Virus record (IMG/VR): IMGVR_UViG_3300031867_000009
Location: 71,307 to 135,306 of that record
Direction: 5' to 3' (one strand)
Length of the DNA: 64,000 nt
From: a virus
Lineage: Duplodnaviria > Caudoviricetes
Positions within the stretch are counted from its first letter, which is position 1. Each line of letters begins with the position of its first letter. This document shows positions 1-64,000 of this stretch, one piece after another. The translations under genes were made by a program, and so were the position numbers. The notes below the pieces were generated by a model, which did not search any database, was not told the origin of the DNA, and saw only the letters and a program-made list of their open reading frames with translations.

Positions 1-2
1 TA

Positions 3-179
3 TCTCAAGAAGATACACTTAAATTTCATTTTTATCCAGCGGCAAAGAAAAATATCGCAGTAATTCAAATACGCATATTAACCACAGATGGTGAAGCTTT
101 TGCATCTATGCCGATTAATGAGCGTATTTTTGGTGTGTTACATGATGGAATAATTCCAGACGAGGAAGAAGATGAATAG
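3..179 (+). CDS. Partial (5'-truncated) tail/baseplate-associated protein
   Basis: Open frame from the window edge (SQEDTLKF...IQIRILTTDGEAFAS...) ending TAG at 179; lies in the tail module. Confidence 0.6.
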   Translation, partial: SQEDTLKFHFYPAAKKNIAVIQIRILTTDGEAFASMPINERIFGVLHDGIIPDEEEDE

Positions 180-363
180 TGCAGATAGAAGTTTTAAAGT
201 ACAATTTAATAGTTCCAATAATTCTTACTCTAAACTCAAATTTAATCGTACTTCAAATAACTTTAAGCCAAAAGCTGAAGTTAGTCCTACTGAACAAGAT
301 ATATACTATGATGAAATAATTTATTATGATGGAGGAGATGTGTACGGATATGGCGATAGTTAG
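172..363 (+). CDS. Small hypothetical virion-module protein
   Basis: Overlaps both neighbouring ORFs; C-terminal YDEIIYYDGG. Confidence 0.55.
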   Translation: MNSADRSFKVQFNSSNNSYSKLKFNRTSNNFKPKAEVSPTEQDIYYDEIIYYDGGDVYGYGDS

Positions 364-673
364 AAAGCATGTAAAAGCAATTATACAACTGCGCCGCGCC
401 ACTGAGCCAGAATGGATTGAGGTAGACCCTATTCTGCGCGTAGGCGAACCGGCGCTCTCGACGGATGTCTATAAGTTAAAAATAGGTAATGGACATGACC
501 ACTGGTCTGAAATTCCTTATCTATTACAAACCGAATATGAAGAAATTATGGAACTTATAGAACATGGTATGTATGATGCAGGTAATGGAATTACTTTAGA
601 TGATAGAGTAATTGCATTAGATGATTTAGTTCTTAATTGTGGCACAAGTACCACAAATATTTGGGAGGTATAA
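350..673 (+). CDS. Tail fibre-associated protein with Mtd N-terminal-like domain
   Basis: IQLRRATEPEW..DPIL..GEP....D...LKIGNG...W..IPY pattern; start moved to the ATG at 350 after GGAGGAG. Confidence 0.7.
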   Translation: MAIVRKHVKAIIQLRRATEPEWIEVDPILRVGEPALSTDVYKLKIGNGHDHWSEIPYLLQTEYEEIMELIEHGMYDAGNGITLDDRVIALDDLVLNCGTSTTNIWEV

Positions 674-674
674 T

Positions 675-1067
675 ATGAGTGCTACAGTTAATACACGAAT
701 ACAGATTAAACATGATACTACGGAAAATTGGAATAACGCAGTAGGTTTTATTCCTCTTCCTGGTGAAATCATTGTATATGATGATTATGAAGTTAAAACA
801 TATACAGTTGAAGAGTATGGTGAGACAGTTACAAAAACAGCATCAATTCCAAATGTAAAAGTTGGAACAGGAAATGCTTATGTACAAGATTTAGCTTTTG
901 TTGATGAAAAAACAAGAGATATATTAATGACTCATATACAAAATCATGATATACATGTAACTTTACAAGAAAAAGTTTTTTGGAATAATAAAATTAACGT
1001 TGATGACGCAGAAGAACAAATATCTGGCGAGTTAGAAGATGAGACGTTAATTCTAAATAGGAATTAA
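675..1067 (+). CDS. Tail fibre-associated protein, second Mtd-N-like domain
   Basis: RIQIKHDTTENW....FIPLPGEIIVY...KVGTG...VQDLAF; GGAGGT RBS before ATG 675. Confidence 0.7.
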   Translation: MSATVNTRIQIKHDTTENWNNAVGFIPLPGEIIVYDDYEVKTYTVEEYGETVTKTASIPNVKVGTGNAYVQDLAFVDEKTRDILMTHIQNHDIHVTLQEKVFWNNKINVDDAEEQISGELEDETLILNRN

Positions 1068-1078
1068 GGAGAGAAAGA

Positions 1079-2545
1079 ATGGCAGATATAAGTAAAATAA
1101 CATTACCTTCTGGTAATACTTATGAAATTAAAGACGCCGTAGCTCGTCAGATGATTAGTGGCGGTGTATCATTTATCATTGCTTGGGATGGTACTGCTGC
1201 ACCAGTGGTAGCTAATATACCAGAAGGAGTAGTTATAACCTATAATGGTACTACTTATACTGGTACATTAACAGCCGAAACTAGTGGTACAGACCCGCAC
1301 GCACAAGCTGGAGCGTTTTATTTGGTAAAATCTAGTACAGAACCAAGTTCAGAAACTCTTGACATTTATGATGAATATGTTCCAGTTGGTACAACTGGAA
1401 GTAAATTCTGGGAAAAAATTGGTGATACCCAAATTAATTTATCTGATGTGGTCACTGGAGTTGTTTTGAATAAACAAACAGATGTAGTACTTGGAGAGGC
1501 TACTACTTTTACAAATTCATCATCATCTGTTACTTTCAGCGGTGGTACTACTGACAAAGTACTTGGTGAAGCTACCACTTTTACAGTTAGTACACCAACT
1601 ATTACAGTTACTCCATCAACTACTAATATTAAAGCCACAGCTAGTGGGACAGCTGTTGGGGCCAATGGTACGGCCGCAGCGGTAACTGGGTATCCAAATA
1701 CGACAAGTGATACTTTTGTTAAATCAGTTACAGCAGAAACGGGTAAAAATTTAGTTACAACAAGTATCGTTCCTACTAATGGAACAGAAAGTGTTTCAAA
1801 AGTTACAAAAACAGCTAGTAAATTAGTTACTACTACAATTCCTAATGTAACAGGAAATACTGCGGTTACAATTCCTAATGTTACAAGTAATACAAGTGTT
1901 ACTGCAAATAAATCTACTTGGAGTTTTACAATGGGTTCTGGCGATGCATCAGAAACATTAATTATCGGTGGAGGAAATGGAAGTGATGTTACTGCCACTA
2001 ATACTGGTCTAGGAACGGCACTTTCAGCTTCAAAAGTAACTTTAGGTACTGCAATTACCGCAGCTACTGGTGCAGTTGCTTCAACCGGTACTGGTAGTGA
2101 TATTATAACCGCAGTAACAATAAGCGATAAAACTGTGGCTAAAGTTGGAACTGCAGTTACTGTTGCAACTGGTGCAACAGATGAAAATGGTACAGGTGAT
2201 GCAGTTGTTACTGGTGTAACAGTTGGCACTTCTGGTAGTGCTCTTACCGGTCTTGGAACCCCATCAACAGCTACTGCACTTACTGGTGTTAAAGTTACTA
2301 CACAACCTACGGTTAGTCTTGCAACTGGTGCTACCGCAGGTACTGGAGTGGTTAGTGTTGCAACTGGAATTAGTTCTGCTAGTTCAACTCAACCATCAGT
2401 TACTGTTGGAACAAATGATAAAGTTACTGCTGTTACTGGTATTGGAACTGGTACAGCTGCAGCTCAAACAATTACTGTTGGAACAAATGATAAGGTTACT
2501 GCTCTTAAGAGCGACACAAGTCTTACAGTAAACAAAGGTAACTAA
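1079..2545 (+). CDS. Thr/Gly/Val-rich tail fibre or collar fibre protein
   Basis: 488 aa with internal repeats (VLGEATTFT x2, TVGTNDKVTA x2); N-terminus paralogous to the next gene. Confidence 0.75.
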   Translation: MADISKITLPSGNTYEIKDAVARQMISGGVSFIIAWDGTAAPVVANIPEGVVITYNGTTYTGTLTAETSGTDPHAQAGAFYLVKSSTEPSSETLDIYDEYVPVGTTGSKFWEKIGDTQINLSDVVTGVVLNKQTDVVLGEATTFTNSSSSVTFSGGTTDKVLGEATTFTVSTPTITVTPSTTNIKATASGTAVGANGTAAAVTGYPNTTSDTFVKSVTAETGKNLVTTSIVPTNGTESVSKVTKTASKLVTTTIPNVTGNTAVTIPNVTSNTSVTANKSTWSFTMGSGDASETLIIGGGNGSDVTATNTGLGTALSASKVTLGTAITAATGAVASTGTGSDIITAVTISDKTVAKVGTAVTVATGATDENGTGDAVVTGVTVGTSGSALTGLGTPSTATALTGVKVTTQPTVSLATGATAGTGVVSVATGISSASSTQPSVTVGTNDKVTAVTGIGTGTAAAQTITVGTNDKVTALKSDTSLTVNKGN

Positions 2546-2558
2546 GGAGGTGATTTAA

Positions 2559-3947
2559 ATGGCAAATATTAGTGCTATTAAATTACCTAGTGGAAATACT
2601 TATAATATAAAAGATAGTATTAGCGGATATACGACTAATACTGGTACTATTACGAAAGTACAAACTACGGCGGGCGCCCACACAACAATTAATGTGTCTA
2701 GTGGCGCCGCCACATTTAATGTTCCGACAAAGACAAGTCATTTGACGAATGATAGTGGTTTTTTAACTTCACATCAAGATATTAGTGGAAAAGCTGATAA
2801 AGCTACAACCTTAGCTGGTTATGGAATTACTGATGCTAAAATTGCAAGTGGCACGATAACTCTTGGAAATAATACAATAACTCCACTTACAAGTTCATCT
2901 ACACTTAGTGCAGCTAAATTAAGTGGGGTAATTCCAAGTGCAGTTACCGCGACTACTCAGGCGGCATCAGATAATTCTACAAAAATTGCTACGACTGCAT
3001 TTGTTTCAAGTGCAATTAGTGGTTTACCAACTCCAATGCAATTTATTGGTACAGTTGGTACAAATGGAACAACCACCTGGGCTAATTTGCCGGCAGCGTC
3101 TGGACATAATGGATATACATATAAGGTTATAACTGCACACACCGCAGAAACTGGTAAACCAGCCGCAGATGTGGGAGATGCTCTTATCTCCAATGGTACT
3201 GAATGGATTGTTATACCTGCTGGTGATGAAACAGCTACTCAAAGTGCTGCAACTGGTATATCAATTGCAAACCATGGAACCGGTACAGTTATAGGTGTTC
3301 AATCAACAACAACTTCGGTAACTGGTGTTAGTGGTTCAGTTACCGGTTCTCATGTTAAAAGTGGTGGTAATGGAACAGCACCGACACTTGGAGGCAAAAT
3401 TCCAACAGTTAGCGCTTCTGATGTAACAGTTCCAATTAAAAACACAAGTGCAACGACGGTTCCAATTAAAAATACAAGTGCTACATCTATACCTAATGTT
3501 ACAAGTGTAGGAAGTGCTTCGACTTGGGCTTTTACTTCAAAAACTGTTGTAACAGATATTACTTTTGCAATGGATACCACAGATACTAAAAAATTAAAAA
3601 TTACTAAATCAACCGATACGGTTTATTCTAAATCTAGTGGTGCCAATGGAACGGCTCCAACACTTGGTACAGCAATTTCTATTATTGGTGTTCAATCAAG
3701 TACAACTTCAGTCACCGGAGTACAGTCAAGCACAACTACTGCTTCTAAAGTTACGGTTGGAACTTCAAACACTGATTATGCAGTAACTTCTGCTGGTAGT
3801 GCTTCTAATTGGGTATTTGAAAATGTTACAGTACCAAAAGCTGCAGCGAGTGCAACAACTGTTCCAATTAAAAATTCAAGTGCATCTACATTCGTAACTG
3901 GTACAACACATACTATTACAGACAATGGACATACACATACAATTTAA
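2559..3947 (+). CDS. Tail fibre protein
   Basis: Fibre motifs TTLAGYGITDA, DNSTKIATTAFV and PTKTSHLTNDSGF; TVPIKN repeats. Confidence 0.8.
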   Translation: MANISAIKLPSGNTYNIKDSISGYTTNTGTITKVQTTAGAHTTINVSSGAATFNVPTKTSHLTNDSGFLTSHQDISGKADKATTLAGYGITDAKIASGTITLGNNTITPLTSSSTLSAAKLSGVIPSAVTATTQAASDNSTKIATTAFVSSAISGLPTPMQFIGTVGTNGTTTWANLPAASGHNGYTYKVITAHTAETGKPAADVGDALISNGTEWIVIPAGDETATQSAATGISIANHGTGTVIGVQSTTTSVTGVSGSVTGSHVKSGGNGTAPTLGGKIPTVSASDVTVPIKNTSATTVPIKNTSATSIPNVTSVGSASTWAFTSKTVVTDITFAMDTTDTKKLKITKSTDTVYSKSSGANGTAPTLGTAISIIGVQSSTTSVTGVQSSTTTASKVTVGTSNTDYAVTSAGSASNWVFENVTVPKAAASATTVPIKNSSASTFVTGTTHTITDNGHTHTI

Positions 3948-3953
3948 TAACTT

Positions 3954-3991
3954 GCTATACGTATATGCGCGGCCGCGCATATACGTATAGC
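3954..3991. repeat. Perfect 38-bp palindrome
   Basis: GCTATACGTATATGCGCGG|CCGCGCATATACGTATAGC is self-complementary over its whole length. Confidence 0.95.
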
Positions 3992-4024
3992 GTATACATA
4001 TATAAAACTATGAGGAGAAGATAA

Positions 4025-4351
4025 ATGCTTTATATCGACGAAGAACAAAACATAACACTTACAAGGGGAGATACTGGTATCTTCAACATTTCCCTTCAAA
4101 ATCAAAAAGGCAAAGCATATACTCCTCAACAAGGAGATAGCCTTCAATTTGCCTTAAGTGAAGGATATGGTAAAACACCTCTCCTTATTAAACAAATACC
4201 AATTGATACTTGTATTTTAGAACTTGAACCGAATGATACTAAATCTTTAAAATTTAAACGGTATAAATATGATGTTCAATTCACAAGTGCGGAAGGACAA
4301 GTATCAACTATTATTTTAGGTGATTTCATAGTAGATAATGAGGTAGGATAA
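4025..4351 (+). CDS. BppU N-terminal-like baseplate/fibre adaptor protein
   Basis: ITLTRGDT...LEPNDTKSL....YKYDVQF pattern. Confidence 0.65.
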   Translation: MLYIDEEQNITLTRGDTGIFNISLQNQKGKAYTPQQGDSLQFALSEGYGKTPLLIKQIPIDTCILELEPNDTKSLKFKRYKYDVQFTSAEGQVSTIILGDFIVDNEVG

Positions 4352-4629
4352 TGATTATCAACGGAATAGGTGAACTAAAAGGTACTATTACTGCACCTGC
4401 CTGCCTTGTTGGTAAAATTTCCGGAAATAGTAACAACCTTGGAGGGGTTATAACTTTCTCTGATGGAATTGCCACCTATTCTGGAGATTATATAATAACT
4501 CCTAAGGTGCAGCCACAAACAATGAATACAAAAAATAAAAAAATGGAAGCAAATGTTACGGTTTTAGCTATTCCGTATTATGAAACTTCCAACCTTAAAG
4601 GTAAAACAGTTTATATTGGAGGGGAATAA
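4351..4629 (+). CDS. Tail-associated small protein
   Basis: YSGDYIITPK...NVTVLAIPYYETSN..GKTVYIG; stop/start coupled to neighbours. Confidence 0.7.
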   Translation: MIINGIGELKGTITAPACLVGKISGNSNNLGGVITFSDGIATYSGDYIITPKVQPQTMNTKNKKMEANVTVLAIPYYETSNLKGKTVYIGGE

Positions 4630-5222
4630 TGGCTAATAATGAATATATTAATAAAGTCATATATGGTGGTAATACATTAATTGATTTAACAAGTGATACT
4701 GTTACTGCCGATAAAATCTTAAGTGGTTATACAGCTCACGCAGCATCTGGTGCGCCTATTACTGGTACTTGTGCATTTGATGCAGATACTTCTGATGCAA
4801 CAGCTGCAGTTGCAGAAGTTTTAACTAGTAAAACTTTTTATAAGAATGGGGATAAACTTACTGGTACAATGCCTAACCGTGGCGCAGTAACTGGTACTAT
4901 TTCAACTGTGTCTGGGAGTTATACTATTCCAAATGGTTATCATGATGGTTCTGGTACTGTTGGTATTAGTTCAACTGAACAAGCAAAAATTATTGCTGAA
5001 AATATTAGACAGGGTGTTGAAATTCTTGGCGTAACTGGTACGATGAGTGGTTCTGAAGATGTAAACGCACAGAGCAAAACAGTTACTCCTACTATAGCAT
5101 CTCAAACAGTTACTCCAGATACAGGTTATAACTATTTATCTCAAGTTACAGTTAATGCAATTCCTTATACAGAAACAGATAATGCCGCAGGTGGTAAAAC
5201 AGTAACTATTGCTGCTGCATAG
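4629..5222 (+). CDS. Tail fibre-associated protein
   Basis: NKVIYGGNTLIDLTSDTVT, TGTMPNRGA, YTIPNGYHDGSG and QTVTPDTGYNYLSQVTV motifs. Confidence 0.75.
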   Translation: MANNEYINKVIYGGNTLIDLTSDTVTADKILSGYTAHAASGAPITGTCAFDADTSDATAAVAEVLTSKTFYKNGDKLTGTMPNRGAVTGTISTVSGSYTIPNGYHDGSGTVGISSTEQAKIIAENIRQGVEILGVTGTMSGSEDVNAQSKTVTPTIASQTVTPDTGYNYLSQVTVNAIPYTETDNAAGGKTVTIAAA

Positions 5223-5233
5223 GAGGTAAACTT

Positions 5234-6154
5234 ATGGCTGAGAATCCACATGTTAATAAAGTAGTATATGGGGATACAACGCTGATGGATATTTCAGATA
5301 CAACAGCTGAACAGTCTGATGTTTTACAAGGAAAATATTTTTATAATGCTAGCGGTGCCAAAGTTCAAGGCACCGCTATTACTGGCATTTCAGATGTTAA
5401 GGTAGATGGAACTTCTGTTGTTAGTGGTGGAATTGCTGTAATTGACTTAACAGGAAAAGCAAATGCTTCACATACTCATACTACAATTGATATAACAGAT
5501 TTTCCAGAGCTGGCTACTGTAGCTACCTCTGGAGATTATAATGATTTAACAAATACTCCAACTGCTTTTGTAGGTACAGATGGGACGACTGCGGGCACGG
5601 TAGGTCTTGTTCCTGCGCCAGCTACAACTGATGCAACTAAATTTTTAAATGCTGATGGTAATTGGGAATTTGCAATGACTACAATGGTTATTGCTAGATA
5701 TGGAATAACTACTTTTGCAGAAATATTAGATGCTTATAAAAAAGGTTGGATAATTTACACTCGCGCGTCAAGTAATTCCAATCCGGCAACCGGTTCTCAA
5801 ACCAGACTTGCTTTTATGGCTTATGTTAATAATGCAGATAATCCAACAGAAATCGAATTTCAGTATTACAGGTCTATGTCGAGTCATACTGATACTTCGC
5901 AAGGCGACCAAGTTTATATTTATAAGATAAATAAGACTGGTGGTTGGTCTGTTACTGTAAGAGAAGCTGCTACTAGATTAATACCAAGCACTGGTTTGAC
6001 TCACACTTTTGTTACTGGAATTAAATCGACAAATACGGTTAAAGTAAATCTTAACTCAGAAACTTCATTAGGTACAATAGGTACAACAGAAGGATTATAT
6101 CCAATTGGTGTTGATTCGAATGGACAGCTGTGTGTATTAATATCTAATGAATAA
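5234..6154 (+). CDS. Tail fibre protein
   Basis: N-terminus paralogous to the previous gene; HTH...ITDFP, LATVATSGDYNDL, GLVPAP and FLNADGNW fibre motifs. Confidence 0.75.
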   Translation: MAENPHVNKVVYGDTTLMDISDTTAEQSDVLQGKYFYNASGAKVQGTAITGISDVKVDGTSVVSGGIAVIDLTGKANASHTHTTIDITDFPELATVATSGDYNDLTNTPTAFVGTDGTTAGTVGLVPAPATTDATKFLNADGNWEFAMTTMVIARYGITTFAEILDAYKKGWIIYTRASSNSNPATGSQTRLAFMAYVNNADNPTEIEFQYYRSMSSHTDTSQGDQVYIYKINKTGGWSVTVREAATRLIPSTGLTHTFVTGIKSTNTVKVNLNSETSLGTIGTTEGLYPIGVDSNGQLCVLISNE

Positions 6155-6210
6155 AAATTTTAGTGGTATTTATGAACTTAATTGATAAATTATATTGAGG
6201 AGATTTTTCA

Positions 6211-7905
6211 ATGGCGACATATACATTTGATAAAATCGATTATGGTGGTAATACTTATGTCGTTTCTGATAGCGGGGCATTACAGTTAACGGGTGGACAA
6301 GTAACTGGCCCCGTTACTTTTGGTGATTCGGTTTCTATTGATGAAGCTACTTTAGGAGATTTAGTAGTCAATGGAAGCGCGAGTTTTACTAATAATATAC
6401 AAGCAAATACAATTAATGGAGTAACTGTTGGAAGTTCTCCTAAATTTACAGATACAGATACAAAAGTAACATCTTCAGCTAATCACTATACGCCGGCTAC
6501 TGCATCCGGAAATGATAAGACTGCTTCAGCTTCTGGTGCTACTGCAGCGTGGAGCATTGATGTTGTTAAGGGGATTACTATTAATACAGATGGCAAGGGT
6601 CATATTACAGGGCTATCTGTTACTTCTGGAAAAATTCCAGCAAATCCGAATACAGATGTAAAAGTTAAACAACTTGCGGCAATTACTACTGCAGGAGCAT
6701 ATCCAATAATATTAGCTTATTCTACTGCCACTACTGAAGAAACTAATTCAGTCAATAAAACAAGTACTTTAACATATAATCCAAACACTAAAGCACTTGT
6801 TACTGGTGGTACAGTTGATGGATATACTTTAGCAGCAGCTAGTGCAAAATCAGTCGTAACTTCTATTGATACATCTGCAAGTTTACCAACATCTAATGCG
6901 GTTAAAACTTTTGTAGAAAACAAAGGTTATACAACTAATACTGGTACTGTGACAAAAGTTACTGCTGGTACTGGTTTATCAATTGGATCAACTGCAGGTG
7001 GTAATTTTACTACTACAGGTACAATTAATCATACAAATTCAGTTACAGCACAAACTACTCAAGCGGTATATCCAATTAAAATTGATGCACAAGGTCATAT
7101 TTCAGCATATGGTAGTGCAGTTACACCCTTAACCTCACATCAAACAATTAAACAAGATGGAGTCACCGGTGCAACTGGTAACCATTTTGGTACTTGTTCG
7201 GTTGCTGCAGGCACAGCCGCGAAAACTGTTTCAATAACTGCGGGTACTCCTACGTTAGAAGCTGGTTTACGAGTAACTGTTAAGTTTGCTAATGCAAATA
7301 CTGCGGGAACCCCAACTTTAAATGTTAATAGTTTGGGAGCTAAAAATATTTTCCATAAAGGTGCGCAAATTACAACAGGTGCGAATAAAGCTTTACTTGC
7401 TGGTACTGTTGAATTTGTATATGATGGTACTCAATGGCAATTAGTTGGAAATTATATAGATACAGATACTAAAGCATGGGGTAGTATTACTGGTAAGCCA
7501 ACTGCAACTGGTTCCAATACTACGGGTATTACTGCTTCTACAACAGCTACAAAAACAACACTTGGAACAGCAAATTCAATTTATGGGGTCGGTTCAACAA
7601 CTACAACTGCTTCAAAAGCAAGCGGTAGCAATGGAACCGCATCAAGTTGGACTTTTGCAGAACAAGTAGTTGTTGTAGGTATAGAAGGTTATATTGAAGA
7701 AAGTGAAGATACTTTAGTTATAGGTACTGCAGTCACTCGTATTCAATCTAAAACAGGCGGATCGAATGGTACTGCACCAACTTGGTCGTTTACTGATGTT
7801 ACCGTACCAATTAAAAATAGTTCAGCTACTTCAATTCCGAATGTATCTGTTGCTTCTGCCACTGTTTCAATTACAGATAATGGACATACTCATTCGATTA
7901 GTTAA
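6211..7905 (+). CDS. Tail fibre protein
   Basis: DGKGHIT/DAQGHIS repeats and a GLRVTVKFANANTA..PTLNVN..GAK.I...YDGTQWQL domain. Confidence 0.8.
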   Translation: MATYTFDKIDYGGNTYVVSDSGALQLTGGQVTGPVTFGDSVSIDEATLGDLVVNGSASFTNNIQANTINGVTVGSSPKFTDTDTKVTSSANHYTPATASGNDKTASASGATAAWSIDVVKGITINTDGKGHITGLSVTSGKIPANPNTDVKVKQLAAITTAGAYPIILAYSTATTEETNSVNKTSTLTYNPNTKALVTGGTVDGYTLAAASAKSVVTSIDTSASLPTSNAVKTFVENKGYTTNTGTVTKVTAGTGLSIGSTAGGNFTTTGTINHTNSVTAQTTQAVYPIKIDAQGHISAYGSAVTPLTSHQTIKQDGVTGATGNHFGTCSVAAGTAAKTVSITAGTPTLEAGLRVTVKFANANTAGTPTLNVNSLGAKNIFHKGAQITTGANKALLAGTVEFVYDGTQWQLVGNYIDTDTKAWGSITGKPTATGSNTTGITASTTATKTTLGTANSIYGVGSTTTTASKASGSNGTASSWTFAEQVVVVGIEGYIEESEDTLVIGTAVTRIQSKTGGSNGTAPTWSFTDVTVPIKNSSATSIPNVSVASATVSITDNGHTHSIS

Positions 7906-8022
7906 AAATTTGACATATACGTTAATTTATGATATATTTAATTTAGACAAATGTCTAAACGTACACGGCGGGCCGCCCGCCGGAGGCCGTATACGTTCAA
8001 CCTATAAATAAGGAGAATATGT

Positions 8023-8895
8023 ATGGCAACATATACTAGAATTAAAAAAATAAAAATTGGAGATAATATTTTTCAATTTTTTATGCCCTCAATAAAAGTA
8101 GATAATATTAATATTGCAAATTTTGATTATTATAATTTAAGTTTTGATGATAGTTTTACTTTGTCTTCAACAGCGGAATTAATTGGAGGCAATGATGAAT
8201 ATACTACAGGAACAACCACAATAGGTTTAAAACTTGGATATACAACAAGTGGAAATAATCGTGCTGTTCAAGCTGATTCAAATGGTAATTTATATGTAAC
8301 TCAGAAAGATGATAATTCAGATGAAAAAGTAAAATTAACTTCACAAGCTACTAGCGGTACTTATCCATTAATATTCGGCCCGACTTCTATTACTAGTAAC
8401 TCAACATATCAAGGATATTATAATACCGGAATTACAGTCAATCCTTCAACTAAAACAGTTACAGCTACTACATTTGTTGGTGCTTTAACTGGTACTGCAA
8501 GTGGTAATTTAACGTCAAGTTCTACTCTTAATGCAACTAAGTTAAGTGGTACAATTCCAACCAGTTGTTATACAAATACTAAAAATACAGCTGGAACTAC
8601 CAATAAAACTGGTACTAAAATGTTTTTAGTAGCCGCAACTGAGCAATCTACCAATCCAACAACCTATTCTAATTCTAATTGTTATATTGGTACAGATAAT
8701 TGTTTATATTCTGGAGGAACTAAAGTATTAACTGCCCATCAAACTGCGGTTACCTCACTTACAACAACAGCTGGTACACATACTACTAGAACTAATGCAA
8801 CTGGAGCTGTGGGTTTAACTATACCAACTAAAACCTCCCATTTAACCAATGATAGTGGATTTATTTCGACAGCGGCGCAAATTATACGTTGGTAG
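8023..8895 (+). CDS. Tail fibre-related protein
   Basis: Shares LTSSSTL.A.KLSG.IP and PTKTSHLTNDSGF modules with 2559-3947; has its own upstream promoter-like site near 7910-7938. Confidence 0.7.
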   Translation: MATYTRIKKIKIGDNIFQFFMPSIKVDNINIANFDYYNLSFDDSFTLSSTAELIGGNDEYTTGTTTIGLKLGYTTSGNNRAVQADSNGNLYVTQKDDNSDEKVKLTSQATSGTYPLIFGPTSITSNSTYQGYYNTGITVNPSTKTVTATTFVGALTGTASGNLTSSSTLNATKLSGTIPTSCYTNTKNTAGTTNKTGTKMFLVAATEQSTNPTTYSNSNCYIGTDNCLYSGGTKVLTAHQTAVTSLTTTAGTHTTRTNATGAVGLTIPTKTSHLTNDSGFISTAAQIIRW

Positions 8896-8963
8896 AAATT
8901 TGACTTATTAGGAAGTTTATGATATACTATATATAGTGAAAATTTTTTGTAGGAGATATAAGT

Positions 8964-9506
8964 ATGTATTTAGGTTCACATATGGTAAGTTGGCAAGGAT
9001 TATCAAGTCGAGATAGTTCTATATTAGAAGAAATTATAATGAGAACTATTAGTGGTTCTTATTATAATAGTAATATAACCACAATTAATGATGGTGCATT
9101 TTATGGTTGCTCTAATTTAACTTCAGTTAATTTACCAAATGTTACTTTTGTTGGTAATTATGCTTTTGGTTCTTGTTTAAATTTAACTACAGTTAATTTA
9201 CCTAAGGTTACATGGATTGCAAATTCTGCTTTTACTAGTTGTATTAATTTAAGTACAATTAAATTACCGCGGGTAACTACTATTCAAACCGGTGCTTTTA
9301 TATCTTGTTCAAATTTATTATCATTATATTTATTAGGTAATTCTATACCTAATTTAGATCTTAATGCTTTTTATTATACTCCTTTTTCATCAGATGCTTC
9401 AATTGAAGGAGTATATGGTAGTATTTATGTACCAGCATCACTTTATAATAATTATTTAATTACGAGTAATTGGTCAGATTATTCAGAACGAATTGTACCT
9501 ATATAA
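8964..9506 (+). CDS. BspA-type leucine-rich repeat protein
   Basis: Repeats of AF..C.NL..V.LP.VT.I; C-terminal cap SIYVPASLY..Y....NWS.Y..RI. Confidence 0.9.
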   Translation: MYLGSHMVSWQGLSSRDSSILEEIIMRTISGSYYNSNITTINDGAFYGCSNLTSVNLPNVTFVGNYAFGSCLNLTTVNLPKVTWIANSAFTSCINLSTIKLPRVTTIQTGAFISCSNLLSLYLLGNSIPNLDLNAFYYTPFSSDASIEGVYGSIYVPASLYNNYLITSNWSDYSERIVPI

Positions 9507-9518
9507 GAGGAGAAAATT

Positions 9519-10757
9519 ATGGGAGTTTATTTGGGTTCGAATTTTATTAATGATATTAATAATATAACCTATATAGATGAAAATTTTTTACAAGAAAATG
9601 CTTTTTTAAAAGGACAAATTTCATATTATGAAAATAATAGTATGGTTTCGGTTGGAGATTATACTTTTCGCGCACAGAAAAATTTGGTTTCTATTAATTT
9701 ACCAAATGTTACTTCTGTTGGAATATATGCTTTTTATTCTTGTAAGAGTTTAGAAACAATTAATATATCTTCTGCTACTACAATTGGTACACATGCTTTT
9801 ACTTCATGTACAAATTTAATTTCAATTAATTTACCAAAAGTTACTACTATTGGTACTTATGCTTTTTCAAGCTGTCAACAATTAACTTTAGTTGATATAC
9901 CCAAACTTTCTAGTGTTCCATTGGGAGCATTTGCTAATTGTAAACAATTAACTACTGTTAATTTACCTAGTGCAACTTCAATTGATACTTCTGCTTTTTC
10001 TGGATGTAATAGTTTAGCGGTAATTAGTATGTCAAAAGTTACATCAGTTTCTAGTTGCGCTTTTTATAGTTGTGAGAATTTAACTTCAGTTAATTTACCA
10101 AAAGTAACGACAATTGGATCTTCAGCTTTTTATCGATGTACAAAGTTAACTTCACTTAATATACCTAGTGTTCGCGCGATTTATCACGATGCTTTTCGCA
10201 ACTGTTTCTGTTTAACAAACCTTAATTTAAATTCTGCAAATATAATTTATGGAAGATGTAATTTAAAACAGAATCGTAGCTCGTTTTATGGAGCTTTTTA
10301 TTTGTGTTCAGGATTAGTTTCTATTAGTATCCCAAACGTAACAACTATACAATCAGTTGCTTTTGGATGTTGTTATAATTTAGCTACAGTTGATGGTCCA
10401 AATGTTAAAACTGTAGGAGGTTATTATTCATCTAGTACAGTTGGAAATTCAACTTATTATTTATATGGTGGGGCATTTATGTCATGTCATAATTTAACTA
10501 TGGTAAGTTTTCCAACATTATCAACTATTCAATCAGGAGCTTTCGCTTTTTGTTATAATTTATTATCAGTATATTTATTGGGTAGTTCTATAGTAAGTTT
10601 AACAGATACAAATGCTTTTCGTTCTACCCCAATATCAACTTATACGACTTCAACTGATGGAGTTCATGGGTCAATATATGTACCAGCATCATTATATGGA
10701 TACTATAAAACTTCAACTAATTGGTCAAGATATTCTGCTCGTTTTGTATCAGTATAG
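9519..10757 (+). CDS. BspA-type leucine-rich repeat protein
   Basis: More than ten AFxxCxxLxxxxxP repeats and the same C-terminal cap as the previous gene. Confidence 0.9.
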   Translation: MGVYLGSNFINDINNITYIDENFLQENAFLKGQISYYENNSMVSVGDYTFRAQKNLVSINLPNVTSVGIYAFYSCKSLETINISSATTIGTHAFTSCTNLISINLPKVTTIGTYAFSSCQQLTLVDIPKLSSVPLGAFANCKQLTTVNLPSATSIDTSAFSGCNSLAVISMSKVTSVSSCAFYSCENLTSVNLPKVTTIGSSAFYRCTKLTSLNIPSVRAIYHDAFRNCFCLTNLNLNSANIIYGRCNLKQNRSSFYGAFYLCSGLVSISIPNVTTIQSVAFGCCYNLATVDGPNVKTVGGYYSSSTVGNSTYYLYGGAFMSCHNLTMVSFPTLSTIQSGAFAFCYNLLSVYLLGSSIVSLTDTNAFRSTPISTYTTSTDGVHGSIYVPASLYGYYKTSTNWSRYSARFVSV

Positions 10758-10766
10758 GAGGTTTAA

Positions 10767-11288
10767 ATGTCAACAACAACGAATGTATCAACTTTAAAAA
10801 TAAATTATTTAACGCAATCGCAATATGATACTGCATTAAATAATAATCAAATTAATGAAAATGAAATATATTTAACTCCTACCGAGGATATGACTATGCA
10901 GGAGGTAGACGATTTTGTAAGTGAATTAGAGGTTGGTGGTAGTGGAACTGCAGTTGATTTAGTAGTAGATCAAGGCATTTCTGGGATGTGGACTTATAGA
11001 AAGTGGAGTAGTGGAATCGTCGAATGTTGGGGTATGACTGCGGCGAAAAGCCACGCTATGACACAACAATCCGGGTATGGTTATTGGGTAGCAGAAGACT
11101 ATTCGCTGCCTAGCGGATTATTTACAAGTATAAGTAATGTCCAAGCAAATCGTTCCGCAGGACAAGGATTAGTATTTATTTCTGTATATAGCGCTACCGT
11201 ATCAAGTATACAATGTTATGTTAGTTGTACCACAAGCATAACACAAACTTTCAGTATACATTTTGATGTTAAAGGTCGATGGAAATAG
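10767..11288 (+). CDS. Tail fibre tip/receptor-binding-like protein
   Basis: WTYRKWSSGIVECWG...LPSGLF...VKGRWK, typical of siphophage fibre C-terminal domains. Confidence 0.7.
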   Translation: MSTTTNVSTLKINYLTQSQYDTALNNNQINENEIYLTPTEDMTMQEVDDFVSELEVGGSGTAVDLVVDQGISGMWTYRKWSSGIVECWGMTAAKSHAMTQQSGYGYWVAEDYSLPSGLFTSISNVQANRSAGQGLVFISVYSATVSSIQCYVSCTTSITQTFSIHFDVKGRWK

Positions 11289-11298
11289 GAGGATATAT

Positions 11299-11739
11299 AT
11301 GAGTAGTAATACAATTACAAGAAATGATTTAAAAAATATATTAAATGAAGCTTTACCTTCAACAGAAGTGGATTATATTCTTGAGCAAGGCACGGTTCAA
11401 ACTACTAATAGTACTCTTTCTGCACCAATTAATTGGACTTATCGCAAATGGAATAGTGGAATAGCAGAGTGCTGGGGCACAGCGAATGTAGCTTCTCGAA
11501 CTTATACAGCAAATGGTGGTTCTTATGGTTTTACTTTTCCTTATCCATCAAATCTTTTTATAGATAGTCCATCGTGTTTAGAAGTATCTGGAGGTATAAA
11601 TGGCGTTGTTCAAACGCAAATGGGTTATACCGCAAATAATAATAAAGATTCTGGTCAAACATATTTGGTAAATCGAACTGCTTCAGCAGTAACTAATAGT
11701 GGTTGGGGTTTTATACATGCTATGGGCAGGTGGAAATAA
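11299..11739 (+). CDS. Tail fibre tip-like protein, paralog of the preceding gene
   Basis: WTYRKWNSGIAECWG...YPSNLF...AMGRWK; AGGAGG RBS before ATG 11299. Confidence 0.7.
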   Translation: MSSNTITRNDLKNILNEALPSTEVDYILEQGTVQTTNSTLSAPINWTYRKWNSGIAECWGTANVASRTYTANGGSYGFTFPYPSNLFIDSPSCLEVSGGINGVVQTQMGYTANNNKDSGQTYLVNRTASAVTNSGWGFIHAMGRWK

Positions 11740-11752
11740 ATATAAATAAATC

Positions 11753-11777
11753 AAAGACTACATCGTAGTCTTTTTTT
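11753..11777 (+). terminator. Intrinsic terminator
   Basis: AAAGACTAC-ATC-GTAGTCTTT followed by a T-tract. Confidence 0.8.
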
Positions 11778-11860
11778 ATTGTCTAAAATCTATACTCAAC
11801 CTCCCAAAAACCCACTTATAAATGGAAATATCTATATCTATCTTAAAGGAGGTAACACAA

Positions 11861-12178
11861 ATGACATTAGAATTTTGGAAAGCTGCAGCAATCCGTGCAA
11901 TCAAAACTTTCGCTCAAGCTATGGTAGCTCAAATCGGAGCTGGCTCTGTAGGCATCGTAGCCTTTGATTGGGTTGGCGCACTCTCTGTATCAGCTATGGC
12001 TGCAATTCTTTCTCTCTTCACATCACTCGCTGGTCTGCCAGAGGTCGCACTCATGCAAACTATTGACTCATATGATAACGACCCAGACGAAGACGATGTA
12101 GAAGAATATGAAGAAGATGAGTTTGACGAAACCGAGGAAGTAGAGGAAACGGAAGAAAACGCAGAAAAGGAGGCATAA
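11861..12178 (+). CDS. Holin (r1t-like) with acidic C-terminal tail
   Basis: FWKAAAIRAIKTFAQ...W....S.SAMAAILSLFTSLAGLPEV; hydrophobic segments; directly precedes the lysins. Confidence 0.85.
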   Translation: MTLEFWKAAAIRAIKTFAQAMVAQIGAGSVGIVAFDWVGALSVSAMAAILSLFTSLAGLPEVALMQTIDSYDNDPDEDDVEEYEEDEFDETEEVEETEENAEKEA

Positions 12179-12179
12179 T

Positions 12180-12749
12180 ATGGCACTTCTTACAAAAGAA
12201 CAAAGAATCGTGCGTTTTAAATACCTTGGATATAAGTATAATAAAGAAGGTATTAAGGCACTTCAAAAAAAGTATATGCGTAAGAAAGACGTAGACGGTG
12301 TATATGGAGAAGATACTGATAAAGTTCTTCGCCATGTATATAACGTCAAAAAATATACCAAGAATTTCTCACCAGAGGAGTTCAAATGTGAATGCGGCGG
12401 TAGATACTGTACAGGCTATCCTTCCTATATGAAGAAAGTCCAGTTACAAAATCTACAAGCTATTCGCGATCACTATAAAAAGCCAATGACCATTACATGC
12501 GGACTTCGTTGTAAACCATATAACAATAAATTACGTGGTTCAATTCAGAACTCAAGACACCTCAATGGTCATGCAACTGACTTTTACATGCCAGGAGTCA
12601 CCGATAGTCTTGCCAATAGAAAGAAATCTATCAAGTGGATTAGAACACTTCCAAACCACGGCTATACCTATGGTAATGGATATAATTCCTATGGCGCAAG
12701 AATATCTGCTGGCTATATGGGCAATGCTTTACACACAGATACAAAGTGA
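12180..12749 (+). CDS. Endolysin, peptidase M15A-type
   Basis: NFSPEEFKCECG, ITCGLRC..YN, SRHLNGHATD and LHTD zinc-peptidase motifs. Confidence 0.85.
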   Translation: MALLTKEQRIVRFKYLGYKYNKEGIKALQKKYMRKKDVDGVYGEDTDKVLRHVYNVKKYTKNFSPEEFKCECGGRYCTGYPSYMKKVQLQNLQAIRDHYKKPMTITCGLRCKPYNNKLRGSIQNSRHLNGHATDFYMPGVTDSLANRKKSIKWIRTLPNHGYTYGNGYNSYGARISAGYMGNALHTDTK

Positions 12750-12759
12750 GGTATAAACT

Positions 12760-13644
12760 ATGGGATTATTAGATAATATAGTGCGAGCCATTAATGGTGC
12801 GCAAGTTGCTAGTGCGGCATACCACCCTACCTCACCATATACAGGTAAGCTCCCTTCTAAAACTGTTAAAAAGGGAAGCTCTGGCGCGAGTGTAAAGGCG
12901 GTACAGCGTTTTTTAAACTGGTGCATTAAGGCTGGTTTAAAGGTTGATGGCAGTTGCGGCAAGAAAACGGTATCTGCAATTAAGAAGTACCAAAAGCAAT
13001 ATAAGCTAAAGGTTGATGGTGTATTCGGCGGCGAGTCAAAAAGAAAGGCTGTAAAGATTATTAATAAATATAAAGCTAAACCTGCTTCAACTCCGGCTGC
13101 AAAACCTGCTCCGGCGCCAGCTGCGAATCCAAAGGTTACAGACTACTTAACCAAAGCTGAACTTGACAAATGGTTTGCGGCACTTAAAAAGCAATACAAA
13201 AATGCAAAGAAATCGAAATATGTATGGGTTGAAGGCCCTACTTATAAGAATAGTAAAAAGAAATCAACTTGCATTGCAGAACATTCAGTAGCTTTACAGT
13301 TACTTGGTCTGCTTCCAAAAGGTGGTTATTTCTACTATCACCCAACAAAAAAGAAAATCAGTGGTAATCGCGCGAAGTATGTAAAGAAACATACAGAGCT
13401 GTTCAAAATAATGTATCCGAATAAGAAGCTTACTACTCTTATTAAACAAGGTTTATTACAACCTGGTGACATTGTTGGTTTTGGTAATCCAGGCTATCAC
13501 TCAATGGTATATCTTGGTTTAAATAGCAAGGGCAAGCCAATATTTGCTACTCTTGGACATACAAAGGGATACGCAATTACTTATCCTTCCTATGCAAAAC
13601 GTAAGGTTAATATGATTGTAAGACTCAAAAAGGTTTCAAAATAG
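12760..13644 (+). CDS. Cell-wall hydrolase with peptidoglycan-binding domain
   Basis: KKGSSGASVKAVQRFL...LKVDG..G..T..AIKKYQ...LKVDGVFG binding domain, Pro/Ala linker, then a Cys...LQPGDIV...HS NlpC/P60-like C-terminus. Confidence 0.75.
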   Translation: MGLLDNIVRAINGAQVASAAYHPTSPYTGKLPSKTVKKGSSGASVKAVQRFLNWCIKAGLKVDGSCGKKTVSAIKKYQKQYKLKVDGVFGGESKRKAVKIINKYKAKPASTPAAKPAPAPAANPKVTDYLTKAELDKWFAALKKQYKNAKKSKYVWVEGPTYKNSKKKSTCIAEHSVALQLLGLLPKGGYFYYHPTKKKISGNRAKYVKKHTELFKIMYPNKKLTTLIKQGLLQPGDIVGFGNPGYHSMVYLGLNSKGKPIFATLGHTKGYAITYPSYAKRKVNMIVRLKKVSK

Positions 13645-13651
13645 AGTAATT

Positions 13652-13683
13652 AAAAACGACTACTTATATGTAGTCGTTTTTTA
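13652..13683. terminator. Bidirectional intrinsic terminator
   Basis: AAAAACGACTAC-TTATAT-GTAGTCGTTTTTT between convergent gene blocks. Confidence 0.85.
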
Positions 13684-13776
13684 TTGGAAAAAAGTAGGTA
13701 GATATTCTAATGCAATTAATACAATTATTAATACACATATAAAAATTGGAATTTCATTATCATCCATTGGTTCCTC

Positions 13777-13980
13777 CTAGTTAAACTCGTCAAGTTCTAC
13801 TTGTTCTTTTTGGTTCATATCTTCTGTCATCATAACTGCCATTATGCGGTCCGGCATAGGTTCGTCCATATTAGCAGTAAAGTTGCGTAAAGCTTTTTGA
13901 ATTATGAAGTATTCACTTACTTCCAGTTGTAATTCAACACCTTTAACTTTATCTTCTCTTGTATATACGTTTACTTTCAT
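13777..13980 (-). CDS. Hypothetical protein
   Basis: 67-aa ORF in a tightly packed minus-strand block. Confidence 0.65.
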   Translation of the reverse strand: MKVNVYTREDKVKGVELQLEVSEYFIIQKALRNFTANMDEPMPDRIMAVMMTEDMNQKEQVELDEFN

Positions 13981-14311
13981 TAGTATTTTACCCTATTTTC
14001 TTTAACATTTGACAAATATCTTCTACTTCATATAAATCACAAGATTTGTTAGTTAGTTTACATATATAAGTCCAATAACAATGTTCCCATTCCTCTTCTG
14101 CGAATGGACAATCACCGCGCCAACCCGGCATTTCATCAACTAATAGTTTCATTTCTTTTTATCCCATTGTTTATGTATATTATATCTTGTTATAAAATAA
14201 GGAAAAGGAATTATAAAAGTATAATGTGGTGTCATAAATATAATCGCATCTGCAAAATAAGTTAAACGCCATTTAGGTGATGAATTATATCCTCTATAAT
14301 ACCATTTCATT

Positions 14312-14650
14312 CTAGTCTCCCATTACTTTCATAGCCTGTTCTTTTATTGTAGTGGCATGGCCGCGTTGTATGTCGATATATTCGGGTTTCTTTGCGACTT
14401 CTTCTGGATACATTTTACCAGATAAATATAATTCTAAATATGAAGCTCGTTCATGTATTAAATGAAAAGCTTCAAAATGTTCTTCAAATATCATACTATA
14501 TATGTATCCTAATTTAACACTTAATTTAGGGAACACATGAGGATAATTACGTAGAACATAAGCAACTAAATCAATAAATACTTCTTCACCACTAAAACTT
14601 GAAGGATACATATCAATCATTGTTTTTAATTTCTCACGCGTTAATTTCAT
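14312..14650 (-). CDS. Hypothetical protein
   Basis: 112-aa ORF with GGAGAAG RBS. Confidence 0.7.
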   Translation of the reverse strand: MKLTREKLKTMIDMYPSSFSGEEVFIDLVAYVLRNYPHVFPKLSVKLGYIYSMIFEEHFEAFHLIHERASYLELYLSGKMYPEEVAKKPEYIDIQRGHATTIKEQAMKVMGD

Positions 14651-14801
14651 CTGTCTTCTCCCATTAATCGTTTTTGAATTTCTTTCTTCTGTTTGTCTGT
14701 TAAACTATCGAAGTCTAATTTAAAATCATTACATATTTTACTATCACTAATCCAATAATCTTCACAGTCCCAAGAATAACGATATTCACAATGTTCACAT
14801 C

Positions 14802-15107
14802 TCATTGTTTAATCACCTTCATTTTTGCACCACAGTTAGGACAATAATGTGATAATCCTAAACCATGCCAATATTCACTACCATAAATAAAAGTATCTTC
14901 AGAAGCACCACATTCTGAACAGTAAGCATTATCATCTCGAACTATCCACTCCCCACGCTTCGGCTCGGCTGTTGGTGTATCTTTCATTAGCTTCAAAAGA
15001 TTGTCTGCCATCCACCATCCATTTCTGTCTTTGTGTTCTTTTGCTCTATCTCGCCATACTTCACAATGGTTTATTGCATCATTGCGTTTAATTAAGTCAT
15101 CACTCAT
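14802..15107 (-). CDS. Zn-ribbon phage protein
   Basis: GEW...CSECG...YCPNCGAKM; paralog of the next ORF. Confidence 0.8.
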   Translation of the reverse strand: MSDDLIKRNDAINHCEVWRDRAKEHKDRNGWWMADNLLKLMKDTPTAEPKRGEWIVRDDNAYCSECGASEDTFIYGSEYWHGLGLSHYCPNCGAKMKVIKQ

Positions 15108-15414
15108 CGTCTGCTCCTTTCATCCTTGCTCCGCAGTTAGGGCAGAACGAATAATCTGAAAGAATGATTCCGTCATAGCACGCTTTGCAGTTTGAACATT
15201 CGGCGCCGTATGATATACCGTGCCAGTTAGTTCCACCAAGCACTTTCCATTCCCCTTGCGGTCTGTCTGCGGAGGGTAAGTTTTTAATTTTATCTATCCC
15301 CCTACCTACAGTTTGATTTTGCCAAAAGAAAAGGATACTTGTATTAATATCGTCAGATAACATTGATTTTAATGCATTTATCGCATCGCTCCGTCTGATT
15401 AAATCCTTACTCAT
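15100..15414 (-). CDS. Zn-ribbon phage protein
   Basis: DLIRRSDAI...GEW...CSNC...FCPNCGARM. Confidence 0.8.
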   Translation of the reverse strand: MSKDLIRRSDAINALKSMLSDDINTSILFFWQNQTVGRGIDKIKNLPSADRPQGEWKVLGGTNWHGISYGAECSNCKACYDGIILSDYSFCPNCGARMKGADDE

Positions 15415-15568
15415 CGTCTGCTCCTTTCATTTCTTTCAATTCTTCAGGTGATAGAGGTTTAAATTCCAACGTTTTTTTTGGAACGGATATAAATGAATTA
15501 TCTTCTAACTGAAATAGGTATAGTTCGGTTCCGTTAGAATCGGTGGCTTCAAGACATTGCAGTTTCAT
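15407..15568 (-). CDS. Small hypothetical protein (53 aa, not in the ORF track)
   Basis: MKLQCLEATDSNG...EMKGADDE; AAAGGAG RBS; fills the gap between its neighbours. Confidence 0.65.
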   Translation of the reverse strand: MKLQCLEATDSNGTELYLFQLEDNSFISVPKKTLEFKPLSPEELKEMKGADDE

Positions 15569-16061
15569 CGTCTGCTCCTTTCATATCTATTCTATGATAC
15601 ATATATACAGTCTTACCCGTATATCTTCCCCATTCATCTAACTCACAAAACTTCACAGGTTCGCGGCCCGGCTTCTCCGACCACATACCGTCGCGCAAAA
15701 CTTTAAAGTGAAAATCTACATCTATATTATAATCATCATCACATATACAGAACCCATTAAATGCGATTAGTTCTTTGTCTGACGTAGTTGGCGGCCGGCC
15801 GTCACAGAGTTCAAGTTCTCCATCAAATTCTTGTAGCATACCATCTACAAGTATATCTATATAATAGTTGGTTATTTCATCATTATCATATCCATTCATC
15901 GCCATACATTCTATCCATTCATCGACGTATGAGCCTTCAATGGATTCTAAAAAGGTTTCTGGGTCATACCATTCGCGCAAGCGTAAAGCATAACTACCGC
16001 AGTTGGCGCGAGCGCGATTTTTATTGTAATATTCTGGGTCTGAATTGCGTGTATATTCCAT
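15549..16061 (-). CDS. Putative papain-like fold protein
   Basis: ANCGSYAL...DFHF....GMWSEKPG Cys/His pattern; AGAAAGGAG RBS with upstream promoter. Confidence 0.55.
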   Translation of the reverse strand: MEYTRNSDPEYYNKNRARANCGSYALRLREWYDPETFLESIEGSYVDEWIECMAMNGYDNDEITNYYIDILVDGMLQEFDGELELCDGRPPTTSDKELIAFNGFCICDDDYNIDVDFHFKVLRDGMWSEKPGREPVKFCELDEWGRYTGKTVYMYHRIDMKGADDETAMS

Positions 16062-16252
16062 TAAAATCTCCTTTCTATTCTTAATTTAATTATATAAGAA
16101 TTTTGAGAAAATTTCAATTTTAATTTTGTTTCATACCATCATTCTATGGCGCTGGCGCGAGTGTAAGGGCAAAAAATTAGATTTCTACTAATTATATATA
16201 CGCGCGCGGGCGCGCACGCGATTTTATCAGAAATTTTTTATTAAATCAAATT

Positions 16253-16281
16253 TTGAAAAATCCGCAAAATACTGATATAAT
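16253..16281 (+). promoter_or_regulatory. Sigma-A-type promoter
   Basis: TTGAAA-N17-TATAAT with extended TG; same architecture near 18225, 18453, 22091, 26196, 29460, 30490, 31234, 33205, 35278, 37532, 38474, 39632 and 40552. Confidence 0.8.
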
Positions 16282-16305
16282 TATAATATATGAAAGGAGA
16301 TTTTT

Positions 16306-16527
16306 ATGAAACAAATAGACCGAGTTTTTTTTACCGATATGATAGAACGCATTATAAATGCTTATAAGTGTGGTGAAGATAAATTACCAGGTGATCGTTG
16401 TGAGCATTGTCCGTATGGATATGGATATTTAGATGACCATGGCGACCATACATTTTGGTGGTGTAATGATGATAAAATAGCAGATAATGCAATAAAACTG
16501 TTATATATCTTAAAGGAGAAAATTTAA
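16306..16527 (+). CDS. Hypothetical protein
   Basis: GAAAGGAG RBS just after the promoter; Cys motif CEHCPY. Confidence 0.7.
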   Translation: MKQIDRVFFTDMIERIINAYKCGEDKLPGDRCEHCPYGYGYLDDHGDHTFWWCNDDKIADNAIKLLYILKEKI

Positions 16528-16928
16528 TGGACGACAAAGAAAAGTTTGGACGTTATGACGAAATCGTCAATACAATTTTAAAAAATATACTTGTAGAGCG
16601 CGAACGCTGTGGTAAAATTCTTCTATGGGATTTCAACCCGGTAGACCATGGAGATAGACTCTACTTTAATATCGCTGCAATAGTAGCTGATTTAAATAAA
16701 GAACCAATTTATTTAAATATGCACTTAATTGATTATCTTCTATTCAAATGGAAAAGAAGAAAGTCAAGAAAGAATCTGCGATATTTCGGACCGAATCATG
16801 CGGTTGAATTAGATGATGAACACAAAACAAGTATCTACATTATAATGGATTTCATTCGAGAGCAAATGGGATTTGACTATTCATTATATAAAGATATAAA
16901 TGATGAATACTATGGATGGGTGGAATAG
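16527..16928 (+). CDS. Hypothetical protein
   Basis: 133-aa ORF coupled to its neighbours. Confidence 0.7.
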   Translation: MDDKEKFGRYDEIVNTILKNILVERERCGKILLWDFNPVDHGDRLYFNIAAIVADLNKEPIYLNMHLIDYLLFKWKRRKSRKNLRYFGPNHAVELDDEHKTSIYIIMDFIREQMGFDYSLYKDINDEYYGWVE

Positions 16929-18074
16929 ATGAATTGTATAATAGATGGAATTGATTTTTATAACCTCGAAGCAATGAAATACTTCTCGCCTTCGACTTCG
17001 TGGAGTGAAGATAAGAAAAAGCAAAATGCTATGGATAAAATCTTCAGCGGCGAATGGTGGGGCGCGCAAAAGCGTGATGGCATATTCTGTATGTGTGGAA
17101 AAAACCCAGAGGGTGAAATCTTTCTACGCCCGCGCGCAAAGAATACGAAAGGCGAGTTCGTAAATAAGGTTGATTGGGTTCCACAGATTCATTGGTTTCT
17201 CAATGAGTTAGAGCCAGGAACAGTTCTTCTTGGAGAGGTTTATCTTCCAAGAGATGAACAGGCAAAGACAACCACTTCCATAATGAATTGCTTACTTAAA
17301 AAGTCACTCGCGCGCCAAGCCAAGCCAGAAGATAAATTGCATCTTTATGTATTTGATATTCTTGCAGATGCCGGTGAATCGTATCTGAATATGAAGGCAA
17401 TTGATAGATTCCTTCGTGTGAGCGATTATGAAAAGAAATACAGTGGCTCATTCATAGACTGGGCAGAGTATAAGAATGGAAAAGAATTGTGGGATATGTT
17501 GCAGATTCTTTTAGCAGAAGGTTTTGAGGGGGTAGTAATTACTTATCAAGATGCTCCATACCAGCCAGGTAAAAGGTCGAACAAAGTTTCTCTGAAAATT
17601 AAAAAGGAACTTCAAGATACTGTAGATTGTATCGTCATTGGCGCGAATCCACCGACGAAAGCATATAGCGGAAAAGAAATAGAAACTTGGGAGTATTGGT
17701 TTGATGAAATTAATAATGGCTGTATTCTTGCTTCTGTTTACTTTGAAAGTCAGCATGAATCAATTTATAACAAGTATGTTAGTGGAGAACCAGTATATCC
17801 AGTAACTAAAAACTGGTTCTATGGTTGGGCAGGCTCATGGAAGCTTGGTGCGTATAAAGATGGTAAGCTGATTCAAATTGGAAGCCTCAGTGGTCTCACT
17901 GATGAGCAGAAAGAAAATTGGAAAGACTACGTAGGTAAGATTGTTGAAGTTAGTGCGATGGAGACAAGTGAAAATCAAGAGGGTGGTAAGGGACTTCGTC
18001 ATCCGAAACTAATTGACATTAGAGATGATATTGCTCCTGAAGAATGTACATATGAAAGGATATTTGGCTTATGA
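16929..18074 (+). CDS. lig: ATP-dependent DNA ligase
   Basis: Motifs QKRDG, LLGEVY, YVFDIL, EGVVI and LKIK, plus a C-terminal OB fold ending LRHPKL..IRDD. Confidence 0.9.
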   Translation: MNCIIDGIDFYNLEAMKYFSPSTSWSEDKKKQNAMDKIFSGEWWGAQKRDGIFCMCGKNPEGEIFLRPRAKNTKGEFVNKVDWVPQIHWFLNELEPGTVLLGEVYLPRDEQAKTTTSIMNCLLKKSLARQAKPEDKLHLYVFDILADAGESYLNMKAIDRFLRVSDYEKKYSGSFIDWAEYKNGKELWDMLQILLAEGFEGVVITYQDAPYQPGKRSNKVSLKIKKELQDTVDCIVIGANPPTKAYSGKEIETWEYWFDEINNGCILASVYFESQHESIYNKYVSGEPVYPVTKNWFYGWAGSWKLGAYKDGKLIQIGSLSGLTDEQKENWKDYVGKIVEVSAMETSENQEGGKGLRHPKLIDIRDDIAPEECTYERIFGL

Positions 18075-18452
18075 TATTCTCAGTTATAGTAGCTAGTGTA
18101 TTTGTCTTTGGCGGCCTCGTCTGTTATGCAAGTTGTTGGGCGGCCGGCCGCGCGGATGAACGAAGCGAACGATATTATTATCGCAAGAAATTAGAAAAAG
18201 AAGTGAAAAAGCAGAGTGAAAATTTGAAAAATAAATAAATTTTCTGTATAATATATATAGAAAGTTGAGAGAAAAATGAATATCGACGAACTATACGAAC
18301 AAGCAATGTATCAAGAACATCTTTACTCCATTTGTCAACATCAATGTGATGGTATGAGTAATTGCAAGATGTTCGCGGAGGGTAATGACATAGGTTGTCT
18401 TAAAGCCTATCACTATTATCTCAATTTAATTAAAAATTTACAAACTTAAAAT

Positions 18453-18481
18453 TTGACGAAATTAAAAAATTCTGCTATAAT
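18453..18481 (+). promoter_or_regulatory. Sigma-A promoter driving the GOLLD-like RNA
   Basis: TTGACG-N17-TATAAT with extended TG, followed by about 1.25 kb with no credible ORF. Confidence 0.8.
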
Positions 18482-18584
18482 TATATTACAAAGTGAGATG
18501 AGAATTAATTTTCTGATTTGGGAAATACATTCACAGGGTGGTGGTCTCTTACTTTCTTTCCTTTCTACCACCACCCTTCCTTAC

Positions 18585-19550
18585 AAGCGTGGCATCATGT
18601 AAGTGCCTCCCCGTGGCGATGCTGGAGATATGGGTTTTACTCCGTGGAGACTACCCTTGAGCTAAACTTACAGGCTACCAGGTGAGCAAATGTTCTGAAA
18701 GTCTTATTGGAAAGGATTTGCGGTTAGCTGACCTTAAAGCGACTAGTCAATGGTTGAAGACTTGGATGTGCGGCACCGGCCCCTAAAAGCGGAGATACCA
18801 TATTCTTGGTTTATGAATAGTCAATATAGACCTAAGCTTTGATAAAGCCGTTCAGCTTGCGAAAGGGTTAAGGGTAAGCCGGTTCTAACACACATCGAAG
18901 GTCGTAGGGAGTATGTGTGAGGAGTGTATGCGTCCCTTAAGGAGTGACGTCCAACGCAGTTTTATGGCACCAAGATAGACGCCTTCTCGCGGCGGTGCTG
19001 ATTTCGACTAAGTCTATCCGAATAATAAGAACTCAGTGTAGATGCACGAAACCAGTGTGCTGAGACACAGGCCGAAAGAGTCAGAGCAACGAAGCAAGGA
19101 TACTTGTGGATAGCTGCTGTGCTGTTAGGGCGACCGAAGCAGTGTAGAGCGGTGAGCCGCCAAACTCAAGGTGTGGTGCATTTATTATCGCAATCAAAGG
19201 CAGCATGTGAGTCGGAGGAGTAATAGAAGCGACGATTAAGAGTCGTCGCTGAATCCGAGTTAGGTATAGGTGTGGCAACTTATACACACCTCGGAAATGC
19301 CAACAATCTTCTTTGCCGTGAAGCGGAGAAATCCGTGTATAAGACTTGCGTGTCGCGTGCGAGTAGCCCAGAGGCAAGACTCAGATAGAGTATGACAAAA
19401 GCAAGGATGCAGGAAAATCCTTTTATTGCCGTAAGGTGGGTGGAAGTTAGGGGTAGTCATTCCCCTCTAGGATTTGGCGAGAGCTGGGGCATATTAGGTT
19501 AGGGTCGCTCCCTAGTCTTCGGATATGTCTCCCTAGTGGCTGAATATGGT
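18585..19550 (+). ncRNA. GOLLD-like large structured ncRNA (boundaries approximate)
   Basis: ORF-free, GC-richer, many GNRA hairpins; the 3' part has GAGTAGCCCA, GGTGGGTGGAAG, GGGGTAGTCATTCCCC and GGGTCGCTCCC...GTGGCTGAATA, which I recall as the GOLLD 3' core; lies near phage tRNAs. Confidence 0.65.
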
Positions 19551-19758
19551 TGAAGATAGTATGTGTAGGGTGAAAGCTCCTTATTGTTCGTAAATATCTA
19601 AAGCGAATAGAACCGCATAATAGTTCTATCCAGTGGTGACGGGACCACAGATAATTTCCCGTCATATATGACACCATTGGGGTTGCCTTCTCGTGGCGGT
19701 GTCGTTTAAAACTAAAACCCTTGTTTTTTATTATATAAGAAAAGGAGAGTTATAGGCG

Positions 19759-20049
19759 ATGATAATTTCAAGTGAGATTACAGGAAAAACATACAAGACA
19801 GTAGAAGAGTGCCTTGCAGCAGAGAAGAAATTTGTAGAAGAAAAAGAAGCAAAAGAGAAAGCAGCAAAAGAACTTGAAGCAAAGAAAGATGAGGCTTATA
19901 AGAAGGCTATCGCAGCTTGTGATGAGTATTTGAAGCTGTGCGGCGTTGAAGTTGAATTTGGCGACCACGGTTATACTATGAAATATCATAGTGATGGTAG
20001 TCTGGCTGATGCAATTTTTGAGGATATTCTTAATACAATGCTGAAGTAG
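19759..20049 (+). CDS. Hypothetical coiled-coil protein
   Basis: SEITGKTYKTVEECLAAEK motif; AAAGGAG RBS. Confidence 0.75.
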   Translation: MIISSEITGKTYKTVEECLAAEKKFVEEKEAKEKAAKELEAKKDEAYKKAIAACDEYLKLCGVEVEFGDHGYTMKYHSDGSLADAIFEDILNTMLK

Positions 20050-20239
20050 AAAGGAGTGAGAGAGTGGTTAATATTAAGACGAATAAGCTGTTGGCTTTGG
20101 AAATTAGACTTCATAATTTGAAGAGTAATGGAAGAAATAACGACTCTCCCGGAGTTATAAGAAAGATTGAAAGAGAAATAAGACAGATTAAAGTACACGG
20201 AGAGGTTTGATACCTCTCCTTTTCTTTTGGAGGATATAT

Positions 20240-20524
20240 ATGGGATTTAAATCAAATGGAATAAGGTGGACTTGGAGCGATAAGTCTACAACACCATGTC
20301 CGAATTATCATACTACAACCACTAATACTGATGACTCGGAATTGGAAGAGATAACAAAAAAACTTAAAGAGAGTCAACTTACAATAAACACTGCCCTTCC
20401 AGCTGACCCACCAATACAGTATGGTTGGGTTTGTCCAAAGTGTGGCCGCAGTAATTCACCCTGGACGAGCACTTGTTGGTGTTGGGCATTGGGACCGAAT
20501 GGAGTACCAATTATAAAATGTTAA
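20240..20524 (+). CDS. Hypothetical Zn-ribbon protein
   Basis: GWVCPKCGRSNSPW; GGAGG RBS before ATG 20240. Confidence 0.65.
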   Translation: MGFKSNGIRWTWSDKSTTPCPNYHTTTTNTDDSELEEITKKLKESQLTINTALPADPPIQYGWVCPKCGRSNSPWTSTCWCWALGPNGVPIIKC

Positions 20525-20583
20525 AATTTTCTTTTTTATTATATTTTTGATATAATATAAGAAAGTAAGAAAGGAGATTTGTA

Positions 20584-20799
20584 ATGAAAAAAGTAGAAAA
20601 GATAGGCGAACTAAGGTTTTGTCTTGATGATTATAGAGATAGTATATATAATGAAAGTATTGATTTAATCTATAGTCTCTATGGTTCAGAGCCTGATGAA
20701 ATCCTATCTCTTGATATATTCCGCGGTTATTGTAGACAATTTGCCGCAGCCATGGGTTATAGCGAAAAAAATATTGATGAAGTGTTTGGAGAATGGTAA
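20584..20799 (+). CDS. Hypothetical protein
   Basis: Promoter plus AGAAAGGAG RBS. Confidence 0.7.
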   Translation: MKKVEKIGELRFCLDDYRDSIYNESIDLIYSLYGSEPDEILSLDIFRGYCRQFAAAMGYSEKNIDEVFGEW

Positions 20800-21101
20800 T
20801 GGGAACTACGCTACTCAAAGTTGATGAATGGAAATCCCCTTCCGGCCACTACTATGTCGCAGATGTCCATACATGGACGGGGTGGCGCGAGTGTGCAGAT
20901 GTCCTCGGAGCAGACACACTCGAAGATTATATTCATTTGCTCAAAACAAAGTATAAAGCTACCATTCATGGCACAATAGGCGTCGATGGTGAAGAACCAG
21001 CCAATGTATTGTTCAATTGGCCTGTTTCTGACTATAAGAACGCTCATCAGTTTAAGCTTGATGTTAATAGAATTGCCCGTAAGAAAAACTACTTAATATA
21101 G
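20793..21101 (+). CDS. Hypothetical protein
   Basis: 102-aa coupled ORF. Confidence 0.7.
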   Translation: MVMGTTLLKVDEWKSPSGHYYVADVHTWTGWRECADVLGADTLEDYIHLLKTKYKATIHGTIGVDGEEPANVLFNWPVSDYKNAHQFKLDVNRIARKKNYLI

Positions 21102-21113
21102 GAGAGTTTATCT

Positions 21114-21425
21114 ATGAGTAGAAGCTACAAGAAAAACCCTTACGTGACAGACCGTTCACAAGGAACAAAATATATGAAACGTATTGCTAACCGTACAGTG
21201 CGCCGGCGCATCAAAGATAACGAAGATATGCCCGCGCGTCTTCCGCATAAGAAGATGACGGAAAGCTGGGATATATGCGATTACAGATGGCGTATGACCA
21301 GAGAAGATGCAATCCATTGGTATAAGAATGAAATGGAGCATGAAGCATCAACTTATTTTAAAAAGCGTTATCCAACTCTTGAAGCTTGGCTCAAATACTG
21401 GGATAAATGCTATAGGAGAAAGTGA
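21114..21425 (+). CDS. Hypothetical basic protein
   Basis: MSRSYKKNP...KRIANR.VRR...SWDICDY; AGGAG RBS. Confidence 0.75.
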   Translation: MSRSYKKNPYVTDRSQGTKYMKRIANRTVRRRIKDNEDMPARLPHKKMTESWDICDYRWRMTREDAIHWYKNEMEHEASTYFKKRYPTLEAWLKYWDKCYRRK

Positions 21426-21652
21426 GACATAAGAATTTTTATTTTAATGATATATATTTAGGCACATTATATGAGAATGGCAGATTTGACTACATGGTTA
21501 ATTCTAACCATAGTCAAGATATGAATGTAGAATCTGTTGTTCACGTATTAGAAAGGATTAGGTTAATAGGATTACAAGATGACTTTGATTTTGACAGGTA
21601 TATCTTAAGTTATGACCAATCCATGTTTAAAGATGGATTTGAGTTTAAATAA
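21422..21652 (+). CDS. Hypothetical protein
   Basis: GTG start overlapping the upstream stop. Confidence 0.6.
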   Translation: MRHKNFYFNDIYLGTLYENGRFDYMVNSNHSQDMNVESVVHVLERIRLIGLQDDFDFDRYILSYDQSMFKDGFEFK

Positions 21653-21915
21653 GCGTGGGCTGGAGTTAAGTCATCCGAACACAAGCGGTCCCACCACTCG
21701 ATACGCGTGAGAGTCAAAAGTCGAGGAACTCCATGGGAAGTCCCCATGCCAGTGCGGGTTGGGCCGCACATAAGACCCCGTATGAGCATACGCAGTAGGC
21801 GCCCGCGCCGGTCTGCGGCGATAGGACGGGGCATATTTTTTGAATGGAACGTGTACGGCGACGGGATAACCGGCTGAGGGCGCACGTTGAAGTTGGAAGG
21901 GCGGGGCGCCAACTT
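21653..21915 (+). ncRNA. Putative structured ncRNA(s), unassigned
   Basis: GC-rich intergenic island with stems TGGAGTT/AACTCCA, CATGGG/CCCATG, GTGCGG/CCGCAC, AACGTG/CACGTT and AAGTTGG/CCAACTT. Confidence 0.5.
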
Positions 21916-21930
21916 ATTTTGGAGGTAATA

Positions 21931-22101
21931 ATGGATATAGAGATTAAAGATACTCCTTACAATGACCGCTATTGTGGAAATTGTAAGCATTGTGTAAAAA
22001 CTGAATTACGATACTGTTTGAAAAATCATGCGTTTGTTGCTAAGAATAAGTGGTGTACTGAATGGTGCGCTGAAGAACGCTTCAACAAATTTGAAAATTA
22101 G
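21931..22101 (+). CDS. Small Cys-rich protein
   Basis: GGAGGT RBS; CGNCKHC...C...WCTEW. Confidence 0.65.
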   Translation: MDIEIKDTPYNDRYCGNCKHCVKTELRYCLKNHAFVAKNKWCTEWCAEERFNKFEN

Positions 22102-22148
22102 TAAAATTTTTGCTATAATTATTATAGAAAGTGAGAGAGGTATTAATT

Positions 22149-22370
22149 ATGAGTTCAAACTTTTGGAAGTTCGCTTCAACACTAGAGAAAGAGTTTCACG
22201 TTCCATATGATAGGGACAGTGAAGTAGTTGCTTGTCCTGAGTGTAATGAGTTTATTGAGGGGGACAAATGGGAGTTTGAAGATTATACCTCTTACGACAG
22301 CGAGGGATATATAGTATATACTTGTCCGATATGCGGCTGCGTGCTTGTATGTCGACCAGTAGAAATCTGA
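22149..22370 (+). CDS. Zn-ribbon protein
   Basis: CPECNE...CPICG; follows a promoter. Confidence 0.7.
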   Translation: MSSNFWKFASTLEKEFHVPYDRDSEVVACPECNEFIEGDKWEFEDYTSYDSEGYIVYTCPICGCVLVCRPVEI

Positions 22371-22401
22371 CCTGGTCAGTGCGGCGTTGCAGGAGTATAA
22401 T

Positions 22402-23031
22402 ATGGCATATATTTATAAAATCACAAACAATATAAATCAAAAGGTTTATATTGGTCAAACAATTATGACTCCTGTACAGCGATGGCAAAAGCACAGGAGT
22501 GATGCAAAATTAAATAAACCCTATCCACTATATAGGGCTATGAATAAATATGGTATTGATAATTTTTCATTTGAAATTCTCGAAGAAGTAAAAGTTGAAG
22601 AATTAGATGAAAAAGAACGATATTATATTAATTTATATCATTCTTATATTAATTTTGAAAATAGTAATGGATACAATGCTACATTGGGTGGTAGTAAAGG
22701 TAATCATTACTTTAATCCTTGTATTAATGAAGTTATTGAATGTGCTCAATATATGACTATTAATCAATTAGCTAATCATTTTGGGGTTGGATATGCTACA
22801 ATGAAAAATTATTTACATAATTATAATATTCAACCACAAAAAGGTAGAACTGGTGGTGGAGATAAAAGTATTGCTCAAATAGATATAAATACAAATGAAA
22901 TCATTCAAATTTTTCCAAGCATTGCTGATGCTTCAAGATTTTTTGGTAAAATACCAAAAAATTCTGGCATTAGAGATGTATTAAAAGGAAAAAGAAAAAC
23001 TGCTTATGGATATAAGTGGAAGTATATATAA
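22402..23031 (+). CDS. GIY-YIG homing endonuclease with C-terminal NUMOD1-like domain
   Basis: YIYKITN.IN.KVYIGQT...RW..H...E...GYN.T.GG; C-terminal FPSIADASR...RKTAYGYKWKY; AT-rich. Confidence 0.9.
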   Translation: MAYIYKITNNINQKVYIGQTIMTPVQRWQKHRSDAKLNKPYPLYRAMNKYGIDNFSFEILEEVKVEELDEKERYYINLYHSYINFENSNGYNATLGGSKGNHYFNPCINEVIECAQYMTINQLANHFGVGYATMKNYLHNYNIQPQKGRTGGGDKSIAQIDINTNEIIQIFPSIADASRFFGKIPKNSGIRDVLKGKRKTAYGYKWKYI

Positions 23032-23188
23032 CAAAAATTTTATAATAGTATATTTTATCGGTAAGTTACCGTTATTTGACCACACCAGCGCGGCGATGCA
23101 GAAAGGTCGTTAAAAACAGGGCTGCCGCATCTAAAAAAAGAGTGGCTCGACCCACTGCTGCATAGCGGAGGGCCCAGAGCTTCTTCTT

Positions 23189-23255
23189 GGGATTGTATCT
23201 GCGGAGAAAGGATTAGCGTCAGCTAGTTTAGGGAGTTCGAACCTTCCCAATCCCA
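23189..23255 (+). ncRNA. tRNA-like element lacking a normal anticodon loop
   Basis: 7-bp acceptor GGGATTG/CAATCCC; T-arm GGGAG-TTCGAAC-CTTCC; central stem TTAGC/GCTAG with 4-nt loop GTCA; no CCA after the discriminator. Confidence 0.6.
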
Positions 23256-23259
23256 TCTA

Positions 23260-23760
23260 TTGTCGGACGGCTACCGACGTTAAATAAGGCACAGCGTTAG
23301 CATTGATTTGGTAGTTACACTACAGCGAAGGCCGGTTACATGGGAGAATAAGGAAACGGCAATGTGCTGCTTAGGAACAAACGCTATATCAAAGAGGTCA
23401 AGAAAATTACCCTCCCTATTTATTTCGTAGGTAGACAAGCATTAAAAGTCACTAAGACAATAGGAGCCCTTGTAGTGGAAAGCAGTGGGGAGACACCACA
23501 GAAGGCGGCGGTGGACGGACAGAAGCTATATGCCAGACACAAATCCGCGTAAGCTACCTCAGTTACGAGTCGTTGAATCCACGTGGGATGCGCGTGATTG
23601 AAACTGCACGCCCTACGATTATATAGTTAATGCAGGACATAAGGGCCTGAGGTTGGCGGGCAACGATAAAATCCGAAACTGATGCAGACCTCTGCGCGCC
23701 TCTTAGGGGTAAGTCATTATGACGAAGCTTCCCTTACGCGTACCAGGCAGAGGTTGTTTT
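23260..23760 (+). ncRNA. Putative structured ncRNA region, unassigned
   Basis: ORF-poor; a domain closed by TCGTAGG (about 23426) and CCTACGA (about 23612); terminal hairpin GACCTCTGC...GCAGAGGTT plus T-tract. Confidence 0.5.
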
Positions 23761-23834
23761 ATAGGTGAATTGTGTATGCGGCCGCCCATGTTTATACATG
23801 GACGACCGCGCGCACGTATATGAAAGGCAAAGAC

Positions 23835-24059
23835 ATGAATTGGAATCGGATAGCACATGCTCCAATATGGGTATGGGGTGAATTAGTATGGTATTTTAAA
23901 TGGTGGGTTTGCGTTATTATAATGTTTTTTCACAAACTCTATGATTTTGGAGAGTGGATTTTAGATATAAATGTTAAACTCATTAATGCACATGACCAGT
24001 TTTGGGATGAGATTGATTATAAAATAGACCATTGGGGTGATTGGAATGAGTTGGATTAA
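23835..24059 (+). CDS. Hypothetical Trp-rich membrane protein
   Basis: GAAAGG RBS before ATG 23835; hydrophobic segment. Confidence 0.55.
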   Translation: MNWNRIAHAPIWVWGELVWYFKWWVCVIIMFFHKLYDFGEWILDINVKLINAHDQFWDEIDYKIDHWGDWNELD

Positions 24060-24240
24060 AACACAAGAAGGATATATACGACAAGATGCAATTATTGATG
24101 CACATATTTCGCGTTATTATCCACAAACAATATTTTTTCGTTTGAGTTGTGGAGATGTGGTAAAGTTTTATGATTTTAAAACTCCTGAAGCCGCGCAGAC
24201 AGCTTTAGAAAAAGTTATAGATGAATTAGATAGCGAGTAA
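24046..24240 (+). CDS. Hypothetical protein
   Basis: MSWIKTQEGYI...; stop codon lies inside the first bases of tRNA-Ser. Confidence 0.6.
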   Translation: MSWIKTQEGYIRQDAIIDAHISRYYPQTIFFRLSCGDVVKFYDFKTPEAAQTALEKVIDELDSE

Positions 24241-24319
24241 TGGCGTAATGGTATCGCACCGCACTGCTAATGCGGCCAACCGAGAGGTTGTCTGAGTTCG
24301 ATTCTCAGTTACTCGGCCA
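24234..24319 (+). tRNA. tRNA-Ser(GCT)
   Basis: Cloverleaf, loop CTGCTAA, long variable arm, GCCA end. Confidence 0.92.
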
Positions 24320-24357
24320 AGCTAGTTATATTAAAGGATTAAAGGAGAAAAAATTTT

Positions 24358-24912
24358 ATGGCAATTTTAAAACTGTCTGCCCCATGGCACACTTATTACA
24401 AGGAGTTAAACGAGTTATTTAAGTTTGATGATGAAGTTCGTATTGTGTATGATACTGATGAACAAATCATTAACATCTACGTTGAGAGTACTGCAAAAGC
24501 TGATGCAATGGCCGCAGTATTACCAACTGAAAAAGAATTTGGTGCTATAACAGTTCAAATCAATGTTATTCCAGCAAACCCAACTTTTAAAAAGGCTAAA
24601 AGCGTTAGAGGTTCACTTTACGAAGATTTATTCCGCGGCAATCCAATTGTTGATGATATCGTGACAATTGAAGGGGTAATGACAAATCCAATTACTTATG
24701 TAATCTTTAAGAAAGAAGTTGTTCAGTATTACAATGATAGTCTTTCTGATGCACATGGTATGTGTTCTACTCTATATCAGGATATTGCAAGTAGAGTTCT
24801 TGATGCGGGTGAGGGTATTTTCTTCTGTACGAATAGTACTATAGGTAGTTTAACTTGTAAAATACCTAATAATTATACTATTACTGCTTCAAGCTCATAT
24901 ACAACAATGTAG
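24358..24912 (+). CDS. Conserved-looking phage hypothetical protein
   Basis: 184 aa; AAAGGAG RBS. Confidence 0.8.
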   Translation: MAILKLSAPWHTYYKELNELFKFDDEVRIVYDTDEQIINIYVESTAKADAMAAVLPTEKEFGAITVQINVIPANPTFKKAKSVRGSLYEDLFRGNPIVDDIVTIEGVMTNPITYVIFKKEVVQYYNDSLSDAHGMCSTLYQDIASRVLDAGEGIFFCTNSTIGSLTCKIPNNYTITASSSYTTM

Positions 24913-24922
24913 GGAGTAGTCA

Positions 24923-26194
24923 ATGGAACAGAAAATAATTCAGATACAAGAGAGGGTGCCACTTCAAAAGGGCATCCCTCTTTCCATACAGCATACCTTT
25001 GCGATGTTTAGCGCATCGGTTCTTGTACCTTACATATTAGGTATCAATCCATCAATTGCTTTACTTATGAACGGAATAGGCACACTTCTATTCATACTCA
25101 TAACGAAGGGCCGCGCACCAGCGTATTTAGGTTCGTCTTTCGCATTCATATCACCAGCTTTATTAGTTATCTCAAACGAAGCTTTAGGCTATAGATATGC
25201 ACTTGGTGGCTTTGTAGTAACTGGTCTGTTGATGTGCGCCGTAGCTATACTTATAAAGTTTGTAGGTACTAAATGGATAGACATTGTACTTCCACCCGCG
25301 GCAATGGGTCCGGTGGTCGCATTGATAGGTCTTGAACTTGCCGGTAGTGCTGCACAAACCGGTGGACTCATGGATAGCACCGGCGCGATGGTAAGTGATA
25401 TCGACCCGAAAGTCGTAATCGTATTCTTCGTCACGCTACTTCTTGCTATGTTTGGCGGTATACTCTATCGTGGCTTTATGAGTGCAATTGCCATACTCAT
25501 TTCAATTGTAGTGGGTTATGTACTTGCTCTATGTCTTGGAATGGTAGATTTTTCTGCAATCAGTTCTACAAGTTGGTTTGCTCGTCCAGCCTTTCAGACA
25601 CCACAATGGAGTTGGCAAGCGATTGTAATTATAATTCCTGCTACACTTGTAGTAGTCTCTGAACACATTGGACACCAGGTCGTCACGTCAGAAGTTGTAG
25701 GTAAAGACCTTCTTAAAGACCCAGGTCTTCATCGTTCAATGTTTGCAGATGGTTTTTCAACAGCTTTATCTGGTCTTTGTGGCTCTTGTCCTACCACCAC
25801 ATATGGCGAAAACATCGGAGTAATGGCAATTACAAAGGTGTATAGCGTTTGGGTTATCGGAGGTGCCGCAGCATTTTCCATACTGCTTTCCTTCATTGGT
25901 AAAGCTTCTATGCTTATTCAGACTATCCCAGGTCCAGTCATGGGCGGAGTTAGCTTCTTACTCTATGGTATGATTGGAGCATCAGGTATCAGATTAATGG
26001 TAGATTCTAAAATTGATTATTCCAAAGCTAAAAATCTTATGATGACATCAGTTGTATTTGTCGTAGGTCTTTCTGGTGTCGCCATCAATTTAGGAAGTTG
26101 TCAGCTGACAGGTATGAGTCTTGCTGCCGTAACAGGAATGATTCTAGGATTTATTACATATCTATTAGATAAATTTAAACTTACAAATCAATAA
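24923..26194 (+). CDS. uraA: Uracil permease (NCS2/NAT family), auxiliary metabolic gene
   Basis: QH.FAMF, PAYLGSSFAFI, EHIGH, TTYGENIGVMAITKVYS signature and PVMGGV..LLYGMI; many transmembrane segments. Confidence 0.95.
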   Translation: MEQKIIQIQERVPLQKGIPLSIQHTFAMFSASVLVPYILGINPSIALLMNGIGTLLFILITKGRAPAYLGSSFAFISPALLVISNEALGYRYALGGFVVTGLLMCAVAILIKFVGTKWIDIVLPPAAMGPVVALIGLELAGSAAQTGGLMDSTGAMVSDIDPKVVIVFFVTLLLAMFGGILYRGFMSAIAILISIVVGYVLALCLGMVDFSAISSTSWFARPAFQTPQWSWQAIVIIIPATLVVVSEHIGHQVVTSEVVGKDLLKDPGLHRSMFADGFSTALSGLCGSCPTTTYGENIGVMAITKVYSVWVIGGAAAFSILLSFIGKASMLIQTIPGPVMGGVSFLLYGMIGASGIRLMVDSKIDYSKAKNLMMTSVVFVVGLSGVAINLGSCQLTGMSLAAVTGMILGFITYLLDKFKLTNQ

Positions 26195-26195
26195 T

Positions 26196-26224
26196 TTGAA
26201 ATTTTTTGAAAATTCTTTTATAAT
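26196..26224 (+). promoter_or_regulatory. Sigma-A promoter of the tRNA array leader
   Basis: TTGAAA-N17-TATAAT. Confidence 0.8.
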
Positions 26225-26298
26225 ATATATAGAAAGTTGAAGAGAGGATATTTAAAAAGTCCACTTAAAAATACAAGCAAATACAAAGGAGAAAAATA

Positions 26299-26421
26299 AT
26301 GTTTAAGTCGTTTGCATGGAATTTGAATAGAGTCGAAGAGGTTATCATAGATAGCCTGGTTTCATGCGCCCCTATTACAGGAAAATTCTATGGTAGGGAT
26401 AAAAGGGTAATACCGATTTAG
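26299..26421 (+). CDS. Putative 40-aa leader peptide (MFKSFAWNLNRVEEVIIDSLVSCAPITGKFYGRDKRVIPI)
   Basis: AAAGGAG RBS; ATG 26299 to TAG 26421; last codons overlap the antiterminator arm. Confidence 0.7.
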   Translation: MFKSFAWNLNRVEEVIIDSLVSCAPITGKFYGRDKRVIPI

Positions 26422-26483
26422 CATTATTTTCTATAAGTGTAATGTATAAGCGGTATTACTCAAAGTGGGTAATACCGCTTTTT
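26405..26483 (+). promoter_or_regulatory. Attenuator: antiterminator arm (26405-26418) and intrinsic terminator (26448-26483)
   Basis: GGGTAATACCG occurs at 26405 and 26467; both copies can pair with CGGTATTACTC (26451-26461); the T-tract ends 6 nt before tRNA-Glu. Confidence 0.75.
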
Positions 26484-26489
26484 AAATGT

Positions 26490-26566
26490 GGTGGTATAGT
26501 GGAACTGGTCAACACGTCGGCCCTTCACGCCGAAGAGTCTGGGTTCAAACCCCAGTACCATCACCA
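26490..26566 (+). tRNA. tRNA-Glu(TTC)
   Basis: Cloverleaf, loop CCTTCAC (C at position 33), ACCA end. Confidence 0.88.
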
Positions 26567-26570
26567 ACAT

Positions 26571-26645
26571 GGTCGCATCGTCTAATGGTTAGGACAATAG
26601 ATTCTCAGTCTATAAATCAGAGTTCGACTCTCTGTGCGATTACCA
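26571..26645 (+). tRNA. tRNA-Glu(CTC)
   Basis: Cloverleaf, loop TTCTCAG, ACCA. Confidence 0.92.
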
Positions 26646-26650
26646 AATAT

Positions 26651-26724
26651 AGGGATATAATTCAGCGGTAGAATGGCTGACTCTTAATCAGTTCACTTGG
26701 GTTCGATTCCCAGTATCCCTACCA
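26651..26724 (+). tRNA. tRNA-Lys(CTT)
   Basis: Cloverleaf, loop CTCTTAA, ACCA. Confidence 0.92.
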
Positions 26725-26727
26725 CAT

Positions 26728-26802
26728 GGTCTATTAGTATAACGGTTATTATATTCGGTTGTCAGCCGAGAGACAAGGGTTCAACTCCCTTATAGACCGC
26801 CA
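26728..26802 (+). tRNA. tRNA-Asp(GTC)
   Basis: Cloverleaf, loop TTGTCAG, GCCA. Confidence 0.92.
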
Positions 26803-26807
26803 TTTAT

Positions 26808-26884
26808 GCCTTATTAGCCCAATTGGTAGAGGCACTAGTCTTAGGAACTAGTCAGTGTGGGTTCGAATCCCACGTAAGGCACCA
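26808..26884 (+). tRNA. tRNA-Leu(TAG), short variable arm
   Basis: Cloverleaf, loop CTTAGGA, ACCA. Confidence 0.9.
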
Positions 26885-26969
26885 CTAGGAAGCAGGACAT
26901 CAAGTCCTAAAACGCTCGCCGCGAAAGGAGCCAAAAGATGCTGTGGGAAACTTGAGCATTGGAAGTTAT

Positions 26970-27046
26970 CTACGTGTGGCGCAGTTTGGTAGCGCGTCTG
27001 ATTTGGGATCAGAAGGCCGTGGGTTCAAATCCCACCTCGTAGACCA
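26970..27046 (+). tRNA. tRNA-Pro(TGG)
   Basis: Cloverleaf, loop TTTGGGA, ACCA. Confidence 0.93.
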
Positions 27047-27049
27047 TAT

Positions 27050-27125
27050 GCAGTAGTAGTTCAGTAGGTAGAACGCCACCTTGCCAAGGTGGAGGCCATG
27101 GGTTCGAGACCCATTTACTGCTCCA
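27050..27125 (+). tRNA. tRNA-Gly(GCC)
   Basis: Cloverleaf, loop TTGCCAA, TCCA. Confidence 0.93.
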
Positions 27126-27126
27126 T

Positions 27127-27200
27127 GTATCGTTAGTGTAGCGGCAACATCACGGTCTTCCAAACCGTGGTCATGGGTTCAAATCCCATACGATACTCCA
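27127..27200 (+). tRNA. tRNA-Gly(TCC)
   Basis: Cloverleaf, loop CTTCCAA, TCCA. Confidence 0.93.
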
Positions 27201-27204
27201 ATAG

Positions 27205-27293
27205 GGAGGGTTGGCCGAGTGGTCGAAGGCGCTAGTCTTGAAAACTAGAAGGTGTAACAGCCTCGCGGGTTCAAATCCACGCACCCTCCTCCA
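27205..27293 (+). tRNA. tRNA-Ser(TGA)
   Basis: Cloverleaf, loop CTTGAAA, long variable arm, TCCA. Confidence 0.9.
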
Positions 27294-27294
27294 T

Positions 27295-27368
27295 ACTCCT
27301 ATAATTCAATGGTAGAATAGGCGACTTTTAATCGTCTTATCCCAGTTCAACTCTGGGTGGGAGTACCA
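27295..27368 (+). tRNA. tRNA-Lys(TTT)
   Basis: Cloverleaf, loop CTTTTAA, ACCA. Confidence 0.92.
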
Positions 27369-27470
27369 TTTTACGAAAATTACTTCAAGGTTATGTTTTA
27401 TGGTTTAATTTTATAAAGTATAATAAGTTAATTTCTACTTATATATAGAAACATAAGGAGGAATTATAAT

Positions 27471-28130
27471 ATGATTGGAACAGAACGTAGACAAGAATTG
27501 ATTAAAAAACGTGGTAATAGGTGCGAATGTTGTGGATTAACTGAGTGGTTAGGAAGTCCAATCAAATTAGAAATACATCATTTAGATGGGAATAGAAAAA
27601 ATGATAGTGAAGATAATTTACAAATATTATGTCCTAATTGTCATTCTTATACCGATAATCACTCAAAAAATTTATTTAAACATACTATTACAGATGAAGA
27701 ATTGATTATTTTATTGCAACAATCATCTAATATTCATCAAGCATTGATTCAAGCAAATTTATCTACTGCGGGGGCAAATTATGATAGGGCTCGTCGTTTG
27801 ATAATTGAAAATAATATAGAACATTTATACATAGATGGAAATAAACAATATATAAAAACAGAATTAGTTAATCATTGTATAGATTGTGGTAAAACTATAG
27901 ATGGACGTTCTACTCGATGTAAAGAGTGCGCAGATAAACATAAGCAAGTAGCGAATTGGCCAGAACGTGAAGACTTTAAACAACTTATTCGTACAACCTC
28001 TTTTGCAGAAATAGGTAGACAATTTGGGGTATCTGGCGCTGCGGTAGCTAAATGGGCAAAACGTTGTAGTTTACCATATCGTAAAAAAGATATAAATAAG
28101 TATAGTGATGAAGAATGGGCAAAATTATAA
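27471..28130 (+). CDS. HNH homing endonuclease inserted in the tRNA array
   Basis: CECCG...LEIHHLDGNRKND...NLQILCPNCHS, a second Zn knuckle and a C-terminal HTH. Confidence 0.9.
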   Translation: MIGTERRQELIKKRGNRCECCGLTEWLGSPIKLEIHHLDGNRKNDSEDNLQILCPNCHSYTDNHSKNLFKHTITDEELIILLQQSSNIHQALIQANLSTAGANYDRARRLIIENNIEHLYIDGNKQYIKTELVNHCIDCGKTIDGRSTRCKECADKHKQVANWPEREDFKQLIRTTSFAEIGRQFGVSGAAVAKWAKRCSLPYRKKDINKYSDEEWAKL

Positions 28131-28142
28131 TTTTGTCTATAT

Positions 28143-28217
28143 ACCCCATTAGCTTAATGGATAGAGTATCCGGCTACGAACCGGCAGATAAGCGTTCGAA
28201 TCGCTTATGGGGTACCA
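28143..28217 (+). tRNA. tRNA-Arg(ACG)
   Basis: Cloverleaf, loop CTACGAA, ACCA. Confidence 0.92.
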
Positions 28218-28221
28218 TTAT

Positions 28222-28298
28222 GGGTTACTATCCCAATCGGTAGAGGAAGTAGGCTCAAACCCTATAAAGTTTCGGTTCGAATCCGAAGTGACCCACCA
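28222..28298 (+). tRNA. tRNA-Leu(CAA), short variable arm
   Basis: Cloverleaf, loop CTCAAAC, ACCA. Confidence 0.9.
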
Positions 28299-28302
28299 AT
28301 AT

Positions 28303-28379
28303 GCACCCTTAGCTCATTAGGTTAGAGCACTGTGCTGATAACGCAGAGGTGCTTGGTTCAAATCCAAGAGGGTGTACCA
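28303..28379 (+). tRNA. tRNA-Ile(GAT)
   Basis: Cloverleaf, loop CTGATAA, ACCA. Confidence 0.93.
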
Positions 28380-28382
28380 TAT

Positions 28383-28458
28383 GCAGAATTAACTCAGTTG
28401 GGAGAGTGCATCCCTTACAAGGATGAAGTCAGAGGTTCAAGCCCTCTATTCTGCACCA
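28383..28458 (+). tRNA. tRNA-Val(TAC)
   Basis: Cloverleaf, loop CTTACAA, ACCA. Confidence 0.93.
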
Positions 28459-28463
28459 CTTAT

Positions 28464-28538
28464 GGGCTGGTAGTTAAATGGGATAACACCTCGCTTGCAC
28501 CGAGGAGTTCTGGGTTCGATTCCCAGTCGGGTCCACCA
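28464..28538 (+). tRNA. tRNA-Ala(TGC)
   Basis: Cloverleaf, loop CTTGCAC, G3:U70 pair, one extra G in the 3' acceptor strand, ACCA. Confidence 0.9.
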
Positions 28539-28541
28539 TAT

Positions 28542-36653: not shown

Positions 36654-36874
36654 TGGAAAGTTATAGAGATATATATAAACGGTTCATAGAAAATTATAGA
36701 AATAATGATACTGGGGGTATAAATATATACCCTCAGTTTGATAGTGATTTAGATACACTTTTATATTGGCTAGATAATGATGACGCTATGGACGATTGGG
36801 CGCCAGATGGAACATACATTCCAGACGTAGAAGTTGATTGTAGTTGGCGGCCAGCCGAAGGAGAGTGTGAATGA
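36653..36874 (+). CDS. Hypothetical protein
   Basis: Coupled ORF. Confidence 0.65.
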   Translation: MESYRDIYKRFIENYRNNDTGGINIYPQFDSDLDTLLYWLDNDDAMDDWAPDGTYIPDVEVDCSWRPAEGECE

Positions 36875-37089
36875 GAACTATATGTGATGTAGCATTTTCA
36901 GTTATGGTACTGATTGTAATAACTGTTAATTTTGTAACAGACCATTTAACCATGGGTGAGTTTTTAATTGCTATAATGGTTAATTATGTAGGTACAAGAT
37001 ATTTGCTGATGTCTGATTTAGATTTGCGGTTAACCGAACTGGAAATTGAAGCTGCACTTGAACAACAGGAACAAGAGGAAAAAGAATGA
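36871..37089 (+). CDS. Small membrane protein
   Basis: Two hydrophobic segments; coupled ORF. Confidence 0.65.
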   Translation: MRTICDVAFSVMVLIVITVNFVTDHLTMGEFLIAIMVNYVGTRYLLMSDLDLRLTELEIEAALEQQEQEEKE

Positions 37090-37221
37090 ATATATTAATG
37101 TTTATTTTTACTGGTATATATTTAGTTGGAACTATAATAGGACATCATTTAAATGTTATAAATGATAATACTTATTATATTTGTATGGGATTGTGGGCTA
37201 TTATGTTTATTTTAAATACAA

Positions 37222-37428
37222 ATGGAGAACATAATGAGCGATGGTAAATATATATGTATGAAATGTAAGTGCGCGGGCGCTAAGTCGCTCGTGCCTTTTA
37301 AAATTATCGAAGATAGAAATGGTGAGTCGGTGAAGTTCAGAGGACAACTATGTGAGAAATGTTTTAATGAATTGATGGCATCGGCGCAGAATACAAAGGA
37401 CGAAGACAATGATAGTGGTAAAGTTTGA
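37222..37428 (+). CDS. Small Zn-binding protein
   Basis: CMKC...LCEKC. Confidence 0.6.
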   Translation: MENIMSDGKYICMKCKCAGAKSLVPFKIIEDRNGESVKFRGQLCEKCFNELMASAQNTKDEDNDSGKV

Positions 37429-37590
37429 AGATGTTGTTAGTGTTTTAGAAGACCACCTTGATACGCCTGAGGCGGCAGGTATAGTATACGATTTGCTTGA
37501 CTATATGTTTGTCATAGCAGATAAATAAAAATTGAAAATTTCTTAAATTTCTTATATAATTATAATATAAGAAAGGAAAGGAAATTTTTT

Positions 37591-38274
37591 ATGGATAGAC
37601 TTCTTAACAGAATACATGAAGCAGCTATGGCAGCAGAGCGTATTATTGATATGATTGAGTGCGCTGGTTTTGACCTTACTGACCCTAATAGTATGATTAC
37701 TTATCCTAATTATATTAATATGCCTGGGGATATGAGGTATGCCTATGGTGCTTCTCGTATTGTAATTTGGGACGAAGATTATTGCGATTATGTAATAAAG
37801 ATTGCTCTTGATGAAAAATATGAGAAATTCTGTCAACATGAAGTTGAAGTTTATGAAGCCGCAGTAAAGGAAGGACTTGCTGATAGCTTTGCTTGGTGTA
37901 TGTGTTATGCTGAGCCGCAGTATGATGATGAGGGTAAGTATGAAACACCTGGTATTTATGTTATGGAATACATGGATTGCAACGAAGATGCAGTTGCTGA
38001 TGCTACATATAAACATGGATATGAGGAATATTGTGAATCACATGGACTTGATAGTTCAAACTGGGATTCAATAGATGAGTATGATAACTGGTGGGAAGGT
38101 GACTCTGAAGATAGGGTTTTAGACTATATGGAATCTTTGATGTCTTCGGAATATAGAAGAACCTTTGAAGTGTTTATGTGCAAGTGGTGGATAACAGACA
38201 TTCATGAACAAAACGTCGCCCTGAAATCAGACGGAAATATGGTAATAATTGATTATGCAGGATGGAATTGGTAA
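37591..38274 (+). CDS. Protein-kinase-like fold protein
   Basis: GASRIV...VIKI...E.E.Y...YVME...DIHEQNV...IIDYAG, matching the kinase Gly loop, Lys, catalytic and Mg-binding motifs. Confidence 0.7.
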   Translation: MDRLLNRIHEAAMAAERIIDMIECAGFDLTDPNSMITYPNYINMPGDMRYAYGASRIVIWDEDYCDYVIKIALDEKYEKFCQHEVEVYEAAVKEGLADSFAWCMCYAEPQYDDEGKYETPGIYVMEYMDCNEDAVADATYKHGYEEYCESHGLDSSNWDSIDEYDNWWEGDSEDRVLDYMESLMSSEYRRTFEVFMCKWWITDIHEQNVALKSDGNMVIIDYAGWNW

Positions 38275-38530
38275 ATGTGTAAAGACGATAAAAGACATAA
38301 GATAAATGTTGCCTATAATTTAATTGAAACTGTGTTGGGTGATACTGATATAGATAGTTCTGCTTTTAATGACTTACTCAATGCACTTGGGCGGTTAGAA
38401 GATTGGTTTGAAGAAGAAGATATATAATAATGGGAAGGCCGCAGTGTAAGTATATGCTACGGTCTTTTTTAATTTGAAAAATTTTAAAATTTTTGATATA
38501 ATAAATTATAAGATAAGAAAGGAGATATAT

Positions 38531-38704
38531 ATGGATATGTGGTTTGATAATAGCGATATATGTTGGTGTTCAGATAGTGTTAGATGTGAGAACACAGAGT
38601 GCTTTAGACATCTTACAAATAAGAATGATGAGGAAAGAATTTTTACTTGCGGCAGCCTGATGGAAACAGAATATTGCCCAAGACATAAGGAAGGAGAAAA
38701 CTAA
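38531..38704 (+). CDS. Small Cys-rich protein
   Basis: Promoter plus RBS; DICWC...C....CFRH. Confidence 0.65.
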   Translation: MDMWFDNSDICWCSDSVRCENTECFRHLTNKNDEERIFTCGSLMETEYCPRHKEGEN

Positions 38705-39153
38705 TGAGTGCATATATACAGTTTTTTATAAGACATGAAGATACTTTTCTTCCGATTGGTGTATTCAGTCGCAATAACGTAATCTACCAGGTATTCGATG
38801 ATATCGCACCATGGGAAAAGCTTAGACCAATAAGTGAAATGCATCTTAATGATGTGGACAATATTATAAAGAGCCTTATTAAAGAAGGTGAAGACGCACT
38901 CGCGCGCGAAGCCGAAGAAAGAAAGCTTATTGCTTCTTTTAATAACTCGGTAGAAGAAAAACTTATGGCACTTGAAGGTCGTAATGAATTTGTTAGAGAA
39001 GTCAAAGACGATATTAAGAATGCCGAGGCCGCACAGAGGTATGTGTGGACTTTGAGGGACATACTTGAGTCTATTGAGTATACTGATTTTAATAAGCAGC
39101 CTTATATCTATGTGGGTATAGAGGTTGAAGGTAAGGTTGAGGAACTTATTTAG
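38704..39153 (+). CDS. Hypothetical protein
   Basis: 149-aa coupled ORF. Confidence 0.75.
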   Translation: MSAYIQFFIRHEDTFLPIGVFSRNNVIYQVFDDIAPWEKLRPISEMHLNDVDNIIKSLIKEGEDALAREAEERKLIASFNNSVEEKLMALEGRNEFVREVKDDIKNAEAAQRYVWTLRDILESIEYTDFNKQPYIYVGIEVEGKVEELI

Positions 39154-39162
39154 GAGGTATCA

Positions 39163-39483
39163 ATGAAAGTACTTATAAGTCCAGGCTATGGCGCAGGTTG
39201 GTCAACATGGGATTGCCCAGGAATGGCATTTGATGAGCGCATTATACGAGCTTTTGAGTGTGGTATTTCAGAAGAAGATATGGCGACTCTTTGTGTAGAA
39301 TGTGGGTATACCAACCGCTTTGGTGATGCGCCATATATGGGTGGCTTTGAAGATTTGGAGGTAGTAGAAGTTCCAAGCGGTGTTCGGTTTAAAATAAGAG
39401 AATATGATGGCGCAGAATCTATTGAGTATTTTGATGAGGACGAATGGTACTATTCAGAGGGCGAATACTACTCAGTAGATTAG
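39163..39483 (+). CDS. Phage hypothetical protein
   Basis: VLISPGYGAGWSTW...F.I.EYDGAESI motif. Confidence 0.8.
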   Translation: MKVLISPGYGAGWSTWDCPGMAFDERIIRAFECGISEEDMATLCVECGYTNRFGDAPYMGGFEDLEVVEVPSGVRFKIREYDGAESIEYFDEDEWYYSEGEYYSVD

Positions 39484-39691
39484 GGGAAATAAGACCTGAT
39501 TACGTCAGGTCTTTTTTAGTGGTTGTATGTAGAGTGCGGCCGGTCGTCTATGTATGTGCACTATCTGAACTTTTGACGCCGGAAGTTGAGCGGCCGCAGT
39601 GTACATAAGATGAAGACGTATGACTTCAAATTTGAAGTTTTAAAAAATTTTTGTTATAATTATATTAGAAAGTTAAGAAAGGAAAATTAGT

Positions 39692-40189
39692 ATGGATATA
39701 AAAGGTTATAAAAAATGGACGCCACTTCCGAACTCATTATTTGAGTTTAAGCCTCGTTCTATCTATGATATAACGTGCGAGTTTGTAAGGTCAATTGATT
39801 CAAAAATTACAACCACTTTTATTGAGGACGAGTTCTACGCTATATGTAGTGTAAACCGTATCAATGTAACTTTTTTACCTGACGACATGGACGATATGTT
39901 TGATGCTTTTGTTTATAAACATTTTGGCATTCACATTAATCCACTACTTATGGGCATCCTGCACGAGGTGGGACATATAGAAACCTTTGATGACAACCTT
40001 GACCGAGACCGTTCAATTATCTACTATCTTTTACATATAGATTTTGATATTGAGCGTTATCGTGACTTTACTAATATGTATTTCGCTATCCCATCAGAGT
40101 TTGAAGCTACTCGTTGGGGAGTTGAATATTATTTATCCCATAAAGAACATTGTGATAACTTTTTAAAGGAGATTGGTTATGAAGCTTGA
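39692..40189 (+). CDS. Putative Zn metallopeptidase
   Basis: ILHEVGH (HExxH) with downstream PSEFEA. Confidence 0.7.
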   Translation: MDIKGYKKWTPLPNSLFEFKPRSIYDITCEFVRSIDSKITTTFIEDEFYAICSVNRINVTFLPDDMDDMFDAFVYKHFGIHINPLLMGILHEVGHIETFDDNLDRDRSIIYYLLHIDFDIERYRDFTNMYFAIPSEFEATRWGVEYYLSHKEHCDNFLKEIGYEA

Positions 40190-40502
40190 TAAGAGACAGT
40201 TCTGCATAGCAGTTGACACTTACAAGACGATGCTAGAGGAAGAGCAACAGATGATTGATGCTCTTGATATTAGTCCAGAATGGAAGGGCGCAGATTGGAT
40301 TGCGAATTATTATGATTTACTTTCTGATTTGTGTGAATTAGAAGAAGACCCATATGTAGGTACTGACCTTGATTGGTTTTGTTTTGAAACAGACTTCGGT
40401 CGCAAGAAAGACTATTGTAAAGTCTATGATAAGCATACTGACCGCACCTGGACAATTGAAACACCAGATATATTATATGATTTTATTACAAGAGAATGGT
40501 AA
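40179..40502 (+). CDS. Hypothetical protein
   Basis: LDWFCFETDFGRK motif; AAGGAG RBS. Confidence 0.75.
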   Translation: MKLDKRQFCIAVDTYKTMLEEEQQMIDALDISPEWKGADWIANYYDLLSDLCELEEDPYVGTDLDWFCFETDFGRKKDYCKVYDKHTDRTWTIETPDILYDFITREW

Positions 40503-40612
40503 ATTTATGGGACGGCCGCGCTTCTACGTATAGAAGTGCGGTCTTTTAAATTTGAATTTTTTAGGAAATTTTGATATAATAATTATAGAATAAAATAGAA
40601 AGGAAAATTATT

Positions 40613-40882
40613 ATGATAGTAAGTGCTGCGGTAAAGCTTATATTAGACGATTATGCGGGAACAGAAGTATGTATTCCCGTTCATAGACATAAAGATATTA
40701 TTACTATTGGTAAGCAGATGTTAGGATATAAACCTTTTGTTGATGTAGAAGGTTTTTTTACTGATAAGGGTGAGTTTCTTGACCGTTGGGAAGCCGCAGA
40801 CCATGCATATGAGTGCGGCCAGTTGGTAGAGACTGCGGAAGAACCTCGCATTGATAGGTTAATGAGTGAGGATTTGTGGTAG
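40613..40882 (+). CDS. Phage hypothetical protein
   Basis: IVSAA...RH...GF.TDKGEFLDR.EA...SEDLW. Confidence 0.8.
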   Translation: MIVSAAVKLILDDYAGTEVCIPVHRHKDIITIGKQMLGYKPFVDVEGFFTDKGEFLDRWEAADHAYECGQLVETAEEPRIDRLMSEDLW

Positions 40883-40896
40883 AAAGGAAATAGCTT

Positions 40897-41130
40897 ATGT
40901 ATAAGTATATTTATAAAGTCGGAGATGTTTGTTTTTCTTCTTTTGAAGAAGCAACAAAAGTTATTGACAAGGCTTTTAAGTTTAATAAGCCTATAACTAT
41001 TGAAAGATATAAGTTATATGATTCTTATGATGATTTTTATGACATAGCAGTTGTTGAAAGTACAAATCCAAGAGCAAGATATAGTAGTGATTTTGAAGAA
41101 AGTATTGCTAATGGTTGGATTTATGGATAG
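40897..41130 (+). CDS. Hypothetical protein
   Basis: AGAAAGGA RBS. Confidence 0.65.
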   Translation: MYKYIYKVGDVCFSSFEEATKVIDKAFKFNKPITIERYKLYDSYDDFYDIAVVESTNPRARYSSDFEESIANGWIYG

Positions 41131-41143
41131 AAAGGAATAGCTT

Positions 41144-41662
41144 ATGGCAATGGTAGATTACGGCGCCATCGCTTGGAAAGATGGTAAACTTATATCAACT
41201 GACATGTTTACTGACATGGAAGACATGGTTGGTTGGAGTGATGAAGATGAACTTAATGGTAATTGTTTTGCTTATATAGGCGATAAGGATTTTACTGTTG
41301 GGTTCTATAAAAGTATAATGCGTATTCATTGTCCAACAGGTCTTGTTGAAGATGAGGCTATCTACTTAAATGGTTCATCTTTTGAGGGGTGGCGTTGTTG
41401 GAGAAGATGGTATATGGTAGATTCAATAGACGATATTGTTGAACTCATAGTGCGGCCGCGCAGATTCCATGATTATTATATCTGTAAAATGAAGTATCGC
41501 GGACATAAATATAAAGTCGCATTTGGATATGGAGTAGATTTGAAATATTATAAGAAAACTCACATAATCGACTACTATGGAACTCCGTGGTTTAAAATCA
41601 AGAGCTGGCTCAAAGATATACATTACAAAATCAAAGATTGGAAATGGGAGAGAGGATTATGA
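41144..41662 (+). CDS. Hypothetical protein
   Basis: 172 aa; AGAAAGGA RBS. Confidence 0.75.
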   Translation: MAMVDYGAIAWKDGKLISTDMFTDMEDMVGWSDEDELNGNCFAYIGDKDFTVGFYKSIMRIHCPTGLVEDEAIYLNGSSFEGWRCWRRWYMVDSIDDIVELIVRPRRFHDYYICKMKYRGHKYKVAFGYGVDLKYYKKTHIIDYYGTPWFKIKSWLKDIHYKIKDWKWERGL

Positions 41663-41928
41663 TATATAGCGTATATGTAAGATATTATAATGAATATGCA
41701 AAACCGGAAGACCAGGATGGATATGGAATGGTTGAAGCCAACTGTTTCGTTGCTGGTGATACAATTAATGAAGTGATTACTACAATGACTGATTACTTTG
41801 GCGAGAAAGAAATTGATAAAATAAGCTGTGAACCAATCTCGCCAGATAACTTCCTTGAGTTTCGTGGTAAAGATAGAAAAGCTTTTGCTATGATTGAAGC
41901 CGATATTAAAGAAAATGTGGTATGGTAG
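41659..41928 (+). CDS. Hypothetical protein
   Basis: ATGA overlap with the upstream stop. Confidence 0.7.
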   Translation: MIYSVYVRYYNEYAKPEDQDGYGMVEANCFVAGDTINEVITTMTDYFGEKEIDKISCEPISPDNFLEFRGKDRKAFAMIEADIKENVVW

Positions 41929-41937
41929 GAGATATCA

Positions 41938-42261
41938 ATGGCGCGCAAAGTAAATAAAGACTATGTAAGTCAATATAAGAAAATAATAATGACCCAGCCT
42001 CTGGCTCATGAAAAGTATATACAGCTTACCTATGAGAAAGATATAGATGGTAGATGGAAGGCAAGATATTCAACTAACTCTGCTTATCATATCTGTCAGT
42101 ATGATGGTAATTTTAGGAACTGTAAAGACTGCGGCGCGTTGGACGAAGACTTTGATGTAGAATTTTGCTTAAATAAAGAGCAAATTCTTAGCGCCGGCGC
42201 AGTTAGTGTAAGGGTGAACGAATGTTTAGCTTCTGGTTTAGAAGTACAATTTATTGATTAG
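41938..42261 (+). CDS. Hypothetical protein
   Basis: AGGAG RBS; Cys cluster. Confidence 0.7.
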   Translation: MARKVNKDYVSQYKKIIMTQPLAHEKYIQLTYEKDIDGRWKARYSTNSAYHICQYDGNFRNCKDCGALDEDFDVEFCLNKEQILSAGAVSVRVNECLASGLEVQFID

Positions 42262-42436
42262 AAAGTTAGAGAGTTTGTATGAAGTATGATGAGGAATTTA
42301 TAACTGAAGCTCAAGAAATTAAACACTATAATAATTTGACTGAGCGAGGTGTTAAGTGGTTGGAGTTGTTTGCTCTTGAATTAAAAAATGTTGCTAATGA
42401 GTTATCTGAGATAAGGGAGATATTGGAGAATAAATA

Positions 42437-42715
42437 ATGGATATTGTATGTAAAGAAAAACTGAATACTATTTTTTGGAGACATGAACATGATAATGATT
42501 GGAGTTGGGCCGACCTTGATGAGGTAATTTCAACCTATGAAGACGAGCCATATACTGAACTTTCCTATTGGCAGCCGGTGCGGCGCGAGGGTTCGGAGGA
42601 AATTCTGTATCATGTATTTTTCTGTCAGAGTTGCAATAAGCCGATACTTGCGGTTGATGTAAATCATGATTATAAGTTTTGTCCACACTGTGGTAGAGCG
42701 ATTTGGAGGGATTAA
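42437..42715 (+). CDS. Zn-ribbon protein
   Basis: CQSC...YKFCPHCGRAI. Confidence 0.7.
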   Translation: MDIVCKEKLNTIFWRHEHDNDWSWADLDEVISTYEDEPYTELSYWQPVRREGSEEILYHVFFCQSCNKPILAVDVNHDYKFCPHCGRAIWRD

Positions 42716-42921
42716 TGGAAAATTGGGATTGTTATTGGGCTCGCGAGGGAGAGAAAGAAATTGACGGTGAATATTTTCCAGAAATTTTCTGCAACTTCGA
42801 TGGACTTTCCTCTACCTGCGAGTTATGTAAACCTTGCCGCAGATATGTGCGGCGAGATAAGATTGATGATTACATAAGACATCTACTAGAAGAAATTGAA
42901 CTATTGGAGAAGCTGCCTTGA
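42715..42921 (+). CDS. Hypothetical Cys-containing protein
   Basis: GGAGG RBS; coupled ORF. Confidence 0.6.
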   Translation: MENWDCYWAREGEKEIDGEYFPEIFCNFDGLSSTCELCKPCRRYVRRDKIDDYIRHLLEEIELLEKLP

Positions 42922-43118
42922 AAGAATATATAGTAAAGGAATGGCGTGATGATATAGGTATACTACAACAGCAACGAGTATGTGAATTGGTTCGATGTGG
43001 TGATTGTATTCATACTCGTGGTGGGCGGCCGCGCATCGTCGGATTGGTTTATTGTAAAGAACATAAGATGGTTAAGAATGAAACTGATTATTGCTCATAT
43101 GGAGAAAGACTAAAATGA
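42918..43118 (+). CDS. Small Cys-rich phage protein
   Basis: ELVRCGDCIH...C...DYCSYGER. Confidence 0.7.
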   Translation: MKEYIVKEWRDDIGILQQQRVCELVRCGDCIHTRGGRPRIVGLVYCKEHKMVKNETDYCSYGERLK

Positions 43119-43378
43119 TATGGGAAGCAAACGACGAAACTTGTAAAGATATACAAATTGGTAATAAAAAAATTCTAGAAATTTCTAATGGTTGGCATAT
43201 AGAAAGCGTATATTATCCAGACAATAAAGATTGGAAAGATTTTAACTATCTTGGCGTCATATTGGAAAGAGACACAAAAGAAACTTGTGAAGGTTGTAGA
43301 TACACAGAAGATAAATATGGTTATAACCATTGCCGCAAATGTAGTCGAAATTGGATTGATAGATATGAAAAAGAATAA
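43115..43378 (+). CDS. Hypothetical protein
   Basis: CEGCRY...CRKCSRN. Confidence 0.65.
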   Translation: MIWEANDETCKDIQIGNKKILEISNGWHIESVYYPDNKDWKDFNYLGVILERDTKETCEGCRYTEDKYGYNHCRKCSRNWIDRYEKE

Positions 43379-43380
43379 AT

Positions 43381-43563
43381 ATGGATATAATAAGGAAAGA
43401 TTGCTTTTGGTATAGACCTTGGCGTGATATGGGCGCGACATTTGACCAGTGTGAAGTGGCTCCTATAACAGAGTGTCCTTGCAATAAAAATTGCAAATGG
43501 TATATCTCAAAGGCAAGCGCGCAAGAAATAGTTTGGAAGGCATTAGAATTGCGGGATAGATAA
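43381..43563 (+). CDS. Small Cys-rich protein
   Basis: Last gene of the + block, followed by a terminator. Confidence 0.6.
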   Translation: MDIIRKDCFWYRPWRDMGATFDQCEVAPITECPCNKNCKWYISKASAQEIVWKALELRDR

Positions 43564-43590
43564 GAGATTGGTTTAACACCAATCTTTTTT
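43563..43590 (+). terminator. Intrinsic terminator
   Basis: AGATTGGT-TTAAC-ACCAATCT plus T-tract. Confidence 0.8.
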
Positions 43591-43596
43591 ATTGGG

Positions 43597-43882
43597 AATA
43601 ATTTTCCAGGAAGTTTTACGCATACTCGCGGCGGGTCATAAATTTTCTAGAAAACTGTCCATTCGGTCAACTTATGGGACGGCCGCAGGTGTGCATAGAA
43701 CATCAACATATTGGGAGTGAATTATTTTCCAAAAAATTTTGGGATAGTTCATTCGCTTATTTTTTGGAGTTGCGCACATATTCGGATTATTTTCTAGAAA
43801 AATTTTCCAAAAACATTTCGTTGTCAAATTATTTTCCAGAAATTTTTCCAAGAATTTTCCAAGAAATTTTCCAAGAAATTTC
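43597..43882. repeat. Cluster of ATTTTC(C/T)A(A/G)-type repeats
   Basis: About eight degenerate copies, including tandem AATTTTCCAAGA units at 43853-43880. Confidence 0.8.
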
Positions 43883-44751
43883 ACGTCTCAAAAAATTGTA
43901 GCTTCTTTCAGTTAATTCTACTTATAATCAAAATAGAAAAACTTATACATATATGTATACGTATTACGTATACGTATATATATACATATACTTATACGTA
44001 AAAAAGCCAATGTAGTGAGCTCCGCGTGTCGGTCCTGACAAGGGGCGCAGTCCCCGCAGCTCAGGAACGTACCGCGGAACTACTACGGACAACCGCAACG
44101 GCTAGTATACATATATACAACGGCCAGCCGCAACAAAACAACGAACCTTCGACTTCACTCCGGAGGTCCACGACAATTAGTATACGTAGTTCGTATAAGT
44201 ATATATATACGTATATAAGGGTCCAGCTTCTGCGGAACAACGTACCTCGGGTCTTACCCCGTAGGTCGTATACATAGATAGAATACAATAAATGTAAACG
44301 GATTGGAGGTAAGAGGGTAGGTATAGGAGGACAACGATAATGAATAGAGTAGGTCTATGGATTAAAGTGGTAATGATGATAGCTGTAATTGGTGCAATGG
44401 TGGTAGCGGATACGATAAACGTGTAAGTATATAAGTAAGTGGGTCGTATAAGTAGGTTGTATAAGTAGTACGTATACGTAAACGAAGTGTGCGGCGATTG
44501 TGCGGCTACGTATACGAAGAGGTTGCCCGTATACTAGGAGGGTGACTTGCCTACGGGAACGTCGTGTAGGGGTCAGAAGATAGTGTATAAAAATGGCTGC
44601 CCCACACACCATCAAAAGTCAAATTTTGTGTTCAAAAAACAAAAAATAAGTGGAAAAACTTGCAATTTTTTGTCAAATTTCCACAAAAAGTTTTAATTTC
44701 CATTAAAAAAGAGGGGCATAACCCCTCTTTTCTTTTTCATCGTGTCTCAAA

Positions 44752-45105
44752 CTACACGAGAGTGTAGCCCTTGACCTTTCCAGACTTGCCCTTGACCTCT
44801 GTCTGTGCTACGAGTCCAGCTGCAACCAGTCTCTTAGCGATTACAGTAGCCTTCTGCGAAGTCTCGATGCCCTCGACAGCGTCTCTGATGTCGGAAGCAG
44901 TCATAGCGTCCTCACCAAGCACTGCAAGCACTCCGTCCTCAAGCACCTTCTCCGAAGCCAGCTTCTCAGCTCTCTTCTCAGCTGCTCTGTTGCGTCTCTT
45001 CTCACCCTCAGCCTCGTGAGCCGCGAGCATTTCAACGAACTTTTCCTTAACGTCCTCTGTGATTTCGCCAGAGATAACTGCCTTGTAAGCTTCAACCTTA
45101 GTCAT
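44752..45105 (-). CDS. Paralog family A protein (winged-helix-like), copy 1
   Basis: MT..E.Y.A.I...coiled coil...MTASDI...TSQKA...LV...VKG...VKGY. Confidence 0.85.
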   Translation of the reverse strand: MTKVEAYKAVISGEITEDVKEKFVEMLAAHEAEGEKRRNRAAEKRAEKLASEKVLEDGVLAVLGEDAMTASDIRDAVEGIETSQKATVIAKRLVAAGLVAQTEVKGKSGKVKGYTLV

Positions 45106-45370
45106 TTTTTCCTTCTTTCTCTCACACTAGGTAGTGAGCACCAGTTACGTTTTGATTTGTTTTATAGTGGTGGAGAAGTTACTTTTCTCTCTCACTTTCT
45201 ATATATATTATAGCAAGATTTTCAGAACTTTTCAAATTATTTTCTTTCGAATCCTGCGTGAAAGCGGAGGATTTATTTTTATTTTCTCTCTCACTTTCTA
45301 TATATATTATAAAGCTATTTTGAAACTTTTTCAAATTTCAATTTGCGGGAACGCAGCCGCCATCGCCGGC

Positions 45371-45596
45371 GCAGCTCCTTCCATGCGCGCTGAAAATTTG
45401 ACAAAATTTTTCAAATTTTGACGACGACACAGCTCCAAAGAAATTTGATTTTAAAAGTCAAATTTTCAGGTGGCACCCCGCAGCTCCTAGTCGCAGCTCC
45501 TTTTCGTCGCACAGGCGCAGCTCCGTCGCGCGGGCCAGCCGCAGCTCCGTCGCGCGGGCCAGCCGCAGCTCCGACGCAGCTCCCTAATGCAGCTCC
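45371..45596. repeat. GCAGCTCC octamer cluster
   Basis: Eight exact copies (45371, 45480, 45493, 45517, 45541, 45565, 45576, 45589), including a 24-bp tandem duplication at 45517-45564. Confidence 0.95.
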
Positions 45597-45926
45597 TCCA
45601 CGGCCGACATCGGCGGCGCGTGGCCGCGGCACACGAACGTTTGTTCGGAACGTATGTTCGAGTTAGACACCTCTAACTAAGTTAGAGATCTCTAACTGTT
45701 AATAAATTATTAACAATCCGAACGTATGTTCGAAAAGTTGCTGCCCCCGATATATTATACCACATAACGCGCACGCTGTCAATGGAAATTTGACTTTGTT
45801 AAAAATTTGACAATCGGCCCGGGCAACACCGGATCACCCGGAAGATCCGGCCCGGACGCCCGCGACGATAATTGTTTATCTGTCACCGAACATATGTTCG
45901 ATAGTTGACCAATAAAAAAGGGTGGT

Positions 45927-46289
45927 TTACTTACCACCCTTTTCTGCAATCTCTGCGCGCTTGCGTCTGAGTTCTGCATCGCGTGCAATCTTGCGCGCCT
46001 TTTCGGCTTTGCGCTCTTCGGCTTTGCGTTCCTTCTCTGCGAGATTGTGAACGTAGTCCTCTGCGAGTGCATAACCATCGTATGGTTCTGTTCCCTTATT
46101 CGCACCCGTAGGCACTTTGAAATTGATAACGATGAAGTCCTCGTTGCCTTCGCAACCTACGCAAGGAATTGCGATTTCGTTGGACTTGACGCGAAGAACC
46201 TCTTCGCCACCTTCAAAGAGAAACTTCGACACTCTGTCGAGAAAATCTGCTCTGATAAGTTCACGTTCTGCTTTTCTTGATACTGCCAT
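45927..46289 (-). CDS. Paralog family B protein, copy 1
   Basis: VLRVKSNEIAIP.VGCEGNEDFIV...KVPTGANKG shared with 53824-54183. Confidence 0.85.
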   Translation of the reverse strand: MAVSRKAERELIRADFLDRVSKFLFEGGEEVLRVKSNEIAIPCVGCEGNEDFIVINFKVPTGANKGTEPYDGYALAEDYVHNLAEKERKAEERKAEKARKIARDAELRRKRAEIAEKGGK

Positions 46290-46504
46290 TTGACACCTAC
46301 CTTTCGGTTCACCTTTATCTTACAATATAATTATACTGATATTTTGAGATAATTCAAGTTCTTTAAAAAGTACAAGATTTGGGAAAGTTCGTCTTGACTA
46401 ACTCTGCGGCCGCCCGGTCCGGAAAAAGATTGTTGTTAATTTATTAACAAGGCCCGGGCGCAATGTTCGAACGTATGTTCATTTTGGTGTAAATAAAAAG
46501 AGGA

Positions 46505-46726
46505 TTATTCATCCTCAAAGGTATAATGGTATGCTTCTCTTGCGGTGACATTAGAGTTATAATACCAAGACCAAAAACATTCATATTGTGATAAAGTCAA
46601 ATTATTATGCGCTTGTCTTTTATAAATGCAATCATTAAAACTTTTCATTCTATGATACTGATTGTATAATTTATCGAGTTCTGTTTTCTTGTCTTTCTGT
46701 AAAGATTTAAATAAGTGTTTATTCAT
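46505..46726 (-). CDS. Hypothetical protein (single-gene cassette)
   Basis: Own TTGACA promoter and AGAAAGGAG RBS. Confidence 0.7.
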   Translation of the reverse strand: MNKHLFKSLQKDKKTELDKLYNQYHRMKSFNDCIYKRQAHNNLTLSQYECFWSWYYNSNVTAREAYHYTFEDE

Positions 46727-46870
46727 TGTTTTCTCCTTTCTGTGTCTAATATAATTATACTCATTTTTTCTTCTGTGTCAATACTTTTTTAAAAGTTATT
46801 TTTTTCACAAAGCGGACCGGCCGTGGTGTGTGAAAATTTTAACAAAGAACCCAAAAATAAAATGTGGTAT

Positions 46871-47512
46871 TTACCACATTTTACAATCGTAGTTAAGTCC
46901 GTCTAACTCGATACATTTCATTAAGATTTTATACTCGATTTCACTATCAGACAATGCCGTATGTTCTTCTACAAACTGATTGTCAAAGAAATAACGAGCG
47001 ACTATTTCCGCAGTATATCTGTTTGCATTTCTTGCGGTGGTATAACCATTATCAATGCAGAATTGACGATAATTTTTATCTGTTTTCAAAACTTCTCTTG
47101 AATATGCGAGTATATCACAAAACGAGGTTGCATAAGGAAAGAAATATCTATACTTTGATTTTGTAAGGTATCTCTGTGTTGTTGCGAGTGCGCAATAATC
47201 AAATCTGCAATTATACGCATAAACCTTTGTTATGTTGTTCTCTTTCATTATGTGGCGAAGTGTCCACATTATGTTTTTGAAAGAAGTTAGAGTTCTCAAA
47301 CCACTTTTAATCTCTTTCCAATATGTTGGGATTTTTTCTGCGAAGTATGCCGAAGCCATAAGTTCTTTATTGCAGAAAATGTCTGCGTTTACGAACGAAT
47401 GTTTGGAATAGATAGTTCCATTGTAGTCTGCGACTATAAAGCCACAATCATAAACGAGTGCGTCATCGAGTGAGTTCGTGGTTTCAGTATCTATGATAAG
47501 TATTTTTTCCAT
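46871..47512 (-). CDS. DEDDh 3'-5' exonuclease
   Basis: IIDTETT, AYNCRFD and HTALSD motifs. Confidence 0.9.
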   Translation of the reverse strand: MEKILIIDTETTNSLDDALVYDCGFIVADYNGTIYSKHSFVNADIFCNKELMASAYFAEKIPTYWKEIKSGLRTLTSFKNIMWTLRHIMKENNITKVYAYNCRFDYCALATTQRYLTKSKYRYFFPYATSFCDILAYSREVLKTDKNYRQFCIDNGYTTARNANRYTAEIVARYFFDNQFVEEHTALSDSEIEYKILMKCIELDGLNYDCKMW

Positions 47513-47651
47513 TTGTGTTTGTTCCTTTCTTTTATCTTACAATGTAATTATAAGCGATTTATTATGGGAAGTCAATACTTTTTTTATGTTTTTTTATGTT
47601 TTTCTGTCGTTAATTTTTTAACAAGGCGGCCCGGGCCAATTTGACACATAA

Positions 47652-47819
47652 CTAATATGTGTCATATCCTAATATTTCGGCTTCCCATTCTGAAACTATA
47701 TCGAGAAGTATTGGTTCTTCAAAATATGTGTATGCACATGTATATGCTTTTTCTTTTGTGTCAGTATGTACGAAAAATTCTTCGCCACTAACTCTATCAT
47801 AGAACAGATATTCTTTCAT
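47652..47819 (-). CDS. Small hypothetical protein
   Basis: GAGGAGG RBS before ATG 47819; ends AEILGYDTY. Confidence 0.7.
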   Translation of the reverse strand: MKEYLFYDRVSGEEFFVHTDTKEKAYTCAYTYFEEPILLDIVSEWEAEILGYDTY

Positions 47820-48216
47820 TTCAATCCTCCTCTTCTGATAATTCTTCGATAGAATCATAATATGAATCTGTTTCGTAAGAATAATCAATCATATCCAATG
47901 CTTCATCTACTGTATTCGCTTCAATGATATATTCAGTTGTCATTGTAATACGATAAGTTTTCATTTGTCTATCTCCTTTCTTTTGATACTTAATTATACC
48001 AATAATTTAAAATTTTGTCAACACCTAAATTTAAAAAAGTTTGTTGTTAATTTATTAACAATCGCGCCCGGTCAATGCCCGGGCCGGCGCGAACGTATGT
48101 TCGTTTTCTGCGAACGAAAAAACGCACTTGCGTGCGTTTCTTCTTGAAAGGAGGTGAAAGAAATGAAATCTTGTAAGTGGGGTGGGACTTATGCGTGCCC
48201 ACTATACGCTTATTTG

Positions 48217-48546
48217 TTAGGCGAGAAAGTAACCTTTCTGCGTTCCCTTTCCCTTAACCTTAACATCGACTGACTGAACGCCCTCGACTTTCTTAACGAG
48301 TGCCGATGCTTTCTGCGTTGAAATCTCGCAGAGTTCCGCAATCTTCGATGCGAGCATTGGCTCATCTGTGAGAACTCTCGAAATTGCTTCGATGATTGGC
48401 TCATTAGCAATCTGTGTCTTTGACTTGGTGTTTGCTCTCTTTGCGTTGCGAGCGTCAAGTTTTGCGATTGCTTCGCTTGCGAATGAGGTCATTTCCTCGT
48501 TGATGTTAGCGTTGATAACTGCGTTGTAGAAATCTCTGTTTGTCAT
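48217..48546 (-). CDS. Paralog family A protein, copy 2
   Basis: MTNRDFY...AIAKLDARNAKRA...ISTQKASALVKKVEGV...KGKGTQKGY. Confidence 0.85.
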   Translation of the reverse strand: MTNRDFYNAVINANINEEMTSFASEAIAKLDARNAKRANTKSKTQIANEPIIEAISRVLTDEPMLASKIAELCEISTQKASALVKKVEGVQSVDVKVKGKGTQKGYFLA

Positions 48547-48951
48547 AGTTTTTAGTTCCTTTCTTTTTTAACTCTTTAACTTGTGTCTTTATTATAACTG
48601 ATTTGTTTGGGTTTGTCAAGACTTTTTTAGAACTTTTTTAATTTTTTTATTCTGTTCTTTTCCATTCCTCTTGACAATTATATTTTAGCACTTTGGCTTT
48701 GTTTTGTCAAGGGGTTTTTCAAACTTTTTTTATTTTTTATTTTGAAATCCTTTTAAGGTTTTGCGTTCAAGACCGTTGACGTCATTGGTTTCTCGACTTA
48801 CTTATCCCCTTGACACTTATAATTATAATGATTTTTCCGCAGAAGTCAATACTTTTTTTAAAAGTTATTTTTTTAACAATCGCGCCCGGGCACGTTCAAA
48901 CATATGTTCGACCGGCCGCGAATGTATATTTATACATAAAAATGAGAACCT

Positions 48952-49386
48952 TTACAGAAAGGCTCTCATTTTCTTTATTAAATCTTTTTCATCGAGTGCA
49001 ATTCCATTCCATTCGTTTCTGTTGTGTTCTTCATCATCAAACAGAATACCTTTTGCAAGTGATGTTTTTGGTGTTCCGTAGTCTACGATATAAACATTAT
49101 CGAACTTTACGCTTGGAATGTGAGTTTCAAACCATTCAAGTTTAGTCTGTTTAACTCTTGCGTTATATTCTTTTGTTCCATTCTTTGAAGTCCACGAAAT
49201 GATATTTACTTTCCAACCTTTATTCTGTAATTCGTGAATTGTTCTTGCGAACCATACAAGATTTACAAGTGGTTTTGCTTCTCTGTATGGTCTAACATCT
49301 TCATTGATAAGGTCATCGAGCCAACCATTCACGCCATAGAGATTGATGAATGTTCCGTCGCAATCGAGATTGATAATTTTTGTCAT
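48952..49386 (-). CDS. HAD-superfamily (5'-nucleotidase-like) protein
   Basis: LDCDGT motif I, IISW, K..W, and ILFDD...N. Confidence 0.8.
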   Translation of the reverse strand: MTKIINLDCDGTFINLYGVNGWLDDLINEDVRPYREAKPLVNLVWFARTIHELQNKGWKVNIISWTSKNGTKEYNARVKQTKLEWFETHIPSVKFDNVYIVDYGTPKTSLAKGILFDDEEHNRNEWNGIALDEKDLIKKMRAFL

Positions 49387-50081
49387 TTCTGTTTTCCTCT
49401 CTTTCTTTCTTTGTATCTATATTATAGACTATTTATGAGAGTTTGTCAAGTCTTTTTTAAAAATTTCTTCACAAATTTTATTTAGTTTTTCGTTGCCGTC
49501 TCTCTCTTTCATTCTCGAAAGCAGACCGCTATTTTCTTTTAAAAGTCTTTCTAATTCTTTCATATCACACCTCTTTTTTCTTTATTATAAGCGATAAGTT
49601 TAAGGAAGTCAATGCCCTTTTATGTTTTTCTTTGTATTTCCGTTGTGAAAAAATTCACAATCGCGCCCGGTCGACTTTGTTGTTAATTTATTAACAATCT
49701 ACGTATAAGTTCGCGCGATGTAAAGTTTCCTTGACATCGCGCGAGTATACATATTTCTTTAATTTTCAAAAAAAGTTGCTTCGGCTTCAAACCAATTACG
49801 CAAATAGATAATAGTTTTTTCATAATCTTCATCAGAAAAATTATTTCTCATTACTTCATTTATTAAAAAAGTTTTTACTTTTTCTGCTACTTCTATTGTT
49901 TTATCCATTTTTATTCTCCTTTCTTATTACACTTATATTATAATCAAATTATTTCAATTTGTCAATACTTTTTAAAAGTTATTTTTTTAACAAATGACCG
50001 GACCAATGGACCGGCCCGCGCGAACATATGTTCGATATGTTCGCAATAAAAAAGGGTTAGCGAGTGCTAACCCCTTAAAGG

Positions 50082-50411
50082 CTATGCGAAGAAGTATCCC
50101 TTCTGTGTGCCCTTGCCCTTTACCTTGACATCGCACACGCTGACACCCTCAACCTTCTTGACAAGTGCGCTTGCCTTCTGTGTGGAGATTTCCATTTCCG
50201 AAGCAAGTTCGCTTGCGAGTTTCGGCTCAGATGTGAGAAGCGAAGCAATCTTCTCGATGAGTGGTGCGTTTTCTTTCTGTGTCTTGGTAGGTGTGGACGC
50301 TCTCTTTGCGTTGCGTGCATCGAGTTTTGCGATTGCATCTGTGGCGAAAGCCTTGAGTTCATCGTTGAGGTCAGAATTAACGATTGCTGTGAAGAATTCT
50401 CTGTTAGTCAT
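50082..50411 (-). CDS. Paralog family A protein, copy 3
   Basis: Closely similar to 48217-48546 along its full length. Confidence 0.85.
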   Translation of the reverse strand: MTNREFFTAIVNSDLNDELKAFATDAIAKLDARNAKRASTPTKTQKENAPLIEKIASLLTSEPKLASELASEMEISTQKASALVKKVEGVSVCDVKVKGKGTQKGYFFA

Positions 50412-51382
50412 AGTTTTGTTTTCCTTTCTTTTTTTATTAACTCTTTATTTTGTGATTATATTGTATCAGATTTAAGATGATTAGTCAAGAGGTTTTTTCA
50501 ATTTTTTTTCATACCTCTCTTTTTAAAGTGATTTGAGGATTCACTATCCTCTTGACTAATCTCAGTACTTGCTTTGGATTTATCCTTTTCACTTAGTGAA
50601 TGTCGGCACCTCTGCTTTCCCTTTTCTTATTTATATTGTAGCAAACTTTTGAGTGTTTGTCAATACCTTTTTTATGTTTTTTTGTTTTTTTGTCAAGGGG
50701 AACTTGTCAATCGAATTACCTTCCGCGCGCGTTGAAGTTTCTACCTTATCCCCTTGACAATTATATTGTATCACATTTCTGTGAAAGTGTCAAGAGGTAA
50801 ATCTCACTTTTTTGGATTTTACTGCCTTAAGGACTTACTACCGCGAAGTATCTTGATTTCCCCTTGACACTTATAATTATACTGATTTTTATTAGGAAGT
50901 CAACCCCTTTTTATGTTTTTATATCGAAACAATCGCGTTAAATTTTTCACAAGCGCGCCCGGACCATGGACCGGACTAAACGAACATATGTTCGATGAAG
51001 AGGGATCCGCGCAATAAAAAACTTCGACTAACAGTCGAAGTCGTAGCAACCCATATATGGGTTAAACCCGCATTCGTCACAATCGGGTTCATAGTCGAAG
51101 AACTCATCTCCGAGTTCTTCGAATGCCTCATCGAGGCACGCCTCTTCCATAGTGACGGCGTATTCCATTACATCGAGTTCTTCGTAAAGCATTGTGTTCT
51201 CCTTTCGATTTCTTTGTTATTGTGTAAGGCTCCATTATCCCGTCTTACTGCCTTGCGTGAGGACTTATTGCGTTCCCTTACTGTATCTATAGTATAGCAT
51301 ACCTTTGTGATGTTGTCAATACCTTTTTAAAAATTTTTTACTCGGTTTCTGTTGCCAAGCACCGAGGGACTCCGAATCTTAT

Positions 51383-51601
51383 TCAGTGGCGAGGTCTGCA
51401 TCCGTAGCAATCTTTGAAGAGATCGGAGTAGATTGCCCAATCCATTGGGTCATTACTCTCACACGCTCTGAGGTAAGCATCATGCTGTGCCTGCCATGCG
51501 TTGCGTTCATCTTCGATTGCTCTCTGCTCCTCTTCGAAAGCCTGAATGGTTTCTTCGGAGAGGTAGCACACACACCCGCGAATGGTGTATTCTCGAAGCA
51601 T
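51383..51601 (-). CDS. Hypothetical protein (cassette)
   Basis: Own promoter and RBS; ends YSDLFKDCYGCRPRH. Confidence 0.75.
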   Translation of the reverse strand: MLREYTIRGCVCYLSEETIQAFEEEQRAIEDERNAWQAQHDAYLRACESNDPMDWAIYSDLFKDCYGCRPRH

Positions 51602-52585
51602 TTAATTGTCTCCTTTCCTTTACTGTATCTATATTATAGCACGGTTTCGGTGTTTTGTCAATACCTTTTTAAAAAATTTTTTATTTTTTTTCGCCCCATA
51701 CACGCGCCCGTGCGTTTCCTGCGCCGGATCCGGCCCGGACACAATCGCACATATGTTCGTTTTCTTAAATAAAAAAAATAGACCTTGCGGTCTATCTTCT
51801 GATTTCGAATTCCTCTTGTCTTTCGAAAGTTTCAAGATATTCGATTGCTTCTGCGAGTGTTGCGAATGACCATTCAAAACCTGAGTCGATGTGAGTGAGT
51901 GTATACATTGTTTTTTCTCCTTTCCTTACCTTGTGTCTATATTATAGCATGAATCTGAAACTCTGTCAAGACCTTTTTTAAAATTTTTTTTAATTGGCTC
52001 GTATTCCTTCACGCGCCCGAGCGTGGCGCGGGAGTCCTAGCGACTCCTATTGCTCTAGGGCTTAACTTATGTCATCGCGCGGTTCCGCCCGTGCCCGCGC
52101 TTACTTAGGAAGTTTCATTCGGTTGTCTCCTTTCCTTTGATGATTTAATGATACCACATTTAAATGTTGATTGCAATACCTTTTTAAAAATTTTTTTATT
52201 TTGTTTGGGAGTCTAGAGGTCTTCCCCCATTTCCGACTCCCAAACATCGCAACCCCACCAGAGTTCGTGGAGTTCACACTCTGCGGCGAGTGGGCAACCC
52301 TCGCAAGTGTGACCCTCTGTAATATCGAATGTGCGGACGATTGCCATCATTTCTTTTCTTGTCATTTTAGTTTCTCCTTTCGGCTACCTTTATCTTACAA
52401 TGTAATATTACCATATCTGCAATGCCCTGTCAATAACTTTTTTCAAATTTATTAAAAAATTTTTTTCGCACATATGTTCGTCTGCGTGATCCGGACCGGA
52501 TCCGGTTTGATCCGGTCAGGCCATACCGGCCCGCAAGAGTACGTCTGTAAGGCCGTATTTTGCTCTATAACGAAAGAAATCACCT

Positions 52586-53059
52586 TTAGGCGACCCTTTC
52601 TTCGAACCACTTAATCATCTTTCCGCTTGTCTTAATTCTGACCTTTGTAGAGTGTTTATCCCATGTTGCAAAGTTTGTGGTGAACTCTCTGAACTCTTCC
52701 ATATTCATATTGTAGATTGTAACTTCTTCATCTATGATAATTACATAATCCACGTTTGTTGAGTGTGTTCTGCGGAAATACTCTGCGAGAAAATCTTCTT
52801 TGTTATCTGCGAGTTTTTCATCGGTGAGACCGCATCCGTTCGACTTGATTGATGTTCTTGTTTCCTCAATGTCCGAACCTTTATCGAACTTTGTGTTGGC
52901 GTCTTTCTTTGGCTCAAAACCTCTGATTGCTTTGCACACCACTTCGGAAAATTCTCCGCCGTTCTTGTGAGTTGTTTCACCTTCGATGAGGTAGTGGCTA
53001 CGTGGGTGATTTGCGTCGTATGTGTAATTGATTGGCATTGTTGCGATTGTCTTTGTCAT
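52586..53059 (-). CDS. Hypothetical protein, possible PD-(D/E)XK-like fold
   Basis: NGGEFSE...D..FDKGSDIE....SIKS; own promoter and RBS. Confidence 0.7.
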   Translation of the reverse strand: MTKTIATMPINYTYDANHPRSHYLIEGETTHKNGGEFSEVVCKAIRGFEPKKDANTKFDKGSDIEETRTSIKSNGCGLTDEKLADNKEDFLAEYFRRTHSTNVDYVIIIDEEVTIYNMNMEEFREFTTNFATWDKHSTKVRIKTSGKMIKWFEERVA

Positions 53060-53170
53060 GGCTTTGTTTCCTTTCTTTATCTCTTTCCTTTGACAATTAT
53101 ATGATACCACTTTGCTACCGCCCTGTCAATACTTTTTTTAAACTTTTTTAAATTTTTTTTCGCGCGGGCG

Positions 53171-53337
53171 CGGTTGCGAAAACGTTTTCGCAACCGATTC
53201 AACTATTCCGATATAACTAATTTTCGGAATAGTTGAGTGAACGAAATTTCAACGGTTTGAAGGTCGAAAATCGCTAACTATTCCCTAAAAACTAATTTTC
53301 GGAATAGTTGAACCGGCCGCGAACGAAAACGTTTTCG
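53171..53337. repeat. Composite palindrome block
   Basis: Perfect 26-bp CGGTTGCGAAAACGTTTTCGCAACCG, a second CGAAAACGTTTTCG at 53324, and two AACTATTCC...GGAATAGTT inverted repeats between them. Confidence 0.9.
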
Positions 53338-53369
53338 CAGTGGGCAATAAAAAACGGACTTGCGTCCGT

Positions 53370-53660
53370 TTAAATCATATTATATCCGAGTGATTGATGT
53401 TTTCTTGCTATCTCGATAACTTTCTTATCTTCAATGCCATATCTTTTAATCTGATTTGGTCTTGCGATTAACTTCGTTATCATTTTGTTTGTTTTTTCGT
53501 TTCTGATAATGATAATTCCGTTTGTTGTGATTGTGTGGAGTTCTGCACCATTTGGATGTCCTTTGTCAACCCTTACTGTTTTGATTTCTTTGCCTACACC
53601 GATTTCTCTGATGAGTTTCTCTCTGATGATGCGGTCTCTGTTGTAATGTCTGCTTGTCAT
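53370..53660 (-). CDS. Hypothetical basic protein (cassette)
   Basis: Own promoter, RBS and terminator. Confidence 0.8.
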   Translation of the reverse strand: MTSRHYNRDRIIREKLIREIGVGKEIKTVRVDKGHPNGAELHTITTNGIIIIRNEKTNKMITKLIARPNQIKRYGIEDKKVIEIARKHQSLGYNMI

Positions 53661-53823
53661 TGTTTTGATCTCCTTTCCTTTCTTTCTGTCTATAGTATAG
53701 CATAGAAGTGAGACCCTGTCAATACCTTTTTATGTTTTTTCTTGTATTTACTTTGTTGTTAATTTATTAACAAAGTCCGGACCGCATCGAACATATGTTC
53801 ATTTTTGTGCAAATAAAAAAGGG

Positions 53824-54183
53824 CTATTCGCCCTTTTCCGCAATCTCCTTTTTACGTTCTCTTATTTCTTTATCCTTTGCAATTTTCTTTGCCTTTTTCT
53901 CGGCATTTTCTTTTGCCTTGCGTTCTTTCTCTTTGAGTTTCATTTCATAATCCTCAGCGAGTTCAAAACCATCATAAGGCTCAAGACCTTTGTTTGCTCC
54001 CGTTGGAACTTTTACGGTTACAACGATAAAATCTTCATTGCCCTCACAACCTACAACGGGAATTGCAATCTCATTTGATTTAACTCTCAAAACTTGTTCG
54101 TCTTTGTCAAGAAAGTTCTCGATAATCTGTTTCAGATAATCCTCTCTCAAAAGTTCTCTTTCTACTTTTCTTGATACTGCCAT
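53824..54183 (-). CDS. Paralog family B protein, copy 2
   Basis: MAVSRK.ERELxR...; AGAAAGGAG RBS before ATG 54183. Confidence 0.85.
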   Translation of the reverse strand: MAVSRKVERELLREDYLKQIIENFLDKDEQVLRVKSNEIAIPVVGCEGNEDFIVVTVKVPTGANKGLEPYDGFELAEDYEMKLKEKERKAKENAEKKAKKIAKDKEIRERKKEIAEKGE

Positions 54184-54612
54184 AATTTTTTCTCCTTTCT
54201 TATTTTCTATAATTATTATATCATATTTTAATAAAAAAGTCAAGTTTTTATTTTAAAACAATCCAACCATAAACGGCACATAGAACATAAGAGGAAGCGA
54301 CAGCAAGAACAGAAAACCAAAGAACTCATGTTCGTAAACCTCAACAAGAACGGCACAAACCAAAGCGAATATAACCCAAAGTATAAATATAATCATTAAC
54401 ATTTTTATTTTCTCCTTTCTTATCTTTTGTAATTACATTATAACAGAAATGAAGAGGAAATGCAACTATCTTAACATTTATTAATAGAACAGAACATATG
54501 TTCGTGCGCGCCCGGTCGAAAGTTTGTTGTTAAATTATTAACAAAGTGGCCCGGATGAACGGCCGGGCGCGCATGAACGTATATTCGAATACGTAATAAA
54601 AAATATGTTGTG

Positions 54613-54798
54613 CTATATAAGCACAACACACTCTCTATTCTTTGCTACCCAAGCATAATCTTCACACTTGCCATAGTATCTTTCTGATTGTATTACTTCT
54701 ATATCTGTGGTTCGTGTATTACACTCATCAAACACTACTATATCAAGTTCTTTATTCTCTATCTGTTCAAGTTCTTTTATTAATTCCTTAACCGTCAT
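54613..54798 (-). CDS. Small phage protein (MTVKELI..L family)
   Basis: Own promoter and RBS. Confidence 0.7.
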   Translation of the reverse strand: MTVKELIKELEQIENKELDIVVFDECNTRTTDIEVIQSERYYGKCEDYAWVAKNRECVVLI

Positions 54799-55291
54799 TT
54801 TTCTTTCTCCTTTCTTTTATCTATCTATATTATAGACTATCTACAACCATTTGTCAAGTCTATTTTTATTTATTTTTTCTCTTTTCTTTCTTTTATCTGT
54901 ATAACTTCCTGTTCTAAATGGAATGTCTTGCGGTGGTCTTGTCTGTTTTAAAACATCAAGTCCACTAATTGTTCCAACCTTTATATTCTTCTTCTTTGCC
55001 ATCTCTACGCCCTCCCTAAATGTTCAAGTCTCATAGGTATCACTCTGATGTATACCTTTGTTAGTTCGTCTGTTGTCTTTCTCATCCAATGGTTGCGGTC
55101 TGTCTCTTTAATGCAACCGAGTATTATCATTCTGTTTATCATTTCTGTTTTTGTCATTTCGATCACTTCCTTTCTTTTGTTATTTACATTATAAATGAAT
55201 GAATAGGAATTGTCAAGTGTTTATTTTGTTTTTCTTTGTACTAAGTTTGTTGTTAAATTATTAACAAACTATCTCAATAAAAAGAGGACTT

Positions 55292-55531
55292 TTAGTCCTC
55301 TACATATAACCAAGATTCGAACTCTACATAATCATAAGGTACATTGAACTTCTTTGCAACTTCATCAATTTCTTCTCTTGATGCTATTCTATCTGCGAAG
55401 AGTGCTTCGATTGCTTCTTCGTATTCTTCGTTTCTATCTGCGAGTGCTTCAATAACTGCTTTATCCATTTCTTCTCTTGCTTTCATTGAGAGTGCTTCCA
55501 TATCGTATGTTCCTCTTACTTCGTACTTCAT
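55292..55531 (-). CDS. Hypothetical acidic protein (cassette)
   Basis: Own promoter and RBS. Confidence 0.75.
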   Translation of the reverse strand: MKYEVRGTYDMEALSMKAREEMDKAVIEALADRNEEYEEAIEALFADRIASREEIDEVAKKFNVPYDYVEFESWLYVED

Positions 55532-55762
55532 TTTCTTTTCCTACCTTTCTGTTTTCTGTTTTTCTCTTTTCTATGTCTATATTATAGCAATAAATCCCGG
55601 ACTTGTCAATACTTTTTTTAAATTTATTTTGTTTTTTTATGCACTAACTTTGTTGTTAATTTATTAACAATCTCCCTACTATATACACTCGTTAATAAAT
55701 TAACAACAAACTTCCGAACATATGTTCGGGGGAAAACTCCCCTAAAAAAAGAATGAGAGTTT

Positions 55763-56227
55763 TTATCCTCTCATTCTTATCATCTGTCCTTCATTTATGA
55801 AGGTTGCTTTTTCAAACTTTATCTGATACTTTACTCCGTCAACTGTGAGGTCTCCGTCAACTGTGTATGGCACATTGTCCTTTGTCCAAGTCTGTCCGAA
55901 GTACTCTGTTACTAACTTCTCGACTATCTCACCCTTGTTGTACTTGCTCTCTGCTACGAGTGTGTTGAACATCTCTGTTGAGCAAAGCACGAATGACTTA
56001 CCGCTCATCAGTGCGACCTTCTCACTGTTGTTAGGCTTGAAGCGGATTGAGTATCCCTGTCCTTTGCTTGCCTTGTCGAGTTTAACGCCTGTGTTGAAGA
56101 GCGTCTCACTTGTTGTCTCTACTGCGATGATGTTGCCTTTGTAGTTGAAAGCTACGATGTAGTTGTGAGTTGCGCTTGTCTCGTTGTAGAAGTTGATGAG
56201 TGTATTTCTGATGATTGTCTTTTCCAT
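55763..56227 (-). CDS. Hypothetical protein, possible PD-(D/E)XK-like fold
   Basis: NKGEIVE...DNVPY...GDL......YQIKF; leader nearly identical to that of 52586-53059. Confidence 0.7.
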   Translation of the reverse strand: MEKTIIRNTLINFYNETSATHNYIVAFNYKGNIIAVETTSETLFNTGVKLDKASKGQGYSIRFKPNNSEKVALMSGKSFVLCSTEMFNTLVAESKYNKGEIVEKLVTEYFGQTWTKDNVPYTVDGDLTVDGVKYQIKFEKATFINEGQMIRMRG

Positions 56228-56613
56228 TGTTCTGTTCCTTTCTTTATCTCTCCCTTGTTTCTGTCTATAGTATACTCTCATAGTCCGGATTTGTCAAGCA
56301 CTATTTTAAAATTTGTTTTGTTTTTATATCCGTACAATCGTGTTAAACTTTTAACAATCTATCTACTTACTTCTGAGGAGAAACACCATTGTTGATTGTT
56401 AAATTCTTAACAAGCCACGGACTAATGACCGACTGATGAAGAGGGACGCTTTAGCACTTTAGCGTGCTAAAGCGCGACGGACTGTGGTCAGAGGGAATTG
56501 AAAACGAACGTATGTTCGTTTTCAACTTCGAACGTTTGTTCGTCGAAAATCTCCATAAAGGGGGTATTTCTTTTAACTCGACCCCATTAAAAAAATCCCT
56601 TCCATTTAAGGAA

Positions 56614-56677
56614 GGGACTCCGATTTTTTACAAAAGTAGTTCCTACAACGGGACTCCGATTTTTTACAAAAAGTAGT
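56614..56677. repeat. 27-bp direct repeat
   Basis: GGGACTCCGATTTTTTACAAAA(A)GTAGT at 56614 and 56650. Confidence 0.9.
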
Positions 56678-56803
56678 GTCAGAATTAGCTTGTGAAATTT
56701 TTAACAAAGGATCGGCAGGTACCGGGGTATGTTCTCGGAAAAGAACGTTTGTTCTCAGCCAAATTCACCGGCGCCTGGAAAATAAACTCCACGAAATCAA
56801 AAA

Positions 56804-57142
56804 TCAAATATAATATCCTTTTCGCTTACCCTTCTTCGTCTTTACATCGCAACTACGTATTCTCCCCTCTCGTATGAGGTTCGTACAAATCGCCGTCAAA
56901 CGCTGTCGCGCGAACGTAGACCCGACCAACTCGGCTAACTCATCGATCTGAACCGGTTCGCTCGCCTGAAGCAGTGCCGCATAAATACGTTCTTCCACTT
57001 CTTTATTTTCGCTATAATTCTGATTCTCCCGTGCATGGGTGCGATGGACATCGAGTTTCTCCAACTCCCTTTTACAATCGGCAATTAACTCCTCGTTAAT
57101 TTCTCCCCTAATAACCATCTCAAGTCTTTCTCTACGTGTCAT
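56804..57142 (-). CDS. Paralog family A protein, divergent copy 4
   Basis: MTRRE.L...I.GEINEEL......LEKLD...EP....ELAE......Q...A....L.......DVK.KKG.RKGY. Confidence 0.75.
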   Translation of the reverse strand: MTRRERLEMVIRGEINEELIADCKRELEKLDVHRTHARENQNYSENKEVEERIYAALLQASEPVQIDELAELVGSTFARQRLTAICTNLIREGRIRSCDVKTKKGKRKGYYI

Positions 57143-57410
57143 CTTTCCTCCTTATTCGTTCTGCAAAATCATTATTATTATAAGCTGTAGTCCAATTACA
57201 ATTCCAAACATTACACTTTCTAAAAATCCGTTCATTTGTCTTTTTCTACTCCTATTTCCTTTAACAAATCTTTATCTTTATAGATATTCGCTAACATATG
57301 TATACCGTCAACAAATCCCCGGTTATACCCGCGCGTAAATCCGTCAGTATAGGATTCGTTTAATTCGTAAAGCAAAATTTTATCATCATCGTTCATATAA
57401 TTATCCTCCG

Positions 57411-57725
57411 CTATTTAATCGACTCACATGTTGCCCATGATTCATCTATATACATTGCATCTGCACTTTTACCCATTGGTTTCGATTCAACTACATCGGT
57501 TGTTAATTCATTCAACTCTACATATTTGTTTAAATACCATATGGCTTTTTTTATATCTTCCACCCCATTTTTAAATCTATGTCTATAGATATATTTAAAT
57601 GCATTGCAGATACAAAAGTTTTTAACTGCGTTAATGCCTTGCGTTTCGACCATAACATCAATTGATTCGTATTTTCCTGTGTTGTAGTGCACCGGGTGAT
57701 TTACATTATCATATTCCATTACCAT
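57411..57725 (-). CDS. DUF3310 family protein
   Basis: DNVNHPVHY..GKYESID...FC..NAFKY..R...KNGVEDIKKA.WYL. Confidence 0.9.
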   Translation of the reverse strand: MVMEYDNVNHPVHYNTGKYESIDVMVETQGINAVKNFCICNAFKYIYRHRFKNGVEDIKKAIWYLNKYVELNELTTDVVESKPMGKSADAMYIDESWATCESIK

Positions 57726-57901
57726 ATCCTCCTATCTAAGTAAATCAAAAAGTATAAGCACCGGCGCGATTATACATAGAACATAACCAAAAACCGCTGC
57801 ATAGAAAAATAAAGGGTTTAAAAAGGTTAATGCTGCGCCAATACTTAAACTTATTAATCCAACTAACAATAATATTATACCTATTATATCTAAATTATCC
57901 A

Positions 57902-58114
57902 TTAATTCTCCTTTAATAATTCATCATACATTAAATCTAATATTAATGTTATGGCTTCATTGGTGTAATTTTCAATTTCATAGTAGTCAATGGTTTTACG
58001 ACAAACGCGTTTATTTGAACTAGTATACATTGTAAATTCGATATTAGTGTCATACCATGAAATGGTTAATTCAACTTCACTTCCATGGGTTAATATCCAT
58101 TGTACTATTTCCAT
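57902..58114 (-). CDS. Hypothetical protein
   Basis: GGAGGAAG RBS and divergent promoter. Confidence 0.65.
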   Translation of the reverse strand: MEIVQWILTHGSEVELTISWYDTNIEFTMYTSSNKRVCRKTIDYYEIENYTNEAITLILDLMYDELLKEN

Positions 58115-58257
58115 TCAACTTCCTCCATTTAAGTTTAACCTTTTATATTTTAATTATAACCTATTTACGCAAAAAATTCAAATTTCACCCTTCATGCTCA
58201 CGAAATTTGACTTCTGCGCGAACCTGTGATATACTTGAAATGTAGGAGGAAACGTAA

Positions 58258-59574
58258 ATGGCAAAACAAAGACTTAAACTGAACTTTGAATTGGAAACCG
58301 CATATGAGCGCGCCCAGTTCATTGAGACTTATATAGTACAGTTTCCCGATTTGACTAGTGCCGAAGCCTCCACTATTGCGGACTATTTGTTATGGGGTAA
58401 GGATGAACAGGGAGTTCCGATTGGAAAAGGAACAGGACTTGAAACGAAATGGACGAAGCCGAACGAAGCAGAATCGTTAGATGCGGTCCTGGAAAATCCT
58501 GCCCTATCCAATGCGCAATTGTATACGCTAAACGATGCGGTTGTACTTAAGAAAGGCCGCGACGTTTTTAACAGAGACGAGGCGCGCAAAGAAGCACCAG
58601 AGTTTCTGCGCCAAACCTTCGAAGATTTATGGAAGACGATAGATGAGATTGAATTGGAAATTAACTTCTACGAGGAAGCAACAGGAAAAAGAGACAAACC
58701 ACCAAGAGACGAACTAATTAAACGATTTAACAATGAAGAGATTGAACGTATACGTGCGCGAAGCCAAAAATTGAATCCATATGGGTATTTGAAGTTGCGC
58801 GGCCGCATAAGAGAGTTGAGAACGGAACAATTTACCATTCGAGACTCTTATAGGTCGACTTTCAATATAACCCAGTCTGTATATAGTCCGAAAGATAGAA
58901 GTTTTGTTTTCGATTGCGACGTTGAGGTGCTGCCGCTGGGCTTGAAGGAAGGAAAGATTGGGGACGTAGTTTTTGACCCAAACTTTGACCCCGCCGCACT
59001 CGACGAAGAACAACTACGTTTAATTAGTGGATTGGTTTGGAGAAAGAAAAGTTATTTGGGAGATAACGTATTTGATTTTAGAGATTTAGATGCGGTTTAT
59101 CAGCTTTACTTATTTAGAGAAGAATTTGACGATAGACTAGAACAAGTTAAGTATGACCATGTGGTAGAGAACAACTTGGAAAAGCTGCTTGATACTTTAA
59201 AGTTCTACGAAGAAATTGCCGACCTGACCGACGTGCAACGTGAGATACTGCGTCTAAAAGAAAAGAAAGAGAAAAACGCAGATATAGCGGGGTATATAAA
59301 TAAGAAATACGGAAAAAGCTATACCGCTAATTATATAAGTACTATATTCAAACAAAAAATTATTGTTAAAATAAATGAAGCGGTGAAATTACACCAAGAC
59401 ACAATTGAAAATTGTTTCTTTCCAGAGAACTTTAAACGATGTATTGATTGTGGTAGAATTTTACTTCTCGATGGAAGAAACTGGGTTAAGAAAACTAGAA
59501 GTAAAGATGGCTTCCAGAACAAATGTAAAAGATGTGAACGCGAAATGAGAAAAAAGAAGAAGGGGGACATCTAG
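58258..59574 (+). CDS. Putative DNA-binding protein (C-terminal HTH plus Zn finger)
   Basis: LTDVQREIL.L......NADIA..I helix-turn-helix and CIDCG...CKRC; first gene of the packaging operon. Confidence 0.7.
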   Translation: MAKQRLKLNFELETAYERAQFIETYIVQFPDLTSAEASTIADYLLWGKDEQGVPIGKGTGLETKWTKPNEAESLDAVLENPALSNAQLYTLNDAVVLKKGRDVFNRDEARKEAPEFLRQTFEDLWKTIDEIELEINFYEEATGKRDKPPRDELIKRFNNEEIERIRARSQKLNPYGYLKLRGRIRELRTEQFTIRDSYRSTFNITQSVYSPKDRSFVFDCDVEVLPLGLKEGKIGDVVFDPNFDPAALDEEQLRLISGLVWRKKSYLGDNVFDFRDLDAVYQLYLFREEFDDRLEQVKYDHVVENNLEKLLDTLKFYEEIADLTDVQREILRLKEKKEKNADIAGYINKKYGKSYTANYISTIFKQKIIVKINEAVKLHQDTIENCFFPENFKRCIDCGRILLLDGRNWVKKTRSKDGFQNKCKRCEREMRKKKKGDI

Positions 59575-59576
59575 AA

Positions 59577-59861
59577 GTGAAAAGTAAGAATAGTCCGGAA
59601 AACTTAATTATGAAGGTTCTAGAGTTAGACCCAATTGAGTTTTTAGGAATTTGTAAAATTTGTGGTGTGGACGTATACGAAGACGTAGAGTGCGGCCAAG
59701 CGAACGAAGACACGAACGCGACGCAAGAGACATCGCACCCGCGCGAGTTTACGGATATCTGGTCGGATTTATGTGATACAATTGAGTCAATGAACCGAGT
59801 CAGAAGACGCAACTTGGGACGTCTTATATATGCTGCTACTAAAAAGGAAAAGGAGAAATAG
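59577..59861 (+). CDS. Hypothetical protein
   Basis: GTG start; fits between its neighbours. Confidence 0.65.
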   Translation: MKSKNSPENLIMKVLELDPIEFLGICKICGVDVYEDVECGQANEDTNATQETSHPREFTDIWSDLCDTIESMNRVRRRNLGRLIYAATKKEKEK

Positions 59862-59863
59862 AT

Positions 59864-60847
59864 ATGGCTTTAAATCCGCATTTTGATATAGATTTTAGCT
59901 CAAAGAAATGCGTGTGTTGCGGCCAGATGAAGGATTCTTTTTCTTATTTGAGAACCAAGTCGTTCATGTATCCGACTGGATATGTGGATGTATGTATTGA
60001 CTGTCTAGGGGATAGATTGGAGAAATCGGATTTTGATTGGAATGTGATGGATAAGATTTGTCAGTATCTGGACATTCCTTTTGAATTGGACAAGTTTGAA
60101 GAGCTACGTCAGACGCACTCTGCGGCCGACCTATTAAAAGCCTATAACTTGATTTATTTCTCTGATGAATATGATGAGTTGGATTGGTCTTCTTACCAAG
60201 AGGCGTATCGCGAACTCAATGCGGCCGGCGCACTCGACGAGGTCGTCCCTGGACTCACAGATGAAAAACGTAGGAAGCTACAAGAGAAATGGGGCTATAA
60301 TTATGATGAGGAAGCATTACACTACTTAGAAAATCTCTATGATGGTTTATTGCTTACTCAAAATATCAATGGCGCACTACAAGGCGACCAAGCTCTGAAA
60401 ATCTGTAAAATTTCCTATGAGATAGATTGTAGAATTAGAGAGGGTGCAGATTTTGATAAGTTGCTTGCTTCATATGACAAGCTAGTTAAAACTGGTGAGT
60501 TTACTCCAAAGAACGTAAAGAATGCAAGCGACTTTGAATCAATGGGTGAACTGTGTAGATGGCTGGAGAAGCGCGGCTTTGTAAATAGGTTTTATGATGG
60601 TGAGACGCGTGATGTCGTGGACGAAACCATAAAGAACATACAGAGTTGGAATCAACGCCTCTATACAAACGAATCTGGTATTGGCGACGAAATAACTCAA
60701 CGTATTCGTGCGTTGAAGACTGCGGCTGAGCTTGAGTCATACTATGACCTAAGCGATAAAGAAGATGACTATGATAACTATGAGAATGAAGGATTCGAGC
60801 AGTTATTTAAGGATGATGAGTTCGAAGCTGAGTTGGAGGACAAGTAA
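59864..60847 (+). CDS. Zn-finger protein upstream of terL (candidate terminase small subunit)
   Basis: CVCCG...CIDC; stop overlaps the terL start; function inferred from position. Confidence 0.6.
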   Translation: MALNPHFDIDFSSKKCVCCGQMKDSFSYLRTKSFMYPTGYVDVCIDCLGDRLEKSDFDWNVMDKICQYLDIPFELDKFEELRQTHSAADLLKAYNLIYFSDEYDELDWSSYQEAYRELNAAGALDEVVPGLTDEKRRKLQEKWGYNYDEEALHYLENLYDGLLLTQNINGALQGDQALKICKISYEIDCRIREGADFDKLLASYDKLVKTGEFTPKNVKNASDFESMGELCRWLEKRGFVNRFYDGETRDVVDETIKNIQSWNQRLYTNESGIGDEITQRIRALKTAAELESYYDLSDKEDDYDNYENEGFEQLFKDDEFEAELEDK

Positions 60848-62661
60848 TGCAGGAGAAACGAAAAAAAGTTATTCTGTCTACTCGTCAAGAACTCACACCA
60901 AACACCGACTTTATCGAACGTGCAGAGCGCGAGGGGATAGAATTAGAGAAAGGCGCAGTTATTACTTCAGAATATTTGGATAGGCATTACGATGAACTTT
61001 GTAATTGGGTTAATCTATTTACTGCCTATCCAGATTACTATCTGGATATAATTAAACCAGCCGATTCAGAATTTAGTTTGTTTTTCTACCAACGCTTCAC
61101 ACTGCGCGCGTTGATGCGTTTTAAGGACGTATTCATTACTGCGCCCCGTGCGTTTTCAAAATCGTTCATAACTATCTTAGCTCTTTTCTTACAATGCGTG
61201 TTTATACCCGGCCGCAAAGTGTTCATGACAGCGAACACCAAACAACAGGCCGCGCAGATTACAAAAGAAAAGATTTATGAGATTTATGACCATTGGCCTT
61301 TACTTAAAAAGGAGATAATTGGGTGGGAGTTAAACGACTATCCAGGAAACTTTGGTAAGGACTACGTGACGCTCAAGTTCAGAAACGGTTCCATATTTGA
61401 CGTCGTGCTCGCCGGAGATGCGGCGCGTGGAGGGCGCCGGCATGGCGGTATGATAGATGAGATTAGAGACGGCGATGAAGAGATGATTAACTCAGTAGTA
61501 ATCCCGCTCGTAAACGTATCTCGTCGTTTACCAAACAATACAGTTAATGACAATGAGCCAAACCAGCAAATTATCGCAACCACATCTGCGGGTAGTAAAA
61601 CCTCATTTGCTTATGAGCGTCTTATAGATACTTTTGAAAACGCAATTATCGACCCGCTGCACGCCTTTATGTTTGGCTGCGATTGGCGTCTACCAGCTAT
61701 GCATGGACTTATTGATAAACAGTATATCAATAAGTTGAAAATGAGTCCATCTTACAACGCCGAATCATTCGCAACTGAATATTTAAGTCTTTGGCAAGGG
61801 TCAAGTGAGGAAGCTTGGTTCTCATATGAGAAACTAACTAAATATCGAAAGATTAAGAATCCAGAAATGCACGCAATTAATAGACCGGATTCTGAACAAT
61901 TCTACTTAATATCAGTGGACGTAGGTCGAATTTCCGACCAGACCGCAGTCTGTGTATTTAGAGTTAATGTGGTGAAGCAGAAGTTTTATAGCACATTAGT
62001 TAACCTAATTGTGCTAGGTCGAACTCCGCAGACAAAACCATTTACTGTCCAAGCAACTGATTTGAAAAAAATAATGGCTCGTTACAATCCGCGCGAGGTC
62101 GTTATAGATACGAACGGATTGGGTGTCGGCTTAGCCGATGAAATGATTAAGCCACAATATGATGAGATGGGCAACATCTTACCAGCTTATGGCTTTATCA
62201 ATGACGATGTCTATAAAGCAATTCAGCCAAAGGATGCGCCAAAGATACTCTATGGTATCAAGGCAAATGGACCACTTAACTCAAAAATTCACGGCAACTG
62301 CTACTCAAGACTTACTGGTGGTCTTGTACGTTTTCTTATAAAGGAACAAGAAGCAAAGAGTGCTTTGCTTGCAACGAAAGTCGGTCAGAGAATGACCGTT
62401 GAGCAACGTGTGGTACGTTTGATGCCACATGAGATGACAACTAAGTTATTTGAAGAAATGGCTAATCTTCGTCTTAAACGCACTGGCGCGAGCCTTGATA
62501 TTGTTCTTGAACGAATTAATACGAGATTCCCTAAGGATAAGTATTCATCTTTCTCCTATGGACTCTGGCGTATTAAGGAACTTGAAGAAGAACATTATAA
62601 GCGAGGCCACCGCAGGCGCGCAGCGGGTCGACAATTAGTATTCTTCTCAGGAGGAAGATAA
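60847..62661 (+). CDS. terL: Terminase large subunit
   Basis: FFYQR, Walker A APRAFSKS, Walker B MIDE, TTSAG, nuclease SVDVG...D and KDKYS. Confidence 0.92.
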   Translation: MQEKRKKVILSTRQELTPNTDFIERAEREGIELEKGAVITSEYLDRHYDELCNWVNLFTAYPDYYLDIIKPADSEFSLFFYQRFTLRALMRFKDVFITAPRAFSKSFITILALFLQCVFIPGRKVFMTANTKQQAAQITKEKIYEIYDHWPLLKKEIIGWELNDYPGNFGKDYVTLKFRNGSIFDVVLAGDAARGGRRHGGMIDEIRDGDEEMINSVVIPLVNVSRRLPNNTVNDNEPNQQIIATTSAGSKTSFAYERLIDTFENAIIDPLHAFMFGCDWRLPAMHGLIDKQYINKLKMSPSYNAESFATEYLSLWQGSSEEAWFSYEKLTKYRKIKNPEMHAINRPDSEQFYLISVDVGRISDQTAVCVFRVNVVKQKFYSTLVNLIVLGRTPQTKPFTVQATDLKKIMARYNPREVVIDTNGLGVGLADEMIKPQYDEMGNILPAYGFINDDVYKAIQPKDAPKILYGIKANGPLNSKIHGNCYSRLTGGLVRFLIKEQEAKSALLATKVGQRMTVEQRVVRLMPHEMTTKLFEEMANLRLKRTGASLDIVLERINTRFPKDKYSSFSYGLWRIKELEEEHYKRGHRRRAAGRQLVFFSGGR

Positions 62662-64000
62662 TGGATGAACAAAAAAGAGATTTGACCTCTTTTACTACGG
62701 CTATATCAAAAATGATAGCAAAAAATGAATCATCCTATAATTTGACACGTTACGGAAGAAACAGACACGAAAGGGTTAAAGAGTACACATTGGAAGAAAT
62801 AAAAAATATTATTGATTCTGGTTCTGTTGATGCTCAAATTATTCTTTCTCGTAACTATTTTGAGAGGGGCGGTTTCTATTGGAGACTGCTAATGCATTAT
62901 GCAACTTTATTGAAATATACAGGCTTACTAATTCCTAATCCAAGTTTTGGTAAAAATCTCTCCGAATCGTATATTACAAAGAAGTATCATAGTGCCGTTA
63001 GCTTTGTCGACAAAGCAAACCTACCTGATTTATTTACCCACATAGGAACTAAAGTCCTGCGCGATGGAAGTTATTATGGGGTGATTCAAGAGGTGACAGA
63101 CAAGTCAATTTCTATATTAGATTTACCTATTTTTTATTGTCGTTCACGCTTTAAGGATAAAGAAGGTAATGATATAATTGAATTTAATGTTACATATTTT
63201 GACACTATACGCGACGGAGAATACCGGAAGAAAGCACTTGCGGCCTATCCAAAAGATGTTGTCAACTGGTATAAACGCTATAAAGCGAGAAAAGTCAAAA
63301 GTCCATGGTGTTATATTTCTACTAGTGTAGGGATTTGTATGTCATTGATTGACGAAAGGCCAGTATTTTTAAATATTATTACTGCTGAGTTAGAATATGA
63401 AGATGCAAAGGATATAAATAAGGAAAGAGACCTTGAAGAAATAAGAAAGATTCTTGTTCAACATATTCCGCATTTAACTGATGGCGGATTATTGTTTGAA
63501 CCTGAAGAAGCGGTTGAAATGCATAAAGGTGCTGTTGATATGATGAAGAAGAATGAAAACCTCAGCGTATTAACAACCTATGCGGATGTCGATGCAATTG
63601 TATCGAAAACTGCGAATGATAATTCACTTAATTCTGTTGATAAGGCTCTTACGAATATTTATGCCGAGGCTGGCTCAAGTAGTCAACTCTTTGGCACAGA
63701 TTCTAACTTATCGTTAGCTACTTCAATTACTAACGATATGGCTTTAATGATGGTGCTTGCGCGCAAGCTTGAAAATTTTGTGACTTCAATTTTAAATGAG
63801 AAGTATGGTAATACGAATATTACTTTTACTTACAAAATTTTACCAGTATCGTTTTATAATCAGAAAGAGTATGTAGAGGAAACTCTTAAGCTTGCAAACT
63901 CTGGCTATAGTTTCTTACTGCCGGCTCTTGCTATGGATTTATCACAGCGTGAATTAAGCAGTATAAAAGACCTTGAAAACGATGTATTGAAGTTAAAAGA
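62661..64000 (+). CDS. Portal protein (3'-truncated)
   Basis: Open frame MDEQKRDL... running off the window, directly coupled to terL. Confidence 0.75.
   Translation, partial: MDEQKRDLTSFTTAISKMIAKNESSYNLTRYGRNRHERVKEYTLEEIKNIIDSGSVDAQIILSRNYFERGGFYWRLLMHYATLLKYTGLLIPNPSFGKNLSESYITKKYHSAVSFVDKANLPDLFTHIGTKVLRDGSYYGVIQEVTDKSISILDLPIFYCRSRFKDKEGNDIIEFNVTYFDTIRDGEYRKKALAAYPKDVVNWYKRYKARKVKSPWCYISTSVGICMSLIDERPVFLNIITAELEYEDAKDINKERDLEEIRKILVQHIPHLTDGGLLFEPEEAVEMHKGAVDMMKKNENLSVLTTYADVDAIVSKTANDNSLNSVDKALTNIYAEAGSSSQLFGTDSNLSLATSITNDMALMMVLARKLENFVTSILNEKYGNTNITFTYKILPVSFYNQKEYVEETLKLANSGYSFLLPALAMDLSQRELSSIKDLENDVLKLK

Follow-up and report, generated by a model that had tools for sequence, protein, structure and literature searches.

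Discussions of phage tRNA arrays usually treat them as constitutive aids to codon usage or as a counter to host tRNA cleavage, and to our knowledge the control of their expression is almost unexplored; a full-text literature search found no description of attenuation of tRNA genes or of phage tRNA arrays. A compact leader of ~290 nt (with its promoter counted), which heads a large tRNA array in a phage genome, raises the question of whether transcription of such an array can be regulated and, if so, what the regulating signal would be. A preliminary description of the locus had proposed that a short leader peptide, translated from a reading frame of unusually diverse codons, senses tRNA shortage and switches the array on. 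We compared the leader with its relatives, analysed its competing folds and weighed this proposal against other explanations of the same features.

The leader and the tRNA array behind it

The window, i.e., the whole stretch of DNA that was analysed, makes up the right-hand 64 kb of an IMG/VR phage record that is complete at 135,306 bp, and near-identical DNA occurs in cattle gut and rumen metagenomes of many studies. In addition to genes for a terminase, a DNA ligase, homing endonucleases and a xanthine/uracil permease, the window carries a ROOL RNA and 29 tRNA genes, the ROOL RNA being one of the structured RNAs in which this phage is rich. In type, the promoters and Shine-Dalgarno sequences of the window correspond to those of low-GC Gram-positive bacteria. 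Downstream of the leader there are 28 tRNA genes in all, starting with the array listed in Table 1. The preliminary description had this array as 21 consecutive tRNA genes; it consists instead of 10 + 7 + 3 genes, which are separated by an HNH ORF and a PD-(D/E)XK nuclease ORF. The next strong promoter after that of the leader is found at 29460, with none between. Further downstream, another terminator-like hairpin (30297-30312) is located directly before tRNA-Cys, behind a large RNA.

The promoter, the 40-codon ORF with its strong ribosome-binding site and the terminator directly before the first tRNA gene were all found at the positions given in the preliminary description (Table 1). Both promoter hexamers are conserved in the homologs with enough upstream sequence, and ~50 nt around the promoter recur at five other sites of the same 135-kb genome, which indicates that it belongs to a phage promoter class. 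The Shine-Dalgarno motif is equally stable, with GGAG 7-9 nt upstream of the ATG in 21/21 homologs despite several indels in the flanking UTR. The conserved box of the 5' UTR reads AGTAATAC in 17/21 homologs, where it represents a third partial copy of the motif that forms the arms of the helices described below, and is the degenerate AAAAATAC in the window; in five homologs, this box is predicted to pair with the 5' arm of the terminator before segment 4 is made.

Table 1. Features of the leader and of the tRNA array that it precedes, in window coordinates.
Feature	Coordinates	Strand	Details
Sigma-A/sigma-70-type promoter	26196..26224	+	-35 TTGAAA 26196-26201, 17-nt spacer, -10 TATAAT 26219-26224; 11/12 matches
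5' UTR	26231..26284	+	small hairpin ~26242-26266; conserved ACTTA..AATACAAG box 26263-26277
Shine-Dalgarno AAAGGAG	26285..26291	+	7 nt upstream of ATG
Leader ORF, 40 codons + TAG stop	26299..26421	+	open, with the same stop position, in 20/21 DNA homologs
Segment 1, P1 5' strand	26290..26309	+	Shine-Dalgarno-ATG spacer, ATG, codons 2-4
P2 and inner hairpin	26313-26323 with 26358-26368; inner hairpin 26339-26346 with 26350-26357	+	inside ORF (domain 26313..26400)
P3 region	26370-26398	+	inside ORF; poorly conserved
Segment 2	26405..26432	+	first arm copy 26405-15, stop codon 26419-21, P1 3' strand; also antiterminator 5' strand
Segment 3, antiterminator 3' strand	26439..26462	+	pairing part 26439-26461; 3' part is the terminator 5' arm 26448-26462
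Segment 4	26466..26483	+	terminator 3' arm, second arm copy 26467-26477, five T 26479-26483
tRNA array, putatively gated	26490..29450	+	20 tRNA genes with two nuclease ORFs within; first four Glu(UUC), Glu(CUC), Lys(CUU), Asp(GUC)

Three mutually exclusive helices

The predicted fold of the whole leader is much more stable than those of shuffled sequences (z = -6.07, with 0/200 shuffles as good), and its four segments can combine into three mutually exclusive helices: 1:2 gives P1, 2:3 the antiterminator and 3:4 the terminator. In the consensus fold, P1 pairs 26290-26309 with 26415-26432, i.e., the region of the start codon with that of the stop codon. The predicted terminator is a 15-bp stem (26448-26462 with 26466-26480) with a 3-nt loop and a stability of -20.9 kcal/mol, and tRNA-Glu(UUC) begins 6 nt past its T run. 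A simple terminator scan omits this hairpin because the stem is extended into the A/T flanks, so that too few T are counted in the tail. The antiterminator (26405-26427 with 26439-26461, -21.7 kcal/mol) combines the first arm copy with an inner helix and has the stop codon of the ORF inside its 5' strand. The arm motif itself, GGGTAATACCG, is present in exactly two copies in the 64-kb window (26405 and 26467), in agreement with the duplication that had been pointed out before, and the pairing of its first copy with the 5' arm, extended by the inner helix, is likewise as had been proposed. P1, which competes with the antiterminator, had been overlooked, and the two-way switch of the preliminary description is incomplete in this respect. 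Within the P2-P3 domain, a 22-nt stretch, TTTCATGCGCCCCTATTACAGG, is invariant at every codon position, and the TATTAC that it contains (26373-26378) is able to pair with the first arm copy.

Comparison of the fold energies shows that the antiterminator taken by itself (-20 to -25 kcal/mol) equals or slightly exceeds the terminator (about -21 kcal/mol) in stability, and P1 is predicted to tip this balance toward termination. When the 3' end of the RNA is at 26464, the antiterminator state is favored over the P1 state (-56.2 vs. -47.8), and at full length the minimum is P1 together with the terminator (-72.3). The estimated barriers are about 16 kcal/mol for the change from P1 to the antiterminator along a nested path and about 9.6 kcal/mol for the change from antiterminator to terminator. 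With a barrier of this height, untranslated RNA in which P1 has formed first should stay in that state and then terminate, so that, as judged by fold energies, P1 would make termination the default of untranslated RNA.

To follow the effect of a translating ribosome, we placed a 29-nt footprint at each A-site codon in turn and folded the RNA that remained. Masks at A-site codons 1-6 eliminate P1 and leave an equilibrium terminator probability of 0.09-0.43. Under masks at codons 7-32, P1 and the antiterminator both remain possible, and the outcome therefore depends on kinetics. Masks at codons 34-41, the stop included, abolish the antiterminator, as could be expected from the location of the stop codon inside its 5' strand, and the earlier suggestion that a ribosome at the stop masks the antiterminator is thus borne out in these predictions. 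The companion suggestion, that stalling at almost any earlier codon turns the tRNA genes on, is robustly predicted by the masking for codons 1-6 and is a matter of kinetics for codons 7-32; P1 may restrict the stall positions that can turn the switch on.

Conservation of the fold and of the reading frame

A search with the peptide identified 26 clusters of 39-40 residues with 78-100% identity, and back-translated searches together with DNA patterns recovered the complete leader as DNA in 21 distinct copies, all from cattle-gut and rumen metagenomes. In every copy that reaches far enough, the leader is followed by an array led by tRNA-Glu(UUC), and the genes upstream vary from copy to copy. The spacer between the terminator and tRNA-Glu(UUC) measures 6-19 nt in 17/19 homologs, which is too short for a separate tRNA promoter. 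Promoter, ORF with Shine-Dalgarno sequence, antiterminator/terminator and tRNA array hence recur as a conserved unit, as anticipated, and the leader sequence has diverged less than the tRNA gene that follows it (mean pairwise identity 86.7% vs. 68.8%).

The conservation extends to the pairing. Over the 21 copies, 99.5% of the cells of P1, P2 and the terminator are paired, compared to 33-43% when the partners are slid; in P1, the 12 core pairs are intact in 99.6% of cells, and variation is limited to 3 pairs, each altered on a single side. The 18 variable pairs of P1, P2 and the terminator have changed by one-sided substitutions, with G-U replacing A-U or G-C, and stay paired save in 6/1175 cells. 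There are no two-sided changes in these three helices among the 21 copies, because the family is shallow (78-100% identity), so that covariation statistics cannot prove the folds. Both arm copies are kept in 21/21 homologs and vary independently, with A-to-G changes in either copy that retain the pairing with the invariant 5' arm, and GCGGTATTACTC in segment 3 is invariant in 21/21. An antiterminator is predicted in the 20 homologs tested (-20 to -25 kcal/mol, vs. -20 to -21 kcal/mol for the terminator), and the T run has 4-5 T. The inner helix of the antiterminator differs in sequence between sub-groups, and one of its pairs covaries, from UA to CG, in 5 sequences. In the alignment of homologous leaders, which had been proposed as a test of ORF length, codon diversity and covarying arms, the stop position is fixed, the sole indel keeps the frame and 28-32 distinct codons are retained; the one covarying pair is that of the inner helix.

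The distribution of the element is narrow. It is absent from three complete or nearly complete related phages with terminases 72-92% identical, which have fewer or other tRNAs behind different leaders; accordingly, the element is a trait of a single sub-lineage and moves together with the Glu-led array. In a further relative, the permease is 91% identical; its genes are ordered differently, and the leader is missing from the corresponding site. A blastn search of public phage records gave no match other than to a tRNA-Glu, in Phass-1, an unrelated TAG-recoded phage, and a covariance model (R1) run against 29 related phage records found no true homologs; its single match (25 bits) was rejected as merely a pair of hairpins. 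Terminator-anchored DNA patterns matched three loci in viral contigs, all already found otherwise, and none in bacterial genomes, which hence offer no prophage or host clue. Contigs from four RNA-library runs, in which ends and strand are not readable and which may derive from DNA, were not counted as evidence; their coverage is patchy, and one contig of a relative, 5.9 kb long and of high depth, runs through the leader into the tRNAs.

Several comparisons bear on whether the ORF is translated. The ATG is invariant among homologs, the stop position is identical in 21/21 copies (TAG or TAA), and the sole indel within the ORF is one of 3 nt, in frame. The dN/dS ratio is 0.40 in this frame vs. 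0.70 and 1.22 in the other two, and the amino-acid variants number 24, compared to 32.9 +/- 3.0 in permuted substitution patterns (P = 0.003). Leu codon 9 is represented by four synonymous codons among the copies, and the variable columns are distributed over the codon positions as 11/10/18, a weak periodicity. Stop avoidance in the leader frame was not significant (1 sequence with a stop vs. 4.1 +/- 3.4 expected by permutation, P = 0.28); in the sequence in question, codon 7 is a TGA, and this substitution strengthens a P2 pair and leaves the fold intact. Third codon positions are invariant across codons 18-27 and 38-40, which indicates constraint at the RNA level that could alone mimic part of the coding signal, and the amino-acid changes cluster in loops (codons 11-14, 17 and 31-36). 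The peptide has no match to a Pfam family. Peptide variants that seemed to have lost the stop were rejected, because their source had called genes with TAG read as Gln and their DNA has TAG; the window shows no sign of TAG recoding. These sequence comparisons are indirect evidence of moderate weight, and on balance they make it probable that the ORF is translated.

The codon content of the ORF was central to the preliminary description, and its counts are confirmed: 32 of the 40 sense codons are distinct, and they encode 18 amino acids, with His and Gln absent. Among windows of 40 codons from the genes of this phage, this diversity ranks in the top 0.4%. The same 120 nt, however, have 33 and 30 distinct triplets in the two other frames, composition shuffles reach 32 distinct triplets in 7% of trials, and given the peptide and the codon usage of the phage the diversity is of marginal significance (P = 0.034). 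Because triplet diversity is high in all three frames, it is not specific to the reading frame, and codon sampling was rejected as a frame-specific feature. The high rank among genomic windows thus stands, and designed sampling is not borne out: the diversity reflects a structured, non-repetitive sequence that departs from codon bias. Residues of the tRNAs that lead the array (E, K, D, L, P, G and S) account for 16/40 codons, in which a rough hand count against typical usage showed no enrichment.

Proposed attenuation by the ribosome, its alternatives and its counterparts

On balance, we lean toward the reading that the locus is a leader-peptide transcription attenuator operated by the ribosome, which gates the tRNA array. 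An ORF led by a Shine-Dalgarno sequence, a predicted intrinsic terminator, an antiterminator that shares a strand with it and a 1:2 helix that overlaps the ORF, as in leader-peptide attenuators, are all present and conserved among the relatives, with antiterminator and terminator closely matched in energy; the run of cognate codons that marks such attenuators is lacking, as no codon forms a run in a leader with 32 distinct codons in 40. This reading takes it that the ORF is translated and that transcription and translation are coupled in the host, and which stall positions would be effective is likewise inferred. Such coupling is loose in some Bacillota.

Under this reading, a strong phage promoter would drive transcription into the tRNA array through the attenuator. 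In the absence of a ribosome, P2 and P3 would bring segments 1 and 2 together and P1 would zip up, enclosing the whole ORF and, once formed, hiding the start codon; segment 3 would remain free for the terminator, and the tRNA genes would be off. A ribosome that arrives at the final codons or the stop soon enough would cover segment 2, with the same result. A lagging ribosome with its A site at codons 1-6 would cover segment 1, so that P1 is blocked and segment 2 is free, and the same outcome is plausible for a ribosome up to about codon 32. With segment 2 free, the local 2:3 hairpin would form first, and RNA polymerase would read into the tRNA genes. Slow decoding would then yield more phage tRNA and restored decoding less, a negative feedback; more tRNA is probably made when ribosomes slow. 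It is a tentative extension, which we regard as possible and no better than that, that the leader acts as a general translation 'speedometer', with slow decoding of almost any codon leading the phage to transcribe its own tRNA array. Equally speculative are the triggers that would fit it, namely tRNA depletion, anticodon nucleases and heavy late-gene demand, in a homeostatic loop between tRNA supply and transcription of the tRNA genes. If the array is indeed headed by a ribosome-operated switch, the phage would measure the speed of decoding and adjust its tRNA output, and leader-peptide attenuation, which is known for amino-acid, synthetase-related and resistance genes, would extend to tRNA genes.

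The conservation of the fold also fits a riboswitch-like or factor-dependent attenuator, in which the P1-P2-P3 three-way junction serves as an aptamer. Its ligand might be a small molecule, a protein or an RNA (a tRNA, for example), and once bound would stabilise P1 and withhold segment 2, causing termination, with the ORF incidental or secondary. The layout is that of an OFF-riboswitch, a three-way junction with the P1 3' strand common to the antiterminator, and the invariance of the 22-nt junction stretch at every codon position, the changes that preserve pairing in stems and alter amino acids in loops, the premature stop that keeps the fold in one homolog, the fold z-score (-6.07) and the many structured RNAs of the same phage, ROOL RNA included, are what would be expected of it. 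A switch made of RNA only, however, would not need a stop codon exactly inside segment 2, nor would it account for the Shine-Dalgarno spacing, ATG, frame and stop position kept in 20-21/21 copies, the in-frame indel and a dN/dS that is lowest in the frame of the ORF. Moreover, P3 is poorly conserved, no ligand or partner can be named, and a search that allowed E up to 10 matched no Rfam family, the T-box among them. We consider the aptamer itself unlikely, and the termination by ligand binding that it implies no less so.

We give similarly little credence to the leader being an independent small unit, i.e., the gene of a 40-aa protein or of a stable RNA of ~255 nt that is served by a promoter and a terminator of its own, and find it comparably improbable that the tRNAs would be expressed by leaky read-through and upstream transcription and that the duplicated arm would have its role in the folding or stability of the mRNA and none in regulation. 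The succession of promoter, structured RNA and terminator resembles an sRNA or small-gene unit, and the helix that closes 5' to 3' over the start codon resembles the fold-back inhibition of small toxin mRNAs. The tRNA-Cys hairpin at 30297-30312 shows that hairpins before tRNAs are not unique to this locus, a T run as short as 4-5 T may make the terminator leaky, and the 5.9-kb contig from the RNA library of a relative bridges leader and tRNAs, although it may be DNA. An independent unit is nevertheless hard to reconcile with a spacer of 6-19 nt in 17/19 homologs, which leaves no room for a tRNA promoter, and with a leader that always heads a Glu-led array. It also gives no obvious role to an antiterminator that matches the terminator in stability and to an exact arm copy, both kept in every homolog, and the peptide, without a Pfam match, varies freely in the residues encoded by loops. 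That the hairpin serves processing or stability, by protecting the 3' end of the leader after RNase P cleavage or by guiding maturation of the tRNA 5' end, is very improbable. tRNA precursors are cleaved at the 5' end by RNase P, and in most homologs a distance of 6-19 nt separates the hairpin from the tRNA 5' end; a 15-bp GC-containing stem directly followed by 4-5 U nonetheless has the form of an intrinsic terminator, and the conserved competing helices and the position of the ORF would be left unexplained.

Read as a ribosome-operated attenuator, the leader can be compared to known systems. Leader-peptide transcription attenuators of amino-acid operons include trpL, hisL, leuL, thrL, pheL and ilvL. 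Attenuation by a leader peptide has been described for pheL (PMC3082878). These leaders have in common with the phage element a short ORF led by a Shine-Dalgarno sequence before an intrinsic terminator, the 1:2, 2:3 and 3:4 helices, a stop placed such that the finishing ribosome masks segment 2, and termination via 1:2 when the leader is untranslated. The phage element differs from them in that it belongs to a viral genome, precedes, and on the favored reading regulates, tRNA genes instead of biosynthetic enzymes, has no sequence similarity to these leaders, has no run of cognate regulatory codons, has ~95 nt of internal hairpins between segments 1 and 2, and has an ORF that spans this domain, with its start in segment 1 and its stop in segment 2. 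A scan of 25900-26600 against Rfam at E up to 10 returned tRNA and chance-level matches, and no Trp, His, Leu or Thr leader, T-box or riboswitch.

The T-box riboswitches (RF00230) are another terminator/antiterminator switch of Bacillota-type leaders, which reports tRNA charging. The phage arm GGGTAATACCGC resembles the T-box core GGGTGGTACCGCG; unlike T-boxes, the phage leader has no Stem I or specifier architecture and gave no match to RF00230, its arm is fully paired in the predicted antiterminator, with no UGGN bulge, and T-boxes are not translated leaders. The generic layout of OFF-type riboswitches, with a predicted junction in which the P1 3' strand doubles as antiterminator strand, is also present in the leader; no known aptamer family gave a match.

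The closest counterpart for sensing of translation stress in a broad sense, without a strict run of codons, is the uORF attenuator of whiB7 in mycobacteria. Stalling on this uORF leads to antitermination, and the attenuator is activated when any of many amino-acid pathways, tRNAs or tRNA synthetases is knocked down; the uORF is enriched in alanine and variable in sequence, and the regulated gene encodes a transcription factor (PMC10274678). The phage leader is found in a different host lineage and has no homology to it, and its output, tRNAs, would close a direct feedback loop. The antibiotic-sensing leader-peptide attenuators of Bacillota of the ermK, vmlR and bmrB-bmrCD type, which have strong Shine-Dalgarno sequences, regulate resistance genes and sense drug-stalled ribosomes, often via specific nascent peptides, with a slowed ribosome on the short ORF causing read-through. 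In common with the proposed phage switch, they attenuate transcription in a ribosome-dependent manner in a setting of the low-GC Gram-positive type.

Conserved 5' UTR box and possible alternative pairing

Among the 21 distinct leader DNA homologs in our alignment (A3), the conserved box in the leader 5' UTR reads AGTAATAC in 17, and in that form it constitutes a third partial copy of the 11-nt arm motif found in the terminator 3' arm. This AGTAATAC form has two potential pairing partners, the terminator 5' arm and the TATTAC stretch of the leader ORF, and for five homologs pairing of the box with the former is the predicted fold until segment 4 (the terminator 3' arm and its T run) is transcribed.

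The source pipelines of four short, tRNA-rich ENA contigs (L137-L140) read the TAG codon of the leader ORF as Gln, and the resulting leader products of 57-64 aa were rejected as spurious, being artifacts of such gene calling. Across the window, reading TAG as Gln yielded no specific gain in open frames compared to the controls (TGA read as Trp or TAA read as Gln).

Coordinates of features in the window and in homologous or related sequences
Feature	Location	Strand	Details
GIY-YIG/NUMOD1 homing endonuclease ORF	window 22387-23031	+	
ROOL RNA, full-length	window 19008-19598	+	Rfam RF03087, 304.8 bits (gathering score 99.1)
Xanthine/uracil permease, 423 aa	window 24923-26194	+	PF00860, E = 1.9e-96
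5' UTR box, ACTTA..AATACAAG	window 26263-26277; A3 columns 37-51	+	
HNH endonuclease ORF	window 27471-28130	+	
PD-(D/E)XK nuclease ORF	window 28717-29124	+	
Second terminator-like hairpin with T run	window 30297-30312	+	11 nt 5' of tRNA-Cys (30324)
Insert between terminator and tRNA-Glu	L034 about 1000-1119; L036 about 1300-1430		
Other leaders in relatives lacking this leader	L135 680-1095; L134 7997-8227	- (L134)	

Sequences preceding the tRNAs

In two leader homologs (L034 and L036), an insert of 127-131 nt separates the terminator from tRNA-Glu. At its 3' end the insert carries the T-arm-like motif GGTTCRACTCC and could therefore represent a small RNA or a fragment resembling a tRNA. No Rfam family matched it at the gathering score. 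The presence of a second terminator-like hairpin before tRNA-Cys, itself preceded by a long stretch without ORFs, indicates that hairpins immediately 5' of tRNAs are recurrent in this phage.

Relatives without this element carry other leaders (L135 and L134) of 200-390 nt, which are ORF-poor, apparently structured, and flanked by a consensus promoter on the 5' side and the first tRNA on the 3' side. T-arm-like GGGTTCGACTCCC is present in one of the two.

Genomic surroundings

The leader promoter lies directly 3' of the xanthine/uracil permease gene, with no terminator between them; a related phage encodes a 91%-identical permease copy, and the gene order around that copy differs. The tRNA region of the same phage is located downstream of a ROOL RNA. 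Three nuclease ORFs (HNH, PD-(D/E)XK and GIY-YIG/NUMOD1) lie within or adjoin the tRNA array, and rapid turnover of tRNA content among related arrays is consistent with their presence there.

Follow-up and report, generated by a model that had tools for sequence, protein, structure and literature searches.

The window analysed here (64,000 nucleotides) corresponds to positions 71,307–135,306 of the 135,306 bp genome of a rumen phage (IMGVR_UViG_3300031867_000009). It contains a minus-strand array of early-gene cassettes (44752–57142) with about 25 small genes, most of which have their own near-consensus sigma-A promoter (TTGACA-17-TATAAT with an A-tract UP element) and intrinsic terminator. 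The cassettes are modular: some of their genes are paralogs of one another, and relatives differ by insertions and deletions at the level of whole cassettes. About 26 near-consensus sigma-A promoters lie on the minus strand, with LexA-type and Rex-type boxes on their upstream side; no antisense promoter overlapping the boxes was found. Both array ends carry direct repeats and gene-free clusters of boxes, including an upstream control region (56396–56755) with two direct repeats, a palindrome, Rex boxes at 56396 and 56690, and LexA boxes at 56505, 56529, and 56742. The packaging and structural module adjoins the array, the terminase gene (60847) being about 4 kb away. The assembled contig forms a circular map, with an 889-nt overlap (91.5% identity) between its two ends. 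Neither lexA (PF01726), rex (PF06971), nor a Crp-type HTH is present in the entire phage genome, and no integrase or lysogeny genes were detected in the phage.

The array includes four minus-strand winged-helix paralogs, each behind strong or chained promoters: 44752–45105 (117 aa; the last gene of the array), 48217–48546 (109 aa), 50082–50411 (109 aa), and 56804–57142 (112 aa). The protein encoded at 50082–50411 is predicted to have a PadR/ArsR/MarR-like fold (AlphaFold2 pLDDT 89.6), and no similarity of the paralogs to the DNA-binding domains of LexA or Rex was found. Members of the family occur alongside the boxes in four of five related records tested, the exception being a 14-kb fragment; in one of these records (G011), a single copy lies about 350–480 bp downstream of a LexA–Rex pair.

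LexA-Type and Rex-Type Boxes

Exact matches to the LexA-type pattern GAACNNNNGTTC (GAAC-N4-GTTC) number 15 in the window, every one at 45635–56754, compared with 0.79 on average and at most 4 after shuffling. The full CGAAC-N4-GTTCG occurs in 10 of the 15 and CGAACATATGTTCG itself in 4. The sequence-only reading had counted 14 perfect boxes, one too few; the box left out of that count (54322) falls within an ORF of 49 aa (54253–54402), and this GAAC-N4-GTTC (54321–54334) is probably not an operator. Four near copies had also been reported, and 4–5 further LexA-like spacer boxes with one or two arm mismatches are indeed present (48897, 51746, 52467, and 54574). In 128 unique contexts drawn from 14 loci, the GAAC-N4-GTTC core is preceded by C (82%) and followed by G (77%), the centre reads A-T-A-T/C, and information content is zero outside the 14-mer. 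The published LexA consensus is CGAACATATGTTCG (PMC8270828 Table 1), and the phage box profile equals it even at positions left free in the search; the proposed identity as the LexA SOS box thus agrees with the published preference for flanking C/G and an ATAT centre (PMC8270828).

The Rex-type pattern TTGTKAANNNNTTMACAA (TTGTKAA-N4-TTMACAA) has ten exact matches in the window, the number originally given, all at 46433–56707 (expected, 0.02). Seven further boxes, five with one mismatch and two with two, accord with the earlier figure of at least six near copies. Rex-type centres are A/T at about 98% of positions, with a T/G mix at position 5. This A/T-only centre and the K/M wobble fit the published Rex site TTGTGAAW4TTCACAA (PMC2883068, PMC9600882), as assignment to the Rex operator would predict. 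Confinement of both motifs to about 45.6–56.8 kb of the window was borne out genome-wide: the remaining 124 kb of the phage holds a single GAAC-N4-GTTC (genome position 58002) and no Rex-type box. The CCGG-rich linker described with them is also real, as 41 of the 56 genome copies of CCGGDC/GHCCGG are inside the array, which in addition holds all seven copies of CCGGGCGC (none elsewhere).

At the low-coordinate end of the array, LexA box CGAACGTTTGTTCG (45634–45647), in the transcribed leader of promoter P45782, is in tandem with GGAACGTATGTTCG (45647–45660; one mismatch), with which it has one base in common. These are followed by a Rex-like box with two mismatches (45699–45716), LexA box CGAACGTATGTTCG at about +21 of P45782 (45719–45732), which is the sole classical repressor position, Rex-like box TTGTTAAAAATTTGACAA (45796–45813; one mismatch; centre about −57), and LexA box CGAACATATGTTCG 19 nt past a terminator hairpin (45887–45900). 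Rex box TTGTTAATTTATTAACAA (46433–46450) lies 33 bp from a LexA box with one mismatch (46468–46481) that is 18 nt past a terminator hairpin. Rex-like boxes with one mismatch are located at 46828–46845 (centre −89.5) and 47607–47624 (centre −75.5), and a Rex box (48044–48061; centre −66.5) precedes LexA box CGAACGTATGTTCG (48090–48103; 16 nt past a hairpin) and LexA-like box CAAACATATGTTCG (48897–48910; one mismatch). One spacer holds Rex boxes of both the TTGTGAA/TTCACAA form (49643–49660; centre −74.5) and the TTGTTAA form (49680–49697). CGAACATATGTTCG recurs at 50021–50034 (19 nt past a hairpin) and 50981–50994, with a two-mismatch Rex-like box (50935–50952; centre −74.5) in between.

In the rest of the array, LexA-like box CGCACATATGTTCG occurs twice with one mismatch (51746–51759, 18 nt past a hairpin; 52467–52480). 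The spacer containing a Rex box (53756–53773; centre −77.5) and a LexA box with one mismatch (53788–53801; 19 nt past a hairpin) is the minimal spacer with the full arrangement of elements. Rex box 54527–54544 has LexA boxes on either side, namely AGAACATATGTTCG (54491–54504; one mismatch) and a LexA-like box with two mismatches (54574–54587; 18 nt past a hairpin). Further Rex boxes lie at 55250–55267 (centre −77.5) and 55653–55670 (centre −87.5), followed by a Rex-like box (55689–55706; one mismatch), LexA box CGAACATATGTTCG 22 nt past a hairpin (55715–55728), and a Rex-like box with one mismatch (56340–56357; centre −86.5).

Placement, Conservation, and Candidate Hosts

The elements are arranged in a constant order. 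A terminator is followed by a LexA box, the CCGG-rich linker, one or two Rex boxes, the UP element, and the core promoter. In the window, Rex boxes are centred at −55 to −90 relative to the promoter, at distances that are not strictly phased, and LexA boxes at −88 to −147. In the pooled set of boxes, 0 of 145 LexA boxes and 2 of 73 Rex boxes fall within −50 to +10 of a promoter, although many of these boxes are orthologous copies, so that this and the other positional statistics overstate independence. The off-promoter placement noted from the sequence alone is thereby upheld. A Rex box within 120 bp of a LexA box is on its promoter side in 43 cases versus 10, and the centre-to-centre distance peaks at 32–34 bp. 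A terminator T-run precedes 60 of the 145 LexA boxes by 9–19 nt, compared with 4.6% of random positions; in the window, 7 of 9 terminator-linked LexA boxes begin 16–19 nt past the hairpin, and the nine hairpins are all unrelated in sequence. Boxes occur at only about half of the array promoters, and the 28 other near-consensus promoters elsewhere in the genome are box-free. The association with promoters is therefore specific to the array, and the suggested excess over simple repression is real.

Similar arrays are found on at least 17 related rumen viral contigs; none was found in cultured distant relatives. Loci L001–L013 have 7–20 LexA and 2–18 Rex boxes per roughly 10 kb, and in complete relatives the boxes are confined to one region. 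LexA and Rex numbers vary independently (20 and 5 in L003, 16 and 18 in L004, 1 and 10 in G010), and L113 has a dense cluster of about 18 sites in 850 bp with no promoters between boxes. In the aligned DNA of 12 relatives, identity is 87.3% for LexA arms and 88.7% for Rex arms, compared with 78% and 76.5% for the respective centres, 76.7% for other spacer, and 64% for codon position 3. The arms are thus conserved like codon positions 1–2, and the centres drift as neutral spacer; this pattern of substitution indicates that the arms, and not the centres, are under purifying selection.

A candidate host was assigned from one gene, the phage permease being 85% identical to permeases of rumen Anaerovoracaceae, which carry lexA and rex. 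At recA of the candidate hosts, a GAAC-N4-GTTC box abuts the −10 element, and these operators (AGAACAGATGTTCG and similar) match the consensus less well than the full-consensus sites of the phage. Perfect 14-mers and perfect Rex sites number 10 each in the phage, whereas four candidate host genomes (1.4–2.8 Mb) have 0–1 of each, together with about 6–8 LexA sites with intact arms at no more than one mismatch. In the candidate host genomes, examination of known Rex targets did not confirm the Rex motif.

Possible Roles of the Boxes

In total, about 35 textbook-quality copies of LexA and Rex sites lie in early-gene spacers, and because these sites are under selection and outside promoters, the phage probably reads or soaks up host LexA and Rex. 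Our tentative preference is that the boxes may be docking sites for the two host proteins, coupling the insulation and expression of early cassettes to host state, with titration as a side effect. The fixed order, the terminator distance, and the 32–34 bp spacing look like a cis-acting design and point away from loose decoys. A LexA box 16–19 nt past the hairpin would be within the downstream footprint of RNA polymerase at the release point, so bound LexA might be a roadblock to it, strengthening termination and protecting the next promoter from read-through. Rex on its site immediately upstream of the UP element would weaken or fine-tune transcription from that promoter. Stress frees DNA of both proteins, by RecA-driven cleavage of LexA and by high NADH for Rex, so that cassette insulation and early-gene output would follow DNA damage and redox state. 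The array terminators look strong by themselves, and the roadblock may therefore be unnecessary; moreover, about half of the array promoters have no boxes, Rex-to-promoter distances lack strict phasing, and the dense promoter-free clusters (L113 and both array ends) fit a sink better than promoter control, all of which weakens the docking reading.

Since consensus sites are more numerous in one phage genome than in a whole candidate host chromosome, replication would also drain both repressors. Titration of repressors by multicopy operators is an established effect (as in the Fur titration assay), and the site numbers make it physically plausible here. As the primary function, a DNA sponge would titrate LexA and Rex during phage replication and relieve repression of the host's SOS and redox/fermentation regulons with no need for a phage protein, spacer-only placement merely keeping boxes from blocking phage promoters. 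Full-consensus strength exceeding that of host recA operators, the surplus of perfect sites over host genomes, avoidance of core promoters, the gene-free clusters, and the independently varying LexA and Rex numbers would all suit such a sink. However, a sink needs neither the fixed order nor the terminator coupling nor the LexA–Rex spacing, and a box 9–12 nt past the release point, swept by each polymerase reaching the terminator, is a poor resting site for a decoy. Boxes are absent from the other non-coding DNA of the phage, and its gain from SOS and Rex derepression is putative. We consider the sponge rather doubtful as the primary function, and titration is probably a side effect.

The winged-helix paralogs could themselves be partners of the palindromes, mimicking or competing with host-repressor specificity to run an early-to-middle switch. 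Their fold, four copies in the array, and co-location with boxes in relatives are consistent with this, but two unrelated phage specificities would both need to reproduce a host consensus, secondary preferences included, in proteins that resemble neither the LexA nor the Rex DNA-binding domain, and host LexA and Rex would in any case bind perfect consensus sites. The recurrent CCGGGCGC-type third motif and one-off palindromes are more natural targets for these proteins. Phage-encoded binders seem unlikely. A role in DNA entry, with the array entering first and bound host proteins stopping, ratcheting, or protecting the incoming end, would draw on the adjoining packaging and structural module, the repeat-bearing clusters at both ends, and a similar proposal for T5, whose injection-stop region contains DnaA boxes (10.1101/866236). 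Given that the contig is known only as a circular map, that the boxes spread over 11 kb at promoter junctions and not at one stop site, and that LexA and Rex are not membrane-bound, such a role seems very improbable, and nothing in the analysis supports the protective coat or ratchet raised by the sequence-only reading. Hardly credible is that the boxes bind nothing and are passengers of spacer modules spread by cassette duplication and recombination. Cassette modularity, with its paralogous genes and indels, and the recurring grammar would fit, by likeness to the promoter/stem-loop repeats flanking T4-type mobile cassettes. Yet the arms are conserved while centres and linkers drift, the neighbouring hairpins are unrelated in sequence, and duplication alone is not expected to yield exact matches to two host consensus sequences.

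Comparison With Known Phage Systems

T4-type promoter/stem-loop mobile cassettes and the SPO1 host-takeover module are small early-gene arrays in which, as here, each small early gene has its own strong promoter and terminator; we know of no host-repressor operators in their cassette junctions. T5-like phages have eight DnaA boxes at a single injection-stop site in the terminal repeat (10.1101/866236). As in the present array, a conserved cluster of host-protein sites lies in untranslated pre-early DNA and a non-transcriptional role has been proposed, as a hypothesis in both cases, but the boxes here are spread over cassette junctions. In the small tectivirus GIL01, host LexA and phage gp7 control lysogeny through boxes in one promoter, P1 (PMC4551915). 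Host LexA on the phage's own SOS boxes replaces a phage repressor there, as is predicted here; the present boxes differ in lying at many junctions of a large phage in which lysogeny genes were not detected.

Sites for host regulators on phages are thus of a known kind, exemplified by the SOS boxes of SPbeta and the Spo0A boxes of phi29. According to Table 1 of PMC8270828, which cites Au et al. (2005), the temperate phage SPbeta (about 134 kb) has roughly ten LexA boxes, some bound by LexA in vitro; as tabulated, these deviate from the 14-mer at 3–5 positions and are scattered, in part overlapping promoters. Relative to those entries, the rumen phage has 10 perfect-arm boxes (4 matching all 14 positions) in one 11-kb array with Rex boxes, and, unlike in temperate SPbeta, an integrase was not found. 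Its terminase is about 32–34% identical to the SPbeta YonF type, and thus distantly related. Experiments on phi29 and Nf, two virulent phages of Bacillus, have shown that Spo0A boxes couple the phage to host physiology (PMC2731898). In both cases, the early region of a lytic Firmicute phage contains sites for a global regulator of the host; binding is predicted here. Whereas phi29 has few sites, which overlap early promoters and origins and act by direct repression (PMC2731898), the present array has about 35 consensus sites, which belong to two different regulators and nearly all of which avoid core promoters and are linked to terminators; their function is predicted.

Identity, conservation and distribution of the boxes

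The early-gene array comprises ~25 small minus-strand genes at 44.7–57.1 kb of the window, with ~26 near-consensus sigma-A promoters (TTGACA-17-TATAAT plus A-tract UP elements) and intrinsic terminators between the cassettes. Its products mostly belong to no known family, apart from an NT5C-like nucleotidase, an exonuclease-like protein and the members of a winged-helix family. The window contains 15 LexA-type cores (GAAC-N4-GTTC; 0.79 expected), all within 45635–56754, and 10 Rex-type boxes (TTGTKAA-N4-TTMACAA; 0.02 expected), all within 46433–56707, so the box array described in the sequence-only reading, which had counted 14 LexA-type cores, is real. Its confinement to this region, which had been claimed for the window, holds for the whole genome, the other 124 kb of which contain one further LexA-type core and no Rex-type box. 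Full 14-mers (CGAAC-N4-GTTCG) occur ten times in the window, four of them as the exact CGAACATATGTTCG. When one or two arm mismatches are allowed, the array contains ~19 LexA-type and 17 Rex-type boxes (10 perfect and 7 imperfect Rex boxes). The perfect LexA-type core at 54322 (AGAACTCATGTTCG) lies inside a 49-aa DUF2484-like membrane-protein ORF (window 54253–54402) and is kept in the related loci L007, L009 and L010; coding constraint probably accounts for its conservation, and it is probably not to be counted as an operator.

Motif logos were constructed by pooling the window with 13 related loci (128 LexA contexts and 66 Rex contexts). The LexA positions left free in the search show flanking C (82%) and G (77%) and an A-T-A-T/C centre, and the 128 contexts carry zero information outside the 14-mer; the logo thus equals the published consensus CGAACATATGTTCG, with its flanking C/G and ATAT centre (PMC8270828, Table 1). 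In the Rex contexts, A or T occupies ~98% of the four central positions, as in TTGTGAAW4TTCACAA, and position 5 is a mixture of T and G, corresponding to the clostridial and general forms of the operator (TTGTKAA-N4-TTMACAA with a W4 centre; PMC2883068, PMC9600882). The unfixed positions therefore match the published secondary preferences of both repressors, which bears out the motif assignment made earlier; by sequence, the array boxes are LexA and Rex operators.

The DNA of 12 relatives was aligned to the array and identity was determined for each class of position. Identity is 94–96% in the −35 and −10 hexamers, 88.7% in Rex arms, 88% at codon position 2, 87.3% in LexA arms, 78% in LexA box centres, 76.7% in other spacer DNA, 76.5% in Rex box centres and 64% at codon position 3. 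As judged from these alignments, the box arms are under selection, and the combination of kept arms with free centres is the imprint of a dimeric DNA-binding protein.

When 2.9 million viral contigs were scanned for a LexA box with a Rex box 5–35 nt after it, 13 contigs were returned, all of them relatives with patchwise 66–91% identity to the array and each with an array of its own (7–20 LexA and 2–18 Rex boxes per ~10 kb). All nine full LexA boxes of a complete 136.6-kb relative lie inside 6 kb. A relaxed scan returned further, more distant array-bearing contigs. The related locus L113/G009 has ~18 sites across a gene-free 850 bp, G010 has ten Rex boxes and one LexA box, and G013, a complete 181-kb phage, has six perfect LexA boxes inside 7 kb; expansion of one box type is independent of that of the other. 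The boxes are not a trait of the wider phage group, as the distant cultured relatives Geobacillus E3, Phass-1, Enterococcus H1 and Alicyclobacillus KKP_3916 contain only 1–3 chance-level cores per 120–141 kb.

In L113 (IMGVR_UViG_3300031760_000072; a 60-kb contig), the cluster at 300–1160 consists of nine perfect Rex boxes, in the extended form GATTGTTAA-N4-TTAACAATC, and ~9 LexA-type boxes, and is located upstream of the first early promoters. Separately, a group of viral contigs with ~46% GC (L115, L117–L120, L124, L130–L135) carries one LexA-box/Rex-box pair apiece, which may mark regulatory DNA conserved within an unrelated phage family that is perhaps temperate.

Arrangement of the spacers

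Along the direction of transcription, the spacers are ordered as a terminator hairpin with its T-run, a LexA box, a CCGG-rich linker, one or two Rex boxes, an A-rich UP element, and the −35 and −10 hexamers. Across the 14 loci, where many boxes are orthologous copies and not independent events, 0 of 145 LexA and 2 of 73 Rex boxes fall within −50 to +10 of a promoter; the earlier observation that the boxes mostly avoid −35/−10 elements is thereby extended, and the LexA boxes differ in this respect from the classical Firmicute LexA operator. In the same pooled set, the positions of Rex centres have maxima at −64.5 and −74.5, and those of LexA centres range from about −85 to −150. Rex boxes with a LexA box no more than 120 bp away lie on its promoter side in 43 cases and on the other side in 10, and the centre-to-centre distance peaks at 32–34 bp. 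The LexA boxes are coupled to terminators: 60 of 145 start 9–19 nt past the T-run, versus 4.6% of random positions, and in the window seven of nine terminator-following LexA boxes start 16–19 nt past the hairpin base, and the sequences of all nine hairpins are unrelated. The exception is P45782, a promoter at the downstream end of the array, which has a LexA box at about +21, the sole classical position, and two more farther down its leader.

Other positional explanations were rejected. Boxes are not a general trait of strong phage promoters (none of 28 near-consensus promoters elsewhere in the genome has one), nor are they operators of antisense promoters, as no plus-strand promoter overlaps a box. 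A reading of the Rex-type boxes as Class I activator sites is doubtful: their centres peak across the loci, but in the window they scatter from −57 to −90 and lack strict phasing.

A third recurrent linker motif, CCGGGCGC or more generally GNCCGGNC (variants GCCCGGGC, GTCCGGAC and GACCGGTC), is 8.6-fold enriched in the array and occurs at window 45810–45870, 48061–48090, 49661–49675, 50953–50980, 52480–52530 and 54505–54570; 41 of the genome's 56 CCGGDC copies are inside the array. In a panel of host-regulator motifs, the recurrent elements in the array are limited to LexA boxes, Rex boxes and this CCGG-type motif: cre (CcpA) and CodY patterns show no enrichment, and the array contains no NrdR box.

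Candidate binders and roles of the array

The 135,306-bp viral contig, of which the window is the final 64 kb, is rated complete by CheckV. Its ends overlap by 889 nt (genome 1–889 versus 134418–135306), and the map is therefore circular; the overlap has only 91.5% identity, which suggests a map put together across strain variants rather than an exact terminal repeat. The terminase has ~40% identity to those of the large Firmicute siphophages Geobacillus E3, Alicyclobacillus KKP_3916, Enterococcus H1 and Phass-1, versus 32–34% to the SPbeta YonF type, and megablast found no close DNA relative among published phage genomes. A xanthine/uracil permease (window 24923–26194), which is 85% identical to the permeases encoded by rumen Anaerovoracaceae and 81% identical to that of a Mogibacterium genome, is a recent acquisition from a host and the best and sole host lead.

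No LexA, Rex or Crp/Fnr-type regulator was found in the phage, even at E = 1, consistent with the absence of lexA and rex from the window reported earlier. Both genes are present in all four candidate-host genomes, an assignment that is a lead from one gene, and recA in each of them has a GAAC-N4-GTTC box directly adjoining the −10, a classical site for a repressor. Host LexA and Rex probably bind the array sites, as perfect consensus operators in accessible DNA would be expected to be bound. The candidate-host genomes (1.4–2.8 Mb) contain 0–1 perfect LexA 14-mers and 0–1 perfect Rex boxes each, versus ten of each in one phage genome, and ~6–8 LexA sites with intact arms at no more than one mismatch. 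One phage genome thus delivers a larger number of consensus operators than the host chromosome contains. The only perfect Rex-box pair in these hosts precedes an alanine symporter gene, which is not decisive for use of the motif by host Rex, and the motif was not confirmed at known Rex targets there.

The box geometry argues against simple repression. The reading that we prefer, to which we give slightly less than an even chance, is a cis-acting one in which LexA would be a roadblock at terminators and Rex would tune promoters, both following host state. At the release point, 7–9 nt past the hairpin, RNA polymerase covers ~18–20 nt of downstream DNA. This footprint would take in the first half of a LexA box that starts 16–19 nt past the hairpin, so that each polymerase at the terminator would run up against LexA. 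Most simply, the LexA roadblock would strengthen termination and shield the next promoter, and Rex would tune that promoter from just above the UP element. Because stress would release both repressors from DNA, cassette insulation and early output would track the SOS and NADH status of the host.

Titration of both repressors during replication would follow from the phage and host site numbers, and it is conceivable, if rather doubtful, that such a sink is the main point of the array. The phage sites are at least as numerous as those of a candidate host and of equal or better quality, and the gene-free box clusters fit titration better; the terminator-linked, ordered geometry, however, is unlike that of loosely placed decoys and argues against them. 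Similarly tentative is a protein-free takeover device, in which ~35 operators per copy would drain the LexA and Rex pools as the genome replicates and turn on both the SOS and the redox/fermentation regulons. Derepression could, for example, delay cell division and feed the phage's anaerobic ribonucleotide reductase, and these same sites, as long as they are still bound, would at first insulate the early cassettes; if this were true, DNA sequence by itself would be the effector against two host global repressors.

It is improbable that the phage's own winged-helix proteins are the binders. Four paralogs of 109–117 aa are encoded inside the array (44752–45105, 48217–48546, 50082–50411 and 56804–57142, all on the minus strand), an AlphaFold2 model has a PadR/ArsR/MarR-like winged helix (pLDDT 89.6), and the family is found near boxes in four of five related records; a natural candidate target of these paralogs is the third linker motif. 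An entry or anchoring role is very unlikely, and passive repeats, set beside box arms that are under selection, are scarcely credible. For phage T5, a host DnaA-box cluster has been proposed to halt DNA entry (10.1101/866236).

Some phages are known to sense host state via a small number of host-regulator sites. Host Spo0A sites are established on the lytic phages phi29 and Nf (PMC2731898), LexA boxes are known in GIL01 (PMC4551915), and the SPbeta boxes, some of which are bound by LexA in vitro, have no known role (PMC8270828). Here, by contrast, a clade-wide, selected array serves as putative target for two global repressors, and a full-text literature search turned up no paper on arrays of LexA or Rex operators in a virulent phage. 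Unlike phi29-type sites, the array boxes lie upstream of UP elements and are not placed to block early promoters, and unlike a LexA-silenced prophage of the GIL01 kind, the phage has no tyrosine integrase, large serine recombinase or ParB, so that a temperate or plasmid lifestyle was rejected. The design thus differs in having consensus operators away from promoters and coupled to terminators. If LexA is a roadblock, this would be a new way for terminators and cassette insulation to depend on host stress; if the array is a sink, host takeover would proceed by a DNA-only mechanism. The array also offers a sequence signature from which to predict which hosts uncultured rumen and gut phages infect and which physiological cues trigger them.

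Further elements of the array

Both 109-aa winged-helix genes are preceded by chains of three or four tandem consensus promoters (window 48591–48860 and 50470–50910) with a CCCCTTGACA-type −35; CCCTTGAC occurs seven times in the array and nowhere else. The cassette at window 51990–52120 has a promoter and a ribosome-binding site, an ORF of five codons (MKLPK) and then a GC-rich structured stretch, and may specify a small RNA or leader peptide.

One-off perfect palindromes occur in the spacers at window 45661–45697, 47642–47664, 48922–48937, 53175–53341 and 56449–56472. They are AGTTAGAGATCTCTAACT, TGACACATA-N5-TATGTGTCA, ATGTATATTTATACAT, two cre-like GCGAAAACGTTTTCGC copies flanking long inverted repeats, and CTTTAGCAC-N6-GTGCTAAAG; their recurrence is too low for an enrichment test.

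GC-rich non-coding DNA at window 45340–45600, between the last LexA boxes and the promoters of the final winged-helix gene, contains ~ten copies of GGAGCTGCG; the 8-mer GCAGCTCC of this repeat is found eight times in the array and once elsewhere. For this stretch, an origin, a non-coding RNA and a binding array are all conceivable. A comparable repeat (GCTCCAAAAG...) adjoins the box cluster of L113.
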